A stretch of DNA of 63,694 nt, the filler included, from Globobulimina sp. (lineage: Eukaryota), in the NCBI GenBank assembly GCA_003354225.1. It is 38 parts of 38 records of this genome, joined end to end, with 100 filler letters (N's around TTAATTAATTAA, not from the genome) between each part and the next. Parts side by side here need not be neighbours in the genome. Positions count along the whole stretch, not along the records: positions 50,371 to 51,948 come from PIVH01014589.1; 37 more parts are not named here. One strand, given 5' to 3'. Below the pieces are notes generated by a model, which saw only the letters and a program-made list of their open reading frames with translations, made no database searches and was not told where the DNA came from. Positions 1-63,694 of the stretch are shown in pieces. The position numbers and the translations under genes are program-made. Every line of letters begins with the position of its first letter. Within the stretch, counting starts at the first letter, position 1.

Positions 1-1578
1 CAAAATATTACAAGTAGACGCATGATATAACAGTACATTATCACTCATTGTCTCCCCATAAAAGGAAACCGATTCCATTAAAAAGCGGCCAAACCAATAA
101 AATATTTGTGAATGCCGCTTCGATATTATTTCATTGGTATCCTCTTCCCGCAATTTACGATGTAATTTGCGAAACGACGCACTAAATTGTGTATAATTGC
201 AGTAAATCATAATCACGATAATATGTTCCATGCCTAAAGGCTGCGAATATTGCAATCCCCATTCTTGTAAATGTTTTTTCGAGGCATTGCTTTGCAAGTT
301 ATTAACCATCGGATGCGCCGCATAATAATGTTTCCCTTTTCTTAGCTCAGTGTGCCATTGCTCGATACTCAACGGATGCAATGGATTGCAGGTCAATTCC
401 GTAAATAAATTGGGATGATTCGGCTGCAAATCCAAATAATCCATTGTGGTCCGCGTGGCCCATTTATATTTTTCATTGTTGGCAGCTTCGAATGCAAAGT
501 CATCGTCAGATTTGGCTCCATTTTGCTTTATTAAATATTTTGATTTCTTGGAGATTTTTTTCAGATCGCAGTCGTCCATTAATAATTTATTCAAATGATG
601 AGCGCTTAATATCTGTCTCCTATTTTTCATAATTGCAAGTTTAAAATCATTGTTTATGCGCTGTGTGGAGTCTTCTTTCTGTGCTGATCGATATTTATCC
701 ACAATATTCATGGATAAATCATGAAACATCATACAATGAATACTGTCCAAGATCTGAATCACAGCAATCTCATTGTTGTCAGATATTAAATATAATTTGA
801 ATCGGTAATTATTGTTTTTACATTGACTTCGCTCCCGATAATTCCTCCGGAAATGGATACATTTTCGATCGCCGCCACAAAAAACAACCTTGCTTTGAAA
901 CAAAGAAATTAAAAACTTGTTCCAATGCAGTTGTAAACAATGATATAAATCGAAATATAAATCAGAGATATCATAATCTGGCAGATATTCGAAAAAATCA
1001 TTCAATGTCAACTCGTTCTCATTATATCGCGAATTGAGCATAACTTTCAAACTAAAATCGTTGAAATATCTCATAATAAATATTAGTCGTTTCACGCTCA
1101 TACAATCGCTGTAATGTGATTTGCACAGTGTTTGCGACGTAAAACTTAAACTCGAACTCGATGAATATGAGCTATTGCCGGTGCCGCATCGTTGGTGGTT
1201 CCTATTATTCTCATTTAGTATATTTATGCCTTTCCATTCAGTCAATAATTTGTTATCTAATGCATTATTCTCTGCGTTTATTAAATGCGTTTTTGAGAGA
1301 TTTGAGAATGAATTAAATTCACGTTTTTGTCTGCCGCATAACAAACAGTTATCTCTCCACTTAGCAAAGCCGCGGTCATTTATCAATATGCTGCGGTTTG
1401 AAAAATAACACGACGCACATTTCCATTCCGAAATATATTTTAAAGCTGGAAGGTCTGATACGGATTCTTCTTCTGTCGATTTCTTCGATCGTTTACGTTT
1501 GGATGCTTGCCGTCGATGAGCAATTCGCGAATTTCGTGATGCGGTCTTTCGATGACGTTTTTTTGGTACATTTGCTTC
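1..1578 (-). CDS. Partial ART-like family protein with a RanBP2-like zinc finger; open at both ends and missing from the ORF track
   Basis: Manual translation is open across the contig: WKCASCYFSN..CLLCG, C..RRNYRER..LDSIHCMMFH, HIIVIMIYCNYT..FYWFGRFLMESVSFYG..LYHA. These motifs are shared with 53729-54550 and 55405-56908. Confidence 0.7.
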
Positions 1579-1580
1579 AC

Positions 1581-1680
1581 NNNNNNNNNNNNNNNNNNNN
1601 NNNNNNNNNNNNNNNNNNNNNNNNTTAATTAATTAANNNNNNNNNNNNNNNNNNNNNNNNNNNNNNNNNNNNNNNNNNNN
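1581..1680. other. Artificial contig spacer (first of 37): N-run + TTAATTAATTAA six-frame stop + N-run
   Basis: The same 100-nt spacer recurs every ~1680 nt; the pieces between are 1580, 1579 and then 1578 bp long. Confidence 0.99.
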
Positions 1681-1700
1681 CGGTATTTGAAAGGCATACA

Positions 1701-2426
1701 TTGAAGGGAAAAAAATCAATATTCAACGAATGCATCGCTGAGATTGAAAACCTGATTTTAAACTCCATCATGGCTGGTTTTTACAGTTCTGCCGAGTTCC
1801 AAACAATTGCGCAATCCAGAAATCTCTTCAATAACTCACTGCGTCACAGACCTTCTATTTCCATGCCGCATTTGCCGGACAATGCTCACTTTGCAACAGT
1901 TTGTTTTGATGCGCATTCAGTTAATCACTGGAACGAACATAACAAATATATGCTGTCACCCAACGCATTCTGCCAAGGCATCCACGAATGGACAGTACGA
2001 ATCCTTGAATGCAATGCGTTGCGGCAAGAAATTGGCATCGTTTCTAATTTCAATACAGATATCCAAATGAATGAATATGGTGTTTGTGAAACTGCATCTT
2101 TTGGTCCCCGAGCTGTTTATGGATATAATCAGCTGATAAAATTGAACAAACATAACAAAATTGTGGGCAATGAACATCATTTTTATTACGAGTCTTATAA
2201 TAGGAATAATGCGGTGCGATGTAGTAAAGATTTATCTCAATTGGATATACATCGAGAACCATGGAGTAAAGGTGATATTATTAAGGTTTGTTTGAATTTG
2301 AATAAAGGAGTGGTTAAGTTTTATTTAAATGGGAAACAAGTTCGGAAAACTGTTTCTATAGAAAGGAATGTGACATATTTCCCAATCATTTTGTATTCGG
2401 GAGATTGTCGATATGAAGTTATATAA
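1701..2426 (+). CDS. SPRY/B30.2-like (concanavalin-fold) domain protein
   Basis: GIHEWTVRI..IGIVS..GDIIKVCLNLNKGVVKFYLNGK..YFPII pattern. Confidence 0.7.
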   Translation: MKGKKSIFNECIAEIENLILNSIMAGFYSSAEFQTIAQSRNLFNNSLRHRPSISMPHLPDNAHFATVCFDAHSVNHWNEHNKYMLSPNAFCQGIHEWTVRILECNALRQEIGIVSNFNTDIQMNEYGVCETASFGPRAVYGYNQLIKLNKHNKIVGNEHHFYYESYNRNNAVRCSKDLSQLDIHREPWSKGDIIKVCLNLNKGVVKFYLNGKQVRKTVSIERNVTYFPIILYSGDCRYEVI

Positions 2427-2839
2427 TTAAAATATATGATTTGTACTTTGTATGTTGTATAGAGGGTATCTGTTAATTAACAATTACGAAATTTATATTT
2501 TTTCCGATATATTATTTTATGTTTTTTTTTTATATTTGTTTGCTGCTCTTTGTATTATTTTGATGAATAACTCTTCTCATTCTCATTCGCATAATAATGT
2601 GTTTGTGTTGCTTTGTGCGTGTGCCGTGTCGTGTGTTTGTTTGTTTGTTATGCGATCTATGTTTAGCTTCTGTATTATTTGTGACATTTTTTTTTTATTG
2701 TTACATAGAAATTATGTAATTACCATTATTTACTGTCAGGAACTCGGTCTCTCGTTTACGGCAAATATTTTTCGAATTAAGAATTTTACCCTCACAGCTT
2801 CAAAACATTATTTATCACAACAACCAAAGTCGTTACTTT

Positions 2840-3260
2840 ATGTCTGACACCTTTCAATATTTTGTAAAGAATTCATTCACCATCAAAGATAATGGAAAAA
2901 CAATCAGAAAAAAGGATGATGATTCAGATAAAACTGCGTATGGTGGGCAAGTCGTGAAAGGAAGCGGCATTTTTATATGGCAAATAAAAATAAATAAATT
3001 AACAGATTGTTATTGTGTAATCGGAATCGATGAAGCAAATCATAAACATACAAATACAGACTTTGCTGATAAATCTGATTCAACCATTCATTATGGATAT
3101 TTTGCACATGGTAATAAATGGGATTCAAATGGTAATGGTAGTAAATATTCAGTTGATTACAACGAAGGAGATTTAATAACAATGGAATTAAATTTAAATA
3201 AAAATTGGCTCTCATTTGGAAAAAATTCATCAAAATTAAAAAAAGCATTTGAAATTAAAA
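2840..3260 (+). CDS. SPRY/B30.2-like domain protein, 3' truncated
   Basis: WQIKINK..CVIGI..YGY..GDLITMELNLNKNWLSFGKN. Confidence 0.7.
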
Positions 3261-3360
3261 NNNNNNNNNNNNNNNNNNNNNNNNNNNNNNNNNNNNNNNN
3301 NNNNTTAATTAATTAANNNNNNNNNNNNNNNNNNNNNNNNNNNNNNNNNNNNNNNNNNNN

Positions 3361-4875
3361 GCCAAATATAAATTTACAGCGCAGCATTCCAAATGGAAGA
3401 TACATCAAAAAGAGGCACATTGTGTCCTCACTCTCATTGAGACATACAAACATGTCTTAACTGGGAAATCTGTCCATTTATACATCGATAATACGGTGTG
3501 TTTTTATGCCATGACCCGAAAGTGGTCCAGCCGCTATTCAGTGATGATGTTCATTTACGAGCTGTGTCTCCAATTAATCAAATATAAAATTTATATGTTC
3601 TTCGAATGGATCCCGTCAGAGTTCAATGACTTTGCCGATTTACTTTCTCGTTTTGATATGCCTGCCTTTAATAAATTATCCGATCGCTTTAATATGAGAT
3701 TAGACGAAATTTCGCCGTCTTATTTCACCAATTTTATATTTATGGAGTCGCGCAAACAATTTCATCAATGTGACATGCAAGAATATAAGCAATTCGTTAA
3801 TTGGCTTAAATTGCCAGTTCGCCAACGTCAGCAATCACCATATCCGTTTTATATGAACTATTGAATAATGTCCACATTATTGCCTAAATTTGCTACATTG
3901 CGACTGCTTTCTCTCCACCCTCTCCTCCTCCATTTATCTTCAACTTTAAAACTTCCAAAAACTTTGTTTGTGTTTATTTAGTCACACACGTTGTTTTAAC
4001 TTTTCTGTCTTTCCGCTGCTTTTATGCAGTGTTTGCATTGGCTGAAACTTGCCCTAAATCTGGCGAGCCGTCAATGAACTTTTTTGGATCAATCCCTATC
4101 TCTGTTTGTATACATAATTTGGGACAAGTGAAATTTGTTTGTCTTCTCCCACTTTTTAACTCTCCTTCTAATTTTGTTTGAGCAAAGTTATATTGATCGC
4201 ACTTTTTAATTAGTGTTCCTAAATTGTATACAAATTTATACATATTCAGATTATATGTGCATGCGGTTAAACAACAATCGTATGGCACAGAAAGACAGTC
4301 GAAATGCCAAACATATCGCAAAAGTAATTCTGTCCAACAAGGAATTATCTACAAAAGAACACTATGTTTCAAGTTTACGTCATTTTGCCAAATATTGTAT
4401 TATGGTGGATGAGGATCCTTTTCTTATGCAGCTCGATCCATTGGTTGCCATGTATTGGATTTCCGAACGTACGCTCCAAGCTGGCAACATTAAATCAATT
4501 TGTACGTGGCAATCCACGTTGACATGGATCTGTGAATTGAAAGGCTTTGAGCCAACTTATCGTTCCAATCCAGACTATTCCCGATTTAAAAAGGATCTCC
4601 GTAAGCAATACGAGGAAGAATCTGACACTCGTTTGCCATTCCAATTGGATCATCTCATCGCATACACCATCCATCACAAAGCGTACTCCTCCAATCTCCG
4701 TTCCATTAATATCAATAATTTGTTACATGTAACATTGGCTCAATTATACTTCTGCACAATGCCCCGTCCGGGCGAGCTCCTTCGTGGTACCAATAAATTG
4801 AAAAAAACCGGTCTCCGTTTCAAGAAAAGATGTGAGTTAGTTGCTGAAAAACCTGGAAGTCAGATATTCACATAA
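3361..4875 (+). mobile_element. DIRS/Ngaro-type tyrosine-recombinase retrotransposon fragment: RNase H end (3361-3864) then YR ORF (4213-4875)
   Basis: The frame from 3361 gives IHQKE..VHLYIDN..WIPSEFNDFADLLSR (DIRS-type RNase H). The downstream ORF has an N-terminal helical domain (STKEHYVSSLRHF) and LYFCTMPRPGELL (YR box I Arg). Confidence 0.8.
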
Positions 4876-5041
4876 ATGACACTCTAATTGTTCTACGACA
4901 CTTTATTTGATATCATATAATGTTAATCGCAGGATATTTCNNNNNNNNNNNNNNNNNNNNNNNNNNNNNNNNNNNNNNNNNNNNTTAATTAATTAANNNN
5001 NNNNNNNNNNNNNNNNNNNNNNNNNNNNNNNNNNNNNNNNT

Positions 5042-6472
5042 TTGTGGTCTTCTATCAGTATTTGGTGGACTATTGGCGAGCGGACGCATCCGTCGTGGAT
5101 TGATGACCAGGACTTGAGAGACGATGCCATGCCAAATTTTGAAAAATATTCCTATGCAATGTACTGGTCTGTGGTTACTTTGTTCACCACCGGTTATGGC
5201 GCCATCCATGCTACCAATATGGCGGAACAATGGTATTGCTGCTTGCTCATAATTATTGGAACGTGTTTCTTTTCCTATTTTATCGGAGCTTTAGCTGTGA
5301 TTATAACGGAGGGAGACCGCGCAAACTCATTTTATGACGAAAAGCTCGAAGAAGCGCGCGAGTTTTGTGAAAAAAAAAGATTGCCAAAAGAGTTGCGACG
5401 AGCTATTTTAACTCATATTCGATATCATTGTAATTATAACTATGTATTCGATGAAAACGATTTGATGAATTTGTTGCCACCGTATTTGAAATACGATGTG
5501 AATTTAAATATTGCGGAACAGTTTTTATCGCAATTGAAAATATTTAACAACGCAGAGTTTAAATTGGAGCCCTTTATCATTGGCGCAATTGCATTAAAAA
5601 TGAGATCTATTTCTTGCAATCAGGGTTATACATTGTATCATATTGGTGACGCTGCGAATGAATTTTATATTCAACGTACTGGTGTTTCGTCGTTGATCGA
5701 TGGAAGTAATCACAAGAAATGGCTACATCGTGGTGATGTATGTGGTGAGTATGAATCTTTTCTGCATCGCAAACGACAATACAAAGTTGTGTGTAATACT
5801 TGGTCAGAATTTTATGTTGTAAATATTAACGATATTATGCAAATTTTAAATGATTATTTTACACCAATTCAAGTGCAAACAAAATGGAGTAAGATGCAAA
5901 AATATGTTCAAAATGCTCTGGTTAAAAAAGTTAAACATTGTATCAAATTGGGAAACAACAGATATTGTGATCAACATCAACATGACAATGAGGAATATCA
6001 TAAAGAATTTGTACATTTATTTTCCAAAAATAATACTCCAGCCACTCAAACATTGACTGATGAGCATGAGTTCGAATTGAAAAAGAAAAAAGCAAGGCCG
6101 CGAACACAGAGTGAAGCCAGAAATGTATTGCTTTCATCATCAGCTTCAATGTTGTTTAGTTTTAAAAAGAATCATTCTTATGATGACAACCAGCGTCATG
6201 CCAAAATTCAACGAGAAAGAAATGTATTATCAGATTCAGAGCATAATGATGTATGTAATGAATTAAATTATAATTTAATGGCAGGATTTACTGAGCAACA
6301 AACATCAACAACGAATGTTGTCCATCGTAAGCGGAGATTTGGTGGGAAATTTAAAGTGGAGAAAAAGCATAAAAGAAGTGCAAGTCGGAACATTTCGTAT
6401 CATACAGATTTTATGGACAATTTATCTTCGGATGAAAATGCTGAGGAAGAAGACTTGCATTATATAGACTAA
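5042..6472 (+). CDS. Cyclic-nucleotide-binding-domain K+ channel (EAG/HCN-like), 5' truncated
   Basis: YWSVVTLFTTGYG pore, S6 helix, C-linker and cNMP domain (GDAANEFY..GDVCGE). Confidence 0.88.
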   Translation: MWSSISIWWTIGERTHPSWIDDQDLRDDAMPNFEKYSYAMYWSVVTLFTTGYGAIHATNMAEQWYCCLLIIIGTCFFSYFIGALAVIITEGDRANSFYDEKLEEAREFCEKKRLPKELRRAILTHIRYHCNYNYVFDENDLMNLLPPYLKYDVNLNIAEQFLSQLKIFNNAEFKLEPFIIGAIALKMRSISCNQGYTLYHIGDAANEFYIQRTGVSSLIDGSNHKKWLHRGDVCGEYESFLHRKRQYKVVCNTWSEFYVVNINDIMQILNDYFTPIQVQTKWSKMQKYVQNALVKKVKHCIKLGNNRYCDQHQHDNEEYHKEFVHLFSKNNTPATQTLTDEHEFELKKKKARPRTQSEARNVLLSSSASMLFSFKKNHSYDDNQRHAKIQRERNVLSDSEHNDVCNELNYNLMAGFTEQQTSTTNVVHRKRRFGGKFKVEKKHKRSASRNISYHTDFMDNLSSDENAEEEDLHYID

Positions 6473-7240
6473 ATGTTCATAAATTTTAACTGTTGTGTAA
6501 CCATACAAGACTTTTAATGGTTCCGTTAATGATGCGCCGGTTAATATGTTTAACCGTTTATCGGAGAAAACAATTTTATTAATCCTCAACGTACTGTCAA
6601 AAAAACCATCCTCTCTCCAANNNNNNNNNNNNNNNNNNNNNNNNNNNNNNNNNNNNNNNNNNNNTTAATTAATTAANNNNNNNNNNNNNNNNNNNNNNNN
6701 NNNNNNNNNNNNNNNNNNNNCGAGGAAGCGTCGAAGGGCAACTTCGTGGTTAATCGAAGTGTCTTCCTTTGTTTCACGGTCGAATTGTCGTTGAAGACGA
6801 AGGGCAATTTCGTGGTCAAGTAAATGCTTTTGTGGTGGTGGTTGTTTTCGTGGTGATGTCATTGCTATATTTAAAATGCTTGTACTTCAATTCTAAATAT
6901 GGTGAAATTGTTGATGAACTTTGATAATTGTCAGTGGTTTTTTACTAAAAGTTTTAAAAATTTGTTAAAATGGATTAGTTCACTTCGTGAGAATCTTAAA
7001 AACAGTGTTATTATTCACAACTAATATTACAACGGAGATCGAAACTGCAAGAAGCAAACATTTCTTGTGTACGTGAATATAGAAAAGCTGAAAAAAGTGA
7101 TTGTAAAGTTTGTCGCAAGAATTAAAGCAAGAGCTCCCCTCAAAATTGCAAATGGACAACGAAATTAAACGTGTAAACAATTAATTATAACGATAACAGT
7201 TCGTATTGATGGTTTTAAAAAAATATTGAAATGCTGCAGC

Positions 7241-7497
7241 TGACTCAGGTGAGATTTAAACTCACATCAATGCGAATTTGATGAGGATGGTTGATCATTC
7301 GGGTTTCGATCCCGCTGCCTCTACGATGAAACGTAGCGCTCTTCCAATTGAGCTATAATCCCCGATCCACCTCCTCTGCCATCATTTTGGTTGGAGAGAA
7401 GCATAATGTTTGACGCATGGTTTCTGGTGGAATAAGAATTTAGAAACGACACAAGATCGCAAACGCACACTCTATCTGGTAATTGAGTTACTGAGTC
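7241..7497 (-). tRNA. Outer tRNA-like gene, degenerate, with a ~180-nt insert in the anticodon loop
   Basis: Acceptor GACTCAG/CTGAGTC-A, D stem ACTC/GAGT, anticodon stem TGCG/CGCA and T stem GTGAG/CTCAC all pair; the loops are non-canonical (TTTAAAT T loop, no GG in the D loop). Confidence 0.5.
7288..7362 (-). pseudogene. Inner tRNA-like gene, probably derived from tRNA-Ala
   Basis: GGGATTA-TAGCTCAATTGGAAGAGC-G-CTACG-TTTCAT-CGTAG-AGGCA-GCGGGATCGAAACCCG; clear A and B boxes, 6-nt anticodon loop, imperfect acceptor stem. Confidence 0.65.
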
Positions 7498-7670
7498 ACG
7501 GATCGATTTGTAATGCTAAACCTATTTGTAATTCTTGTATTTAACCTGCATCAATTTTTGCTCAATATTATTTGTGGGAGCAACCAAGGCATCGATTAAA
7601 AGGATTTTAATTGTTGTGATTCTTAGGATATATACATTTGACACGTGACTCTGTTCAGTGTAACATTAAC

Positions 7671-7817
7671 TACTTTAGAATAGGACCTGTTTGAAACACA
7701 ATGTTTTTAAAATCCGCAAATTCGCAAGTCGTGTTGTTAGGAGATGGTGATGACCTCTCCATAGGTTTTAAAAATTTTCTAAAACGCGGTGTTTCAAACA
7801 AGTCCTATTCTAAAGTA
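7671..7817. mobile_element. MITE with ~27-bp TIRs and TA target duplication (Tc1/mariner-like)
   Basis: TA-CTTTAGAATAGGACCTGTTTGAAACAC ... GTGTTTCAAACAAGTCCTATTCTAAAG-TA, one mismatch. Confidence 0.75.
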
Positions 7818-7856
7818 TTAAAACGCAACTCTTGTTTTTACAAAACGTATAATTAC

Positions 7857-8300
7857 TTACAATTTGGATTTATTTAATATTTTATTTTTTAATGAGGATA
7901 AAGTGGAAGCATTGGAATCTCGAATTTTTAGTTTCCGTTTTATCATAAACTGCCTTCCACGTTGTCGGGCTGTACTTGCTGCGCCAATATCTGCTCTCAA
8001 ATAGCAATTATTTAATACTTTTAAACATTCTGCAATTAACAATCCATCCACTTCACGCGGATTATTTGTATAAACCACACAATTGGCGAGTCCATATTTG
8101 ATTGCTTCATTCCCAGCAAATGCCATTCCAGTTTGTGTAATAAACGATGCTTTGTCATGCGATCCAGCACAACGCAACGCCATTTTATATGTAATGTCAT
8201 CGATGTCGAGTCCAAGTCTGGTTTCTTTAAACTGAATGAAATGATCATTAGCGAGTACTCTATAATCACATAAACTGGCCACCATTGCACCAGCGGCCAT
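7857..8300 (-). CDS. Enoyl-CoA hydratase/isomerase (crotonase) family, C-terminal part, with peroxisomal PTS1
   Basis: AAGAMVASLCDYRV..FKETRLGL..EAIKYGL; ends SKL-stop. Confidence 0.75.
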   Translation of the reverse strand: MAAGAMVASLCDYRVLANDHFIQFKETRLGLDIDDITYKMALRCAGSHDKASFITQTGMAFAGNEAIKYGLANCVVYTNNPREVDGLLIAECLKVLNNCYLRADIGAASTARQRGRQFMIKRKLKIRDSNASTLSSLKNKILNKSKL

Positions 8301-8400
8301 NNNNNNNNNNNNNNNNNNNNNNNNNNNNNNNNNNNNNNNNNNNNTTAATTAATTAANNNNNNNNNNNNNNNNNNNNNNNNNNNNNNNNNNNNNNNNNNNN

Positions 8401-9979
8401 ATTTTCAAAGTCATTTAAATTGTTACATATGCGTGCCATTCTGATAAGCTGTGAATATAGTACTTTATATCCCATAGAAGTGTGCACATTGCTACTGGCA
8501 AAGCCATATCTGACTACATGAAAGTTAAAATCATCTGTTTTATTATAGACTGCAATTCTTTTAATGGTGGAATTTAAGGAAATTTGTATATCTAGAAAGC
8601 AGCTTTCTTGTGTTGATTTAGCTGTATTTTCTAATGGCAAACAAGCTGGATAGATGAGTTTAGCATATTCCATAAACTTCGTACAGTTCAATGATAATAT
8701 ATCATCTATATAACGCATAGTATGCGTCATGGCTTTAGCAAGTACTTTGTTTTCATTTTTAGTCAAAAATGTGTATTCCAGCATACTGAGTGTTAAATCT
8801 GCTATGAGTGGGCTGGCATTGCCTCCCATTGGTACACCACAAGTTTGCTTAAAGTGACATCCACCAAATATTACATATGTTTCATCAATTACATCATTGA
8901 TTAAAAGTTTGACTTCATTTTTGTCAAGCATAATGCTTTTATTACTTGTAACTTCATCTGCATAATAGACATTGTTATATGTAATTACCACCAATCTTTT
9001 ATTGGAATGATTAAATAACATGTCAGTAAGCTTGTACAATTGCTCCTTTATAATCTTATGTGGAAACATGGTGTATAATGAGCTGAAATCTGCTGTACAT
9101 ATTGTATCAAGTTTTTTGGATTGTATTTTATGCTCAATTTGTCGAAGCGCTTCTAAACTACCTTTAATAGACCAATAACAATTAACTCATTTTCTTTTAC
9201 TAACTGTACTACAGTATCGTTCAAAGTGTTTTTGAAAATGTACTAGAATTTGGTGTAGAATTTTGGACATTGGTTTGGTAGAGGAATTACGTGCACCTGC
9301 TATAAAACGGAATTTATAAGGATTTTTGTGTAGTTTAGGTGTTGCAAATATGACTGGCAAACATTCATTATCTTTATCGAATTTTGTTATACCATTTTGT
9401 AATGTTAAGTCTTTATGTTTATTTATTAGACTGTTTATATCTATAGTACTTGGTTCATAAACTTTGTTTCCCGCAATAGTATAATCACCATTACTATTAA
9501 TTGTGATACCCAATTCTTTGCACATGACTTCTGTATAATACTTCTTGCATATGAAGATAAAGTTATTGCTAGCTTTATCCGCTGGTGCTATAATATAGCT
9601 TGACTGTAGTTTCTTGAGTTCTTTCTTGCAAGCATGTTGTTGTAAAATTGATAACCTTGGTGTATTATCCTCCATATGCGTTGATAGGAAACGTATTCTG
9701 TTGTCAATTATCTTTGTAAAAAGACTTCTGTATTCTTCCATGACTGCGAATATATGCCTTTTCTTGACTGACGAAGAGCTTTTGGTGGTTTTTCTAATAT
9801 ATTCATTTAGAGCTGCAGTGGCATTATCTTTGACATCTGTCCAGTTGAATGTTTTTGGTTCTCGGTATTTTGCTCCCTTTTCAAATAAACTTCTAAGTTT
9901 TGTATTTTCAACAATGTTAAGGTTTCCAGTAATAATGTGTTGATAATGATTATAAACATATTTTGAATTAACACATTTA
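8401..9979 (-). mobile_element. Penelope-like retroelement reverse transcriptase with one in-frame TGA at 9187-9189
   Basis: HIITGNL..KGAKYREP, PADKASNN, PKLHKNPYKFRFI, DFSSLYT, QTCGVPMGGNASPLIADL, RYIDD, FLDI..YNKTDDFNF; the two listed ORFs are in the same frame. Confidence 0.88.
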
Positions 9980-10079
9980 NNNNNNNNNNNNNNNNNNNNN
10001 NNNNNNNNNNNNNNNNNNNNNNNTTAATTAATTAANNNNNNNNNNNNNNNNNNNNNNNNNNNNNNNNNNNNNNNNNNNN

Positions 10080-11442
10080 TTGGAAATGACTTAAAAGACT
10101 CAATACCAAATAATGGCCATTTCCGTTTACAACCATAACACGAATTGGTTTGAGACAAATGGTCAAGCGGAATTTCCTCATTTTCTACATTCTTATTCTT
10201 ATTATGATTGTTATTGTTTTTGTTATGATTTGTGCCCAAAATGCTACATAAACTTTGTCTTTTTATTATTGATTTGGTCTTTTTATTATTTATGGAGGCT
10301 GTCGGAGTAAAGGAATAATCAAACAACGTCTTTCTTTTCTTCTTATTACTTTGCGGTGTCTTCATATTGATGCTATTTACAGTTTTTTCAATGATTAAAA
10401 TATCATCGATGTCATCCGCAGCATCCATCATATTATTGTGATTATTTTCTTTTTCCTGAAGTTGTTTCAATAATAATTCACCTTTTAACCCTTCAAAATG
10501 CTCTCGAATATCCATTAATTTATTCACTTCCCGCTCTACATTTGCATCACACACATTCTCTCCAAATAAAAACTGCACTCTCTCATCAATGGCATTTGTA
10601 ATATCCACAATATATTCAACAGTAAATTGTTTATTCTGTTTCATGGCCATATTATATTCATCGTCAATATCAATCTGGCCATCATCAATAAAACTAACTG
10701 TGTCAGCTTCATCCACTTGGGCTGCATTGACTGTTTCTTCTGAATATCCCACCTCGTTATCCTCCTCATCACCGGCTGATGTCTCACTGATTTCCATTAC
10801 TTCAATGCAGTGTTTTTTGCAATATTTAATATATAACTCGTTACCTTGTAACATTTGGGGCGGCTCCCAGCTATTAAATAATTGGTTGTATCCTTCCCAT
10901 TTAATATAGAATGTAATCTCATCCATTTCCTCGTTGTATTGATGTTGTAGTATTTCTTGGGGAATATACAGAGGATTCGTCACTTCGTCAATCGGTAAAT
11001 CAGTTTGCTTTAAATAGTTATTGTAAATATTTAAATGTTGCAAATCATCATGTTTTAACCATGCAAATTGAGAATTATTCTGTTTAGAAACTATTTTAAA
11101 ATGATACCAATCTTTTTGTAATCGGTGCTGAACAATTAAACAGTCGTTGTCATTTAGCCAGTTATTATCTGATGCCGTGTTTATACATATTTTGTAATCT
11201 GTTTCAAGTATTTTCGTAGAATCTGTGGGTGGATTAGGTGGCAGTTTTTTGTTAATGAACGGTGATAAGATTTCAACAGAAGGACTTTGGCTTTGTTCGT
11301 TTGGTATTAATTCACTTTGACATTTTGATTCATAATTTAACTTTTGTTTCTTTGGAGTGGGTGAACATTCTGATAAATCAACATACGATCTGTCGTCTTC
11401 ATCTTGGACCTGTGAAAAAGTGCGTTTCTTCAAGTTACTCAT
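10080..11442 (-). CDS. Chromodomain protein (probably two chromo-like domains), 3' truncated
   Basis: EILQH..FYIKWEGYNQLFNSWEP chromo motif; a weaker upstream copy IVQHR..FKIV..AWL. Confidence 0.7.
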
Positions 11443-12264
11443 GATATAGTACAGAGAGCTAAGAGGGGAAAAATACTACAAAAACAGCTCAAAGTTACTC
11501 AAGTGCGAATTTGCGTAAACTAAAGTTACTCAAATAAGGCAAAAGTGCAAGGAGAAAACTAATTCTTTGTTCGAACAGAATTTTTTTTTGTTAATGTTTT
11601 TTTGTCATTAATTTTTTTTGTCATTCTTTTAAAAAAAAAAAAATTCCAGAAATTTCTGNNNNNNNNNNNNNNNNNNNNNNNNNNNNNNNNNNNNNNNNNN
11701 NNTTAATTAATTAANNNNNNNNNNNNNNNNNNNNNNNNNNNNNNNNNNNNNNNNNNNNGTGCCTTAGTAATGCCATTTGAAATAAAATGAATGTAATCTA
11801 GATGTTGAACAAGAAAGTCAAATATAATTTTTATTCTTAACAAAATTATATACAGCCAAACCTCCATAAATACATCTTCCATAACTGCATCACATCTACA
11901 TGTGCATTATTTTTTCGTCTATAAGCCATATGCTTTAAATAATAGTTTGAAAACTTTGGTTTTTGGATGATGCGTTTGTGGAGAGGCGACTGTATTCAAC
12001 AAAACAGAAAACTTTGGAATCAATCTAGAATGAGTTCATCAAAAAAAATATTCTTTTGTACCAATTCATGTATACTACATGGGGTTCACCCTAATACCTT
12101 AATTAATGGCTAGCTGGTCAACAAAATTTGTTGTTTCTTAGAAAGAATCATATTCTGATTCAATTGTTTTGTACCCATCATGGAAGTTAATAAGGTAATA
12201 ATTGGTTTTAGAATGAAGATTACCATGCCTCCCCCTCAAAAATAAATTATTATTTGATTATATC

Positions 12265-13167
12265 TTAAGGTATAACATTTTCGAATTTTATTTGTCGAAC
12301 ATTACCACTTTCTAGAGCTAGCATTGTAAACTTGCGTTCATATTCCAACATAGCCAAGACAACAATATTGACCGAGGCAACCTTGCTAAAGTGTATCATA
12401 AGTTCACAGTTTCCAGTCCCCATTTTTCCATAGCGAATTGAAGAAGCGTCATGGCCAGGACTGGTATCAAATGCATATATTGCATATCCACTGTCATATT
12501 CCTTAAAGTCTATAGGCCCAACCTGAAGATCACCTAAACCTTGCCCCAGTTCTTTAAACAGGCCATAATATGGTTGAGCATATATTTCTTTCGCATAATC
12601 CATTTTATACCCACCACCCATAGGTTTATCCGAAGAATTAACGCGAACAACCACATTGTCAATTTTAAAATTTCTAAATTTCAGACGGTTTGACTTCAAA
12701 TTACCTCCATATGCTGTTTCAGATACCAATGCAACGATAACCCTTTTCGGTAAAACCCCGTTTGCTATAGTTGTGGGCCCAAAGTAGCTGAGGTTTTTGT
12801 CATGAATCATGTGCAACATTTCTCTGTGTACATAGGGGTATATGGCTTTGGGGATAGTGGTTTGCTTAGGTCTGATTCTACCCACTTCGAGGTTGGCATC
12901 CACGATTTCAATAACATAATCTGGCAGCGCGGCTGGTGCCCCAGTTTTGTGAAATTTCAAGCATGATTGAGGATCATGCGGGGAAAAGGAAATGCCAATA
13001 TCAACACCATCTAGAATTGGTTTGCTGACTTTGAGGCAGTCTATCATCAATGGCCCCTTCATTTCTACCTCTTTTGATTTTTCCACTCTGTGTGCTCTCC
13101 AGTGAGCACCAGGGTTTAGCAAAGGATTGTTGGTGATGAATCGGTGCCAAGATAAGATGAATAACAA
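12265..13167 (-). CDS. Polinton/Maverick (adintovirus-like) double-jelly-roll major capsid protein, 5' incomplete
   Basis: SKEVEMKGPL..GVDI, LPKRVIVALV..AYGGNLKSNRLKF, Y..LFKELG..YDSGYAIYAFDTSP, GNCELMIHF match the Polinton MCP pattern. Confidence 0.8.
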   Translation of the reverse strand: MLFILSWHRFITNNPLLNPGAHWRAHRVEKSKEVEMKGPLMIDCLKVSKPILDGVDIGISFSPHDPQSCLKFHKTGAPAALPDYVIEIVDANLEVGRIRPKQTTIPKAIYPYVHREMLHMIHDKNLSYFGPTTIANGVLPKRVIVALVSETAYGGNLKSNRLKFRNFKIDNVVVRVNSSDKPMGGGYKMDYAKEIYAQPYYGLFKELGQGLGDLQVGPIDFKEYDSGYAIYAFDTSPGHDASSIRYGKMGTGNCELMIHFSKVASVNIVVLAMLEYERKFTMLALESGNVRQIKFENVIP

Positions 13168-13510
13168 ATGAATAAATCCTTTATCTTCTAATGCAACACC
13201 AAATCATTACTAAAGAAATAGTACACAATATCCTAAGCGAGACCAGACAAGAACTACCTTATTTTGCACGCTAGCCAAACCAGGACTTTAAATTACCTTG
13301 ATACAGAATAGAGCAAGCGTGCCGTAATTATCTCAGANNNNNNNNNNNNNNNNNNNNNNNNNNNNNNNNNNNNNNNNNNNNTTAATTAATTAANNNNNNN
13401 NNNNNNNNNNNNNNNNNNNNNNNNNNNNNNNNNNNNNGGGGGGGGGGGAGCGAGATCAAAAATGGTGTCTGCTGTTTTCAAACTAAGCCAAAAAAGTTTA
13501 TGTAAAAAGT

Positions 13511-13589
13511 GAAAAATGGTGGCTGCATGTTATTTGAAAAATGGTGGCTGCATGTTATTTGAAAAATGGTGGCTGCATGTTATTTGAAA
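13511..13589. repeat. 25-bp tandem repeat x3 (GAAAAATGGTGGCTGCATGTTATTT)
   Basis: Three identical adjacent copies, no spacers. Confidence 0.95.
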
Positions 13590-13741
13590 TTCTGGTACAC
13601 TCAAAATGAACTTGTGCTGTATCTTAAAGTGCAAGGATAAATATTAAATTTGCAAAATAACATGACTAGCCATGAAATAACATAAATCAAATAACATAAT
13701 TATATAAATATTTAACATAATAATTAATTATTTTGAGATTA

Positions 13742-14750
13742 TTACCTTTCATTTGTTGTTAATTGTAGTTGTGGCGGGGCGTCATGTCCTTTATCCACAA
13801 TCCGTCGTAAACATTCAGCACATGTATATCTACAAAATGAGTCTGCACATTTACAATATTTATCGTAGTACTTTCTTGCGAATGAATATTGCAAATATAA
13901 GCATAAAGCATTAATCATACAATCAATTGATGCAATCGGTGTTATTGGGCCGTGGCTGTGATATCCTGTCAACAATATAACTGATGTCATACTGCCAGAC
14001 AAAAGACTTGTAAATATTGCCAATGATAATAACGATACATAGCGTGATATTTGATCAATTATTTTTGTTTGATACCTATCCAATTTCTGTTTGTTTTCAT
14101 CTGTTGATGCTGTTCTTGACACTGTTAATTTGAATAAATTGTGCACAAATATTGCAATTACATAAATCGATAAAATAATGTACAAAACACCAGCAAAGAC
14201 AGACGAACAGAAGAATGCAATGCGAGCGCCTTAAATTGGTATATATGGATATAGAGCATAGACAGAGTTGCATGTACAATGTACGTACGGACATACCATT
14301 CATAGGATATGATAACCAGAATATTGACAATAAAAATAATATCACACAAAAAACATACACTACAGCGATGAATAATAATTTTGCTTGAGATATTTGATAA
14401 ATTGAATCGTTGAAAGCAAAATATAAACGTGCTATTAATATCGTCACCAATGTGATATACGATAAGTACAAGCATAAATATGCTAAAATTATTGTGACCG
14501 CTATTACATTCTCTGTTACTGCGCCAATCCAACAGAAAACATTTACTGCTGTCATGCAGATAATAAATATTAGTGATTCAATCAAACAAATAACAAACAA
14601 ATATTGGAACACTTTTTTTATTTTTCCATGCTTTTTGAATTGTATCAAACCACAAACTCCTATAATTATTATAACCGTCGCAGTGATGCTGTAGCAACAC
14701 GATGTAAATAACTGTCCCGTAGACGAGCTGCATTTGGCAAGCTTTGACAT
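13742..14750 (-). CDS. Seven-transmembrane GPCR-like protein; intron 14230-14296
   Basis: A GT-AG intron joins two listed ORFs in frame (YPMNG|ARIAFF..LYIILSIY); about seven hydrophobic segments. Confidence 0.65.
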
Positions 14751-14828
14751 TCCAAGCCAGGCAATTTGTGAGAGAGTAGCTAATTTGTGAGAGAGGAGGT
14801 GATAATTTCAACTTTCGCAGTGAACACG

Positions 14829-14997
14829 CACTGTAGTCACAACTATTGAGCTAATTTTAATTTTGGTGATCGGACTTCAACTTTTGGAGTTGATCACTCA
14901 CCACAATAAATTAGCTCGTGTCGATTTCCGCATCAGTGACAAAAGTTGAAATCCGATTACCAAAATTAAAATTAGCTCAATAGTTGTGACTGTAGTG
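14829..14997. mobile_element. MITE with ~58-bp TIRs and CACT(A/G) termini
   Basis: CACTGTAGTCACAACTATTGAGCTAATTTTAATTTTGG.. has a near-perfect reverse complement ending at 14997; no clear TSD. Confidence 0.75.
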
Positions 14998-15658
14998 TAT
15001 TGGGTCTAGTGCTATCNNNNNNNNNNNNNNNNNNNNNNNNNNNNNNNNNNNNNNNNNNNNTTAATTAATTAANNNNNNNNNNNNNNNNNNNNNNNNNNNN
15101 NNNNNNNNNNNNNNNNAAGTTGCAAAGTGATTACACATTCAAGCAATAATCAATAATTATTCTTGTCAATCGAACTTATCACTCCATATCTTCTTGTTTT
15201 AAGCATCAGCCATTAAAATCATATTTAAACCTCAACAATTCTCACGTTTCACATTTATGGGTAAGATTTGTTTCAAAACATGAACCATTTGTACAGACTT
15301 TTAATGAAATATGTAAATGTTTCTCAAAAGAAATGTGCACGTACATGAATTTTTTGATAATGGCAAGAAATTAGAAATACGTACGGCAAACGTCTGTCTT
15401 TGTACCAACTGTGCTGTAAATACCATTAATTTGCAAACACAATATGGACAAATAGAAACAATATACGGTCATATGAGAACGCTATACTGTCAGACAGAAA
15501 CAATATACGGTCAAATGGAAACAGTATTTGTAGACTTGTACATACAACAATATATTGTTTCAGTTGTACATACAACCTTGTTTTGATGAATTTACATAAA
15601 GAATGTGAAATCACAGATCGAGTTTAGCAATAAATATGTACTGTACATAATTAAAAAA

Positions 15659-16526
15659 TTACAACATCTCATCATATAATGCTAATAATTTTCGTTCAGC
15701 ATCAAGTGTAAGTAATATTTTATCCATAGTTTTCTCATCAACACCTAACAATTTTGCAATGTCGTATGCTGTTCCAATCTCATCTTCATGCAAACCATCA
15801 ATTGATGCCACTTCCATACCAGCCAAAAGTACACACGTTAAATGTGAATATTGTGTCTCCCTTCCTAGCAATTGACCCATTTTCACAAAGCATTCCTTTT
15901 CAGAAAACTCCTTCCATTTAACATCAATATCTACCATTTTATCATATTTTGCAATAATAGCATCGACATCGTCTCTTGGTGAACCAAATAAATCCTGAAT
16001 CTGTATAATTATAATATACAACTGTAGGTATTATAATATGTATACAACTGACAACGGTGTAGATTGCAGAACTAACTTTATATAAATTCTCCATTTCTGC
16101 ATCAGATAACACGCCGTCTCCCTTTGCAACGTGATATTCAAACACTATGCATAGTTCTTGAAATTCCGCTGAAATCTGTGGATATTGTTCAGCAATTTCA
16201 CCATAATCTGCATTTCCTCCAATATATGCTCTGTGTAGATAGCCAGGGACTATTCTGCTCTTTAAAGGTTGTGATAAATCAATGCCAAGCCTTTCGGAGA
16301 CGGTTTGTGAATATTCTGTCGCAAAAGAACCTATTCGACATTTATTGTGTAATAATATTGGTGACGCACAATAACAACCTCTTCCCTTTCGGACTCTTGC
16401 TGCAAATAATTTTTTATTTGAGTATGCTCTCGTGTTGAATCGTAATTTCTTAAAAATAACTACGTTTGAACACTTCTTGACAGCGTGGTGAGCAATACGT
16501 TGTGTTATTGTGATGAACAAACTCAT
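15659..16526 (-). CDS. TerB-like domain protein with a basic presequence-like N-terminus; intron 16001-16076
   Basis: VAKGDGVLSDAEMENL|IQDLFG and VASIDGLHEDE..IAKLLGV are the twin xDG..E motifs typical of TerB/DjlA-N. Confidence 0.6.
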
Positions 16527-16840
16527 CCTATTATTGATTTTGTTTTTGATTTTTTACTACAAAACACTATACTAACTGATGAGTGCTTCAAAACTTTAAG
16601 AAAGGCATTAGAGTTTTCCTATTGAACCTTGATTTTGCTCATGATCAACTTTTTTTAATCATTCGTGAATTGTTAGAGAAAAAGCTTAAGACAATNNNNN
16701 NNNNNNNNNNNNNNNNNNNNNNNNNNNNNNNNNNNNNNNTTAATTAATTAANNNNNNNNNNNNNNNNNNNNNNNNNNNNNNNNNNNNNNNNNNNNATTTT
16801 TAAAATCATGTTTTTTTAGAGTTAGAAAACATCTTGCATC

Positions 16841-17974
16841 ATGGGAGATTTTTCAGTACTAATTTGGTGCCTGGCAACACTCCTCATAATAACTCCGTGC
16901 ATTATTCAACCTATTATTGACATTTGCAAAAAAAAAGCACGAGAAAGGGCGAGAATTCGACATGTCGCCAGAATTAGAAATACAACACAAGATTTACACA
17001 ATTTCACTACAGACAGAGGCGTTGCAGATTTTTGTCTGCCGTTACAAGCAATACCCACAGCATTACAGAGAGAATTTATATTTTCGAGATATCATGCATT
17101 TGTAACGAGAATCCAGTTTATAGCATCACAAATTGCAATTGGTTTAATTTTTTATTCGTTTTCATATTCTGTATTCAGAAGAAATATCGACACTGAAAAT
17201 GCATTTATTTTTAACATTGTATTTCATGTGATTCAGTTTATTTCAATGCAAACGTTTTTAAAAATATCATTAAGTGATCCTGGCATTATTAGTAACAAAG
17301 GACATTACAAACGTAATTATAAACATTCATTTGAACCGATTATGATTGATCCCAATAATGCGCCGGCACCATTTTGTTGGCGTTGTAAATTCGTTCGACC
17401 AATGCGTTCAAAACATGATTATGATATCGATGCTTGTGTTGCTGTCTTTGATCATTACAGCCCAGCAATGGGAAATGCGATCGGTGCATATAATCATAGA
17501 TTTTTTATTTTGTTAAAAACATTGGATGTAACTGTATATATTATATGTATTTATATTATTATTGACCTATTCATTTATAACATTATAAATGCATATTCCA
17601 GCATACTTGGATGGATTGTAATAGTTTTAACGTTGTTGTATATTTTGTATTGTCTGCAGCCAACACTGGTTATATTGGTATATCATTTATATTTGGCAGC
17701 AACCAACCAGACAACGTGTGAAATAATTAAGCCACAAATAAATCAAGAAACTAATGAGTTTTTATAATTGTTGAGAGCGAATAGCGAGCAACATAGAGAA
17801 AGCAGAATGGCTCGGCACTATAGCTTTGACGAGGGATATTTGAGGAATTTGATTTTATTTTTAAAAGGATATGAAGAGAAAATAGAATGTTTTTATGGCT
17901 TTCACTGCGTAGTAGCAAGTTTGGATGATTTGGAATTGGACTTTGATGATTCAGAAACGCTCTTCAGGCAATAG
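16841..17974 (+). pseudogene. Degenerate DHHC palmitoyltransferase (DHYS) with an in-frame TAA at 17765
   Basis: SDPG, FCWRC..RPMRSKH..FDHYSP..NAIGAYNHRFF, NQTTCE; the frame continues after the TAA to FDEGYLRNL (PaCCT-like). Confidence 0.7.
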
Positions 17975-18481
17975 TTTTTGATTGTGTATATAATTGACAT
18001 TGTTGCTTATCAAAAAATCCGTTGATGAAGCAAAAATGGCTAATGTTACATATATTTTTATAACGTGTATCGCATTGACTTAACGATATTAAAAATTTCC
18101 GAGAAAAAAACTTAGTCATCAACAAACAGTTAAATTTAAATTTTCAAAAAAGTTTTATTTATACACAAAGCATTCAATAAAAAAATAATACAATTCAAAG
18201 TCATATACGTAGTCGCATTATAATTATCACTATAAATACATTTATCATTTGACCCTGCCCATTTTTGAGGTTTTGTTTGCTTTTGCCAGAGCTCTTTGTC
18301 TTGCTCTTTCTTTAAAGTACTCATCATCCGAATCATCACCATCCTCATCGTCATCCACTGGTTTTTCATCCGTTNNNNNNNNNNNNNNNNNNNNNNNNNN
18401 NNNNNNNNNNNNNNNNNNTTAATTAATTAANNNNNNNNNNNNNNNNNNNNNNNNNNNNNNNNNNNNNNNNNNNNTGTATTA

Positions 18482-19126
18482 GTGGATAACAATATTGTTT
18501 ATTTCAGCACTGAAATTGGCCGCATTATTGGATTAACGGAGAACGAAGGTATACAGATTTTTACTACGCCTGTGCTCCCAGATACTGTTCCTGTTAACTT
18601 GAGCATTACTGCTAACCACTTGTTTACAGATACCAGATTACGCAATTCAAGTGCAAGAGTTTGGGTTTCATATTATAAACAAACCGGCAGTCGATATCAA
18701 ATATTTCCAATCAGCTATGAAACTATATCAATCTATAGCTCTAAAGATGAGGATATTGCAACTATATTCTGTAATGGCAATATGTCTGGCAGTATTATAA
18801 GATTTGATGTTTATGGGAATTTTATTGAGGAAAACGTAGTAGTTAATAATCTCAAGATACATCGAACATTGAAAATTGATGAATCAAATTTTCTATTTTC
18901 CAACGACAATAAGATTTTTCATTTCAGTTGGCAAAATAGTTCCTTCTCTGAAATAGCAAGTATGACTGACAGTGTTCTGGATATGAAATTTGATCTTGTA
19001 AATAACCGATTATTTGTTGTAATGTCAAATAAAACAGAAATATATTCCTACCCCGGCCTGGTTAAAGGACTTACAATTGAATCACCATTTCTATTAAAAG
19101 GAGCTGAGTTAAAATTCGGGTATTGA
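18482..19126 (+). CDS. Bacterial hypothetical (beta-propeller-like) protein, 5' truncated
   Basis: Intronless, beta-rich, directly upstream of a bacterial-type aminotransferase. Confidence 0.45.
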   Translation: MDNNIVYFSTEIGRIIGLTENEGIQIFTTPVLPDTVPVNLSITANHLFTDTRLRNSSARVWVSYYKQTGSRYQIFPISYETISIYSSKDEDIATIFCNGNMSGSIIRFDVYGNFIEENVVVNNLKIHRTLKIDESNFLFSNDNKIFHFSWQNSSFSEIASMTDSVLDMKFDLVNNRLFVVMSNKTEIYSYPGLVKGLTIESPFLLKGAELKFGY

Positions 19127-19244
19127 TTTATGGCCAATAATTCATAATTTTGCCCCATCAATTTAAAAATATAATACACCGTTGCATTCTATTCTTTTTT
19201 AAGGTTGTCCATAATCTCAGAGTAGAATAAAAATCAAAATCAGA

Positions 19245-20000
19245 ATGAACAAATTAGAAGAACATTTTTCAAAATTCAGAAAAGATATTATTGGTGATCA
19301 ATTGGAGTTTGAAACTCCTTTTGGAAAAAAGAAGATGCTTTATGCAGATTGGATTGCAAGCGGTCGACTGTACAAACCAATTGAGGAAAAAATGGTCAAT
19401 ATCATTGGCCCTTATGTTGGTAACACTCACACTGAAACATCACACACGGGAACATTGATGACTAACGCATATCGTGCTGCTCAAAATATAATTAAGAATC
19501 ATGTCGGTGCAAATGATGATGATGTAATTCTAACTGCCGGAGCTGGTATGACAGCTGTTATCAATAAGCTTCAGCGTATTCTGGGCTTACGGAATTGTGC
19601 TTTTTTTATGGAAGAAAAACTATGCGTTCCAAGAGAAGAACGAACGGTTGTATTTCTTACACATATGGAACACCATTCCAACCACACATCATGGCTTGAA
19701 ACCATTGCCAAGGTTGTTATTCTTGAGCCTGATGCTGAAAATATGGTAAATACAGATGAGCTTATTAAGCAATTGGAAATACATAAAGACTACAAAGTAA
19801 AAATTGGATCATTCATAGGAGGCTCAAATGTAACCGGTGTAATCCCACCATATTATGAAATGGCTGAAATTATGCACCAGCATGGCGGTTTAGCAATGAT
19901 TGATTTTGCCGGATCAGCACCATATATGGATATAGATATGCAGCCCGAAAATCCTATGCAATACCTTGCCGCTATATTCTTCTCCCCACATAAATTGCTT
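19245..20000 (+). CDS. Bacterial (Bacteroidota-like) class V aminotransferase / cysteine desulfurase-like; 3' end chimeric
   Basis: YADWIASGRLY, GNTHTET, HMEHHSNHTSW, SNVTG, DFAGSAPY, FSPHK (PLP lysine); homology is lost after HKLLG. Confidence 0.85.
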
Positions 20001-20221
20001 GGTATTTCCATAACAGGGCTGGCAACTTCTTGTTCATCGCGCAATCGTCGGTCNNNNNNNNNNNNNNNNNNNNNNNNNNNNNNNNNNNNNNNNNNNNTTA
20101 ATTAATTAANNNNNNNNNNNNNNNNNNNNNNNNNNNNNNNNNNNNNNNNNNNNAAACAGCATAGCGTCATTATCACAATCGGCTAAATTATTTAACTTAA
20201 CATCACACAAATACCTATAAA

Positions 20222-21643
20222 ATGTCATTCTTCTTTGGACCAAATGGATTTAATCCAATGGGTGGCCAAGGCGGCGGTGATGAGTCTGAGGGCGAATCAG
20301 CAAATAACACCAAATATTATGAACTTTTAAGTGTTAAAAAAAATGCATCCCAACAAGAAATAAAAAAAAGTTACCGGAAACTAGCACGACAATTACATCC
20401 CGACAAACACCCGGAAGACCCAGAAAAATTCCAAATAAAATTCCAAGAATTACAAAAAGCATACGAAGTCTTAGGCGACCCAGAAAAGAAAAAATTATAT
20501 GATCGGTATGATAATTTATTTTTGTATTCTCATCCTTGCACTGCATGCAATCCCTAACCACAACCTGCAATCACCAGATATGGCGAAGCCGGCTTAAAAG
20601 GAGGTGGAATGGGCGGTGGCTCCGACATTTTCGACATGTTTTTTGGAGGCCATCGCCATGGCGGCGGCGGTGGAGGCGGCCGCGGGGGCGGCCGTCGCAC
20701 CAAAAAAGCGCCGGCAATCCGTGAATTTTTGGATGTGACTTTGGAAGACTTATACATTGGAAGTAGCCGCGTCATCTCCTACGAAAAGATGAAGATTTGC
20801 GATGGCTGCGGTGGCCGTGGCGGCAAAAAAGTGATTGAATGTGGCGAGTGTAACGGGAATGGCATCCAAGTGGTGATGAAGCGAATGGGTTATATGACGG
20901 TACAAACGCAGCGAGAGTGTCCTTATTGTAATGGCGAAGGGACCTCGATCCCCGAAAACAGCAAATGTCGTAAATGCAAAGGAAAGGGCTTACAGAAAAT
21001 CTTTAAGAAACACGATTTTATCATCCCTCGCGGCAGCAAACACGCGGAGAAGATCGTATTATCCGGCAAAGGGCACGAGATCCCCGATGCGGCCAATGGC
21101 GATTTGGTGATTGTACTACGATGTATTAAGCACGATTTGTATCAGCGCATTGGTGCGGATTTGGCCATGACGAAGAAAATCACATTGAAGCAAGCCTTGT
21201 GTGGCTATAATATATTAATTCCACATTTGAGTGGCTATAAATTGCGGTTGAAATCGTCGCCAGGTGAGATTGTGGAGCATGGACAGTTAAAAGCAGTGTA
21301 TTCCAAAGGAATGCCGCAAAAAGGCAGCAGTAACACTTATGGCCATTTGTATGTTAAATTGGAGATTATGTTTCCGGAGCAGTTAAGTTATGAGTTAAGC
21401 GAACAGATTGCAGTGTTGTTGCCGATGGGGAAGGATGAGATTGATCCGAATGAACCCGATCCGGAGCCGGAATATAAGGACGATATGGATCAAGATGAGG
21501 AGGAGTATGATCCGGAGGATTATATATTGCATGAAACTGCCGAGACTGTGCATGGTGAACCTAAAGTTACTCCCGCTTCGGCGCGGTCTGCCTACGATGA
21601 GGACGAAGATCAGGATGATGGCGTTCAATGCAAGCAAATGTAA
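20222..21643 (+). CDS. DNAJA: Type I Hsp40 co-chaperone, complete; intron 20506-20577
   Basis: J domain with HPD, G/F region, four CxxCxGxG repeats, C-terminal CaaX (CKQM). Confidence 0.95.
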
Positions 21644-22273
21644 TGTTTTTTGACTTTTGACTATGTGTTTTTTGATTTTTTTTTTTTTATTTTTTTTTTT
21701 TTCTTTTCCAAATGATTTGGATATGATGATCCNNNNNNNNNNNNNNNNNNNNNNNNNNNNNNNNNNNNNNNNNNNNTTAATTAATTAANNNNNNNNNNNN
21801 NNNNNNNNNNNNNNNNNNNNNNNNNNNNNNNNATATCAATATTGATTATTGATGGATTATATATATTCGCAGCCACAAGAATGTTAATGACACAACCAAA
21901 ATACAAAGAAATGTGTCAACATTTGAGTACAATGACTAGAATATAAATCAAGCGATGACATTTGTCGTTTTAATTTCTGTGAAGAAACAGCCAATGCTCG
22001 TTGTTGTTTTTCCAAAGTACTTTTTCATTTTCATTATCTTCTCTTACTACTGTGTGTTTTCGCGGCATGTCTTGAAGGTTTTTTCATACAAAAAAAGGGT
22101 ACATCAATTCGAAATCCTTAATATGTTGATCGCAAAGAAAAGTAAAACAAACCAAAAAAAGCAGCTGGAATTTAATTGAATAATATATATACTACAAAAA
22201 AAAAACACGACAGAACAAAACAAACAAAACAAAACAAACAACAAAAACAAGAAAATAGTTTAATTTTTTAATT

Positions 22274-23290
22274 TTAAAGAGCACCAAAAGCGCCGGCATT
22301 CATTTGTTTAGCAATCGTAGTAAATGTGGTTCCGAGTTCATTGCCAGACAACGCCGATAATAATGTTCCATTCCCAGCATTGCAAATGCCTTCGATGACA
22401 GGATTGCCTCTCTCCGAAATATTGCCTAACAAAATACAAAATAATTGGAACTTTTTGCCCAATTTATTGGATAAATCCGCCACAATATTTGACGACCCAT
22501 TGTCCGACGACTCGCCATCGGTTAAAAAGATCACCACCGAATCTTGCGAGTCGTCCACCAAATCCTTGGCGCCATTAAACGCCGCACCAAAGTTGGTCCC
22601 GCCAGTCGGCGTAAACTTCAATAAATAATTTGACACAAAATCCTTCTCCGCATTTTCCATCCTGGCCGCCACCGTGCAATGACCATTGAACATCAGCGCA
22701 GACACACAATCCACGCATCCTTTTTGTAAGCGCACATCTAAGAAATTATGGATGGCAGAGTACAATGCTCCCAATCGGTTGTTTAAGCGCGGCGCGTCGC
22801 GAATAAATGTAAACTGTGCCTGCGAGGCGCCACCATCGGTACTGTCCATACTGCCGGAAATGTCGCATAAAAAGATCACATGACAGTTACTGAACGGATG
22901 CTTGCAATTAAAGGTGTGCCCCGTCGGCGTATTCATCGGTTTATGCCACAGCGGCTCCACACAAAACTTCACCTCATCCTCCTCGCCATTCGCCGCTCGC
23001 TCCGTATGGATCTGGTGCTGGCAGACAAAGTTGCATTTATCGAACATTTTGCGGAACTTTTCCACGCAAGGATCGTTCCACTTTTTTCGGCGCCAAAACT
23101 TGCTGTGCTTCACCTCGTCTTTGGCCTTTTGCGGGTTCGGCATATACACTTTGGACTCATGCCGCCGCCCTTCTTCCTCCACGCATTTCCCCTCGGCATA
23201 CTCGCACATTTCCAAATGGATATGGCCGCGCCCCATACGCTCGCAAAAGATGTTGCACATTTCCGCCACGCCCGCATCGCCCTCCTCAAA
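22274..23290 (-). CDS. C-terminal exon of a Cys/His-rich + vWA domain protein
   Basis: Many C/H clusters, then VIFLCDISGSM (MIDAS DxSxS), GGTNF, FLTDG. Confidence 0.8.
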   Translation of the reverse strand, partial: FEEGDAGVAEMCNIFCERMGRGHIHLEMCEYAEGKCVEEEGRRHESKVYMPNPQKAKDEVKHSKFWRRKKWNDPCVEKFRKMFDKCNFVCQHQIHTERAANGEEDEVKFCVEPLWHKPMNTPTGHTFNCKHPFSNCHVIFLCDISGSMDSTDGGASQAQFTFIRDAPRLNNRLGALYSAIHNFLDVRLQKGCVDCVSALMFNGHCTVAARMENAEKDFVSNYLLKFTPTGGTNFGAAFNGAKDLVDDSQDSVVIFLTDGESSDNGSSNIVADLSNKLGKKFQLFCILLGNISERGNPVIEGICNAGNGTLLSALSGNELGTTFTTIAKQMNAGAFGAL

Positions 23291-23601
23291 GATATATTTT
23301 TTTTCTCGCTCAAAGATATTTTTTTAATGAGGTTATTAATCATAAATATCTCCGATAATAACACTTGTTGCAATAAATAGTTATGATTTAGAATATCATT
23401 CATCGTAATGTNNNNNNNNNNNNNNNNNNNNNNNNNNNNNNNNNNNNNNNNNNNNTTAATTAATTAANNNNNNNNNNNNNNNNNNNNNNNNNNNNNNNNN
23501 NNNNNNNNNNNGGGGTTTTTATATAAAAACCTTTTATTACTTTTTCTGTACAAGACAATTGTTGGCTCGTTATACATGGTTTTGCGATCCTACAGGAAAG
23601 A

Positions 23602-25085
23602 TCAGAAGACAATCATATTTTCATCGTCAGATTCAAATGGCTCATCGTCAGATTCAAGTTCAAGTGGCTCGTCGTCTTCAATTTTCATTTCAATTCCTTC
23701 TGCTTGAATTTCTGATAATAAATGTCCCAATTCCAAATCTTTACATTTATCTAAAATTATATCAATCTTATTTTGCTCTGCCACACTGACCAATTTCTTC
23801 ACCTTTTCTCTCAATACTAAATATTGATAATTTTGTTGCAATTCGGCTCTTTGTGGTGCAAATTTATTCGTTAATAAATTATTCCATATTTGTTGAATTT
23901 GTAAACAATGATTCATTGATGTTAATTGTACTGTTGGTGATACCCATAAAGTTCCTTTTGAGTTTTGTGTTAAACCGTAACATGGACCACTTGCGGCCAT
24001 GAATATAATTGGAGATCTTGTTTGATTCGCAAGTTCGTGTAACTATATTTTATTTTATCAGAGAATATTTGCGGAAATAAACAAAGACATACTCGCGGAA
24101 TTAGTTGATTGATTTCATTGTTATATTGTTTGATACGTTTATCTAAATCCTCAATAAACTCAGGTCTACCTACATAGCGACTTGCTTGTCTCCGTGGCAC
24201 AGCTTGATATAATATTCTTTGTCTTTCTTGCAATTTTGATAATGTTTCTAAACTATTTTTATTTTTATCTATTAAAGGTTTATAGTTCGAACCTGCAACA
24301 AAATCACATGAATCCAACTCCATTTGCAAATCATCCAAATCTAATTGCATTTGTTGATTAATTTGTGCTGAATCTTTGATTGTAGTCATCATTTCCGATC
24401 TTAATATCTTTTTAAATTTTATTTCATTTTGTTTTAATTTTTTGATTAGATATTCTTCATTTACAATTGTATTTGATTGCGTTTCTTGTTGTGTTTGTTG
24501 ATGTTGTTCTTGTTGTGTTTGTTGATGTTGTTCTTGTTGTGTTTGTTGTGTTTGTTGATGCTGTGTTTGTTGATGTTGTATTTGTTGCATTGGCTCAATG
24601 GTATTTGCATTTGTTGAGTTTCTTGGAACTGTCGGAGGCTCGACATGCAATACATTCATATTAATATTGAACGTTGAATGTAATGTATTTTTCATTCTCA
24701 ATACAGTCAATAATTTATTATTTTCATCATAAATAGGAATTCCATGTTTTTGCAATATTTGTTGTATCTCATTTTTTTTATATTTCCATGTAGCAATTGT
24801 AGTGTTTACATATTCAATCCATAGCTGTTTAAAGCATGCTCTCAATTCATTGATAATAAATGCTGCTTCCTGAAGTGTCGTTGGCTGTATCGCATAAAAT
24901 ATAACTTTTAAACTTAAATTACCAATGGATTTTAAATCAGTTTTGTTTGGATATTTGTTTAATAACTGACGCGTATAAAAACCATCGTTAGTTGCAACAT
25001 CACAAAGCGCTGAAACATGCAAATTTTCACCTGCATAATTATGAAATATTTTTCTATCATTTCCATTTATTGTTGTATCCTTCAA
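23602..25085 (-). CDS. Hypothetical protein with Q-rich repeats and a divergent MADS-like segment; intron 24043-24092
   Basis: A 50-nt GTATGT..ATAG intron fuses two listed ORFs in frame (LIPR|LHELANQT..MAASG). Confidence 0.6.
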
Positions 25086-25694
25086 TAATANNNNNNNNNN
25101 NNNNNNNNNNNNNNNNNNNNNNNNNNNNNNNNNNTTAATTAATTAANNNNNNNNNNNNNNNNNNNNNNNNNNNNNNNNNNNNNNNNNNNNTGTTTAAATA
25201 AACATATCTGTAATTCTGTATTGTGCTTAACACACATTGTACCATATTTATGTACTTAATACACAGACATTAACTGGAAAGGCAAATTGTGCATTGTGTG
25301 CGAGGATAGACGTAGTAGATATTAATGAGATATGTACTATCTGATGTATTCATTTTTTTATAGCATCAATCAAGTGTTAAATTAACTGTGTATTGATTTA
25401 TATAGCAATGGATACAAATACAATTGTAAATCATATGCAAACATGGAATAATTGGAATTGTGATGTACAATTAAGAATTTTTGCAAAGTTTATATTAACG
25501 TTTATGTTATTCGACCGCAAAATACTGTAATGAACAAATAAATGTATAATAATTTGGGTAAAGTTGCCAAAAATGCAAAACATATTTTTATTATTATTTC
25601 TGAAATGAAACATTTTGTTCGTGCAAAAATTATCGGACTTTCTCCTTAAAATAAGAGTTTTTTTTTGAAATTTTTTTTGAAAATTCCTGTTTAA

Positions 25695-26769
25695 ATGGCA
25701 CACCACGGCTCTCCACCAGTAAACGACAGTACACAATATAATAATAGATCAGCTTTGCGATCACCATACAATGAATCTAATCGACATAATTCTCAAACGA
25801 AACACGAACCAGACGATTTTCGAAGGAGAAACAATAACAATGATGATGCATCCAACAACCAATCGTATGATCACAGTTACAATCAAAGTACATCCATCCA
25901 TTGGGATAAAATAATGAGTCGTGGTCGTCCTTCTCATAATTCATTGAAAAAGCAAAATAAACATATATCAAATAACGAAACAAATCGACATAATAATAAC
26001 GGACTGAATGTTCAACCAAATGGGAATAATAAACATCACAGCAATTCAAATAATAATCATAACAATGAATTATATGAACCTAAAACGAATATGCAATTGC
26101 AAAGAAATCGATATAATAATCATCGACAGAATGCACATAACATTGGCAGTAATAACAATAATACGTCGTATGAATATCGCGAAGCACATAAAATGAATGA
26201 ATACAACAATCAAAGTAGCGATCATCATCATCATCATACTGCTTCTCCCCATACTCCCAATAATATTAATAATAAATCATATCAACATCCGAATCACAAT
26301 CAAAGTCCGTATAAAATTAACGACAGTGATCAACACAATCGACATAAAATTACTAGCAATCGTCATCATAATACATGCAATAAAAAAAATGAATATGAAC
26401 ATAAACTGAATGAAAACAATGACAGTGAAAATAATACACATACTGATCATTATCATAGTAACAGAAATAATAAGTATCATAATGACAATTCAACAAAAAA
26501 AAATGAATATTATGACAATGAAAATCAGCGTAACAATTATCATTCTGACAAATTTAAAAATTGTGCGTTATCTTTTGTAGATCAAATTTATTTAATATTC
26601 AAAGACGCACCATATCACTCATTATATCTCAATCAAATCCAAAAAACATTACTTGAAAAATATGGCACCACAAATATTGACCAAAATGATGTATTTCATG
26701 TTCGCTTTTTATACATGGATCCTATGGACAGAAAATTATTTAAAATGCGTTTAAGAGTGGATGATATTT
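25695..26769 (+). CDS. Asn/His-rich low-complexity protein with the start of a globular C-terminal domain
   Basis: Long ORF; N/H-rich to about aa 285, then ordered helical sequence. Confidence 0.55.
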
Positions 26770-26869
26770 NNNNNNNNNNNNNNNNNNNNNNNNNNNNNNN
26801 NNNNNNNNNNNNNTTAATTAATTAANNNNNNNNNNNNNNNNNNNNNNNNNNNNNNNNNNNNNNNNNNNN

Positions 26870-27805
26870 ATATTTAATTTTGCCATAGCTCATAATTTCT
26901 TGTTGTAGCAGTAATTCATTATTATCGGTTCGCATCCACTGCGATTGAGCAGCTGTTAAAGACAACAAATCTTTATAAAACTTCATGAAACCAAATGAGA
27001 ATTCTACAATATGAGCAATAATATCATCTGTCATCATATGACCAATAGTTTGCATAACCACATCGGAAATTAATTTAAATTGATTGTCAGAGTCACATTC
27101 GCGACATAACAGTGCTTCATTGTAAAATAGTTTACAGCAATTTGTGTGATAATATTTGTTACAAAAGGAGCATTTTGACGCTTCATATAAATGATAAATT
27201 ATATTACTGCAAATATGACAGTTTGGATGATCACAGCAAATATTTGATAAATCTTTATTGTTACAATTCGGTATAATACACTGTTTTAATCTGACACTGC
27301 ATTCAAAACAAAATATTCTAATTCTTGTTCCGTTTTCGTTCCATACGTACGGAGCTTCCGTATGACATATATTGCCAATATCTGGTTGACTGTAATATAT
27401 TTTGTTATTATCGCAATCCACACAATGTTGATATTGAAAGAGTGAAAAGAAATTAATTTCATTTTTACATCGCGATACATCATCATCACTACCAAAGCCA
27501 CAGCATTTAACAATAAATCCCACCGAATATTGAGCGATTAAACGAGTGACATTAATATCAAATAAGTTACACAGTGCATTATCAATAATTTTCATGATCT
27601 CATTATGCTCAAAATCAAAAATGCATTGTTTGCATTGATAGTTTGCAGTAAGTGTATCAATGTCAATGGACACTAAAACCAATAAACAATCTTTACAACA
27701 TAATTTCGAGCATACTTGGCAAATATCTACACGCGATGTACAAACATTTTGTTGATGATTTTCACCTGTAAATAAATAGTCATGTATTGGGGAGTAGAGT
27801 GCCAT
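26870..27805 (-). CDS. Cys-rich repeat protein, 3' truncated
   Basis: Duplicated CxxC..CC..CxxC plus I..LIAQYS.G module. Confidence 0.55.
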
Positions 27806-27854
27806 TCTGCAAAGTAGACTAAGTAGAGTTCAAACTTTTACTCAACTCAAAATA

Positions 27855-28448
27855 ATGTCTGCTAAAGAATTAAAAAACAAACCAATTGATATTGTATTAG
27901 ATGGCTGGGTTCAAAAGAAAAGCAGACAGCTGAATCGATGGAGACGAAAATGGATAGTTCTCTCCACTCACTGTCTATATACATATAAGAATCAGGAGGT
28001 TGCTTTAATTTAATTTTATGGTTCACTATTCTGATAGCAATATATATATATAATACACATTAACTGACAGATTGATAAGAATGCATCGGAGATACTCAGT
28101 TTATCGGATATAACATCAGTTAAAATTAACAAAAAACAGAACTCGTTTATGCTCATTGACATCAACAACGCAACCTATCAATTCCAATGCGATCATCAAT
28201 TACAAACAAGACAATGGATGAATGCCATCGATGCATATATAAATTGTATAAAAATACCAATACACATAGACTGCAAACGCAATGTAGATTATTGCTGCAA
28301 TTTTGCATTGCCAATACCATATAAAATAGAATACAAATATACATTAAAGAGTATAATTCCACGGATTATACAGCACCTACAAAGAAAATACCCCCCCATA
28401 CATTTAGAAGACATAAACATCATCTCCGCTTCCTTTATTTCAAAAGAA
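27855..28448 (+). CDS. PH-domain protein; intron 27999-28070; 3' truncated
   Basis: LDGWVQKKSRQLNRWRRKWIVL..LYTYK|..YQFQC..QWMNAI. Confidence 0.85.
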
Positions 28449-29085
28449 NNNNNNNNNNNNNNNNNNNNNNNNNNNNNNNNNNNNNNNNNNNNTTAATTAA
28501 TTAANNNNNNNNNNNNNNNNNNNNNNNNNNNNNNNNNNNNNNNNNNNNTGTATTAGCAAAAAATATTGATTTAGATCGGATTAAACGGGCTGTAATGATG
28601 AATGTGAATAGGTTTGAGCCGAAATTAAGTGATAATGATCTGAAAAAATTTAGGTTTACAACGACTGCGATTATGACAAAGGATGGTAAGTTGTGTGAGG
28701 ATATTGTTGTGGTTAAGATTATTGTGCCGGGACCATTTAAGAATGAGAATAATGATATAATTACATATTGCACTGCGAATGGGGATAAATTCCAAAAAAA
28801 GTTAAATTACATCATGAAAGTTGTGAACTTCTGATGTAATTTGTTTTCTTTGTTTTTTTGAAATTTGATTTAATTTTATATATAATTATTCATAATTATT
28901 ATGATTATGCGTATATTTTCTTTCTTTTCTTTGTCTACATAAAGTATTTGATTTCATGCATTTGATTTTGTTGTGTGTGCGTGTGTACATTGACAATCCA
29001 TACAGCTGTCATTTGTTCGGACTTTTTAATCCTGTGTGGAGACAAAGATTGATTAAGCTGGTTTTCACTTTAATTTGTTCTAACT

Positions 29086-30127
29086 ATGGTAGTCATTCAC
29101 GACAATGCGAAATTGATATGGATCATTGTTCAACAGATTTGCAATTTTGCCATTGGCATTCCAACAATCATATATTTTTTTTATAAATTTTCGCAATTAC
29201 GCGATTCTATCATGATACAAAAACGATATCCTAAAATATTGAGAATTCAGGGCATTTTCATTTTGTTATTCCTCACTTTAAACTATCCGATAATGTCAAT
29301 AGATTGGTGTTATTTTGATCAATTTGCAACAAAGACACAACTATTAATTTCTCGCGTTAATTGTACATTATATTCATTCTTAGCAATTGGTATTTATTTA
29401 GCTGCAGCGTGGAGATTCTGGCACATTTATTTTGATTTAAAATATTCATCGTCTCAAGAAAACAGTGAATGGAAATTTCATTTGGATCCGTCTTTAGTTG
29501 AACATAATTTTTGGCTCACACACAAAAAAGATTATGGATCGCAACAATATACACAGAAAATAGTGGTTGCGTATTATTTGTTTAATGTTGCGGTCATAGT
29601 GACAGTTAATCAATTTTTGCTCGAAAGTCATATAATGATCGCCCACATTCATACTACATTTTGGAATGGGATTGCTGCCGCTATTCCTTTTATTTTTTAT
29701 TTCATTACACCTCAATATCGCGATCACTTTTTCTTTGGCGAAGAAATTAAAATCGTGTCCTATACAGCTGCAGCACTCAATACCTTAGTTTTTGTTTCCT
29801 TTCTGATTGGCATCTATTCGATGGATGTGATATTAGTGGTGGTTCCCGCATGCGGTGCACTGTCATTTTATACGATGGTGGTTGTCTGTTTTGTTTTTAT
29901 TCCCAACAAAATTCGTTCTGAAGAAATGATACGTTTGATGCTGCTGTCGAGTGATAACACGAATATCAGCACGTCGCAGTTAGCGCCCATTGTGCGTAGA
30001 ATCAGATTGTCAGCAAACCAACGCCAACCAGATACCAGTACATTATCTCAAATATTATCAAATGAAACAAGTTTCGAGATGTTTATGCAACATTTAGCCA
30101 AGGAATTTAGTACTGAGTGTTTATTAT
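29086..30127 (+). CDS. 7TM-RGS protein (membrane regulator of G-protein signalling), 3' truncated
   Basis: Seven hydrophobic helices, then the RGS start LSQILSNETSFEMFMQHLAKEFSTECLL. Confidence 0.8.
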
Positions 30128-30227
30128 NNNNNNNNNNNNNNNNNNNNNNNNNNNNNNNNNNNNNNNNNNNNTTAATTAATTAANNNNNNNNNNNNNNNNN
30201 NNNNNNNNNNNNNNNNNNNNNNNNNNN

Positions 30228-31806
30228 ATCATTCGAGTTGGAGTAGGATCTCAGAAAATTCGCTCACAAGCATTTTCGACAGCCTGTCAAACTGAAAAAT
30301 TTGAAGTAGCTACACTAGTTATGGACCCAAAGAGAGAAGCAACTTCCGGTCTTACGACCGCACCACCAACGAAACAACCTAGAAAAGCTTTGGTGGCCCA
30401 TTTCAAACTCAGGAGACAAGTGGTTATTCAACCTGAAACGTCGAAACGTGTCCGAGTTCAATTCGATCAACCTATACCTAAAGGTAAAGATTTACTTTTT
30501 GATCCAAGTCCTCTTTTAGCTGACGAAGACCTCGCCTCACCCGCATCGTTAGTGCGTGTTCATCGAAAGGGGGAAAGCATGATCATGTTAGAAAATCCAT
30601 CAAACTTACCAGTATTACTACTGAAGGGAACTGAAGTTGGAACCGCTGAACCCTATCAAACAGTACTAATTCCTACGGAAGAGGAAATGGAGAAAGATGA
30701 AGGAGCCCCCGTCAATCAAACCACTCAAACGGAGGATCTGACTGATCAAACTAAAGAAACATTGAAAAACAATGTAGACATATTATTGACCGGAACTCAA
30801 AAACACTATACGGCGGAAAGTCGAATATTGAAAATTCGGAATATGGCTGTTACCGGCCAATGGACAGAAACCACTGCCAAGAAACTTCTCCAAACGGCTT
30901 TTGCTGCTGAAGCTGCTGAAAATGCTTATAACAAGACCAGAACCATTTTGGAAGAAGTATTAAAACCCTTAACACAAGAGGAAAGATTGGCCAAACTTCA
31001 AGAACAAACCGACCATCAAGCTTTACAGTGCCTTCAAAAGACAACTGAATTAAAGGGAAGGTTATATCGATGGGCAATGCAAATACAAGAAATCAATCCA
31101 TTGATTGTCTACCGACCCGGACGGCAAAATGAACCAGCCGATACTTTGTCCCGAGTCGATCAAGATTATGATGAACCAAAGGAAGGTGAAATACTAGGTG
31201 TGTCAATGACTCCAATCGAACATGCCAGACCATATTCTGAACTCATTAAAACAGTACCTACAGGAGGAGAAAAAGCGATTTTGGCAAGCAGACAAGTCAC
31301 CCCTAATGATCGTCCGCTAAACCGTCAAAGACAATTAGTACAATATCGAATCCGATCGGTACTTAAATGGAGTGATGGAAATTACGAAGAAATTCGAACC
31401 CCAAAAACACAACCAGAAATTGAAAGTACCGTGCTTTTGCAAGCCCAACAAGAAGCCCAAAGAAATTACCGTCAGATGCGAAAAACTCGTCAAACGCCTT
31501 ACGGCGCCATTGAAACAATTCGCGACGAAGAAACTGAAACCGAAGAAGAGAGAAAACCACTTCGAGTTTATCAAACGGCCAAAAATGAACAACGACAAGA
31601 TAAAGAATTAGCCCAAATTATGGATTTTCTAAAAGACAACAAATTGCCTTCAAGTCAAGAAGAAGCGTCCAAAATAGTCAGCCAAAGCGATCAATATTTG
31701 CTGTACAACAAAGTGTTATATTATGACCGCAATGAACAATCGGAATACTCTCACCAAAACTTTACAATCCAGCCAATGAGAGTCATCATACCTAAACATC
31801 TTCAAC
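30228..31806 (+). mobile_element. Ty3/Gypsy LTR retrotransposon pol fragment lacking the RT core
   Basis: TDHQAL..GRLYRWAMQIQE..IVYRPGRQNEPADTLSR (RNase H end) and QRQDKEL..YLLYNKVLY..RVIIPKHL (pre-integrase); no YxDD. Confidence 0.8.
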
Positions 31807-32291
31807 NNNNNNNNNNNNNNNNNNNNNNNNNNNNNNNNNNNNNNNNNNNNTTAATTAATTAANNNNNNNNNNNNNNNNNNNNNNNNNNNNNNNNNNNNNN
31901 NNNNNNTTGTTTCATTTTGCAACAAAAGTAACCAAAAATAAAATGATATATATTTAACTCTTATTAACTGCAACGTATTATTTTCTTTCTATTTACAATT
32001 AAAATTTATCACAAAATTAAATGACTGGCCATTTGCCAAACAATCCGGCTTTAAATGTGTCCTTTGAATAATGAATCTATCAACATATACATTGTTACCA
32101 ATATAATTACAATTGCCACAACAACTGTTATCTTAAAATATTTTGATTTTTTGTTGAATAATGATGAGTTTTGATTGTCGACACCATCTATCATTAATGG
32201 TGACAAGTCACTCGTTGCGAGTCCTTGTTTCAGCGCCATTTGATTTTGCTTCCTTAAAAATGTTAATTTATCCAAAACCTTTTTCAAAGTG

Positions 32292-33485
32292 ATGTTGTCA
32301 CGCCCACTAGCCAGAGGTTCCAAAATCAATCGCAAAATCCACAATATATACAAATCGCATTCCCGCTTTTTACAACCCAAGCGATTTAAACCAATGGTGA
32401 ATCAAATCTATGAACCCGAAAACAAGCCATTACCAACACTGCAAACAATACCCAATGAATCCACCTTATCATACAGTGACGTGCATAAACTACATTACTG
32501 GGAAGATGGCCTCGTCCATGACTCGCTGCAAAGACATTGTTTAATGGCCTGGGGCGCCACCGATGCGATGTTAGCAAACGCAACGAAAGTGATCTCCTCC
32601 AGCGATGGCATGTATTTATTCGATTCGAATGGTAAAAAATATATTGATTTCTCATCGCAAGCAGTATGCACAAACTTGGGACACACCATGCCATTATCCG
32701 TCAAACAAGCAATCGACGCCCAGATAGAAGCAGTGCCATTCCTTTACGGCGGATTAGCGATCAGCGAAATCCGTGCACGTTTATGCAACTTATTGGCGGA
32801 GATATGCCCCGGAGATATCAATGCATTCCTATTTCCATCCTCTGGCTCTGAAGCAAACGAAGCCGCCATCAGAATGGCGCGAAAATATACGGGAAAGAAA
32901 AAAATAATGAGTCGCTATCGCAGTTATCACGGCGGCACATTAGGCTCATTAGCAATGACTGGCGATTGCCGCAGATTTGATGTTGAAAAAGATGTGTCTG
33001 GCTTTATCAAAATATTCGACCCATATCCAATGTATTTCAAATGGACCGACGACAACTTGAATGAAGACGAGATTGCGGAGAAAGCATTGCAAGCCTTGCA
33101 TGAACAAATTTTGTTGGAAAATCCAAAGGATATCGCTGCTATATTTATTGAAGGGATAACGGGAACAAATGGATGGTTAAAAGCGCCGGTCAAATATGTA
33201 CAGGGTCTGAGAGCATTGTGCGATGAGTATGACATATTGCTGATTTGTGACGAAGTGATGGCTGGCTTTGGTAGAACAGGCAAAATGTTTAGTTTTGAGC
33301 ATTTCGAAGGGGTGAAACCGGATATTATTACATTTGCAAAAGGCTTGACAGGTAATGTTAATTCAAATAACTGTTTCTGTGCTTTTTGTTATTTGTATAT
33401 CTGTGTTGCTGTGTAATTACAACAGGTTCCTTTGTGCCATTATCCGGCGTTGGTGTTAGTGACAAAATAATGGACTATTTCCGCA
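32292..33485 (+). CDS. Class III PLP aminotransferase with presequence-like N-terminus; intron 33352-33425
   Basis: GKKYIDFSS, SGSEANE, SYHGGT, LICDEVMAGFGRTG, PDIITFAKGLTG|SFVPLSG. Confidence 0.92.
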
Positions 33486-33585
33486 NNNNNNNNNNNNNNN
33501 NNNNNNNNNNNNNNNNNNNNNNNNNNNNNTTAATTAATTAANNNNNNNNNNNNNNNNNNNNNNNNNNNNNNNNNNNNNNNNNNNN

Positions 33586-35164
33586 TACCACATCAAATAA
33601 ATCACCTCTTTGTGTTATTGGCGAAACAATCATAATATCACCAAACATATATTGTTGTCTAATCACCTCATTTATGACTGGAAAAGCATTCATTTGCAAT
33701 GGATAATCAATGTACATTGACCGTACCAGCAATATTCCTCTTTTATAAGCTGTATATGTCGCATTGTAAATATATGGCAGTAACTCTGCCCTTTCTTGAA
33801 TAGCTTTACGTTCAATTTCAAAATACTTATATGGATGAGTCCAAATATCCGGTGATGCACACTCCGCTGCTAATGCACATTCGCCTGTTCCTGTTCCTTT
33901 GTCGTGGATCCTAAAAACAGGCGAATATGCACCAAATTGTATCCATCGAGTATTCAAATCATAGCCCTGCGCTTTATGTCCACCAACAATATCATGCGAC
34001 CATGTAAATAATACATTGGCTGCGGTTGGAGTAAAATATGATAAATATTTTAAAGAATCCCAATCATGAATCTGATCACCACTAAAACCAACAGCCAACT
34101 ATAAATAAAATGCGGCCAAAAATCACTTTGACTCGTAAGCCAGATCCTTCAGATCCCTTCAGATCCCTTGATGTTTGAAAAAAGATGCTAGTTCCTTACT
34201 AAAAAAAAGATGCAAGATCCCTCACTCAATGCAGATCCGTAAGCCTTACGCATGTTATTTATAGTTGCCAACAGCTATTAAATACAAATAATAAAATGAT
34301 AAAATGTCAAAAATAAAATATAAACATACGATATCTGTGGCTGCCGTAACCACCGCATCTGCCTAACACCATATTTCTAACATTCCTATTTAACCTCAAA
34401 TTATTTGTTCCACGAACATAGGATAAAATATAAGTTGGTGTTATCTTATCATTTAAGTAAATTCCGTTCATTCCTTGTTGCCTTCGATTTTCATCAATGC
34501 AAATAAAACAAAAACAAAACTGATTTAAAAACGCAATATAATATATCTACAAACCAATCAATCCAAAAAACATCAAAACCACAGCCATCACATGTCGGCC
34601 TGTTCGAGATTGGTTCCATTATATAATCCTGCAAAGCCATCATATAATTATAATCCGATATGTTTGCAGCAATATTCCCACCACTTGTTACATTCAAAGC
34701 ATGTGCAGCTTGTTTGTAATACAGTTCCAATGCTTGAATACCATTGGCATCATGAACATTTCCAGCCGTTGCTAGATTCCTCTGATGAAGCCATATCTGA
34801 GTAACATTTGGATTTGGAAATAATAAATTACTCCATGTATAATCACCCCATGGCGAATGGACAGTGTTTAAGTAATGCCAATCCATGTCAATTACTGCCA
34901 CACTCAAAGGAATCGACCGTGATTCATAATCATTGACCATTGATCTGAAGGAATAGTCACTGTAATGATACCACCGAGTATGCAAAGAACCCAATCCATA
35001 TCTTGGTACCATTGGTATTGTGCCAGCAATCAATGTGTAATCATACAACGCTTGCTTGAAATTAAGACCATGGCCAAAAAAGTATAAATCTTGCTTATTT
35101 TTATTTGGTTGCACAGAAAACCAATTCTTATTATTTATATCCATCATCGTTGTGTTTGTATCAT
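33586..35164 (-). CDS. Glycoside hydrolase family 31, internal fragment with two introns
   Basis: AVIDMDWH, GFDVFWIDW (nucleophile motif), HRY..GFSGD, WSHDIVG, RWIQFGAYSPVFRIH, QYMFGD. Confidence 0.88.
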
Positions 35165-35264
35165 NNNNNNNNNNNNNNNNNNNNNNNNNNNNNNNNNNNN
35201 NNNNNNNNTTAATTAATTAANNNNNNNNNNNNNNNNNNNNNNNNNNNNNNNNNNNNNNNNNNNN

Positions 35265-35919
35265 AACTCTTGTAATTGTCTCCTTATATCCGCATATTGA
35301 TCTATATTTTCATTCAATTCTTTCCCATCATCTTGCAATGAATCCACAGTGCCGGTTATGCCATTAACATCTTTTTTTAATTCTGCTGCTCTCGTTGTCA
35401 ATCCTTCAATCTCTGTCGCAAATTTCTCATTCTCTTTGCGACATTTAGCCATTTCTTTCTCTAAAGCGCCATATTTAAACACACCATATGCGCCCAACAT
35501 GGATGCACCGAATGTTATGCCTAATATCACTATCAACCATACAACTGATCGAGTATGAATTATATATTTATGTATAACTTACATATCGGTTAAAATATAT
35601 ACATACATCTCGGGGCAAATAAACCTAAAAAGCCAATGACAATCGCCCCACAGGTTGCCATTGATACAAATGTAAATACACCGATTATTATTTTAGATAA
35701 CTTATCTAAAAATATTATCGACCATCTTAATCCTGTATCATCGATACCTTCTAATACTTGATCAAGTTTGTCAAGTTCTTCTTTGGTATCAACATGGCCG
35801 TGTTTGGCTTCATATGTGTTATATTGTTTTGTCGCATTTGTTTTCGCTGTTTCATTGCCAGATCGTCCTGCTTCTGTTACTAACGCAGTTGTGACTTTGG
35901 AGGTTGCCCTGTTGGTCAA
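35265..35919 (-). CDS. Membrane protein with coiled coil, intron-containing, truncated
   Basis: Two same-strand ORFs with TM segments followed by a heptad-rich region. Confidence 0.45.
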
Positions 35920-36133
35920 TTTAGATGTTGAGGTACCTTAAAATCACCTTTCTTTAAAACTTTATCTTTTTAGCAACAACCACAAAACCATCCTTGTTTT
36001 ATTGCTGTTCATGGACTGAATTGCATTTAAACACGCTATCAAAGTTTAAATTTATACGAATTCACGCTTTACAGCCCACCAAAACACAAAGACAAACAAA
36101 AACAAGAGAGGGGAACATATATTTTCTAAAAAT

Positions 36134-36843
36134 ATGGAAGCATTTTGGTCAACAGATTATGGGCAAACCATATTAACCGCCGATCAGACAGAAATCGATC
36201 GTTTATTATCATCACCAGACTCAGCAACATTAGAAGATTTTTTTGACGAAGACGAGTTATTACAACAGTGCTCCAATAAGAACACTCTATTAATTAACTT
36301 CCTCTCCAAACAAGAAAACATCACCAAATTAGTGTCCTACATCACACGACCTTGGCAGGAACATATGACGCATATTCTAAATCACCTAAAACAGCAAAAC
36401 AACACTCAAAATAACCCAGACAAGTTAAACAATGATAATATAGCACCTTCGCCTTTGTCTAAGAATGGAATCCATCGCGTAAACTCCATTAAAGAAGAAG
36501 CAGTCCCAGATACAATGACGGTGACTGTGGAGGATGTAAATTCATCGGATGCGACTGTGACTGATCCGGATCCATCTACGCCTGAAGCAGTGGCGCAAAC
36601 ACTTATGAATTTAGAACAGGTATTTTACACTTTTTTTTGTTGCGATTTTGCGAGGCATTAATTATTTTATTATGTAATGCATAGAAAACTAATGTGGATG
36701 ATATGGATATTGAGGCAATAAAACCGGATAAATCTGATATATTTTCTCAAATTATAGATGATAATATACCTACAAATGATATGGATATGGATATCGATAT
36801 CGATATTGGTATAGAAGAGGATGATGAATTTAATGATGCAAAT
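36134..36843 (+). CDS. SAPS (SIT4/PP6 regulatory subunit) N-terminus
   Basis: IDRLL..TLEDFFDEDELLQQC..NTLLINFL..ENITKLVSYIT. Confidence 0.8.
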
Positions 36844-37209
36844 NNNNNNNNNNNNNNNNNNNNNNNNNNNNNNNNNNNNNNNNNNNNTTAATTAATTAAN
36901 NNNNNNNNNNNNNNNNNNNNNNNNNNNNNNNNNNNNNNNNNNNGTAAGCGACTTAATGTTCTTCAAGGACAGTTCAGGTATACCAATATCCGAACACTTT
37001 ATTGATTCGGGATTTAGGATCTTGCACTTTTGCAGTAATTCGTTGCTAGTAATTGATCTAATAATTCCAGTCATCAAATGTATGAAAGTATACTAATATC
37101 ATTGGACTTTTAGAACTTTAGACCATGGCACCTAACTAAAAAGCGCAACTTGTACAATAAACCAACACCGTACATCAACTAACAATCCACCCATCTAAAT
37201 CCTTCCACC

Positions 37210-38280
37210 ATGGGCAAAGTAGAAGGTTTTGTCGCAGCCTTAATAGCGGCAATATTTTTTGGCTCAAATTACATCCCCGTAAAAAAATTCGACATGGGCG
37301 ACGGAATGTATTTTCAATTCATAATGGCGGTCGGCATCTGGGCCTTTGGCTTATTTTATTTTATTGTGCAAGCGCCGCAGACCGGCTATTTCCATCCATT
37401 AGCATTGCTCGGCGGGACATTATGGTCGATTGGCAATGTTATGACGGTGCCAATCATCAAATCCATCGGCATGGCCTTAGGTATATCCATCTGGGCCGCC
37501 ACGAGCTTAGTGGTCGGTTGGGTGCTCGGCAAATTTGGCTGGTTGGGATTCAAAAAAGATACGTCCATCAAAACAGAATGGCTCAATTATTTCGGCTTAT
37601 TCCTATGTATAGTTTCCTTGACCTTATTTTTCTTTGTCAAGCCCAATGAGGAGGAATTAGAGAAAAGTCACTCTGGGATCGACTCGAAATTGATTATAAA
37701 TATCCATAATCGCGACAGAAATGATGTGTATGACAAGGAAATGAAATGTAACGACAATCAACGTTCATATAAAGACTTTGAGCAAATGAAAATGAGTGCG
37801 GCGCAGAAACAAATCCTTGGCATAATCGGCTCTGTGTTGGCCGGGATATGCTATGGAACCAGTTTCTGCCCCATTCAATATCTAATAAATCACCATGATT
37901 CGCATGAATATTCCTCCAATTTGGAAGACTATGCGTTTACGCATTATTGTGGTATTTTGATCTCATCGATTGTTTGGTTCTCGATTTATTGCCTTGTGAG
38001 CAAGAATAAGCCGCAAATAAATAATACAGGAACGTTTCCTGCGATCATAAGTGGTGTTTTGTGGGCAGTGGCACAAGCGGGCTATTTCACGGCGATGGAC
38101 GACAACAATTTGGGACCGGACACTACCTTTCCTTTTGTTGCAGGGTCGCCGCAGATCATCGCGTCCATTTATGGAGTAGTCTGGTTCAAGGAAGTCAAAC
38201 CTGGCAAAAATATGTTGATTTTGCTCGCTGCGATGACTGTTGGTGTTGGAGGAATTGTATCCATTGCACTTGCGAAATGA
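37210..38280 (+). CDS. TMEM144: TMEM144-family transporter-like protein, complete
   Basis: FFGSNYIPVKKFDMGDGMYFQF, GGTLWSIGN..PII..IGMALG..W, YAFTHYCGI; about ten TM helices. Confidence 0.88.
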   Translation: MGKVEGFVAALIAAIFFGSNYIPVKKFDMGDGMYFQFIMAVGIWAFGLFYFIVQAPQTGYFHPLALLGGTLWSIGNVMTVPIIKSIGMALGISIWAATSLVVGWVLGKFGWLGFKKDTSIKTEWLNYFGLFLCIVSLTLFFFVKPNEEELEKSHSGIDSKLIINIHNRDRNDVYDKEMKCNDNQRSYKDFEQMKMSAAQKQILGIIGSVLAGICYGTSFCPIQYLINHHDSHEYSSNLEDYAFTHYCGILISSIVWFSIYCLVSKNKPQINNTGTFPAIISGVLWAVAQAGYFTAMDDNNLGPDTTFPFVAGSPQIIASIYGVVWFKEVKPGKNMLILLAAMTVGVGGIVSIALAK

Positions 38281-38623
38281 TGGATGTTCGACACGAAACA
38301 AAACAAAACACTACAAACAGACAAATGTGTGATATATATGTACATAGATACGTTTTTATGCTTTATTCTTTTTACAATATAGTTAAATCATTCATTAGTT
38401 ACGCTTTTTTACAGTTTCTCCTGTCATGCACGGTCGTACGTATCAAAACATAAGCAGGGACACCATGTTTTGCAAAGACTCTCACCCTATACTTTTGTTT
38501 TAAAAAGACTGTTTTTATCAAANNNNNNNNNNNNNNNNNNNNNNNNNNNNNNNNNNNNNNNNNNNNTTAATTAATTAANNNNNNNNNNNNNNNNNNNNNN
38601 NNNNNNNNNNNNNNNNNNNNNNA

Positions 38624-39208
38624 ATTGTTTTAGAATATCCATCCTTAAAACAAGTGTATCAAAAATTTAAAATGGTCCGATATAATAAGCCATACATTGC
38701 GGGTTTCTTAGCATTTCGAGAAGTGGACTTTTTCATGGATATAATGAATGAAATGATGCATGAAAATAGTAAATATTTACCACAAATTATATTCGTTGAC
38801 GGAAACGGTATTCTTCATCACCGCGGATTTGGATTGGCATCGCATTTGGGGGTTTTATCTAAAATACCAACCATTGGAATTGGTAAAAATTTATTAATGT
38901 TCGATGGTTTGGATAGGAAAAGTATCAAAAAACAATGTGATAAATGTTTAATAAAGAAAGGTGATTATATACATTTGATTGGAAATACAAAAGATTTAAT
39001 ACATGGCGTTGCATTGAGATGTAGTGAGAAGGCTAAAAATGCAATGTTTATATCTGTCGGACATCGAATATCATTACAATCTGCAATCGAAATTGTTTTA
39101 TTAACATCAATACATAAACTACCCGAACCTATCCGATTCGCAGATATTGGAACACGGGAATTTATAAGAAAATATGAACTTGCTTTGAAAAACAAACAAC
39201 AAAATTAG
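38624..39208 (+). CDS. ENDOV: Endonuclease V, 5' truncated
   Basis: PYIAGFLAFRE, VDGNGILHHRGFGLASHLG, IGIGKN, FISVGHRISL, KLPEPIRFAD. Confidence 0.95.
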   Translation: MVLEYPSLKQVYQKFKMVRYNKPYIAGFLAFREVDFFMDIMNEMMHENSKYLPQIIFVDGNGILHHRGFGLASHLGVLSKIPTIGIGKNLLMFDGLDRKSIKKQCDKCLIKKGDYIHLIGNTKDLIHGVALRCSEKAKNAMFISVGHRISLQSAIEIVLLTSIHKLPEPIRFADIGTREFIRKYELALKNKQQN

Positions 39209-39264
39209 TCTACTGTCAGTCAAACAAAATGAGTCCATGTTTTAGATTTCCTTTCATATAAAAT

Positions 39265-40032
39265 ATGCAGCGTGCTGTCGACATAGTGAATAACTTATTA
39301 AGTACATTTGACGATGTTAAAGATGACGATGAAATTCCCGAAGATTTAAAGAATATCTGGAGAAAATATGATTCAATTTCATTCAGAATACGTGGTTCAG
39401 CCGATGACATTGAATGGGCTGTGACCGAAAAAGTACACGGAGCTAATTTTGCTATTATCACAAACGGAAAACAATTTCTTGCTGCACGGTTTGTAATATA
39501 TTTATTTCTGCAGACTACATTTACATTAATGCATACAGTCGAACATCAATATTAAAATGGAACGATGATTTCTTTCCTGGATGGCAAAAAGTAGTGGATA
39601 ACAATAAAAAACATGCTGTAAACGCATTACACATCGCACAAGAAACAATTCATAAAAATATAAACGTTATTTGCATTTATGGCGAATTGTTTGGTGGTTT
39701 GTATCAACATAAAGATATAAAATATCGCGTACAACCAAATATTCGCCATGTTCAAAAGAATGTATATTATTCACCAGATTTACATTTTTTTGCATTTGAT
39801 ATTGTTGTTAATGATGCTAATGACGGATATATTAAATTAGAATTTGAGAAAACATTGCAAATATTGAAAACAAGTAAGTTTTTATATGCCAAACCATTAT
39901 TTATTGGGTCATTACAGAAATGTAAAAAATTCGCTACACAAAATATATCAAACTTTATCTCAACAATTCCATCAAAATTAGGTTTGCCACAACCGACAGA
40001 TGTAAACAGTGGAGAAATTATGTTGAATTTTG
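39265..40032 (+). CDS. Rnl2-family RNA ligase; intron 39489-39538; 3' end replaced by a chimeric fragment
   Basis: KYDSI, motif I TEKVHGANF, spliced ARRTSIL..FF (Ia), III YGELFGG, VQKNVYYSP, IIIa FFAFDI. Confidence 0.88.
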
Positions 40033-40201
40033 GAGTACGAATAAATGAACTTTTCTTACCAAAATATCCTTCTAAAACAGCAATTGTATTATGAAAAGAC
40101 ATTCCCATTGAAATTGACAGAAAAATAAAAAATCTAACAAAAAACCTTCCCCAAGTTATTACCGGATTCTTATATTTTTCTTTAAAGGATGTTTTATAAA
40201 A
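40020..40201 (-). CDS. Bacterial (Bacteroidota-like) family 2 glycosyltransferase fragment, chimerically joined
   Basis: FFIFLSISMGMSFHNTIAVLEGYFGKKSSFIRTPKFNI. Confidence 0.65.
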
Positions 40202-40301
40202 NNNNNNNNNNNNNNNNNNNNNNNNNNNNNNNNNNNNNNNNNNNNTTAATTAATTAANNNNNNNNNNNNNNNNNNNNNNNNNNNNNNNNNNNNNNNNNNN
40301 N

Positions 40302-41565
40302 GGTATTTGAAGTATTTTACTTTGCCGTTGCGATGAGAAATAATTTTAATTTTATCCATCGGTAATTGCAACCACACAAAATAGCCACCTTTTGGTTCAT
40401 TAAATTTTATAACATTTTGCGTATCATATTTCCTTATCGTATCACATAAACATTTACACTTTGCACTTAATTCATTTCTGACTTTAATTAAATGTTTTGT
40501 CATATCATTTTCGTCAACATTGGCATCCAATAAATACGCCAGCAAAGATGGCACAAAATTTGCCATATTCCCACCACTTATAATTGAGCCATGATTGTTG
40601 ATTAACTTTAATATATTTGCATTGTGAGACAGTATCCATCCAACTCTGAAGCCGGGGCCAATTATCTTGGAAAATGATGATATTGAATGGCAAAAAAACT
40701 CTCTTTCTCGTTCTTTTTCTTCCTTTTCTTGAGAAACAAGTGTTTTTTCAATAGATGACAGGAACGGAATCATCATTGTGTCCGCATCGAATGACAACAA
40801 ATTGTATACTTCGTCGGCAATTACATGCAATTTGTACTTATGGCATAATTTGATTAATGCAATTTTATCATTTATATTATAACTGATACCCAATGGATTT
40901 TGATGTGACGGTATTATATAAAAACAAATAATGTCATTGTTATATAATTCTAATATGGATTGCAAATAATTAAAATCTAATGAATTATTTATAAATGGAA
41001 TTGGTAATAATTTGCAATTTGCAGTTTCTACGATGTTTGGAAATAAAAAATATGACGGATCTGCACATAAAACAATATTTTTGCAATTTGCATTTGTTTT
41101 ATTTTTTAATGTTTTTAAATGTATTAATAATAATTCCATTGACTGTGAAGCTCCGGTGGTTACAATCATATTTGTGCCGGATGTCTGAGAATATTTTTTA
41201 TCATTTTCATATTTATTCATTGCATTTAATTTGTTTAACCAGTCTGATAAATTGCTTCTGAAACGCCACGAACCTTCAGATATTGCATAACCTGTCGTGT
41301 CATTATAATCTTTTACATTATCTTTGCTGCTAAGTTCCACCACACATTTTGCGATTAATTCTGATGGTAAATTCAATGAAATCGATGGATGGCCAACTCC
41401 AAAATTATATTCTGGTCCTGTCGGCGTCGGTGTTTGTTTCTCCTCATTGTTAGTGTCTGTTGTGTTCATCATGGCCCTGAAACTGCGCGTACGATAATGA
41501 CAAACAGGTTTGAATAAAAGTTTGCTTGTCTGTCTAGTAATATTCAATCTAAAAAAAAAACTCAT
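40302..41565 (-). CDS. Class I/II PLP aminotransferase (ARO8/MocR-like), 3' truncated
   Basis: NFGVGHP, TTGASQ, PSHQNPLG, ADEVY, SFSKIIGPGFRVGW, PKGGYFVW. Confidence 0.9.
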
Positions 41566-41980
41566 TTATATTTACATTAACTAGAGTTACTAGACTAGCA
41601 ATTGTTTCATTTTGTAGACAGAAACAAAAATCCGCGCTGTATTTCGCCACAATTATTATTTTCAGCGATTTGGGCTTCGTCGTCGCCTCAACCACCACTT
41701 TTGCCCTTTTTTAGCATTATTCATATGTCCATCATGTTTAATGTACGCCGGACCGCAATATGACCAATGTCACATTGTGTGGTTTCTGCATCTTTGCTGC
41801 GCAAAATATGAAAATATAAATGGATTTACATGCGGCGGACACACTTTTTGCGGCAATCGGTGGAACAAAAAAAAGAAAAANNNNNNNNNNNNNNNNNNNN
41901 NNNNNNNNNNNNNNNNNNNNNNNNTTAATTAATTAANNNNNNNNNNNNNNNNNNNNNNNNNNNNNNNNNNNNNNNNNNNN

Positions 41981-43558
41981 AACAGCAATACAGGGCTCTC
42001 TCAAAAGGAAATCAATGAATTGTTAAAGCACGGCGCATATCATGTGTTCCAGGACGATGATAAAGAAGCGGATGAGTTTTGTGCGGAAAATATTGATGAA
42101 ATATTGGCCAAACGCTCCAAAGATATTGTATTTGACAGTAAAAGTAATGGGAATGCATCGTCGTCGTTTAGCAGGGCAACGTTTATTAGTTCCGATGATG
42201 CGGCAAATATTAGTTTGGATGATAAAGATTTTTGGGAGAAAATATTACCAAAAGAATTAAATCCATCCGATATGATTCAAACTTTATTGGACGATGACGA
42301 AAATCAACAATTAATCGATGACAATGATAAAAAAACCGAGTTCTGGACGCATTTAACCCGGCAAGTGGAGGAAGTGCGCGATTTACGCGAACGAGGCATG
42401 TTAGCGACGCAAATACAAACCGTGATAAAGTTATTAACCATCGTAGCGAACAAAGCAAATATATTTAGTAACGAACAACGCGTCAAAGCGCAAGATTGGG
42501 CAAATTACATTGAAAATCCACGGAGATATCATCGCAAAAAGAAGTCCAGCACATTGAATGAAGATGATTTATTTTTACCTTCCACGCACAGACATAATCG
42601 AATCGCGCCCATTAAACAAACGGTGTATAAAACGCGACAATTCACCCCCAAAGAAGTAGAATCTCTCAGCAAATTATTCTTCGATATATTCTCGACCACT
42701 GCGGCTAACATATTTGGAATTATCCATTCGGACTTTAGAAAGAAAAGCGACGCTCTGAGCACCATAGCAATCGCACGCTCTTTGCGCGAAATTACAGGAT
42801 GGATCAATGCATTTGTGCTATATTTAAGCACTGAGTTACATGACCAACGCGACAAGAATGCCTTCGTCGATGTAAAACATGTGATTAAGCGCTTAATGCC
42901 GAAGGATTTTAATAAAAACAGCGTCGATTCCGATGGCGACGATAATTTGGACGACGAGGATTATTCGCCGACCAGCAAGAAACGGCATGGTCGACGTCGC
43001 CGGAAACCGAAAAAGTTGCCGCGTAATTGCCAAATTACAGACTTCCCCTCGTTGGACGAGAAATGGTTCACTCGTATGATCAACAAAGAATCCACGCAGT
43101 GGGCCAAACGCATGCGGTTAGCCGTATTGCTACGACAGAGATTAAAGTCGATTCGCAATATCAACAATATCAAAATCCCGCAGCATATTGGCGGCAATAA
43201 ACCGACTTCGTGGTGGGATGCCACTGACGATAAGAACCTATTAATCGGTGCTACGTCGCATGGTGTTTGCAACTGGGATAATATCCGCAAAGATGCATCA
43301 TTAGGATTCATGAAGAAAATCAATAATCTAAATAACAGCGGGAACAGTAACAACAATAATAACCATAAGAAAACGGCGAGTTACAGCAATAACGAAGCAC
43401 AGCGTAAATGTTGTGGTACGAATAAGCCGTCGGAAATGGATGTCCAATGCGATGGATGTGAGGATTTCTTGCATGGCAAATGTTGCGCTATGTCGTCGAG
43501 TGACGACATCCCGGCCATTTGGTTTTGTTTTGAGTGCCATGGCAGTTGGCCGAAACCC
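41981..43558 (+). CDS. CHD6-9/kismet-like chromatin remodeller, C-terminal region with PHD finger
   Basis: LLKHGAY..FCAENIDEIL..FSRATF..LDDKDFW; WWD..DKNLLIG..HG..W..IRKD; C-terminal PHD. Confidence 0.85.
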
Positions 43559-43721
43559 NNNNNNNNNNNNNNNNNNNNNNNNNNNNNNNNNNNNNNNNNN
43601 NNTTAATTAATTAANNNNNNNNNNNNNNNNNNNNNNNNNNNNNNNNNNNNNNNNNNNNATCTAATGCGACATTGGCCATGTTTTTAAAGTACTGCACTGT
43701 TTTTTTATTTGGATTTATTGT

Positions 43722-44708
43722 ATGATGTCACAGGACTTGTTAGTTTGTGGATATATTAAAAGGACCATACCGAAGGCTATTGTTAAATTATGTTTCCAAT
43801 TTGTTTATGAACCCGATGAAGAAATAATGATTACAGTGACATATCTAAAAAAGAAACAAAATAATTACCCTAGATTCACACTTAAACATTGTCGATTTGG
43901 ACTTTATTGCATATCAACAGTAAATATAGCACCATGTATTATGTTGGAATTAAAGAATCATCTCTTAAATATTGAGAAAGTAACTATTTACTATGAAATT
44001 AAAGTGAATAATAACCAACAAATGATTGATACCTTTTCCTTTGGTTTTGATTCTATTAATACTGCATTTAAAAGAATTTTAAACCTGGATCCAGACCAAA
44101 AACAACTGAGTGAAAAGTGCCCAAGCGTAAAATTAATAGAATTTGTGAAGTTTAAATCATTATTAAGCATGCGATTATTTGTAAAGATAGTACGTATTCA
44201 ATATAGAAATCATCAATTTACAGATTTTTATTCAAATCGAAAGATATTTGCAAAAATGAAGTGCAAATGGAATCTATCAACATATGCATTGTGTAATTAT
44301 AGCAATAAAGTAATTATTTCAAATAAATTCAATAATGGTTGTTGGTTATTGGTGTTTGATGGAACAATGGAATGTGAAGCAACATATGAATTGATATTAT
44401 TGTATTTGCCAAATGGAATCGGTAGAATATGTGTAAAATTATTATACAATGTAACCGTAAATAAACGGAAAAATAGAAGAAAAGAAAGATTACATTCATT
44501 TAAACAACATTCAAGAATTACATTAAGTTATCAGTACAACAAATTTAAATGGATTTCGAAAAGCAAAATATTGAATTTATCAATACAAGTCATAAACATA
44601 TATGATGTGAATCGTGAGCGTATTGAAGAATGCGATTGGATGCAATGTGGTTTATACGAAAATAAAAAATGGGCAAACATGAATTTGACACAGCAATTAG
44701 TTGCTTAA
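43722..44708 (+). CDS. Hypothetical protein
   Basis: 328-aa ORF; N-terminal LLVCGYIKR..IPKAIVKLC motif; beta-rich. Confidence 0.5.
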   Translation: MMSQDLLVCGYIKRTIPKAIVKLCFQFVYEPDEEIMITVTYLKKKQNNYPRFTLKHCRFGLYCISTVNIAPCIMLELKNHLLNIEKVTIYYEIKVNNNQQMIDTFSFGFDSINTAFKRILNLDPDQKQLSEKCPSVKLIEFVKFKSLLSMRLFVKIVRIQYRNHQFTDFYSNRKIFAKMKCKWNLSTYALCNYSNKVIISNKFNNGCWLLVFDGTMECEATYELILLYLPNGIGRICVKLLYNVTVNKRKNRRKERLHSFKQHSRITLSYQYNKFKWISKSKILNLSIQVINIYDVNRERIEECDWMQCGLYENKKWANMNLTQQLVA

Positions 44709-44870
44709 TAAAAATGATCCACGAAATATAGCAATATTTTATTTGCATCCAATGCCTCAATATATAAGTGTTTGCATTGGATATTTATATTTGTTATTTT
44801 TTTAACTTAACATCATTCCTAACAGATTGGAAAAAATAATAATTTACAAGTTTTTCTGTTTGGTGCATGA

Positions 44871-45236
44871 ATGTCACTTGTTGGTTATAGAATTTTCAAT
44901 CATTTTATACATAATAAATGCTCACAATTAATCTACATAAACTATAGAAAGAATGTCTCATTTTTTGCAAAAGAAGAAGCTCGAATAGCAGGCACATTAC
45001 CAAATGATTGCAAAATGGATATAAATGATAGAATAGCAATAGCATCATCAGTGGGAGAAGAATGTATTGAAATTGATGAATTGAAAAGAATATTTTTAGA
45101 AAACAAAACCCGGCCAATTGCGTATGACGGATTTGAGCCATCTGGAAGAATGCATATTGCCCAAGGAATATTAAAAACGATTAATGTAAACAAGCTGACC
45201 TCGACTGGCTGTGATTTTATATTTTGGATCGCTGAT
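44871..45236 (+). CDS. YARS: Tyrosyl-tRNA synthetase (archaeal/eukaryotic type), 3' truncated
   Basis: SVGEECI..YDGFEPSGRMHIAQG..IFWIAD. Confidence 0.92.
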
Positions 45237-45763
45237 NNNNNNNNNNNNNNNNNNNNNNNNNNNNNNNNNNNNNNNNNNNNTTAATTAATTAANNNNNNNN
45301 NNNNNNNNNNNNNNNNNNNNNNNNNNNNNNNNNNNNTGTTGTTGATTAGTGCTTGAACACCATCAGGCCCGCCATATATCACATTGTTAATTGGCGCTCC
45401 GCCATCATTGTTAAATGTATTGGTTACCTGCGAATTAACCAAATATTGGAAATTGTCTGTATGGATCTGAGGTCCTGCTGCATGTCCTTGTGGTTGATTC
45501 CATTGATTCATAGCGCGATTTATTGATTAATTTGAAATTTTAATGTAATTACAATATAATGTGGATAAAGGGCGATGGAAGCAAATTAAGGATGTTGGAA
45601 ACAAAGGAGTTTTTAGTAGTACTTTTTTACCAAAACTTAATTTACATCTTCTGGCTACAACAAATGACTGCAGAACCAAAAAAAAACAAACTGAAAACAA
45701 GTATTGATGATATGTAAAATTAAAATATAAAATTGGTGATAAAGTATCTGCAGCGTTTGATGT

Positions 45764-46306
45764 TTGGTGCACACATTTAAAAGCGGGCCGGGGAGAAATA
45801 ATAAAGCAGAAAATTGGAGATTGGCACAGGTGGATTCTTTATTATATTCTATGCGAAAGTATTCGTATAATGTACCTATACTATTTTGTGGTGATTTGAA
45901 TTCTCATTTTGATGATTTGCTGAATACGGCTGGTGATTTAGTTGAAGCAAAAGTATATTCTGCAATATTGCAGGGACAACAAATTAAAGCATCGGATAAG
46001 AATAATAAAAATAATATTGTCAGATTTGAATCTTTGTGGAATAATAATGTCCGAAATACTTTCAGTACTTGGGCTGGATGGAAAGATCGAGAGGTCAAAT
46101 GTTGTTTGGATTATATTATGATTGGTCATTGGACAGATCCGAAAGAGGTCGATCATGAAAAAAAACAAAGCATTTTTCAATTGTTGCAGTTATTGGATGT
46201 TTGGGATGAGAAAGAAATCCAACAATTTGAGGCAAAGTTACCAAATAAAATATATCCATCCGATCATATCTTGATTGCTGCTAAAATTGCTATCAAAATT
46301 GAATGA
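45764..46306 (+). CDS. Exonuclease-endonuclease-phosphatase (CCR4/nocturnin-like) C-terminal fragment
   Basis: HFKSG-like motif, CGDLNS, LDYI, PSDH. Confidence 0.8.
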   Translation: MVHTFKSGPGRNNKAENWRLAQVDSLLYSMRKYSYNVPILFCGDLNSHFDDLLNTAGDLVEAKVYSAILQGQQIKASDKNNKNNIVRFESLWNNNVRNTFSTWAGWKDREVKCCLDYIMIGHWTDPKEVDHEKKQSIFQLLQLLDVWDEKEIQQFEAKLPNKIYPSDHILIAAKIAIKIE

Positions 46307-47015
46307 TTTAAAGTGTTGTTGATTTATTAATTTATATTGCATTTATTAAGAAACGGTTGCTTCTTAATATATGCATGATATCTAAAACAGCTTAGAGTCT
46401 TAGACTAGAAAATATTAGAAAAAATTACAAAAGTAAAATGGCAAATGCTTTGTTAGCTCCATGCGATCGCGAAGGAGCAGTACCAGGCGCAGCCAATCAA
46501 ACAACTGTTGTTTGTCCATCCATTAAAACAATATTAACAATAGTCATAATTCCATTGTTTGCTGTATTGTTCTGGTTCATCATCGCATACTGCATTGTTG
46601 AAAACAAGTGCAATTTCCCACCTTATCCACAAACAAAACAGCTTCATAATAAACAACCCACGCCATCACCGGTATGGCTTCTCCCATCAACTGATCCATC
46701 ACCATGGCTTCCTGCAACACGCATTAAACTCCAATGTCCCAAACAATATTGTGATAAAACCAACAATAATGGAAAATGTTTAATATATATCCCATCCCAC
46801 ACTAAAGAATACCACATCAATGCAACAGGTTTGTCAGTTTGCCACTTAATTGTAAATACGATGTCCACTCAACGGGAAAACACAAAAAAGACTCTTCCAA
46901 TATTTATACCAATGNNNNNNNNNNNNNNNNNNNNNNNNNNNNNNNNNNNNNNNNNNNNTTAATTAATTAANNNNNNNNNNNNNNNNNNNNNNNNNNNNNN
47001 NNNNNNNNNNNNNNG

Positions 47016-48592
47016 TTGGCGGATTGGCCTAAAAAAGTGTTCCCGGGCTATTCTACAGAATTATCGTCGGTCGATCTCAGTCCTGGAGATGGCGGTAATT
47101 GGGAGCTGTCGTGTCGCTATCAAGGGACTCCAGGCGCGCGCCCTATAAAAACGTGCGATGTGTCCTGTATTCCACAGATTTGTACGTCGAACGGCGACGT
47201 GAACGCGACCTGTCATGCCACCGATGTGTGCGATTGCACCTTGAGTAATCATTGTATATTAACCGCGAATCGGCAGACTTGTGTTTATATGCCACCGCCT
47301 ATGAATTGTACAGCGGAGAATAGATTTGACAGTGATTTAGATTTTGTGGTTACGGACATTTCGTGGGAAGAAGGCACCGCGTATGAGCCTGGCGTGCGAT
47401 ATGAAGTTTATACATCGTATTTAGAACCGGGTACAGCTGAGTCGTATTCGACGAATAAGTTAATATTTCCTCCCAATGCAGATATGCCCAGTTCGGCGAC
47501 CATCACAGTCACTGCTTTCATGGAAAATGATCCGGTCAATGGGCAGGTATTCAAACATGTTTCCATGCACTTTGAAACATCGTTTTCTTGCTTTTCAAAT
47601 CACATAAAAAAATATAGGTATACAGTGCGAGTACAACCTGTCCGATTACTACCATGGCGCCAACTAAACAGCCCACAGCGTCTCCGACCTATTCCAACGC
47701 AGATATTGATACCTGTACTGCGAATATATTGGACAGCGGCAACGGATATAAAATTGACGTTTCGTGGAGTGCTGGATACCAAAAAGATGCGTATGATATT
47801 CCACCGGATGCAGAGGGGCATTATCAATATTTTATTTTTGGCGAATTCATTCCCGGAGACACACAGACCAAAATTGAAAAAATCACTACCGTGTTAGCAG
47901 AAACATTGAGTGTAAATACGTTAGATTTACCCGGCAACCTCCCCGACATTAATGTAGTTACAGTGTATTATGTGAACGGTGTTTTAGATACGACTGCGAG
48001 CACAAATTGCATCATCAACACACTTGTGCCGACCCGTAGACCCACGCAAAATCCCACTGGTACCCCGACCTCCGACCCCACACAGGATCCCACTACGGAT
48101 CCTACGCAACGACCGACATATTCGCCGTGGACGTTGAGCCAATGTTCGTTGCATATTCCCTCCGATTTGAGCCATGTTATCCCCATCACATTTACGATTA
48201 ACCGCGCATTCGATGCTAGCGATAGAGCAGCGTTCATATTTAATTATAATACGCGACAAGAAGAGTTTTTGTTAGATGACATACAGTCCGGTACTGCGTT
48301 GGAGAAAACAGTGGGTATTGTCGTAGTACAGCAAGACGACATAAATCAGCTAAATTTTGCCATCGAATTGGATACTTTCCGCGCACATTTGCAGTACGAC
48401 GATTATCCGGGAAATCCGGTTCCGGCCAATTCTGTCGAAGTTCCCTGTCTATTCACCACGGACTCTCCGACCTTAGCACCTACAAAGAATCCAACCACAT
48501 CGCCAACGCAGGGCCCAACGCAGAGACCCTCTGTGTCGCCGAGTAGAGCGCCCACCGATGTACCTACGACGTCGCCGACGTATCAAGGCTTG
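47016..48592 (+). CDS. Extracellular/adhesive protein with P-T repeats; intron 47547-47617
   Basis: Cys-rich segment and beta domains separated by PTxxPT tracts; the intron joins the listed ORFs. Confidence 0.6.
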
Positions 48593-49113
48593 NNNNNNNN
48601 NNNNNNNNNNNNNNNNNNNNNNNNNNNNNNNNNNNNTTAATTAATTAANNNNNNNNNNNNNNNNNNNNNNNNNNNNNNNNNNNNNNNNNNNNGATAAATT
48701 ATTTATTGATTGGTTGTGTTGGAAAACACCTGGTTGTTTTCTTTTTGGTTGTTTTCTTTTTTTGCAATTAATTTGCGCAGCAAAACAACATTGTCCAAGA
48801 CCTCGGCAATGTGATATTTGTGTTGCGCAACTACCCCAACCCCAAAATTGTCAAAGAATTATTAGTCAAATTTCATCATTCGTCCATAATCAACCGGCTA
48901 TCCGAAGAAGTGAAGAAAATGGAAAAGTATGAGTCCAAATTTCAAAAAGAAGTGGAATATTTGCAAGTGGAATATGAGCGCATCAAACGGGAACAAGTGA
49001 ATGCGGCCAGACTGGCACAGCAAGAGCACCAAATGAGGAAAAACCGCCGATTGGATCAGCACAAAATGCAAAATAAATACAACGCGGAATAAAAACAAGA
49101 ACAACAATTTAGA

Positions 49114-50136
49114 TTACAATTTGTCAATACATAATGTATCCTCTTTCCTATCATTTGAATTTGTTGTGATATTTAATGATATTTTAAATTGTGTTTGATT
49201 TAATTGATTCAACTCTTTATTCATTAAAATATATTCATTATAAATCCAACTACGATCAATACACTGTCCCCTTTTATATTTATGTGTTGCTTTTATTTGT
49301 ATAGTTTTCAATGATTTATGTTTAAACAAAATATCTCCCCAAAATAAACTAAAAAATGATGATAATAAAAATGGAAATGTTTCAGTTGTATAAAATAAGA
49401 TTGTTTCTAAGTTTGTAAACAATGATAATATGACTGGTTTAAATATATTATTATTTGATACTTTATTTTTATTTTCACTTTCTACCAATGGATACATTAA
49501 TAAACCTAATATTTCTGAGGGAAAATCCTTTAACATCCACGTATTTATAATAATATTTTTTTTATTTTGGGTAAATATTTGCCATGTTTTATAAATATAT
49601 TCATCATATTTCATATCTGATATTTTATTCAATGAATAACACAATAAATGTTCCAAAAAAATCAATATCTTTCATATTCACTCTTTTTATTGAATTATTC
49701 CAACGCATATCACTCCCATTTATCATAGAATCAAAGCAAAAGAATGGTTTAAAGAATACACTGAAATTGTCTTTTGTGACAACATTAATAATGGTTTCCA
49801 CTCTGATTAGCCACATTCCGCCAAAAAATAACCGTTCAGCTTCTTCCTTAAAACAAGAAATAAAACTACAATTAAAAAATTTTAAACACCGACTGCTAGA
49901 CCAATCGCCATTATTATTCAATCTGATAACAATTCCGCGTTCGTCAGCAAATCGTATACCAATTTCTTTTTGCTTTGATGTGGAAACGGGACCACATAAA
50001 CGAATGGAAAACGTCGGTATTACCATTACACGGTTCATCCCACAATAAAATGGACCTTCTTCTGTTTCGTAACCACAATCTTCATCCCCCGCATTTCCAA
50101 AACATTCAACTGTTTCTCGCAATAATTTGGATAAAT
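49114..50136 (-). pseudogene. ART-like family catalytic region, frameshifted near 49660
   Basis: LLRETVECFG..FYCGM..GPVSTS..FFNCSFISCFKEEAERLFFGG; an extra T in a T-run shifts the frame. Confidence 0.65.
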
Positions 50137-50622
50137 GAAAATAATTTAATAAAAAGAGTGAATAAGAAAGATATTGATTTCTTGGAACATTTATTGTGTT
50201 ATTCATTAAATAAAATATCAGATATGAAATATGATGAATATATTTATAAAACATGGCAAATATTTAAACANNNNNNNNNNNNNNNNNNNNNNNNNNNNNN
50301 NNNNNNNNNNNNNNTTAATTAATTAANNNNNNNNNNNNNNNNNNNNNNNNNNNNNNNNNNNNNNNNNNNNTAATTTTTTTGTAAATATATAACACTGGTA
50401 TCTGTGTTACAAGAATACCAAGATGTCCATTGTCCAGCTTAGAACAATCTTGTCAATATTTTAAAAGCAACACCATAGTGAAAGATTCACTGTATACAAG
50501 TAACGCCAATCCGTGTAATTGTATACAAATAATAATACACTAGTTGATATTAAGAAAATTGAGTATCATCAACTTACTTACTTACTTAACAATCTGCTCT
50601 TTACTTCTCCCTACAATTCTTC

Positions 50623-51948
50623 ATGTTCAATATGGATTTGATGGACCAACATTTATTATCTCAAGCACGTTGTATTAATACTGAGTATATATTAGATGCA
50701 GTATTAGATAACATTGATGAATTAATGTTTAACCATATCCCAGCAAATACATCACCAAATCCGCTCGACTCGTCATCAGCCTCATCCTCCTCAACATCCT
50801 CAGATGAAGCCATGCCAATTAATATGAATTTCAACAATATCAATCCAATGCTTTCCATATTTACTGGCGACAACGAGGACAAAATCGAATTAAAAGATAA
50901 TATCTTTATAAATAAAGATTGTACCTATCGTTTATCGCAATATATCCTTAAAGAGAATTGGGGCAAAGATTGTATTTTATTGTACAAATATTTAGATTAT
51001 ATATTTCGTTGTCAATTATTTAATAAACAAATCTTGCAAATTAGCCATTTTAATGCACCAAAATATTTAATATTCCACAGTGGATTACAAAGACGATACG
51101 ACAATCAGTCTCTATTTGTATTATCAACACCAAATTTCATGTCCAAACCGCAAAAATGGAGAGCGCAGATTGGTAACATTTATAACTCGTTTTTATCCAA
51201 AAATGAATTATTACAAAAATTGAACCAGGCCGACATTAATATCAATCAACAATGTTTACCGCAACGAACCATATTTGCGTCGTGTTTAAGTGATTCCGTC
51301 TACGATCCAACCTATTCCATCAAGGTTTGTTTGGTTTGTATACAAATACAAATTACATAAAAACGTGTTTTTCCATCGTGTTTTTTTTGTTTATTTGCAA
51401 ACCAACCACTAATTAAAGGTGAATTGGGAAGAACGATTGAAAACAATTCAAGATCGGATATACAAAATAATGGGAAGCGACGCCTTTTTTGATGGCTGTT
51501 CCAGGAAATATTTAAAATTAACGCAATTGATACAATGTTTCGAAGATGGACTGTCCACAACGAAAATAATGAGTGCTATGAATCCATCCATTGCTGTCCC
51601 ACAAGGTATGCTCACTACATTTCATATGTTGTACGTTGAATAAATGCATTTTGATTTCCAGGCTTCGTTGATACGAAACGTAAGAAATATCGAATGGAGT
51701 TATTGTTGCCTTTATGTGTTAAATTTAATGGGAGATCATATACTTTCGCGTTGGCCATTGCACCAAATACAAAAAAAAGAAAAGAAGAATTAGCAATTTC
51801 TAATCAACCATTCTGAATTAACATAGCCAACTAAGCGCGCATTGCTATATCCCATATTTAGCGTTAATACAGATTTCACGTCGTAAGTTTCTCTTTTTTT
51901 TGTATTTGGTGCAATGGCCAACGCGTAAGTATATGATCTCCCATTAAA
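50623..51948 (+). CDS. DUF3825-like protein; introns 51325-51418 and 51606-51661; the true C-terminus is inverted on the - strand (51790-51947)
   Basis: LYKYLDYIF, FHSGL, LPQR..F, AVPQ, ELLLPL, ALA; the inverted part gives SVLTLNMGYSNARLVG..SEWL. Confidence 0.75.
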
Positions 51949-52048
51949 NNNNNNNNNNNNNNNNNNNNNNNNNNNNNNNNNNNNNNNNNNNNTTAATTAA
52001 TTAANNNNNNNNNNNNNNNNNNNNNNNNNNNNNNNNNNNNNNNNNNNN

Positions 52049-52212
52049 AGTTGCACACAACTTTACTGCAAGTTGGACACAACTTTACTGCAAGTTGACC
52101 ACAACTTTACTGCAAGTTGACCACAACTTTACTGCAAGTTGACCACAACTTTACTGCAAGTTGACCACAACTTTACTGCAAGTTGGACAAAACTTTACTG
52201 CAAGTTGACCAC
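52049..52212. repeat. 22-bp minisatellite, ~7.5 copies (AGTTGACCACAACTTTACTGCA)
   Basis: Adjacent near-identical units, no spacers. Confidence 0.95.
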
Positions 52213-53078
52213 AAAGAGAGATTTTATGAGATTTAAAAGGAGGAATAATTCTGCTATATACTTGTACCCTGGTCAAAAAATCCACTATTTCAATAAAAGT
52301 AGCACAATTATTTGTCCTTGTTCGTAAGAATGTTTGAAATTTTATGTCAAAATAATATTCATTCATTCATTTTATTCGTGTCCAAGAATATTACATATAA
52401 TGCACAGATATGAGCCCGAGCCGAGCCTTGAAATTTCTGAAAATAGTGCTGATTTCTGGTGAAACGAAAATAAACGCCCAGGGCGTTTATTAGAATAAAT
52501 ACCGTAAACAACCGATACTATACTCATACTGTGCTGAAAATAGCATAATTATTTATTTCTCCTTATATTCCAATTGATTCTAAATTTTTATGATTATTTA
52601 TATATTCTGGATAAAATTTTAAAACCTCTCGCTATGAGATGAGATGAGATACACTATGGGACACACTATGAGACATACACACACTATGAGATGAGACATT
52701 GTAGGTACTGTGCGCGCAGTGCATGCAAGATTTGTTATGTACATACAATAGACATAGAAAGTGGCAATTTTTGGAGAGTTCTATTTGACTCACATGAACG
52801 ACACTAAACCGTCACTGACATTTTGCCATCTCCATGCTGCAGGCGTTTTGCGCGTTCTTTTTTACTGGACAGTAAATGTGTGAGTTTTCCAATAATTTTA
52901 GTGTCAATTAAAAGTGAAAATTATCCACCAGAATATTGTTACATAAAACGAAAAAAAATCCGACAACATAAATAACTATTATGCATAACAAGTTATTAGT
53001 AAACAGTGTTTTATTCAAAACTCATACTAAATCACTCACTCTTTAACAAAACATACATTTTCGAATCAAAATCTTTAT

Positions 53079-53537
53079 CTATTTCTCAGAACATGATGAT
53101 GTGCAGGGTGGGGATTGTCCATCCGAGCTTGAATCGTGATGTCGGCTATCATTTAGAGTAGCACTGCATTTGCCAATTTCCGTTTGGTAATGTTGTATTT
53201 CCTTTTGTAGCATTTCAATATCGTTGCTAATACGTCTCATTTCCGATTGCTGACTATCGTTTAAGGTATCGACAGCTAATTGTTGCAGTGACAATAATTC
53301 GTCCGTAGCCGCTTGAAGTCGAGGCACGCGCTGCAATAATTCATTGACCAATAGAAGCGTTTCATCAGGCAATGGTTCCTTTAGTAACCCAATGTCAATC
53401 AGGCCCTTTTCTATGGCAACACGTAACTGATAGACTACTTGCTCAGTCAAAGTTGGCAAGTTTCCATGGTTTGGCATGAAAGCGTTGTTTGGATGTTCCT
53501 CTGATTCTTCAGTAGCGTTAGCACCACCACTTATCAT
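53079..53537 (-). CDS. GW182/AIN-1-like M-domain terminal exon (metazoan, nematode-like)
   Basis: QLRVAIEKGLIDIGLLKEPLPDETLLLVNELL followed by a coiled coil. Confidence 0.6.
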   Translation of the reverse strand: MISGGANATEESEEHPNNAFMPNHGNLPTLTEQVVYQLRVAIEKGLIDIGLLKEPLPDETLLLVNELLQRVPRLQAATDELLSLQQLAVDTLNDSQQSEMRRISNDIEMLQKEIQHYQTEIGKCSATLNDSRHHDSSSDGQSPPCTSSCSEK

Positions 53538-53728
53538 ATTGGTACTCTTCTAAAATAAAAAATCAAATTTGCACAAGTATAGTATTCCGACTGAATTGAC
53601 CAAAACTGCAATTATTCGACCCAATANNNNNNNNNNNNNNNNNNNNNNNNNNNNNNNNNNNNNNNNNNNNTTAATTAATTAANNNNNNNNNNNNNNNNNN
53701 NNNNNNNNNNNNNNNNNNNNNNNNNNAT

Positions 53729-54550
53729 TATCGGAAAAGAGCTTATCCCAAATTGTGTATTGAAAACATTTTATCATTAATGTTTTATTGCAATTATACA
53801 GAGCTGCAATATGAATTCAGTAAAACCTACAGAAAGAAAGAAAAGAACCATACTAACTATTATCATTTAGGTAAATGGCTGAAACATACAGTACATCAGT
53901 TTGGTACTAAAATATATGAGACAAAGAAGCAAACATTTTATCACGGAATCAGTGAAAAATTAGTATTTCCGTCCATTATCAGCAATGTGCAGATATACAC
54001 TCCATTATCAACTTCAACGTCGATGGAGGCGAGTGTCAATTTTTGCAATTTTAATAATGGACTAATAATAGAGTTCAATGGCGGCAGTAGAACATCCAGC
54101 AGATATTTTGATGTTTGTTGGTTGTCGGATTATGCCAATGAAGCGGAACATTTATTCATTCAAAATGATATTCCATTGCATATTGAAAATATTTTCGAGG
54201 CAGCCACGGGTGCTCAATACAAACAATTATTGAAAGTATTACAAGTCATCGATTATATAGCAATTATGAAATATATTGACGGCAATGTGAATAAACAGAC
54301 ACTCTATGACGCGATAACCAAAATATTTTACAATCAATTGTCATGTTATTACAATGATCATAATGTATACAAACCGATTTTATCATTCACAAAATACACG
54401 AAAAAATTGGTTAATACGTATTTTCTGAACAAAAAGGATATTACTATCAATTTTTTGTACAAACAATATTTTCGGTTTTTCTTTGATGTTTTTGGATATA
54501 TTGAAATGAACTCCAACTGTGAATGGATTAAAATGGATTTAAATCCGTAG
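53729..54550 (+). CDS. ART-like family catalytic region, 5' truncated
   Basis: ILSLMFYCNY..FYHGI..PLSTSTS..GLIIEF..YFDVCWLSDYANEAEHLF. Confidence 0.72.
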   Translation, partial: YRKRAYPKLCIENILSLMFYCNYTELQYEFSKTYRKKEKNHTNYYHLGKWLKHTVHQFGTKIYETKKQTFYHGISEKLVFPSIISNVQIYTPLSTSTSMEASVNFCNFNNGLIIEFNGGSRTSSRYFDVCWLSDYANEAEHLFIQNDIPLHIENIFEAATGAQYKQLLKVLQVIDYIAIMKYIDGNVNKQTLYDAITKIFYNQLSCYYNDHNVYKPILSFTKYTKKLVNTYFLNKKDITINFLYKQYFRFFFDVFGYIEMNSNCEWIKMDLNP

Positions 54551-55404
54551 AATTGATTAGAATCTTCAATGCAATGTTTACGCTTAGCGCATTTGTACAA
54601 TTTATGTCCGATTTAACCCATAGAAATGTTACAAGTTCAAATTTGAACCAACTTAAAGATATTGCCTCGAACTTTAAATTAAAATGTCAAGAAACGCAAT
54701 TTGAATTTGAAGTGCATATTGGTCGGAATTTTGTACGTATAAAAAGAAGAGAGCACAAACTACAGAATGTTTAATTCAAGAAATGTAAAACCTAAAGTTT
54801 TTGCCGTTCAGCCGTTTGGTTTCATGAAACCAAAACATGAAATGGAAACCTGTAATATTTTCCAAAATAAATTAAAACAAATCAGAAAGTAGTATTTCAC
54901 AATTATATTAAAGTGACGACAGAAATACAAAAATGCAAAAAACCATTTCATGAAAATATTCTTGTAAAATCTGCAGTAAGTTTCAAGTAAAAAAAATCTT
55001 TAAATTTGCCAGTTTCAAGTTAATGTCAAGAATATATCCAACCTGAAATTGACGCTAATTCATCACCATATTACTGAAAACAACAAACAACAAACACATA
55101 ACATGCAAACTGAGCTTGTTGCATCGAGACCTGTATCATATGGAAATGATGAATTCGAATTCGAAGAAATGAAACAAAAACAAGACGTAGATACCGTACA
55201 ACACGAGTTCGAGTTTGATATTACAAACCCAACAAACAAAATACAACAAAAATATAGCACTTGTTCACAAAAGATTTGTAAAGTACCAAGATTAGCATTT
55301 GCATNNNNNNNNNNNNNNNNNNNNNNNNNNNNNNNNNNNNNNNNNNNNTTAATTAATTAANNNNNNNNNNNNNNNNNNNNNNNNNNNNNNNNNNNNNNNN
55401 NNNN

Positions 55405-56908
55405 TCGATGGTGTGATAGCTATCTCTCGATGTAAACAGATATAAAAGGATATGCTGTCGGGAACATTGCATAATTCGATTGTTTTCGCGATAAGTTTGT
55501 TTAAATGGGCATAATTATTACTATACGTTTGTATGTCTAAACATTTGCCATAATTACAATAAATCATACAAGATAACAAATGTTGAATTTCATAATCTTT
55601 ATCACAAATAACATTCAGATATGCCCTCGCTTTATAATATAAATCTCTCCACTGATATTTGGTTATATTGCACAACATTTCTTGCTTTAAATCATTATGC
55701 TTTGCACGGACATAAAATGTATGGTTTTTATGTGCCTCATCAAAATAACATTGTTCACCAAATATAAAGACATCGTTTTCAGATTGTTCTTGATCTTGTT
55801 TTTGTTCTTGTTTATATTCCAATTTATATTTATTAAAATTCAATTTGTTATAGATCTTTGCTGCAGTTTTCTTTTTTTTATTTAGTATATTTTTAATATG
55901 CAGTAAGTTATTATTCTGTTGAAGCAATTTTTTTTTATGAATCCTTAGCCCCAAATCATAAGAATGATACAAATGGCAATGGATTTTATCGAATAATTGC
56001 TGCATATTAACTTCTTGCGATGCCTTAAAACCAAAATACATTTTACTGCGATTAAAATCCATAGCCATCCTCTCCTTTTCTCTATAATTTCTTGCCACCA
56101 TTTTACATTTTAATACGTCACATTTGTGTCTGTGTTTTGCATTCGTTTCTTTAGCTTGCAATTCCTCAAACATTTCATCAAAAGTGTCATTATGAGCATA
56201 TATAATATGATAAAACGCGCGTAATATGTCGGTTATCTTCCAGTTATTTTCATAACATATTTGATAAATGCCTTTATTTTGGCTATTTTTCGTCTTTTTT
56301 TTGCGAGTAATCCACGCAGTATACGTATTCAGATAAACTTTCATATTTTCAAATTGTTTGCATTTCCTAATATCTGCATTATCGCAAACACTGTCATCGT
56401 TCTTAGAATATGTAATCTCTGCCTTGCACTGTAAATCGATATCATCTGTAACATAGCTTTTTGATTTATGAATTTCGAGTAAGTCTGGCAATAATGGAGT
56501 GTTGCCGCGATAAATTGCTTTCTGTCTCGGCTTAAAAGAGATTGAGAAAATCTCTGCAGCAAACTCTATATCTGTCGAGTTGCAACGTTTTAGAGTGGCA
56601 ACGGGCATCGTTGGTATTGTTGCAATTGGCATGGCGACGTCGTTGTATTTGATCTCTTCAGTGATGTACGTATGTTTAGGTGTATTTCTTTTATTTTTAT
56701 GTTTTTTGGATTGGAAGTTGGAATACCATCCATTTATTTGATTGATTGTTGGTGGATGAAAATTATAGAAGCAATATTGCATAATCAGGAATTGAATATC
56801 TTCTTTATGTGTTTTTATGTTGTTAGTAAATGGGAAATGTTGATCAAAATTTAGATATAAACATTCGTCAATATGTCGAAAATCATTTTCAAGATCAGCC
56901 ACGTCCAA
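55405..56908 (-). CDS. ART-like family protein, N-terminal modules; truncated before the STS motif
   Basis: C..RNYREK..FDKIHCHLYH, LKQEML, HLLSCMIYCNY shared with 1-1578. Confidence 0.62.
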
Positions 56909-57224
56909 TTCTTCCCCTTCGAACCATTTCGAAAATTTGCCTATATTTGGTGTGTCACTGTCACGTGAATAATAGACAGCCANNNNNNNNNNNNNNNNNN
57001 NNNNNNNNNNNNNNNNNNNNNNNNNNTTAATTAATTAANNNNNNNNNNNNNNNNNNNNNNNNNNNNNNNNNNNNNNNNNNNNGCCGCCGCCGCCGAATTA
57101 AAGTGGTCCGAGCTCTAGCCATAGCAGAGCTATGCAAGAGAATAATATATCAATTCATATCATATCATATCATATCATAGTAGCTACTACTACAATAACA
57201 GAAATATATCACCGTATAAACAGC

Positions 57225-57339
57225 ACCTATATTTCCAAAAATTATCTATACCCCATACTTCATTTCCTTCTTCTAAAAGTTGATTTATAACATATGCTGC
57301 AATAAAACCATGACTTCCAGTAAATAAAATTTTTTTCAT
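57225..57339 (-). CDS. NAD-dependent epimerase/dehydratase N-terminus, chimerically truncated
   Basis: MKKILFTGSHGFIAAYVINQLLEEGNEVWGIDNF Rossmann start. Confidence 0.7.
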
Positions 57340-57417
57340 TATAATTATTTCTTATATATTAAATAAATAAATTTAACTCAAATAAAGAATATTATTTATA
57401 TAATTATATATATATAT

Positions 57418-58107
57418 ATGAGTTTTAGCCAAAATTGGTTTAAAGAATTAAATGGTGAAAATAATTTTAATTCCTTACCAAATATACTAAATTTTAATAA
57501 AGCAATAAAATATTTAGAGATAGGTGTCTTTGAAGGAAATGCACATCTTCATATGTATTCACAATTATTTAAAAATCAAGAATCAAAATCTATTGCTATA
57601 GATCCATTTGGTGGAGGAACTGGTAATTCTACACATCCAGATGCAGAACATTTATTTAGAGCTAATTTAAGTGAATATTTAGATAAAATAACAATAATAA
57701 AGAATATATCAGATAATGTTTTACCTAACATTAACGAAAATGATTTTGATATAATTTATATTGATGGGGATCATACCGGAGATGCGGTTTATAAAGATGC
57801 TAATAATAGTTGGAATTTATTAAAAAAGGAAGGAGTAATGATTTTTGATGATTATTTATGGCATGGATTTCGTCATAGTAATGCAGGGATTTCAGCTGAA
57901 ATGGCTATTGGAGAAGTGGATCATCCAGCATTAGGTATAAATAAATTCTTAAAAGAACACAAGAATGAATATAAATTATTAGGAAAAGAACAAGGATTAA
58001 CTCATGATTGTAAAATTTTAAATTTAGATCCTGAATTAATTAAATTATATAATGATGAAACTATTCGTTTAAACTATAATTATCAAATATTAATACAAAA
58101 ATTATAA
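57418..58107 (+). CDS. Class I SAM-dependent methyltransferase (Methyltransf_24-like)
   Basis: YLEIGVFEG, IDPF, FDIIYIDGDH, GVMIFDDY. Confidence 0.88.
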   Translation: MSFSQNWFKELNGENNFNSLPNILNFNKAIKYLEIGVFEGNAHLHMYSQLFKNQESKSIAIDPFGGGTGNSTHPDAEHLFRANLSEYLDKITIIKNISDNVLPNINENDFDIIYIDGDHTGDAVYKDANNSWNLLKKEGVMIFDDYLWHGFRHSNAGISAEMAIGEVDHPALGINKFLKEHKNEYKLLGKEQGLTHDCKILNLDPELIKLYNDETIRLNYNYQILIQKL

Positions 58108-58131
58108 TATATTTATACAATTTTCTCTAAA

Positions 58132-58166
58132 AATATTCATTTTTTTTTGTAAAAAAAAAGAATATT
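58132..58166. terminator. AT-rich palindrome between convergent genes
   Basis: AATATTC-A-T9-GT-A9-GAATATT hairpin. Confidence 0.5.
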
Positions 58167-58177
58167 ATGTTAAATAA

Positions 58178-58660
58178 TTAAATTTTATGCAATTCTTTTC
58201 CAAAATATTCTTTTTCACTTCTTGTTCCATCAATTACAGTTTTTGGATATAATTCCATATCATCAACTATAGTTTGAAATATGTTAGGTTTTATTGCTAA
58301 ATTTAAACTATTTACATATTGATTAAATGCTAAAGAATCTTTGACTAAACATGGACCAGAAGGTCCCCGAATTGATTCATCACATTTCATATATTTTTTA
58401 TCTAATTCATCTCTAACTAACAAACTTTCTAATACACTATTATACTCTACATTATTATGTTTACATATTTCATACATTCCATTTGCAAATAATATTCTAT
58501 ATGTATTATATACATTTTGCATGTATTTTGTTAGTTCAGCTTCTACTGGTGTAACCATTTTAAATTCTTTGCAAATAGGTTCATGAATTTTTTTTACAAC
58601 TTCAAAAGTTTTTTCAGATACAGTACCTACTATACAAATATAGTTATTTTTCATAAAATC
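58178..58660 (-). CDS. UDP-glucose/GDP-mannose dehydrogenase family, C-terminal fragment
   Basis: EAELTKYMQN..FAN, GPSGPCLVKD. Confidence 0.8.
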   Translation of the reverse strand, partial: DFMKNNYICIVGTVSEKTFEVVKKIHEPICKEFKMVTPVEAELTKYMQNVYNTYRILFANGMYEICKHNNVEYNSVLESLLVRDELDKKYMKCDESIRGPSGPCLVKDSLAFNQYVNSLNLAIKPNIFQTIVDDMELYPKTVIDGTRSEKEYFGKELHKI

Positions 58661-58760
58661 NNNNNNNNNNNNNNNNNNNNNNNNNNNNNNNNNNNNNNNN
58701 NNNNTTAATTAATTAANNNNNNNNNNNNNNNNNNNNNNNNNNNNNNNNNNNNNNNNNNNN

Positions 58761-59660
58761 ACAACGAACGAACCAACAACGAACGAACCAACAACTTCCG
58801 TGCCAACAACATCAGCACCAACAACTTCTAAACCCACCACCTCGGAACCAAGTTCTGTACCCACTACAAATCAACCAACAACAATGCAACCAACCACAAA
58901 CGTACCAACAACATCAGCACCAACGACTTCTAAACCCACCACCTCGGAACCAAGTACTTCAGCACCAATTGCAACTACAGCTGAGCCAACCAGTTCAAAT
59001 CCAACATCAGCTCCGAACACACCACATCCAACACTGTCGATTAAAACAAGCATAGATCTAAATGAAGCTGGTGTGGATGGAGAAATAACTCCAACTTTGG
59101 ATGACCAACATGTACAAAACAATGACACACAGACAAAAACTACATATACCACATTCTTATTACTATCTGCCATTATATTGGTTGTGCTGTGTTGTTTGGT
59201 AATGCTTGGATGTATGTTAAAGATTTGTGTTTATTATTTTAAAACCAATATAAGGTCAAAAGCAAAAGCAAATGAAGAACAGATGAATGTGCATGTTGGT
59301 GAGATTGAATTGCATGCCACGAGCCCAGAGACTGTAGGTTCAGATACAAATATTGATGGAGAAAAAGCGAAATTTGAGAGAATAATATCACAGTCAAATA
59401 TTGAAATGGAACAAATGGACGGAAATGATGGAACAAATTCAACTGGAGATATATCGCAGGAATCAGAAAATGACAATGATGATATGTATGGAGATGATGC
59501 GACATCATTTGGTGAAGAGAATCATGTGACAATTGGTGGTGGAAATGTGCTTATATCAACACCTCCGTTCAATATGAATATTATTGACAATGTGGATGAT
59601 TCTGGTGATGATGATGAAATGTATAGCGATAAATTACGTAGTGTAACAAAAGGAAAATAA
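58761..59660 (+). CDS. Mucin-like single-pass membrane protein (PTT repeats, TM, acidic tail), 5' truncated
   Basis: PTTSxPTT repeats and one hydrophobic helix. Confidence 0.7.
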   Translation, partial: TTNEPTTNEPTTSVPTTSAPTTSKPTTSEPSSVPTTNQPTTMQPTTNVPTTSAPTTSKPTTSEPSTSAPIATTAEPTSSNPTSAPNTPHPTLSIKTSIDLNEAGVDGEITPTLDDQHVQNNDTQTKTTYTTFLLLSAIILVVLCCLVMLGCMLKICVYYFKTNIRSKAKANEEQMNVHVGEIELHATSPETVGSDTNIDGEKAKFERIISQSNIEMEQMDGNDGTNSTGDISQESENDNDDMYGDDATSFGEENHVTIGGGNVLISTPPFNMNIIDNVDDSGDDDEMYSDKLRSVTKGK

Positions 59661-59994
59661 AATAAAACAAATTTAATGATTTATAATATAAATATTAATA
59701 TGTATAGTTTACTTTCCCTTTTTTTTACGCGCCACAGTTTAATACCAATTGACTAGAAATCCTAGAACCAATTAAGATTGCACATTTGGCGATGTTTCAA
59801 AAAGTGAATAAAAATGAATGTCAATTTAATTAATTAGACCATTCTTTGCCATGTGTATGAATTTGACCACAGATGAACGAAGATCTACCTCATTACCAAA
59901 TCAATCTGTTTATGCCAACGTGTTTTCATCAGTTGCTTTCATTCCAACAGTTTCACCATCACTTCAGTTGCCGGATGAATAACATTATCTTGTA

Positions 59995-60338
59995 CAGTCA
60001 GGCAGTTGTAATAATTTTGTTGGTTCCAATGGTGTAAAAGGACAGAAGGCACCAACCCTTTTCATATAAAATTAAAAAAATGATTAAACTGGTTTCAAAA
60101 ATCATTGTCGTATGGATTTATGGATTTAATACTTTAAGGATTTACAACTTTTGGGTTTTAGTCCCAGTAATAGCAAAGTTGCAAATCATTTAATCTTCAA
60201 TGCGTAAAACACCATGCAAAACCGACAATGATTTTTGAAACCAGTTTAATCATTTTTTTAATTTTATATGAAAAGGGTTGGTGCCTTCTGTCCTTTTACA
60301 CCATTGGAACCAACAAAATTATTACAACGGCCTGACTG
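59995..60338. repeat. Inverted repeat with 116-bp arms (59995-60110 / 60223-60338) running off the contig end
   Basis: Reverse-complement match with one mismatch. Confidence 0.9.
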
Positions 60339-61323
60339 NNNNNNNNNNNNNNNNNNNNNNNNNNNNNNNNNNNNNNNNNNNNTTAATTAATTAANNNNNN
60401 NNNNNNNNNNNNNNNNNNNNNNNNNNNNNNNNNNNNNNTATTGTTTCTTTTTTTTGGGTGCTTCGCTGTGAGGTGATGTCTTTTTTCTTTCTCGGTTGAC
60501 CAATTCGGTTTGTCCGCAAGGACAGGAAAGAAAATTGTACGTATCACAGTCTTGTACTTGCGATCCTGACGTTTATAAATTCAATTCAATTCATTATCCT
60601 CAACCTTCTCCTTATTATCCCTTAAACATACACACCGTTTTATACACAAAGTCTACACCTAATCTTTTTGCAAGATTTTTCTGCATATTCTTGTATGTCG
60701 CTTCTTGTATTTTTGTGATTGATTGTAACATTTTTATTTTATGTTTATTTTAATTATGATGTGTTTAATTTTAATATATTTTTCTTTGCGTTTCTAGCGC
60801 TTTCGTTGTGACCGTACAACCTCGTAACTTAATGATTTTATTTTTGTATTTATTTTCACACTTTTTTTGTTACGATATGCTTCCGCTTTTGCACTTGCAC
60901 TATTTCTCCTGACTTTTAGTAGAGCAAAGAAAAAGTTTTCAACAAACAGTAATCAAACAAATTACTCAAAAACTTCTTTCACACAAAATAACAGAAACAC
61001 TTTCATCTCAAATTCAATGAAACCTCCGTTATAAAGTAACGATCAGTTTTAGGAAAATTTGTAAATTTGCAATTATTTGCCAAAAAAAAAATACCACACC
61101 GTTTCAAAAATAGTAATACTAATACTATCCTTAAATTAGAAAACTACATTTTCAAAATTAATAGAACGCATTGATGATATTGAGTTTTTAGTGAAGAACG
61201 AGTGTCAGAAAATAATGCAAGAAACATCAATCATAAAACAATGTAACAACTTACACAATACACAATTACATATATATAATATTGCACTCTGTACAGAAAA
61301 CTAAAAATATAATAAACAATGTA

Positions 61324-61788
61324 TTATTGTTTTTTGGCTAAAGTTTGAACGAGATTTTGATATTGTTTGGTTCGCTGAAACCGTAGAAATGTATCCATCT
61401 GCAATAAATTCCAGGTTTCAGCCACTGCCACATCGAAAATATGGTATAAATGCGTTTGTATTAATATATCATATTGATGCTGCTTCGAGTCATCAACAAC
61501 ATCATTTATCACAGGAGCTGTATGAATGCCATGTTTATTTAAAATGTGGTTAAATCCGAGCGGCCTTATCTTACTAAAAAATAATAATAATTCCTTGCGT
61601 GAATCATGTGAAATATTAATACAATATTCACCATCAACATCAATAAATTTTAGAAATAGATGTTTTCCGTAATTATGAATTTTCTCGATGCTGAAAAGGG
61701 ATGTTTCATCTGCTTTTAATTCGGGTTTTAATGCCGGTATTTTCGTGGAAAATGCAGTCGGTTCATGTTCCACATCTTCCTCAATCAC
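61324..61788 (-). CDS. RGS domain, C-terminal half
   Basis: KFIDVDGEYCINIS..R..IFD.A..E.WNLLQMDTFLRFQRT..Y. Confidence 0.8.
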   Translation of the reverse strand: MIEEDVEHEPTAFSTKIPALKPELKADETSLFSIEKIHNYGKHLFLKFIDVDGEYCINISHDSRKELLLFFSKIRPLGFNHILNKHGIHTAPVINDVVDDSKQHQYDILIQTHLYHIFDVAVAETWNLLQMDTFLRFQRTKQYQNLVQTLAKKQ

Positions 61789-62116
61789 TATACTTGCTTA
61801 AGTTGCTAGAGATAGAAAGTAAGATTCAAAGGTAAGGACAATACAATATGTAACTAGAAAACTTTAAGTTAAAACTTCAGTCACACAGTTACTAAGTCAA
61901 TTGACTCCTGCTAACTAACTTTTTTCTAAGTACTAATACTTAAAACTTCAAAAAGCACCTAGTCAATTGCTTGCTGAGAGCGTGGATTAATTAATAATAC
62001 TCATTCCACTCCTCTCNNNNNNNNNNNNNNNNNNNNNNNNNNNNNNNNNNNNNNNNNNNNTTAATTAATTAANNNNNNNNNNNNNNNNNNNNNNNNNNNN
62101 NNNNNNNNNNNNNNNN

Positions 62117-62352
62117 CGTTTAAAGACTGACGCAGCAGTGGTTATACCTCTAAGCCTGGAATCAAGAGAACACTTCGAAAACAACAGCCGCATTGAGCAG
62201 TTTTTTTTGGATATGTTTTATGGCGTATTCCTCGCACTGCTATTTTATAACGCGATATTTATGAACTCTCTAGGGGACAGAACCCGCATCTATTACGCTC
62301 TGTTATCATTGTCTTATCTGTTTATGTTCAGCGTTAACGATGGCTTTCTGCA
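62117..62352 (+). CDS. Bacterial 7TM-DISM sensor fragment, chimerically joined
   Basis: PLSL..FYGVFLALLFYN..DRTRIYYAL..DG. Confidence 0.65.
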
Positions 62353-63694
62353 AAACAACGGAATGAATCCTTTCATTGCATACTGCGAAAACGACAGTTG
62401 TTCCGTTAGAAAATAAATATAAATCTTATAAATTTCATCTAGAACATCGTGCTCTTGTTTGTATTCTTTAAACTGATAATTTTTGCAAAATTTATTAATA
62501 TCAAAATATTTGACTGCAGTTCCAAAAAATAATAACGATTTGACAATATGTGCGGGCGGTGGTTTATTTTTGATTTGCGGCCAAATGATATCATTTTGTT
62601 TGGCATATAAAGCACCGTGGCAATAATCGAATATTCGATCGGTCATAAACTTGTAATCTTTGCTTAAATTATTAATCACAGAACATAAAGTTTGCATAAT
62701 TTGAAAATGAAATTGCGAGCTCATAACTTCTTGCGATAACTTTGTATTCCATAAATTATTCGCCATTTGTTTTTGTAACTGGACATAGGAAGTTTTTGTA
62801 ATGGTCGCTCTATCTACAAACGGTATGATAATAGTTAAAATCTGCGATAATTTTATAATGACATTCAATGATATTTGATACGTTTCGTCCTCTTTTTTTG
62901 GTGCCAGGCAAATATACGATTGTAAGGTCACGAAATGTTTGGACAAAAATAAGGGTCGGACGCGACAGAAAATATATAATGCATTGATTAATGGTAAGAT
63001 TTGCTTCCATTGTTTGACATTCTTAGATTTGAAATCGTATTTGGTTAACTTATCAATAATAACACAGGCCATATCTTCACATATCTCAAACACGCGCGTT
63101 TTATCATTATCTGATTTAGTTTGTGCACGAAGTGTTTTCTTCTCCTCTTTTTCCAATATTTTCACAATTAAATCAATTAAATACTCGCCAATGTCGTTAT
63201 TATCCTTGTTATTATTATTCGAATTGATGGAATCGATAATTTGTTCCACCAATATTTTAAATGCATTGCTAAATGCTTTATTCCCGCCGCGATGCTTCAA
63301 AGTCTTTACCCTATTTTGCAATATATTGGTGTCGCTAAACCACATTTCCTCAAAGGTGCTGGCCACCAATTTCTTGATAGTCTCATTCGTTTCACTCATT
63401 TTATTAAATAAACACAAACAAATCTCTTTATATTTTGGATTGGACGGTGCCGATAAACAAATATCGCGAAATATGCGTATCACACGTTTGCGTACACTGA
63501 TCCCGCAATCATTTATACGGTTTTTCAAATCATCAAAATAAACATCAATCAGAGCGTCGTCGTGAATCACATAATTACCCACTAAGTCCGTCGCCTTTTC
63601 CCGTACCGAAGTCGATATATCTTTAAATTTGGCAATGACCCGATCTTTGATATGTCGTTCCGACAAAATAGAAGCATCAATGTCGCAGATCTCC
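62353..63694 (-). CDS. NIPBL: Cohesin loader Scc2/NIPBL HEAT-repeat fragment
   Basis: DISTSVREKATDLVG..RINDCGISVRKRVIRIFRDIC..FEEMWF. Confidence 0.85.

Follow-up and report, generated by a model that had tools for sequence, protein, structure and literature searches.

The contig at positions 50371..51948 (no strand) of the window, by which we mean the whole 63,694-nt stretch of DNA analysed here, carries a gene that is nuclear, transcribed and spliced from three exons. Our best overall explanation, which we regard as probable, is that this is a spliced foraminiferan DUF3825 gene of an ancient family, that its contig folds back on itself, and that its protein may have an RNA-directed role. The window consists of 38 short contigs of 1578–1580 nt each, taken from a fragmented assembly and joined by linkers (N44-TTAATTAATTAA-N44 at the borders); the stretches adjacent to this 1578-nt contig are unrelated contigs and not neighbours of the gene. 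The contig holds one gene, its G+C content (32.5%) lies within the range of the remaining window, and a six-frame scan with a profile of the foraminiferan-type clade (A4) detected no second DUF3825-type gene in the window.

The gene starts at an ATG codon at 50623 on the plus strand, preceded by an approximate 5' untranslated leader (50593..50622, plus strand) defined by the start of RNA-like contigs. Exon 1 (50623..51324, plus strand) comprises 234 codons ending in ..YSIK and contains a conserved N-terminal helix motif (YILDAVLDNIDELM), a Ser/Asn-rich linker, and the first half of DUF3825 (..LYKYLDYIFRCQ..FHSGLQRR..LPQR..). It is followed by intron 1 (51325..51418, plus strand; 94 nt, GT..AG, phase 0), exon 2 (51419..51605, plus strand; VNWEERL...NPSIAVPQ and the first base of a Gly codon), and intron 2 (51606..51661, plus strand; 56 nt, GT..AG, phase 1), both introns having an in-frame stop inside. 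The portion of exon 3 ahead of the fold-back (51662..51780, plus strand) reads G-FVDTKRKKYRMELLLPL..ALAIAPNTKKR (G-FVDTKRKKYRMELLLPLCVKFNGRSYTFALAIAPNTKKR). Because the contig folds back on itself, the last 33 codons (51891-51793) and the stop (51792-51790) lie on the minus strand; they encode ETYDVKSVLTLNMGYSNARLVGYVNSEWLIRNC followed by the stop, a segment that matches PF12873. When the pieces were joined by their coordinates with a script, they gave 1110 nt, corresponding to 369 codons and a single terminal stop, and the exon junctions agreed residue for residue with full-length relatives (alignment A1). The predicted product is thus 369 residues long, with an N-terminal region of approximately 100 residues (the short conserved helix motif and the Ser/Asn-rich linker) followed by a complete DUF3825 domain (PF12873).

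The motif series on which the sequence-only reading had built its DUF3825 assignment was present where that reading had placed it, and the assignment held when the gene was compared with the Pfam profile. Exon 1 and the inverted tail matched PF12873 with 29.2 bits (E 9e-7, profile positions 2-123 of 238) and 25.6 bits (E 1.1e-5, positions 201-238), respectively, the pieces being scored separately and the gathering cut-off of 27 bits being reached by exon 1 alone. Exons 2 and 3 taken alone had no DUF3825 match in Pfam. All four pieces matched the A4 profile in consecutive order (19-186, 185-250, 247-287, and 268-317; E 8e-68 to 1e-13), with exon 2 at E 1.5e-16 and exon 3 at E 1.2e-13 when matched singly. 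The two ends matched by Pfam, the middle covered by A4, and the alignment to full-length relatives together show the whole domain, co-linear. Full-length foraminiferan-type relatives score 50–135 bits against PF12873, compared with 180–264 bits for bacterial-type proteins. Of 18 residues that are near-invariant among bacterial and eukaryotic members, 17 are kept in the window protein; the exception is an Ala-to-Gly change at residue 350, common to five of the 31 clade rows. Compared with bacterial PF12873 proteins, which are stand-alone or fused to OST-HTH or cold-shock domains, the window protein has the same full-length domain in the same order and keeps the C-terminal L-T-L-x-M-x-Y-x-N-A-R-L ... 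W-L motif, but it is only approximately 25–27% identical to them, falls in a separate long-branched foraminiferan clade, and differs by two spliceosomal introns, a foraminifer-specific N-terminal region, and the lack of an OST-HTH domain.

Both proposed introns were borne out by RNA-like data, each being removed exactly in contigs of public sequencing runs. Intron 1 was skipped in contigs of runs X6 (depth 422) and X7 (197.5), and intron 2 in contigs of X5 (950.7) and X6 (446.8). Both introns were present in the DNA contigs of X1, where a contig spanning 51366-51761 covered intron 2. RNA-like cover was absent over both introns and the upstream region; the RNA-like contigs of X5, which have a loose end of adapter letters, started at 50593 and those of X7 at 50572, and no such cover was found farther upstream of the leader in X5 and X6. 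This run evidence consists of Logan contigs rather than reads, and stretches without cover were not counted as evidence; the tool's own guess was 'RNA?' for X6 and X7 and '?' for X5, and their RNA nature is deduced from the missing introns and missing upstream cover. Among the differences in the public-run contigs, 29 of 34 were synonymous and 29 of 34 fell at third codon positions, the synonymous share being 24 of 29 in exons 1–3 and five of five in the inverted tail when read in its minus-strand frame. This substitution pattern shows the gene to be under purifying selection.

The host is a foraminifer-like rhizarian protist, and all named foraminiferan-type relatives belong to the Foraminifera. 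Exon 1 had 18 relatives at E<=1e-3, the named ones being Bolivina argentea and Nonionella stella, and a TMEM144 ORF on another contig of the window gave its best matches to Bolivina argentea (53%) and Reticulomyxa filosa (57%, partial). A metazoan host, raised by a GW182 M-domain match and by other eukaryotic families, was outweighed by these foraminiferan relatives of exon 1 and the TMEM144 ORF. A contaminant bacterial gene, which the sequence-only reading had also argued against, was ruled out because the introns are spliced and the relatives are foraminiferan. The marks of integration into the host genome comprised the two spliced introns, transcript cover, and a G+C fraction (0.325) like that of the window.

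The steps that we hold least firmly concern function, namely that DUF3825 would act on RNA and that its C-terminal half, in a predicted model, would fold like the RelE/ParE and CdiA-CT (BECR-type) ribonuclease toxins. The most likely role, itself among the least firm parts of our reading, would be a metal-independent RNA-cleaving or RNA-binding one in RNA turnover or in genome or virus conflict. An RNA-directed role is proposed because relatives fuse DUF3825 to RNA-binding modules: IF2_N and OST-HTH precede DUF3825 in P0158, a cold-shock domain is joined to it in L051, and CCCH zinc fingers follow it in P0123. The model was built for the relative P0045 (pLDDT 91.5, pTM 0.86) rather than for the window protein itself, to which P0045 is 40.5% identical over 309 aligned columns; an earlier model of P0002 from 11 rows was poor (pLDDT 53.9). 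The match scores to RelE/ParE toxins and CdiA-CT tRNase domains were weak, with no sequence-level relation to DUF3825, which is three times larger and whose residues cannot be equated with their catalytic ones. Foldseek searches against PDB and BFVD returned nothing at E<=1e-3, the ESM Atlas gave no usable match, and a sequence profile search against PDB returned only three chance-level MCM5 rows (E 0.58–0.61). No RelE/ParE/YoeB-type Pfam family was matched by the window pieces (E<=10), by 73 relatives (E<=1e-5), or by 23 relatives (E<=0.05), and PADLOC and NCBIfam provided no DUF3825 model or match, giving only cold-shock-domain matches on L051. The likeness to RelE/ParE could be just a common alpha/beta arrangement and DUF3825 a non-catalytic scaffold that binds nucleic acid or protein, and we give this possibility a substantial, though minority, chance. 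Against it stand the repeated fusions with RNA-binding modules and a polar set (E, Y, R, Y, Y, N, R; E111, Y123, R247, Y339, Y351, N353, and R355 in window numbering) that is near-invariant across bacteria and eukaryotes.

The expected association with OST-HTH/LOTUS domains proved to be real but rare. The fusion exists in the bacterial relative P0158, but in only one of 23 N-terminally extended relatives (E<=0.05), and a Pfam scan of the pieces found no OST-HTH domain (PF12872) in the window protein; OST-HTH is an occasional rather than defining fusion partner of DUF3825. The passages seen of the OST-HTH paper (PMC2848206) describe DUF88/LK-nuclease fusions and make no mention of DUF3825. The bacterial neighbourhoods were scanned at 32 loci, covering 112 neighbouring ORFs and two N-terminally extended centre genes (114 of 164 ORFs), with L027 and some second neighbours dropped. 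No recurrent or antitoxin-like neighbour or immunity gene was found in these 32 loci, setting DUF3825 apart from RelE/ParE and CdiA-CT, for which such an adjacent gene would be the counterpart; Phage_integrase occurred twice and all other families once. Mobile-element, toxin-antitoxin, restriction-modification, or immunity families occurred among the nearest ORFs in 12 of the 32 loci, a count that has no baseline and carries no claim of a defence island.

The inverted tail noted in the sequence-only reading is better read as a fold-back of the contig than as a feature of the gene. The arms of the inverted repeat (51724-51783 and 51889-51948) are 60 nt long, 97% complementary, and 105 nt apart; the second arm (51889..51948, minus strand) duplicates the first (FNGRSYT[Y/F]ALAIAPNTKKR) and reaches the end of the contig. 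A mismatch of this extent is unexpected for a simple hairpin of one molecule. The fold-back junction lies at 51781..51789 (no strand), and the plus strand past it (KEELAISNQPF and a stop; reading ..KKRKEELAISNQPF and a stop) is mere antisense of the true 3' end. The DNA contigs of X1 stop nearby, at 51761, the tool flags 'reads seem cut' at 51762-51790, and no contig bridging the junction was reported among the public-run contigs aligned here. Co-linearity through the tail was observed in a 745-nt RNA-like contig of X6, which runs through exon 1, exon 2, and 64 letters and then continues on the other strand from 51945 back to 51826. This contig is approximately 8–10% different from the window (17–22 other letters per piece), and co-linearity is therefore shown for a paralogue or relative rather than for this very allele. 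The inverted 3' end would thus be a fold-back of a short contig that arose as a chimera during assembly or amplification; a genuine local inverted duplication is the less likely source. The mRNA itself would be co-linear.

Less probable, and in our view unlikely, is that the contig represents the real genome, with a copy truncated after ..APNTKKR and fused tail-to-tail with the 3' end of a second, inverted copy, which would make the plus-strand gene a 3'-truncated pseudogene or variant without its most conserved C-terminal motif. The 97% rather than 100% match of the arms is as would be expected for two copies rather than one folded molecule, the remaining two inverted repeats in the window are likewise imperfect (96% and 86%), and X5 and X6 cover 51749-51801, the bin containing the junction. 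Nevertheless, inverted repeats of at least 40 nt occur in three of the 38 window contigs, each touching the contig's 3' end, which points to how the contigs were built or ended. The stopping X1 contigs, the cut reads, and the missing bridge also oppose a genomic origin, as do the purifying selection on exons 1–3 (24 of 29 differences synonymous) and the co-linear transcript in a close relative or paralogue.

When 1.84 billion representatives were searched with a profile, 669 proteins matched at E<=1e-3, of which 52 reached E<=1e-30; PF12873 was carried by 68 of the 73 matches scanned. The profile of the foraminiferan-type clade matched 67 clusters at E<=1e-10, in which every legible organism name was foraminiferan. 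The named foraminiferan holders are Nonionella, Bolivina, Ammonia, and Elphidium, and every named foraminiferan data set that appeared has the family. The closest relative is P0002 of Nonionella (59.8% identity), its sister in the tree with support 97. The paralogues of Nonionella stella, Bolivina argentea, Ammonia sp., and Elphidium margaritaceum share the architecture and length class of the window protein (346–414 residues in the nearest subfamily), although none is a close match to it, and other foraminiferan subfamilies are far longer (955–1369 residues), their C-terminal extensions matching no Pfam family. In 13 of 14 truncated relatives, the gene call breaks off at the boundary of exon 1 and intron 1, and intron 1 is therefore old. 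The window gene is thus one paralogue of a foraminiferan multigene family. The sequence-only reading had proposed a domesticated horizontal acquisition: domestication stands and the distribution makes a bacterial origin plausible, but an isolated acquisition by one protist does not agree with a paralogue of a multi-genus family.

The phylogeny (88 rows, a 'quick' type of tree, unrooted, with several long branches) set the foraminiferan-type sequences apart as a clade and did not nest them within the sampled bacteria. A branch with an SH-aLRT support of 100 and a length of 0.89 separates 32 rows, including all seven named foraminiferan rows, from 56 rows, including all 18 named bacterial rows, which places the foraminiferan clade on its own side of a long branch, apart from the bacteria sampled. 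The clade is multi-paralogue, with at least three subfamilies that each contain named foraminifera. Relatives were encoded by 570 of 600 matched stretches across many bacterial phyla (one-genome-per-species contigs, single-protein query). The eukaryotic distribution is patchy, the named holders being the four foraminiferan genera and one amoebozoan transcriptome, in collections where eukaryotes are unevenly sampled. These sequence comparisons indicate an old domesticated gene kept and multiplied by foraminifera, neither a contaminant nor a recent import. Any transfer would be ancient, with a bacterial origin plausible from the spread of the domain among organisms. An early ancestor of the foraminifera sampled here would have received the family, most likely from bacteria (in which DUF3825 is very common), and introns and duplications into at least three subfamilies would have followed.

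It is quite improbable that DUF3825 instead arose long ago in eukaryotes or foraminifera and passed from them to bacteria, or that it descends vertically from the last eukaryotic common ancestor with losses in nearly all lineages. The tree is unrooted with the foraminiferan clade on one side of its deepest long branch, and eukaryote-type architectures exist (an FYRN/FYRC fusion in P0111 and the CCCH fingers of P0123), but the family is spread over very many bacterial phyla against few named eukaryotic holders. Moreover, a single clade of the foraminiferan-type proteins, P0123, and a Luapelamoeba protein, a group named after seeing the tree, was rejected (AU p 0.019, log-likelihood difference 51), a result more in keeping with several separate exchanges than with a single eukaryotic lineage. 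A recent transfer from a bacterium to this single protist is highly improbable. In its favour, the one-genome-per-species collection shows DUF3825 as an overwhelmingly bacterial domain (570 of 600 matched stretches), and the named eukaryotic holders of the domain are only Foraminifera and one amoebozoan. Against it, the identity to bacterial members is only approximately 25–27%, PF12873 scores are 50–135 bits against 180–264 bits, the branch that sets off the clade is long and has full support, named foraminifera of different genera occur in each of at least three subfamilies, and the position of intron 1 is common to many relatives.

An ancient foraminiferan family would be in line with lateral gene transfer in related protists. 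Passages of a preprint report that 69% of prokaryote-derived genes of Reticulomyxa filosa bear introns, that genes derived from lateral transfer are frequently duplicated, and that duplication rates are high in foraminifera (10.1101/2023.01.27.525846). The window gene fits the pattern of prokaryote-derived, intron-bearing transferred genes of Rhizaria as described in these passages. No mention of DUF3825 or PF12873 was found in the searchable literature; the supplements of the same preprint might list the family.

A domain filed as bacterial and of uncharacterised function thus has a sizeable foraminiferan lineage that is expressed, intron-bearing, and under selection. Foraminifera have few usable genomes. 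For this group, the window gene is a cleanly verified example of an old gene family of foreign type, and its conserved intron positions can anchor gene models in fragmented foraminiferan assemblies. For such assemblies, it also shows that short contigs may end in fold-backs (three of 38 here) that invert gene ends. A first testable hypothesis for DUF3825, namely RNA binding or cleavage by a RelE/ParE-like core, follows from a structural model of high confidence, the conservation of polar residues, and recurrent RNA-binding fusions. More speculatively, and with only a slim chance in our estimation, DUF3825 may be an unrecognised large family of stand-alone ribonucleases on a RelE/ParE-like (BECR-type) core, which in bacteria would lack a cognate antitoxin and often be aimed by fused RNA-binding modules, and which foraminifera would have captured early, supplied with introns, and expanded to a multi-subfamily set (up to 1369 residues) for RNA turnover or for defence against viruses, transposons, or endobionts. 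If this ribonuclease reading were true, eukaryotes would here have domesticated an RNase fold of the toxin type on the scale of a whole family.

The window's 63,694 bases comprise 38 contigs of 1578–1580 nt each, ordered by length and separated by N44-TTAATTAATTAA-N44 linkers, and do not form one locus. The gene is confined to one contig (50371–51948), and the rest of the window therefore offers no genomic context for it. Reading the plus strand, an ATG at 50623 opens a frame that continues to 51324 (..YDPTYSIK), followed by a 94-nt intron (GT at 51325, AG at 51417–51418), exon 2 (51419–51605; VNWEERL..AVPQ plus one base), a 56-nt intron (GT at 51606, AG at 51660–51661), and exon 3, which starts at 51662 (G-FVDTKRKKYRMELLLPL..ALAIAPNTKKR) and has its last codon, R, at 51778–51780. 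Past this codon, the plus strand reads KEELAISNQPF*, merely the antisense of the gene's true end, which was read on the minus strand from 51948 down to 51793 (FNGRSYTYALAIAPNTKKRETYDVKSVLTLNMGYSNARLVGYVNSEWLIRNC), with the stop at 51792–51790. Joined by coordinates, the four coding pieces give 1110 nt: 369 codons, with no stop before the terminal one. The next contig begins with a tandem array of a ~22-nt unit (..ACAACTTTACTGCAAGTTGACC..; 52049–52215).

Pfam DUF3825 (PF12873) matched exon 1 over profile positions 2–123 of 238 (E 9e-7; 29.2 bits, cut-off 27) and the inverted tail over positions 201–238 (E 1.1e-5, 25.6 bits); neither exon 2 nor exon 3, both short, gave a Pfam DUF3825 match when searched alone. 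A foraminiferan-type profile matched all four pieces consecutively (19–186, 185–250, 247–287, and 268–317; E 8e-68 to 1e-13) and none of the other ORFs of the window. In an alignment with seven full-length relatives, the pieces met at both junctions with no gap or overlap. The protein retains 17 of the family's 18 near-invariant residues, including E111, Y123, R247, Y339, Y351, N353, and R355.

Eleven public runs were listed for this contig, nine of them with part of it, from four studies; four were compared (X1, X5, X6, and X7), all as assembled contigs rather than reads. One X6 contig (depth 422) and one X7 contig (197.5) lacked the 94-nt intron, the missing stretch having GT..AG ends; the 56-nt intron was missing from one X5 contig (950.7) and one X6 contig (446.8). 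Both introns were present in the DNA run X1, whose contigs (50371–51388 and 51366–51761) span them. X6 and X7 are labeled 'RNA?' and X5 '?'; that they are RNA is deduced from the skipped introns and from zero cover in intron 1 and upstream of about 50572–50593. Within the coding model, 29 of 34 differences were synonymous and 29 of 34 fell at third codon positions, and all five differences in the tail were synonymous in its minus-strand frame, so that the reading frame is under purifying selection in every piece. Both the DUF3825 membership and the two spliced GT-AG introns proposed by the sequence-only reading were thus borne out, the former by the exon 1 score, the C-terminal match of the tail, and the co-linear pieces.

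The inverted arms (51724–51783 and 51889–51948) span 60 nt at 97% with a spacing of 105 nt according to the repeat finder. A 745-nt X6 contig contained exon 1, exon 2, 64 letters (the length of 51662–51725), and then the opposite strand of 51945 down to 51826, so that the gene is co-linear in that transcript. X1 contigs ended at 51761, where reads were flagged as cut at 51762–51790. Inverted repeats of at least 40 nt occurred in 3 of the 38 contigs, touching the 3' contig end in all three: the adjoining contig (48693–50270) has arms at 49572–49699 and 50140–50266 (96% over 128 nt) that reach its end, with the same peptide (..FLEHLLCYSLNKISDMKYDEYIYKTWQIF..) readable on both strands, and a third (58761–60338) has a self-complementary end at 59995–60338 (86% over 355 aligned columns). 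This suggests a recurrent feature of how the assembly was made, and we read the fold-back in the gene's contig as an amplification or assembly product. A genuine inverted duplication at the 3' end of the gene is unlikely, despite the non-identical arms and the fact that the co-linear X6 contig, with 17–22 letter differences per piece, does not come from the window's allele.

Genes of eukaryotic families occur on further contigs of the window: DHHC, TMEM144, the CHD1 helical domain, PDS5, SPRY, and retroelement pieces; the TMEM144 ORF best matched Bolivina argentea (53%) and a partial Reticulomyxa filosa protein (57%). Exon 1 had 18 relatives at E ≤ 1e-3 (40–60% identity), the named ones being from Bolivina argentea and Nonionella stella, and the clade profile retrieved 67 clusters at E ≤ 1e-10, bringing in Ammonia (taxid 29189, Foraminifera) and Elphidium margaritaceum among the readable names. 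The gene's host is a foraminifer-like rhizarian different from every named relative species. Three uninterrupted, bacterial-looking ORFs on other contigs (57367–58104, Methyltransf_24/O-methyltransferase; 39447–40091, RNA ligase; 32244–33413, class-III aminotransferase) may be further foreign-type genes or assembly contaminants. Within the gene, a 50-nt stretch in 50976–51030 (LYKYLDYIFRCQ) was the sole matching part of many contigs in all four runs, beyond which they carried three or more different flanks; each organism therefore has several paralogues that share this block at ≥88% DNA identity. The motif Y-I-L-D-A-V-L-D-N-I-D-E-L-M (50683–50730, residues 21–36) precedes a Ser/Asn-rich linker, is common to four of the seven aligned full-length relatives (Nonionella P0002, P0005, and P0010; Bolivina P0001), and is missing from the bacterial proteins; it might serve as a signal for docking or export.

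The unrooted tree ('quick' method, 260 columns) held 88 rows: the window's protein, 39 and 30 further proteins, all ≥230 residues long, and 18 of 80 bacterial loci spread over phyla. A branch of length 0.89 (SH-aLRT 100) separated 32 rows, with all seven named foraminiferan rows and the relative P0111, from 56 rows, with all 18 named bacteria, a Luapelamoeba protein (P0157), and the CCCH-fused P0123. The foraminiferan side comprised three supported groups, each with named foraminifera, and the window's protein was sister to Nonionella P0002 (support 97; 59.8% identity, vs. 26.6% to the bacterial P0117). When the foraminiferan side, P0123, and P0157, a group chosen post hoc, were forced into one clade, the log-likelihood fell by 51 units (AU p 0.019). 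On genomic contigs of relatives, 13 of 14 truncated gene calls broke off at profile 233–236, where exon 1 ends, mostly with ..I-x-V before unrelated letters; of eight fragments checked, five started at the conserved Met that lies ten residues into exon 3, or just before it. These shared breaks and the tree groups indicate that the family is old within Foraminifera, as is intron 1 at the least. Of the domesticated horizontal acquisition proposed earlier, a bacterial source stands as the economical reading of the distribution; the family's age in Foraminifera tells against a recent import into this protist alone, and the unrooted tree reveals no donor.

Of 1.84 billion representatives searched with a profile, 669 proteins matched at E ≤ 1e-3, and the stricter cut-offs 1e-10 and 1e-30 left 115 and 52; PF12873 was present in 68 of 73 scanned matches, scoring 50–135 bits in foraminiferan-type vs. 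180–264 bits in bacterial-type proteins. Of 600 stretches matched in a collection with one genome per species, 570 encoded relatives, from Cyanobacteriota, Planctomycetota, Pseudomonadota, Bacillota, Acidobacteriota, Actinomycetota, and other phyla. The gene of the cyanobacterium Floridaenema aerugineum (L001:4992–5759) carries one in-frame stop that splits the ORF at 5219/5238, and may be a pseudogene or reflect a sequencing error. DUF3825 was fused to FYRN/FYRC (P0111), CCCH zinc fingers (P0123), IF2_N and OST-HTH (P0158), and a cold-shock domain (bacterial locus L051). The OST-HTH association described at the outset thus exists, but in just 1 of 23 N-terminally extended relatives. In three foraminiferan-type proteins of 955–1369 residues (P0047, P0049, and P0052), some of them with names from Elphidium, Nonionella, and Bolivina, the lengthy extensions match nothing in Pfam.

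A structure model built from 11 rows came out poor (pLDDT 53.9); one of the relative P0045, built from 65 rows, reached pLDDT 91.5 and pTM 0.86. No solved structure related to DUF3825 was found by sequence, and Foldseek against PDB and BFVD gave nothing at E ≤ 1e-3. Toxin families did not match the window's pieces or the scanned relatives by sequence, the two halves of the domain bore no trace of duplication in their sequences, 32 bacterial loci had no recurrent neighbor gene, and PADLOC and NCBIfam held no DUF3825 model. An RNA-directed role, in which a RelE/ParE-like core would cleave or bind RNA, is judged the most likely mechanism from these results taken with the fusions to RNA-binding modules; catalysis, i.e., RNA cleavage by this predicted core, is rated less likely than not.

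DUF3825 or PF12873 was mentioned in no searchable paper; relatives in public proteome sets already carry a precomputed PF12873 label, and eukaryotic DUF3825 is therefore on record, though undiscussed. A preprint on Rhizaria describes introns in most prokaryote-derived genes of Reticulomyxa, frequent duplication of transferred genes, and heavy gene duplication in foraminifera (10.1101/2023.01.27.525846). The window's gene is a checked example of this known pattern, and the greatest follow-up value lies in the structural clue to DUF3825.
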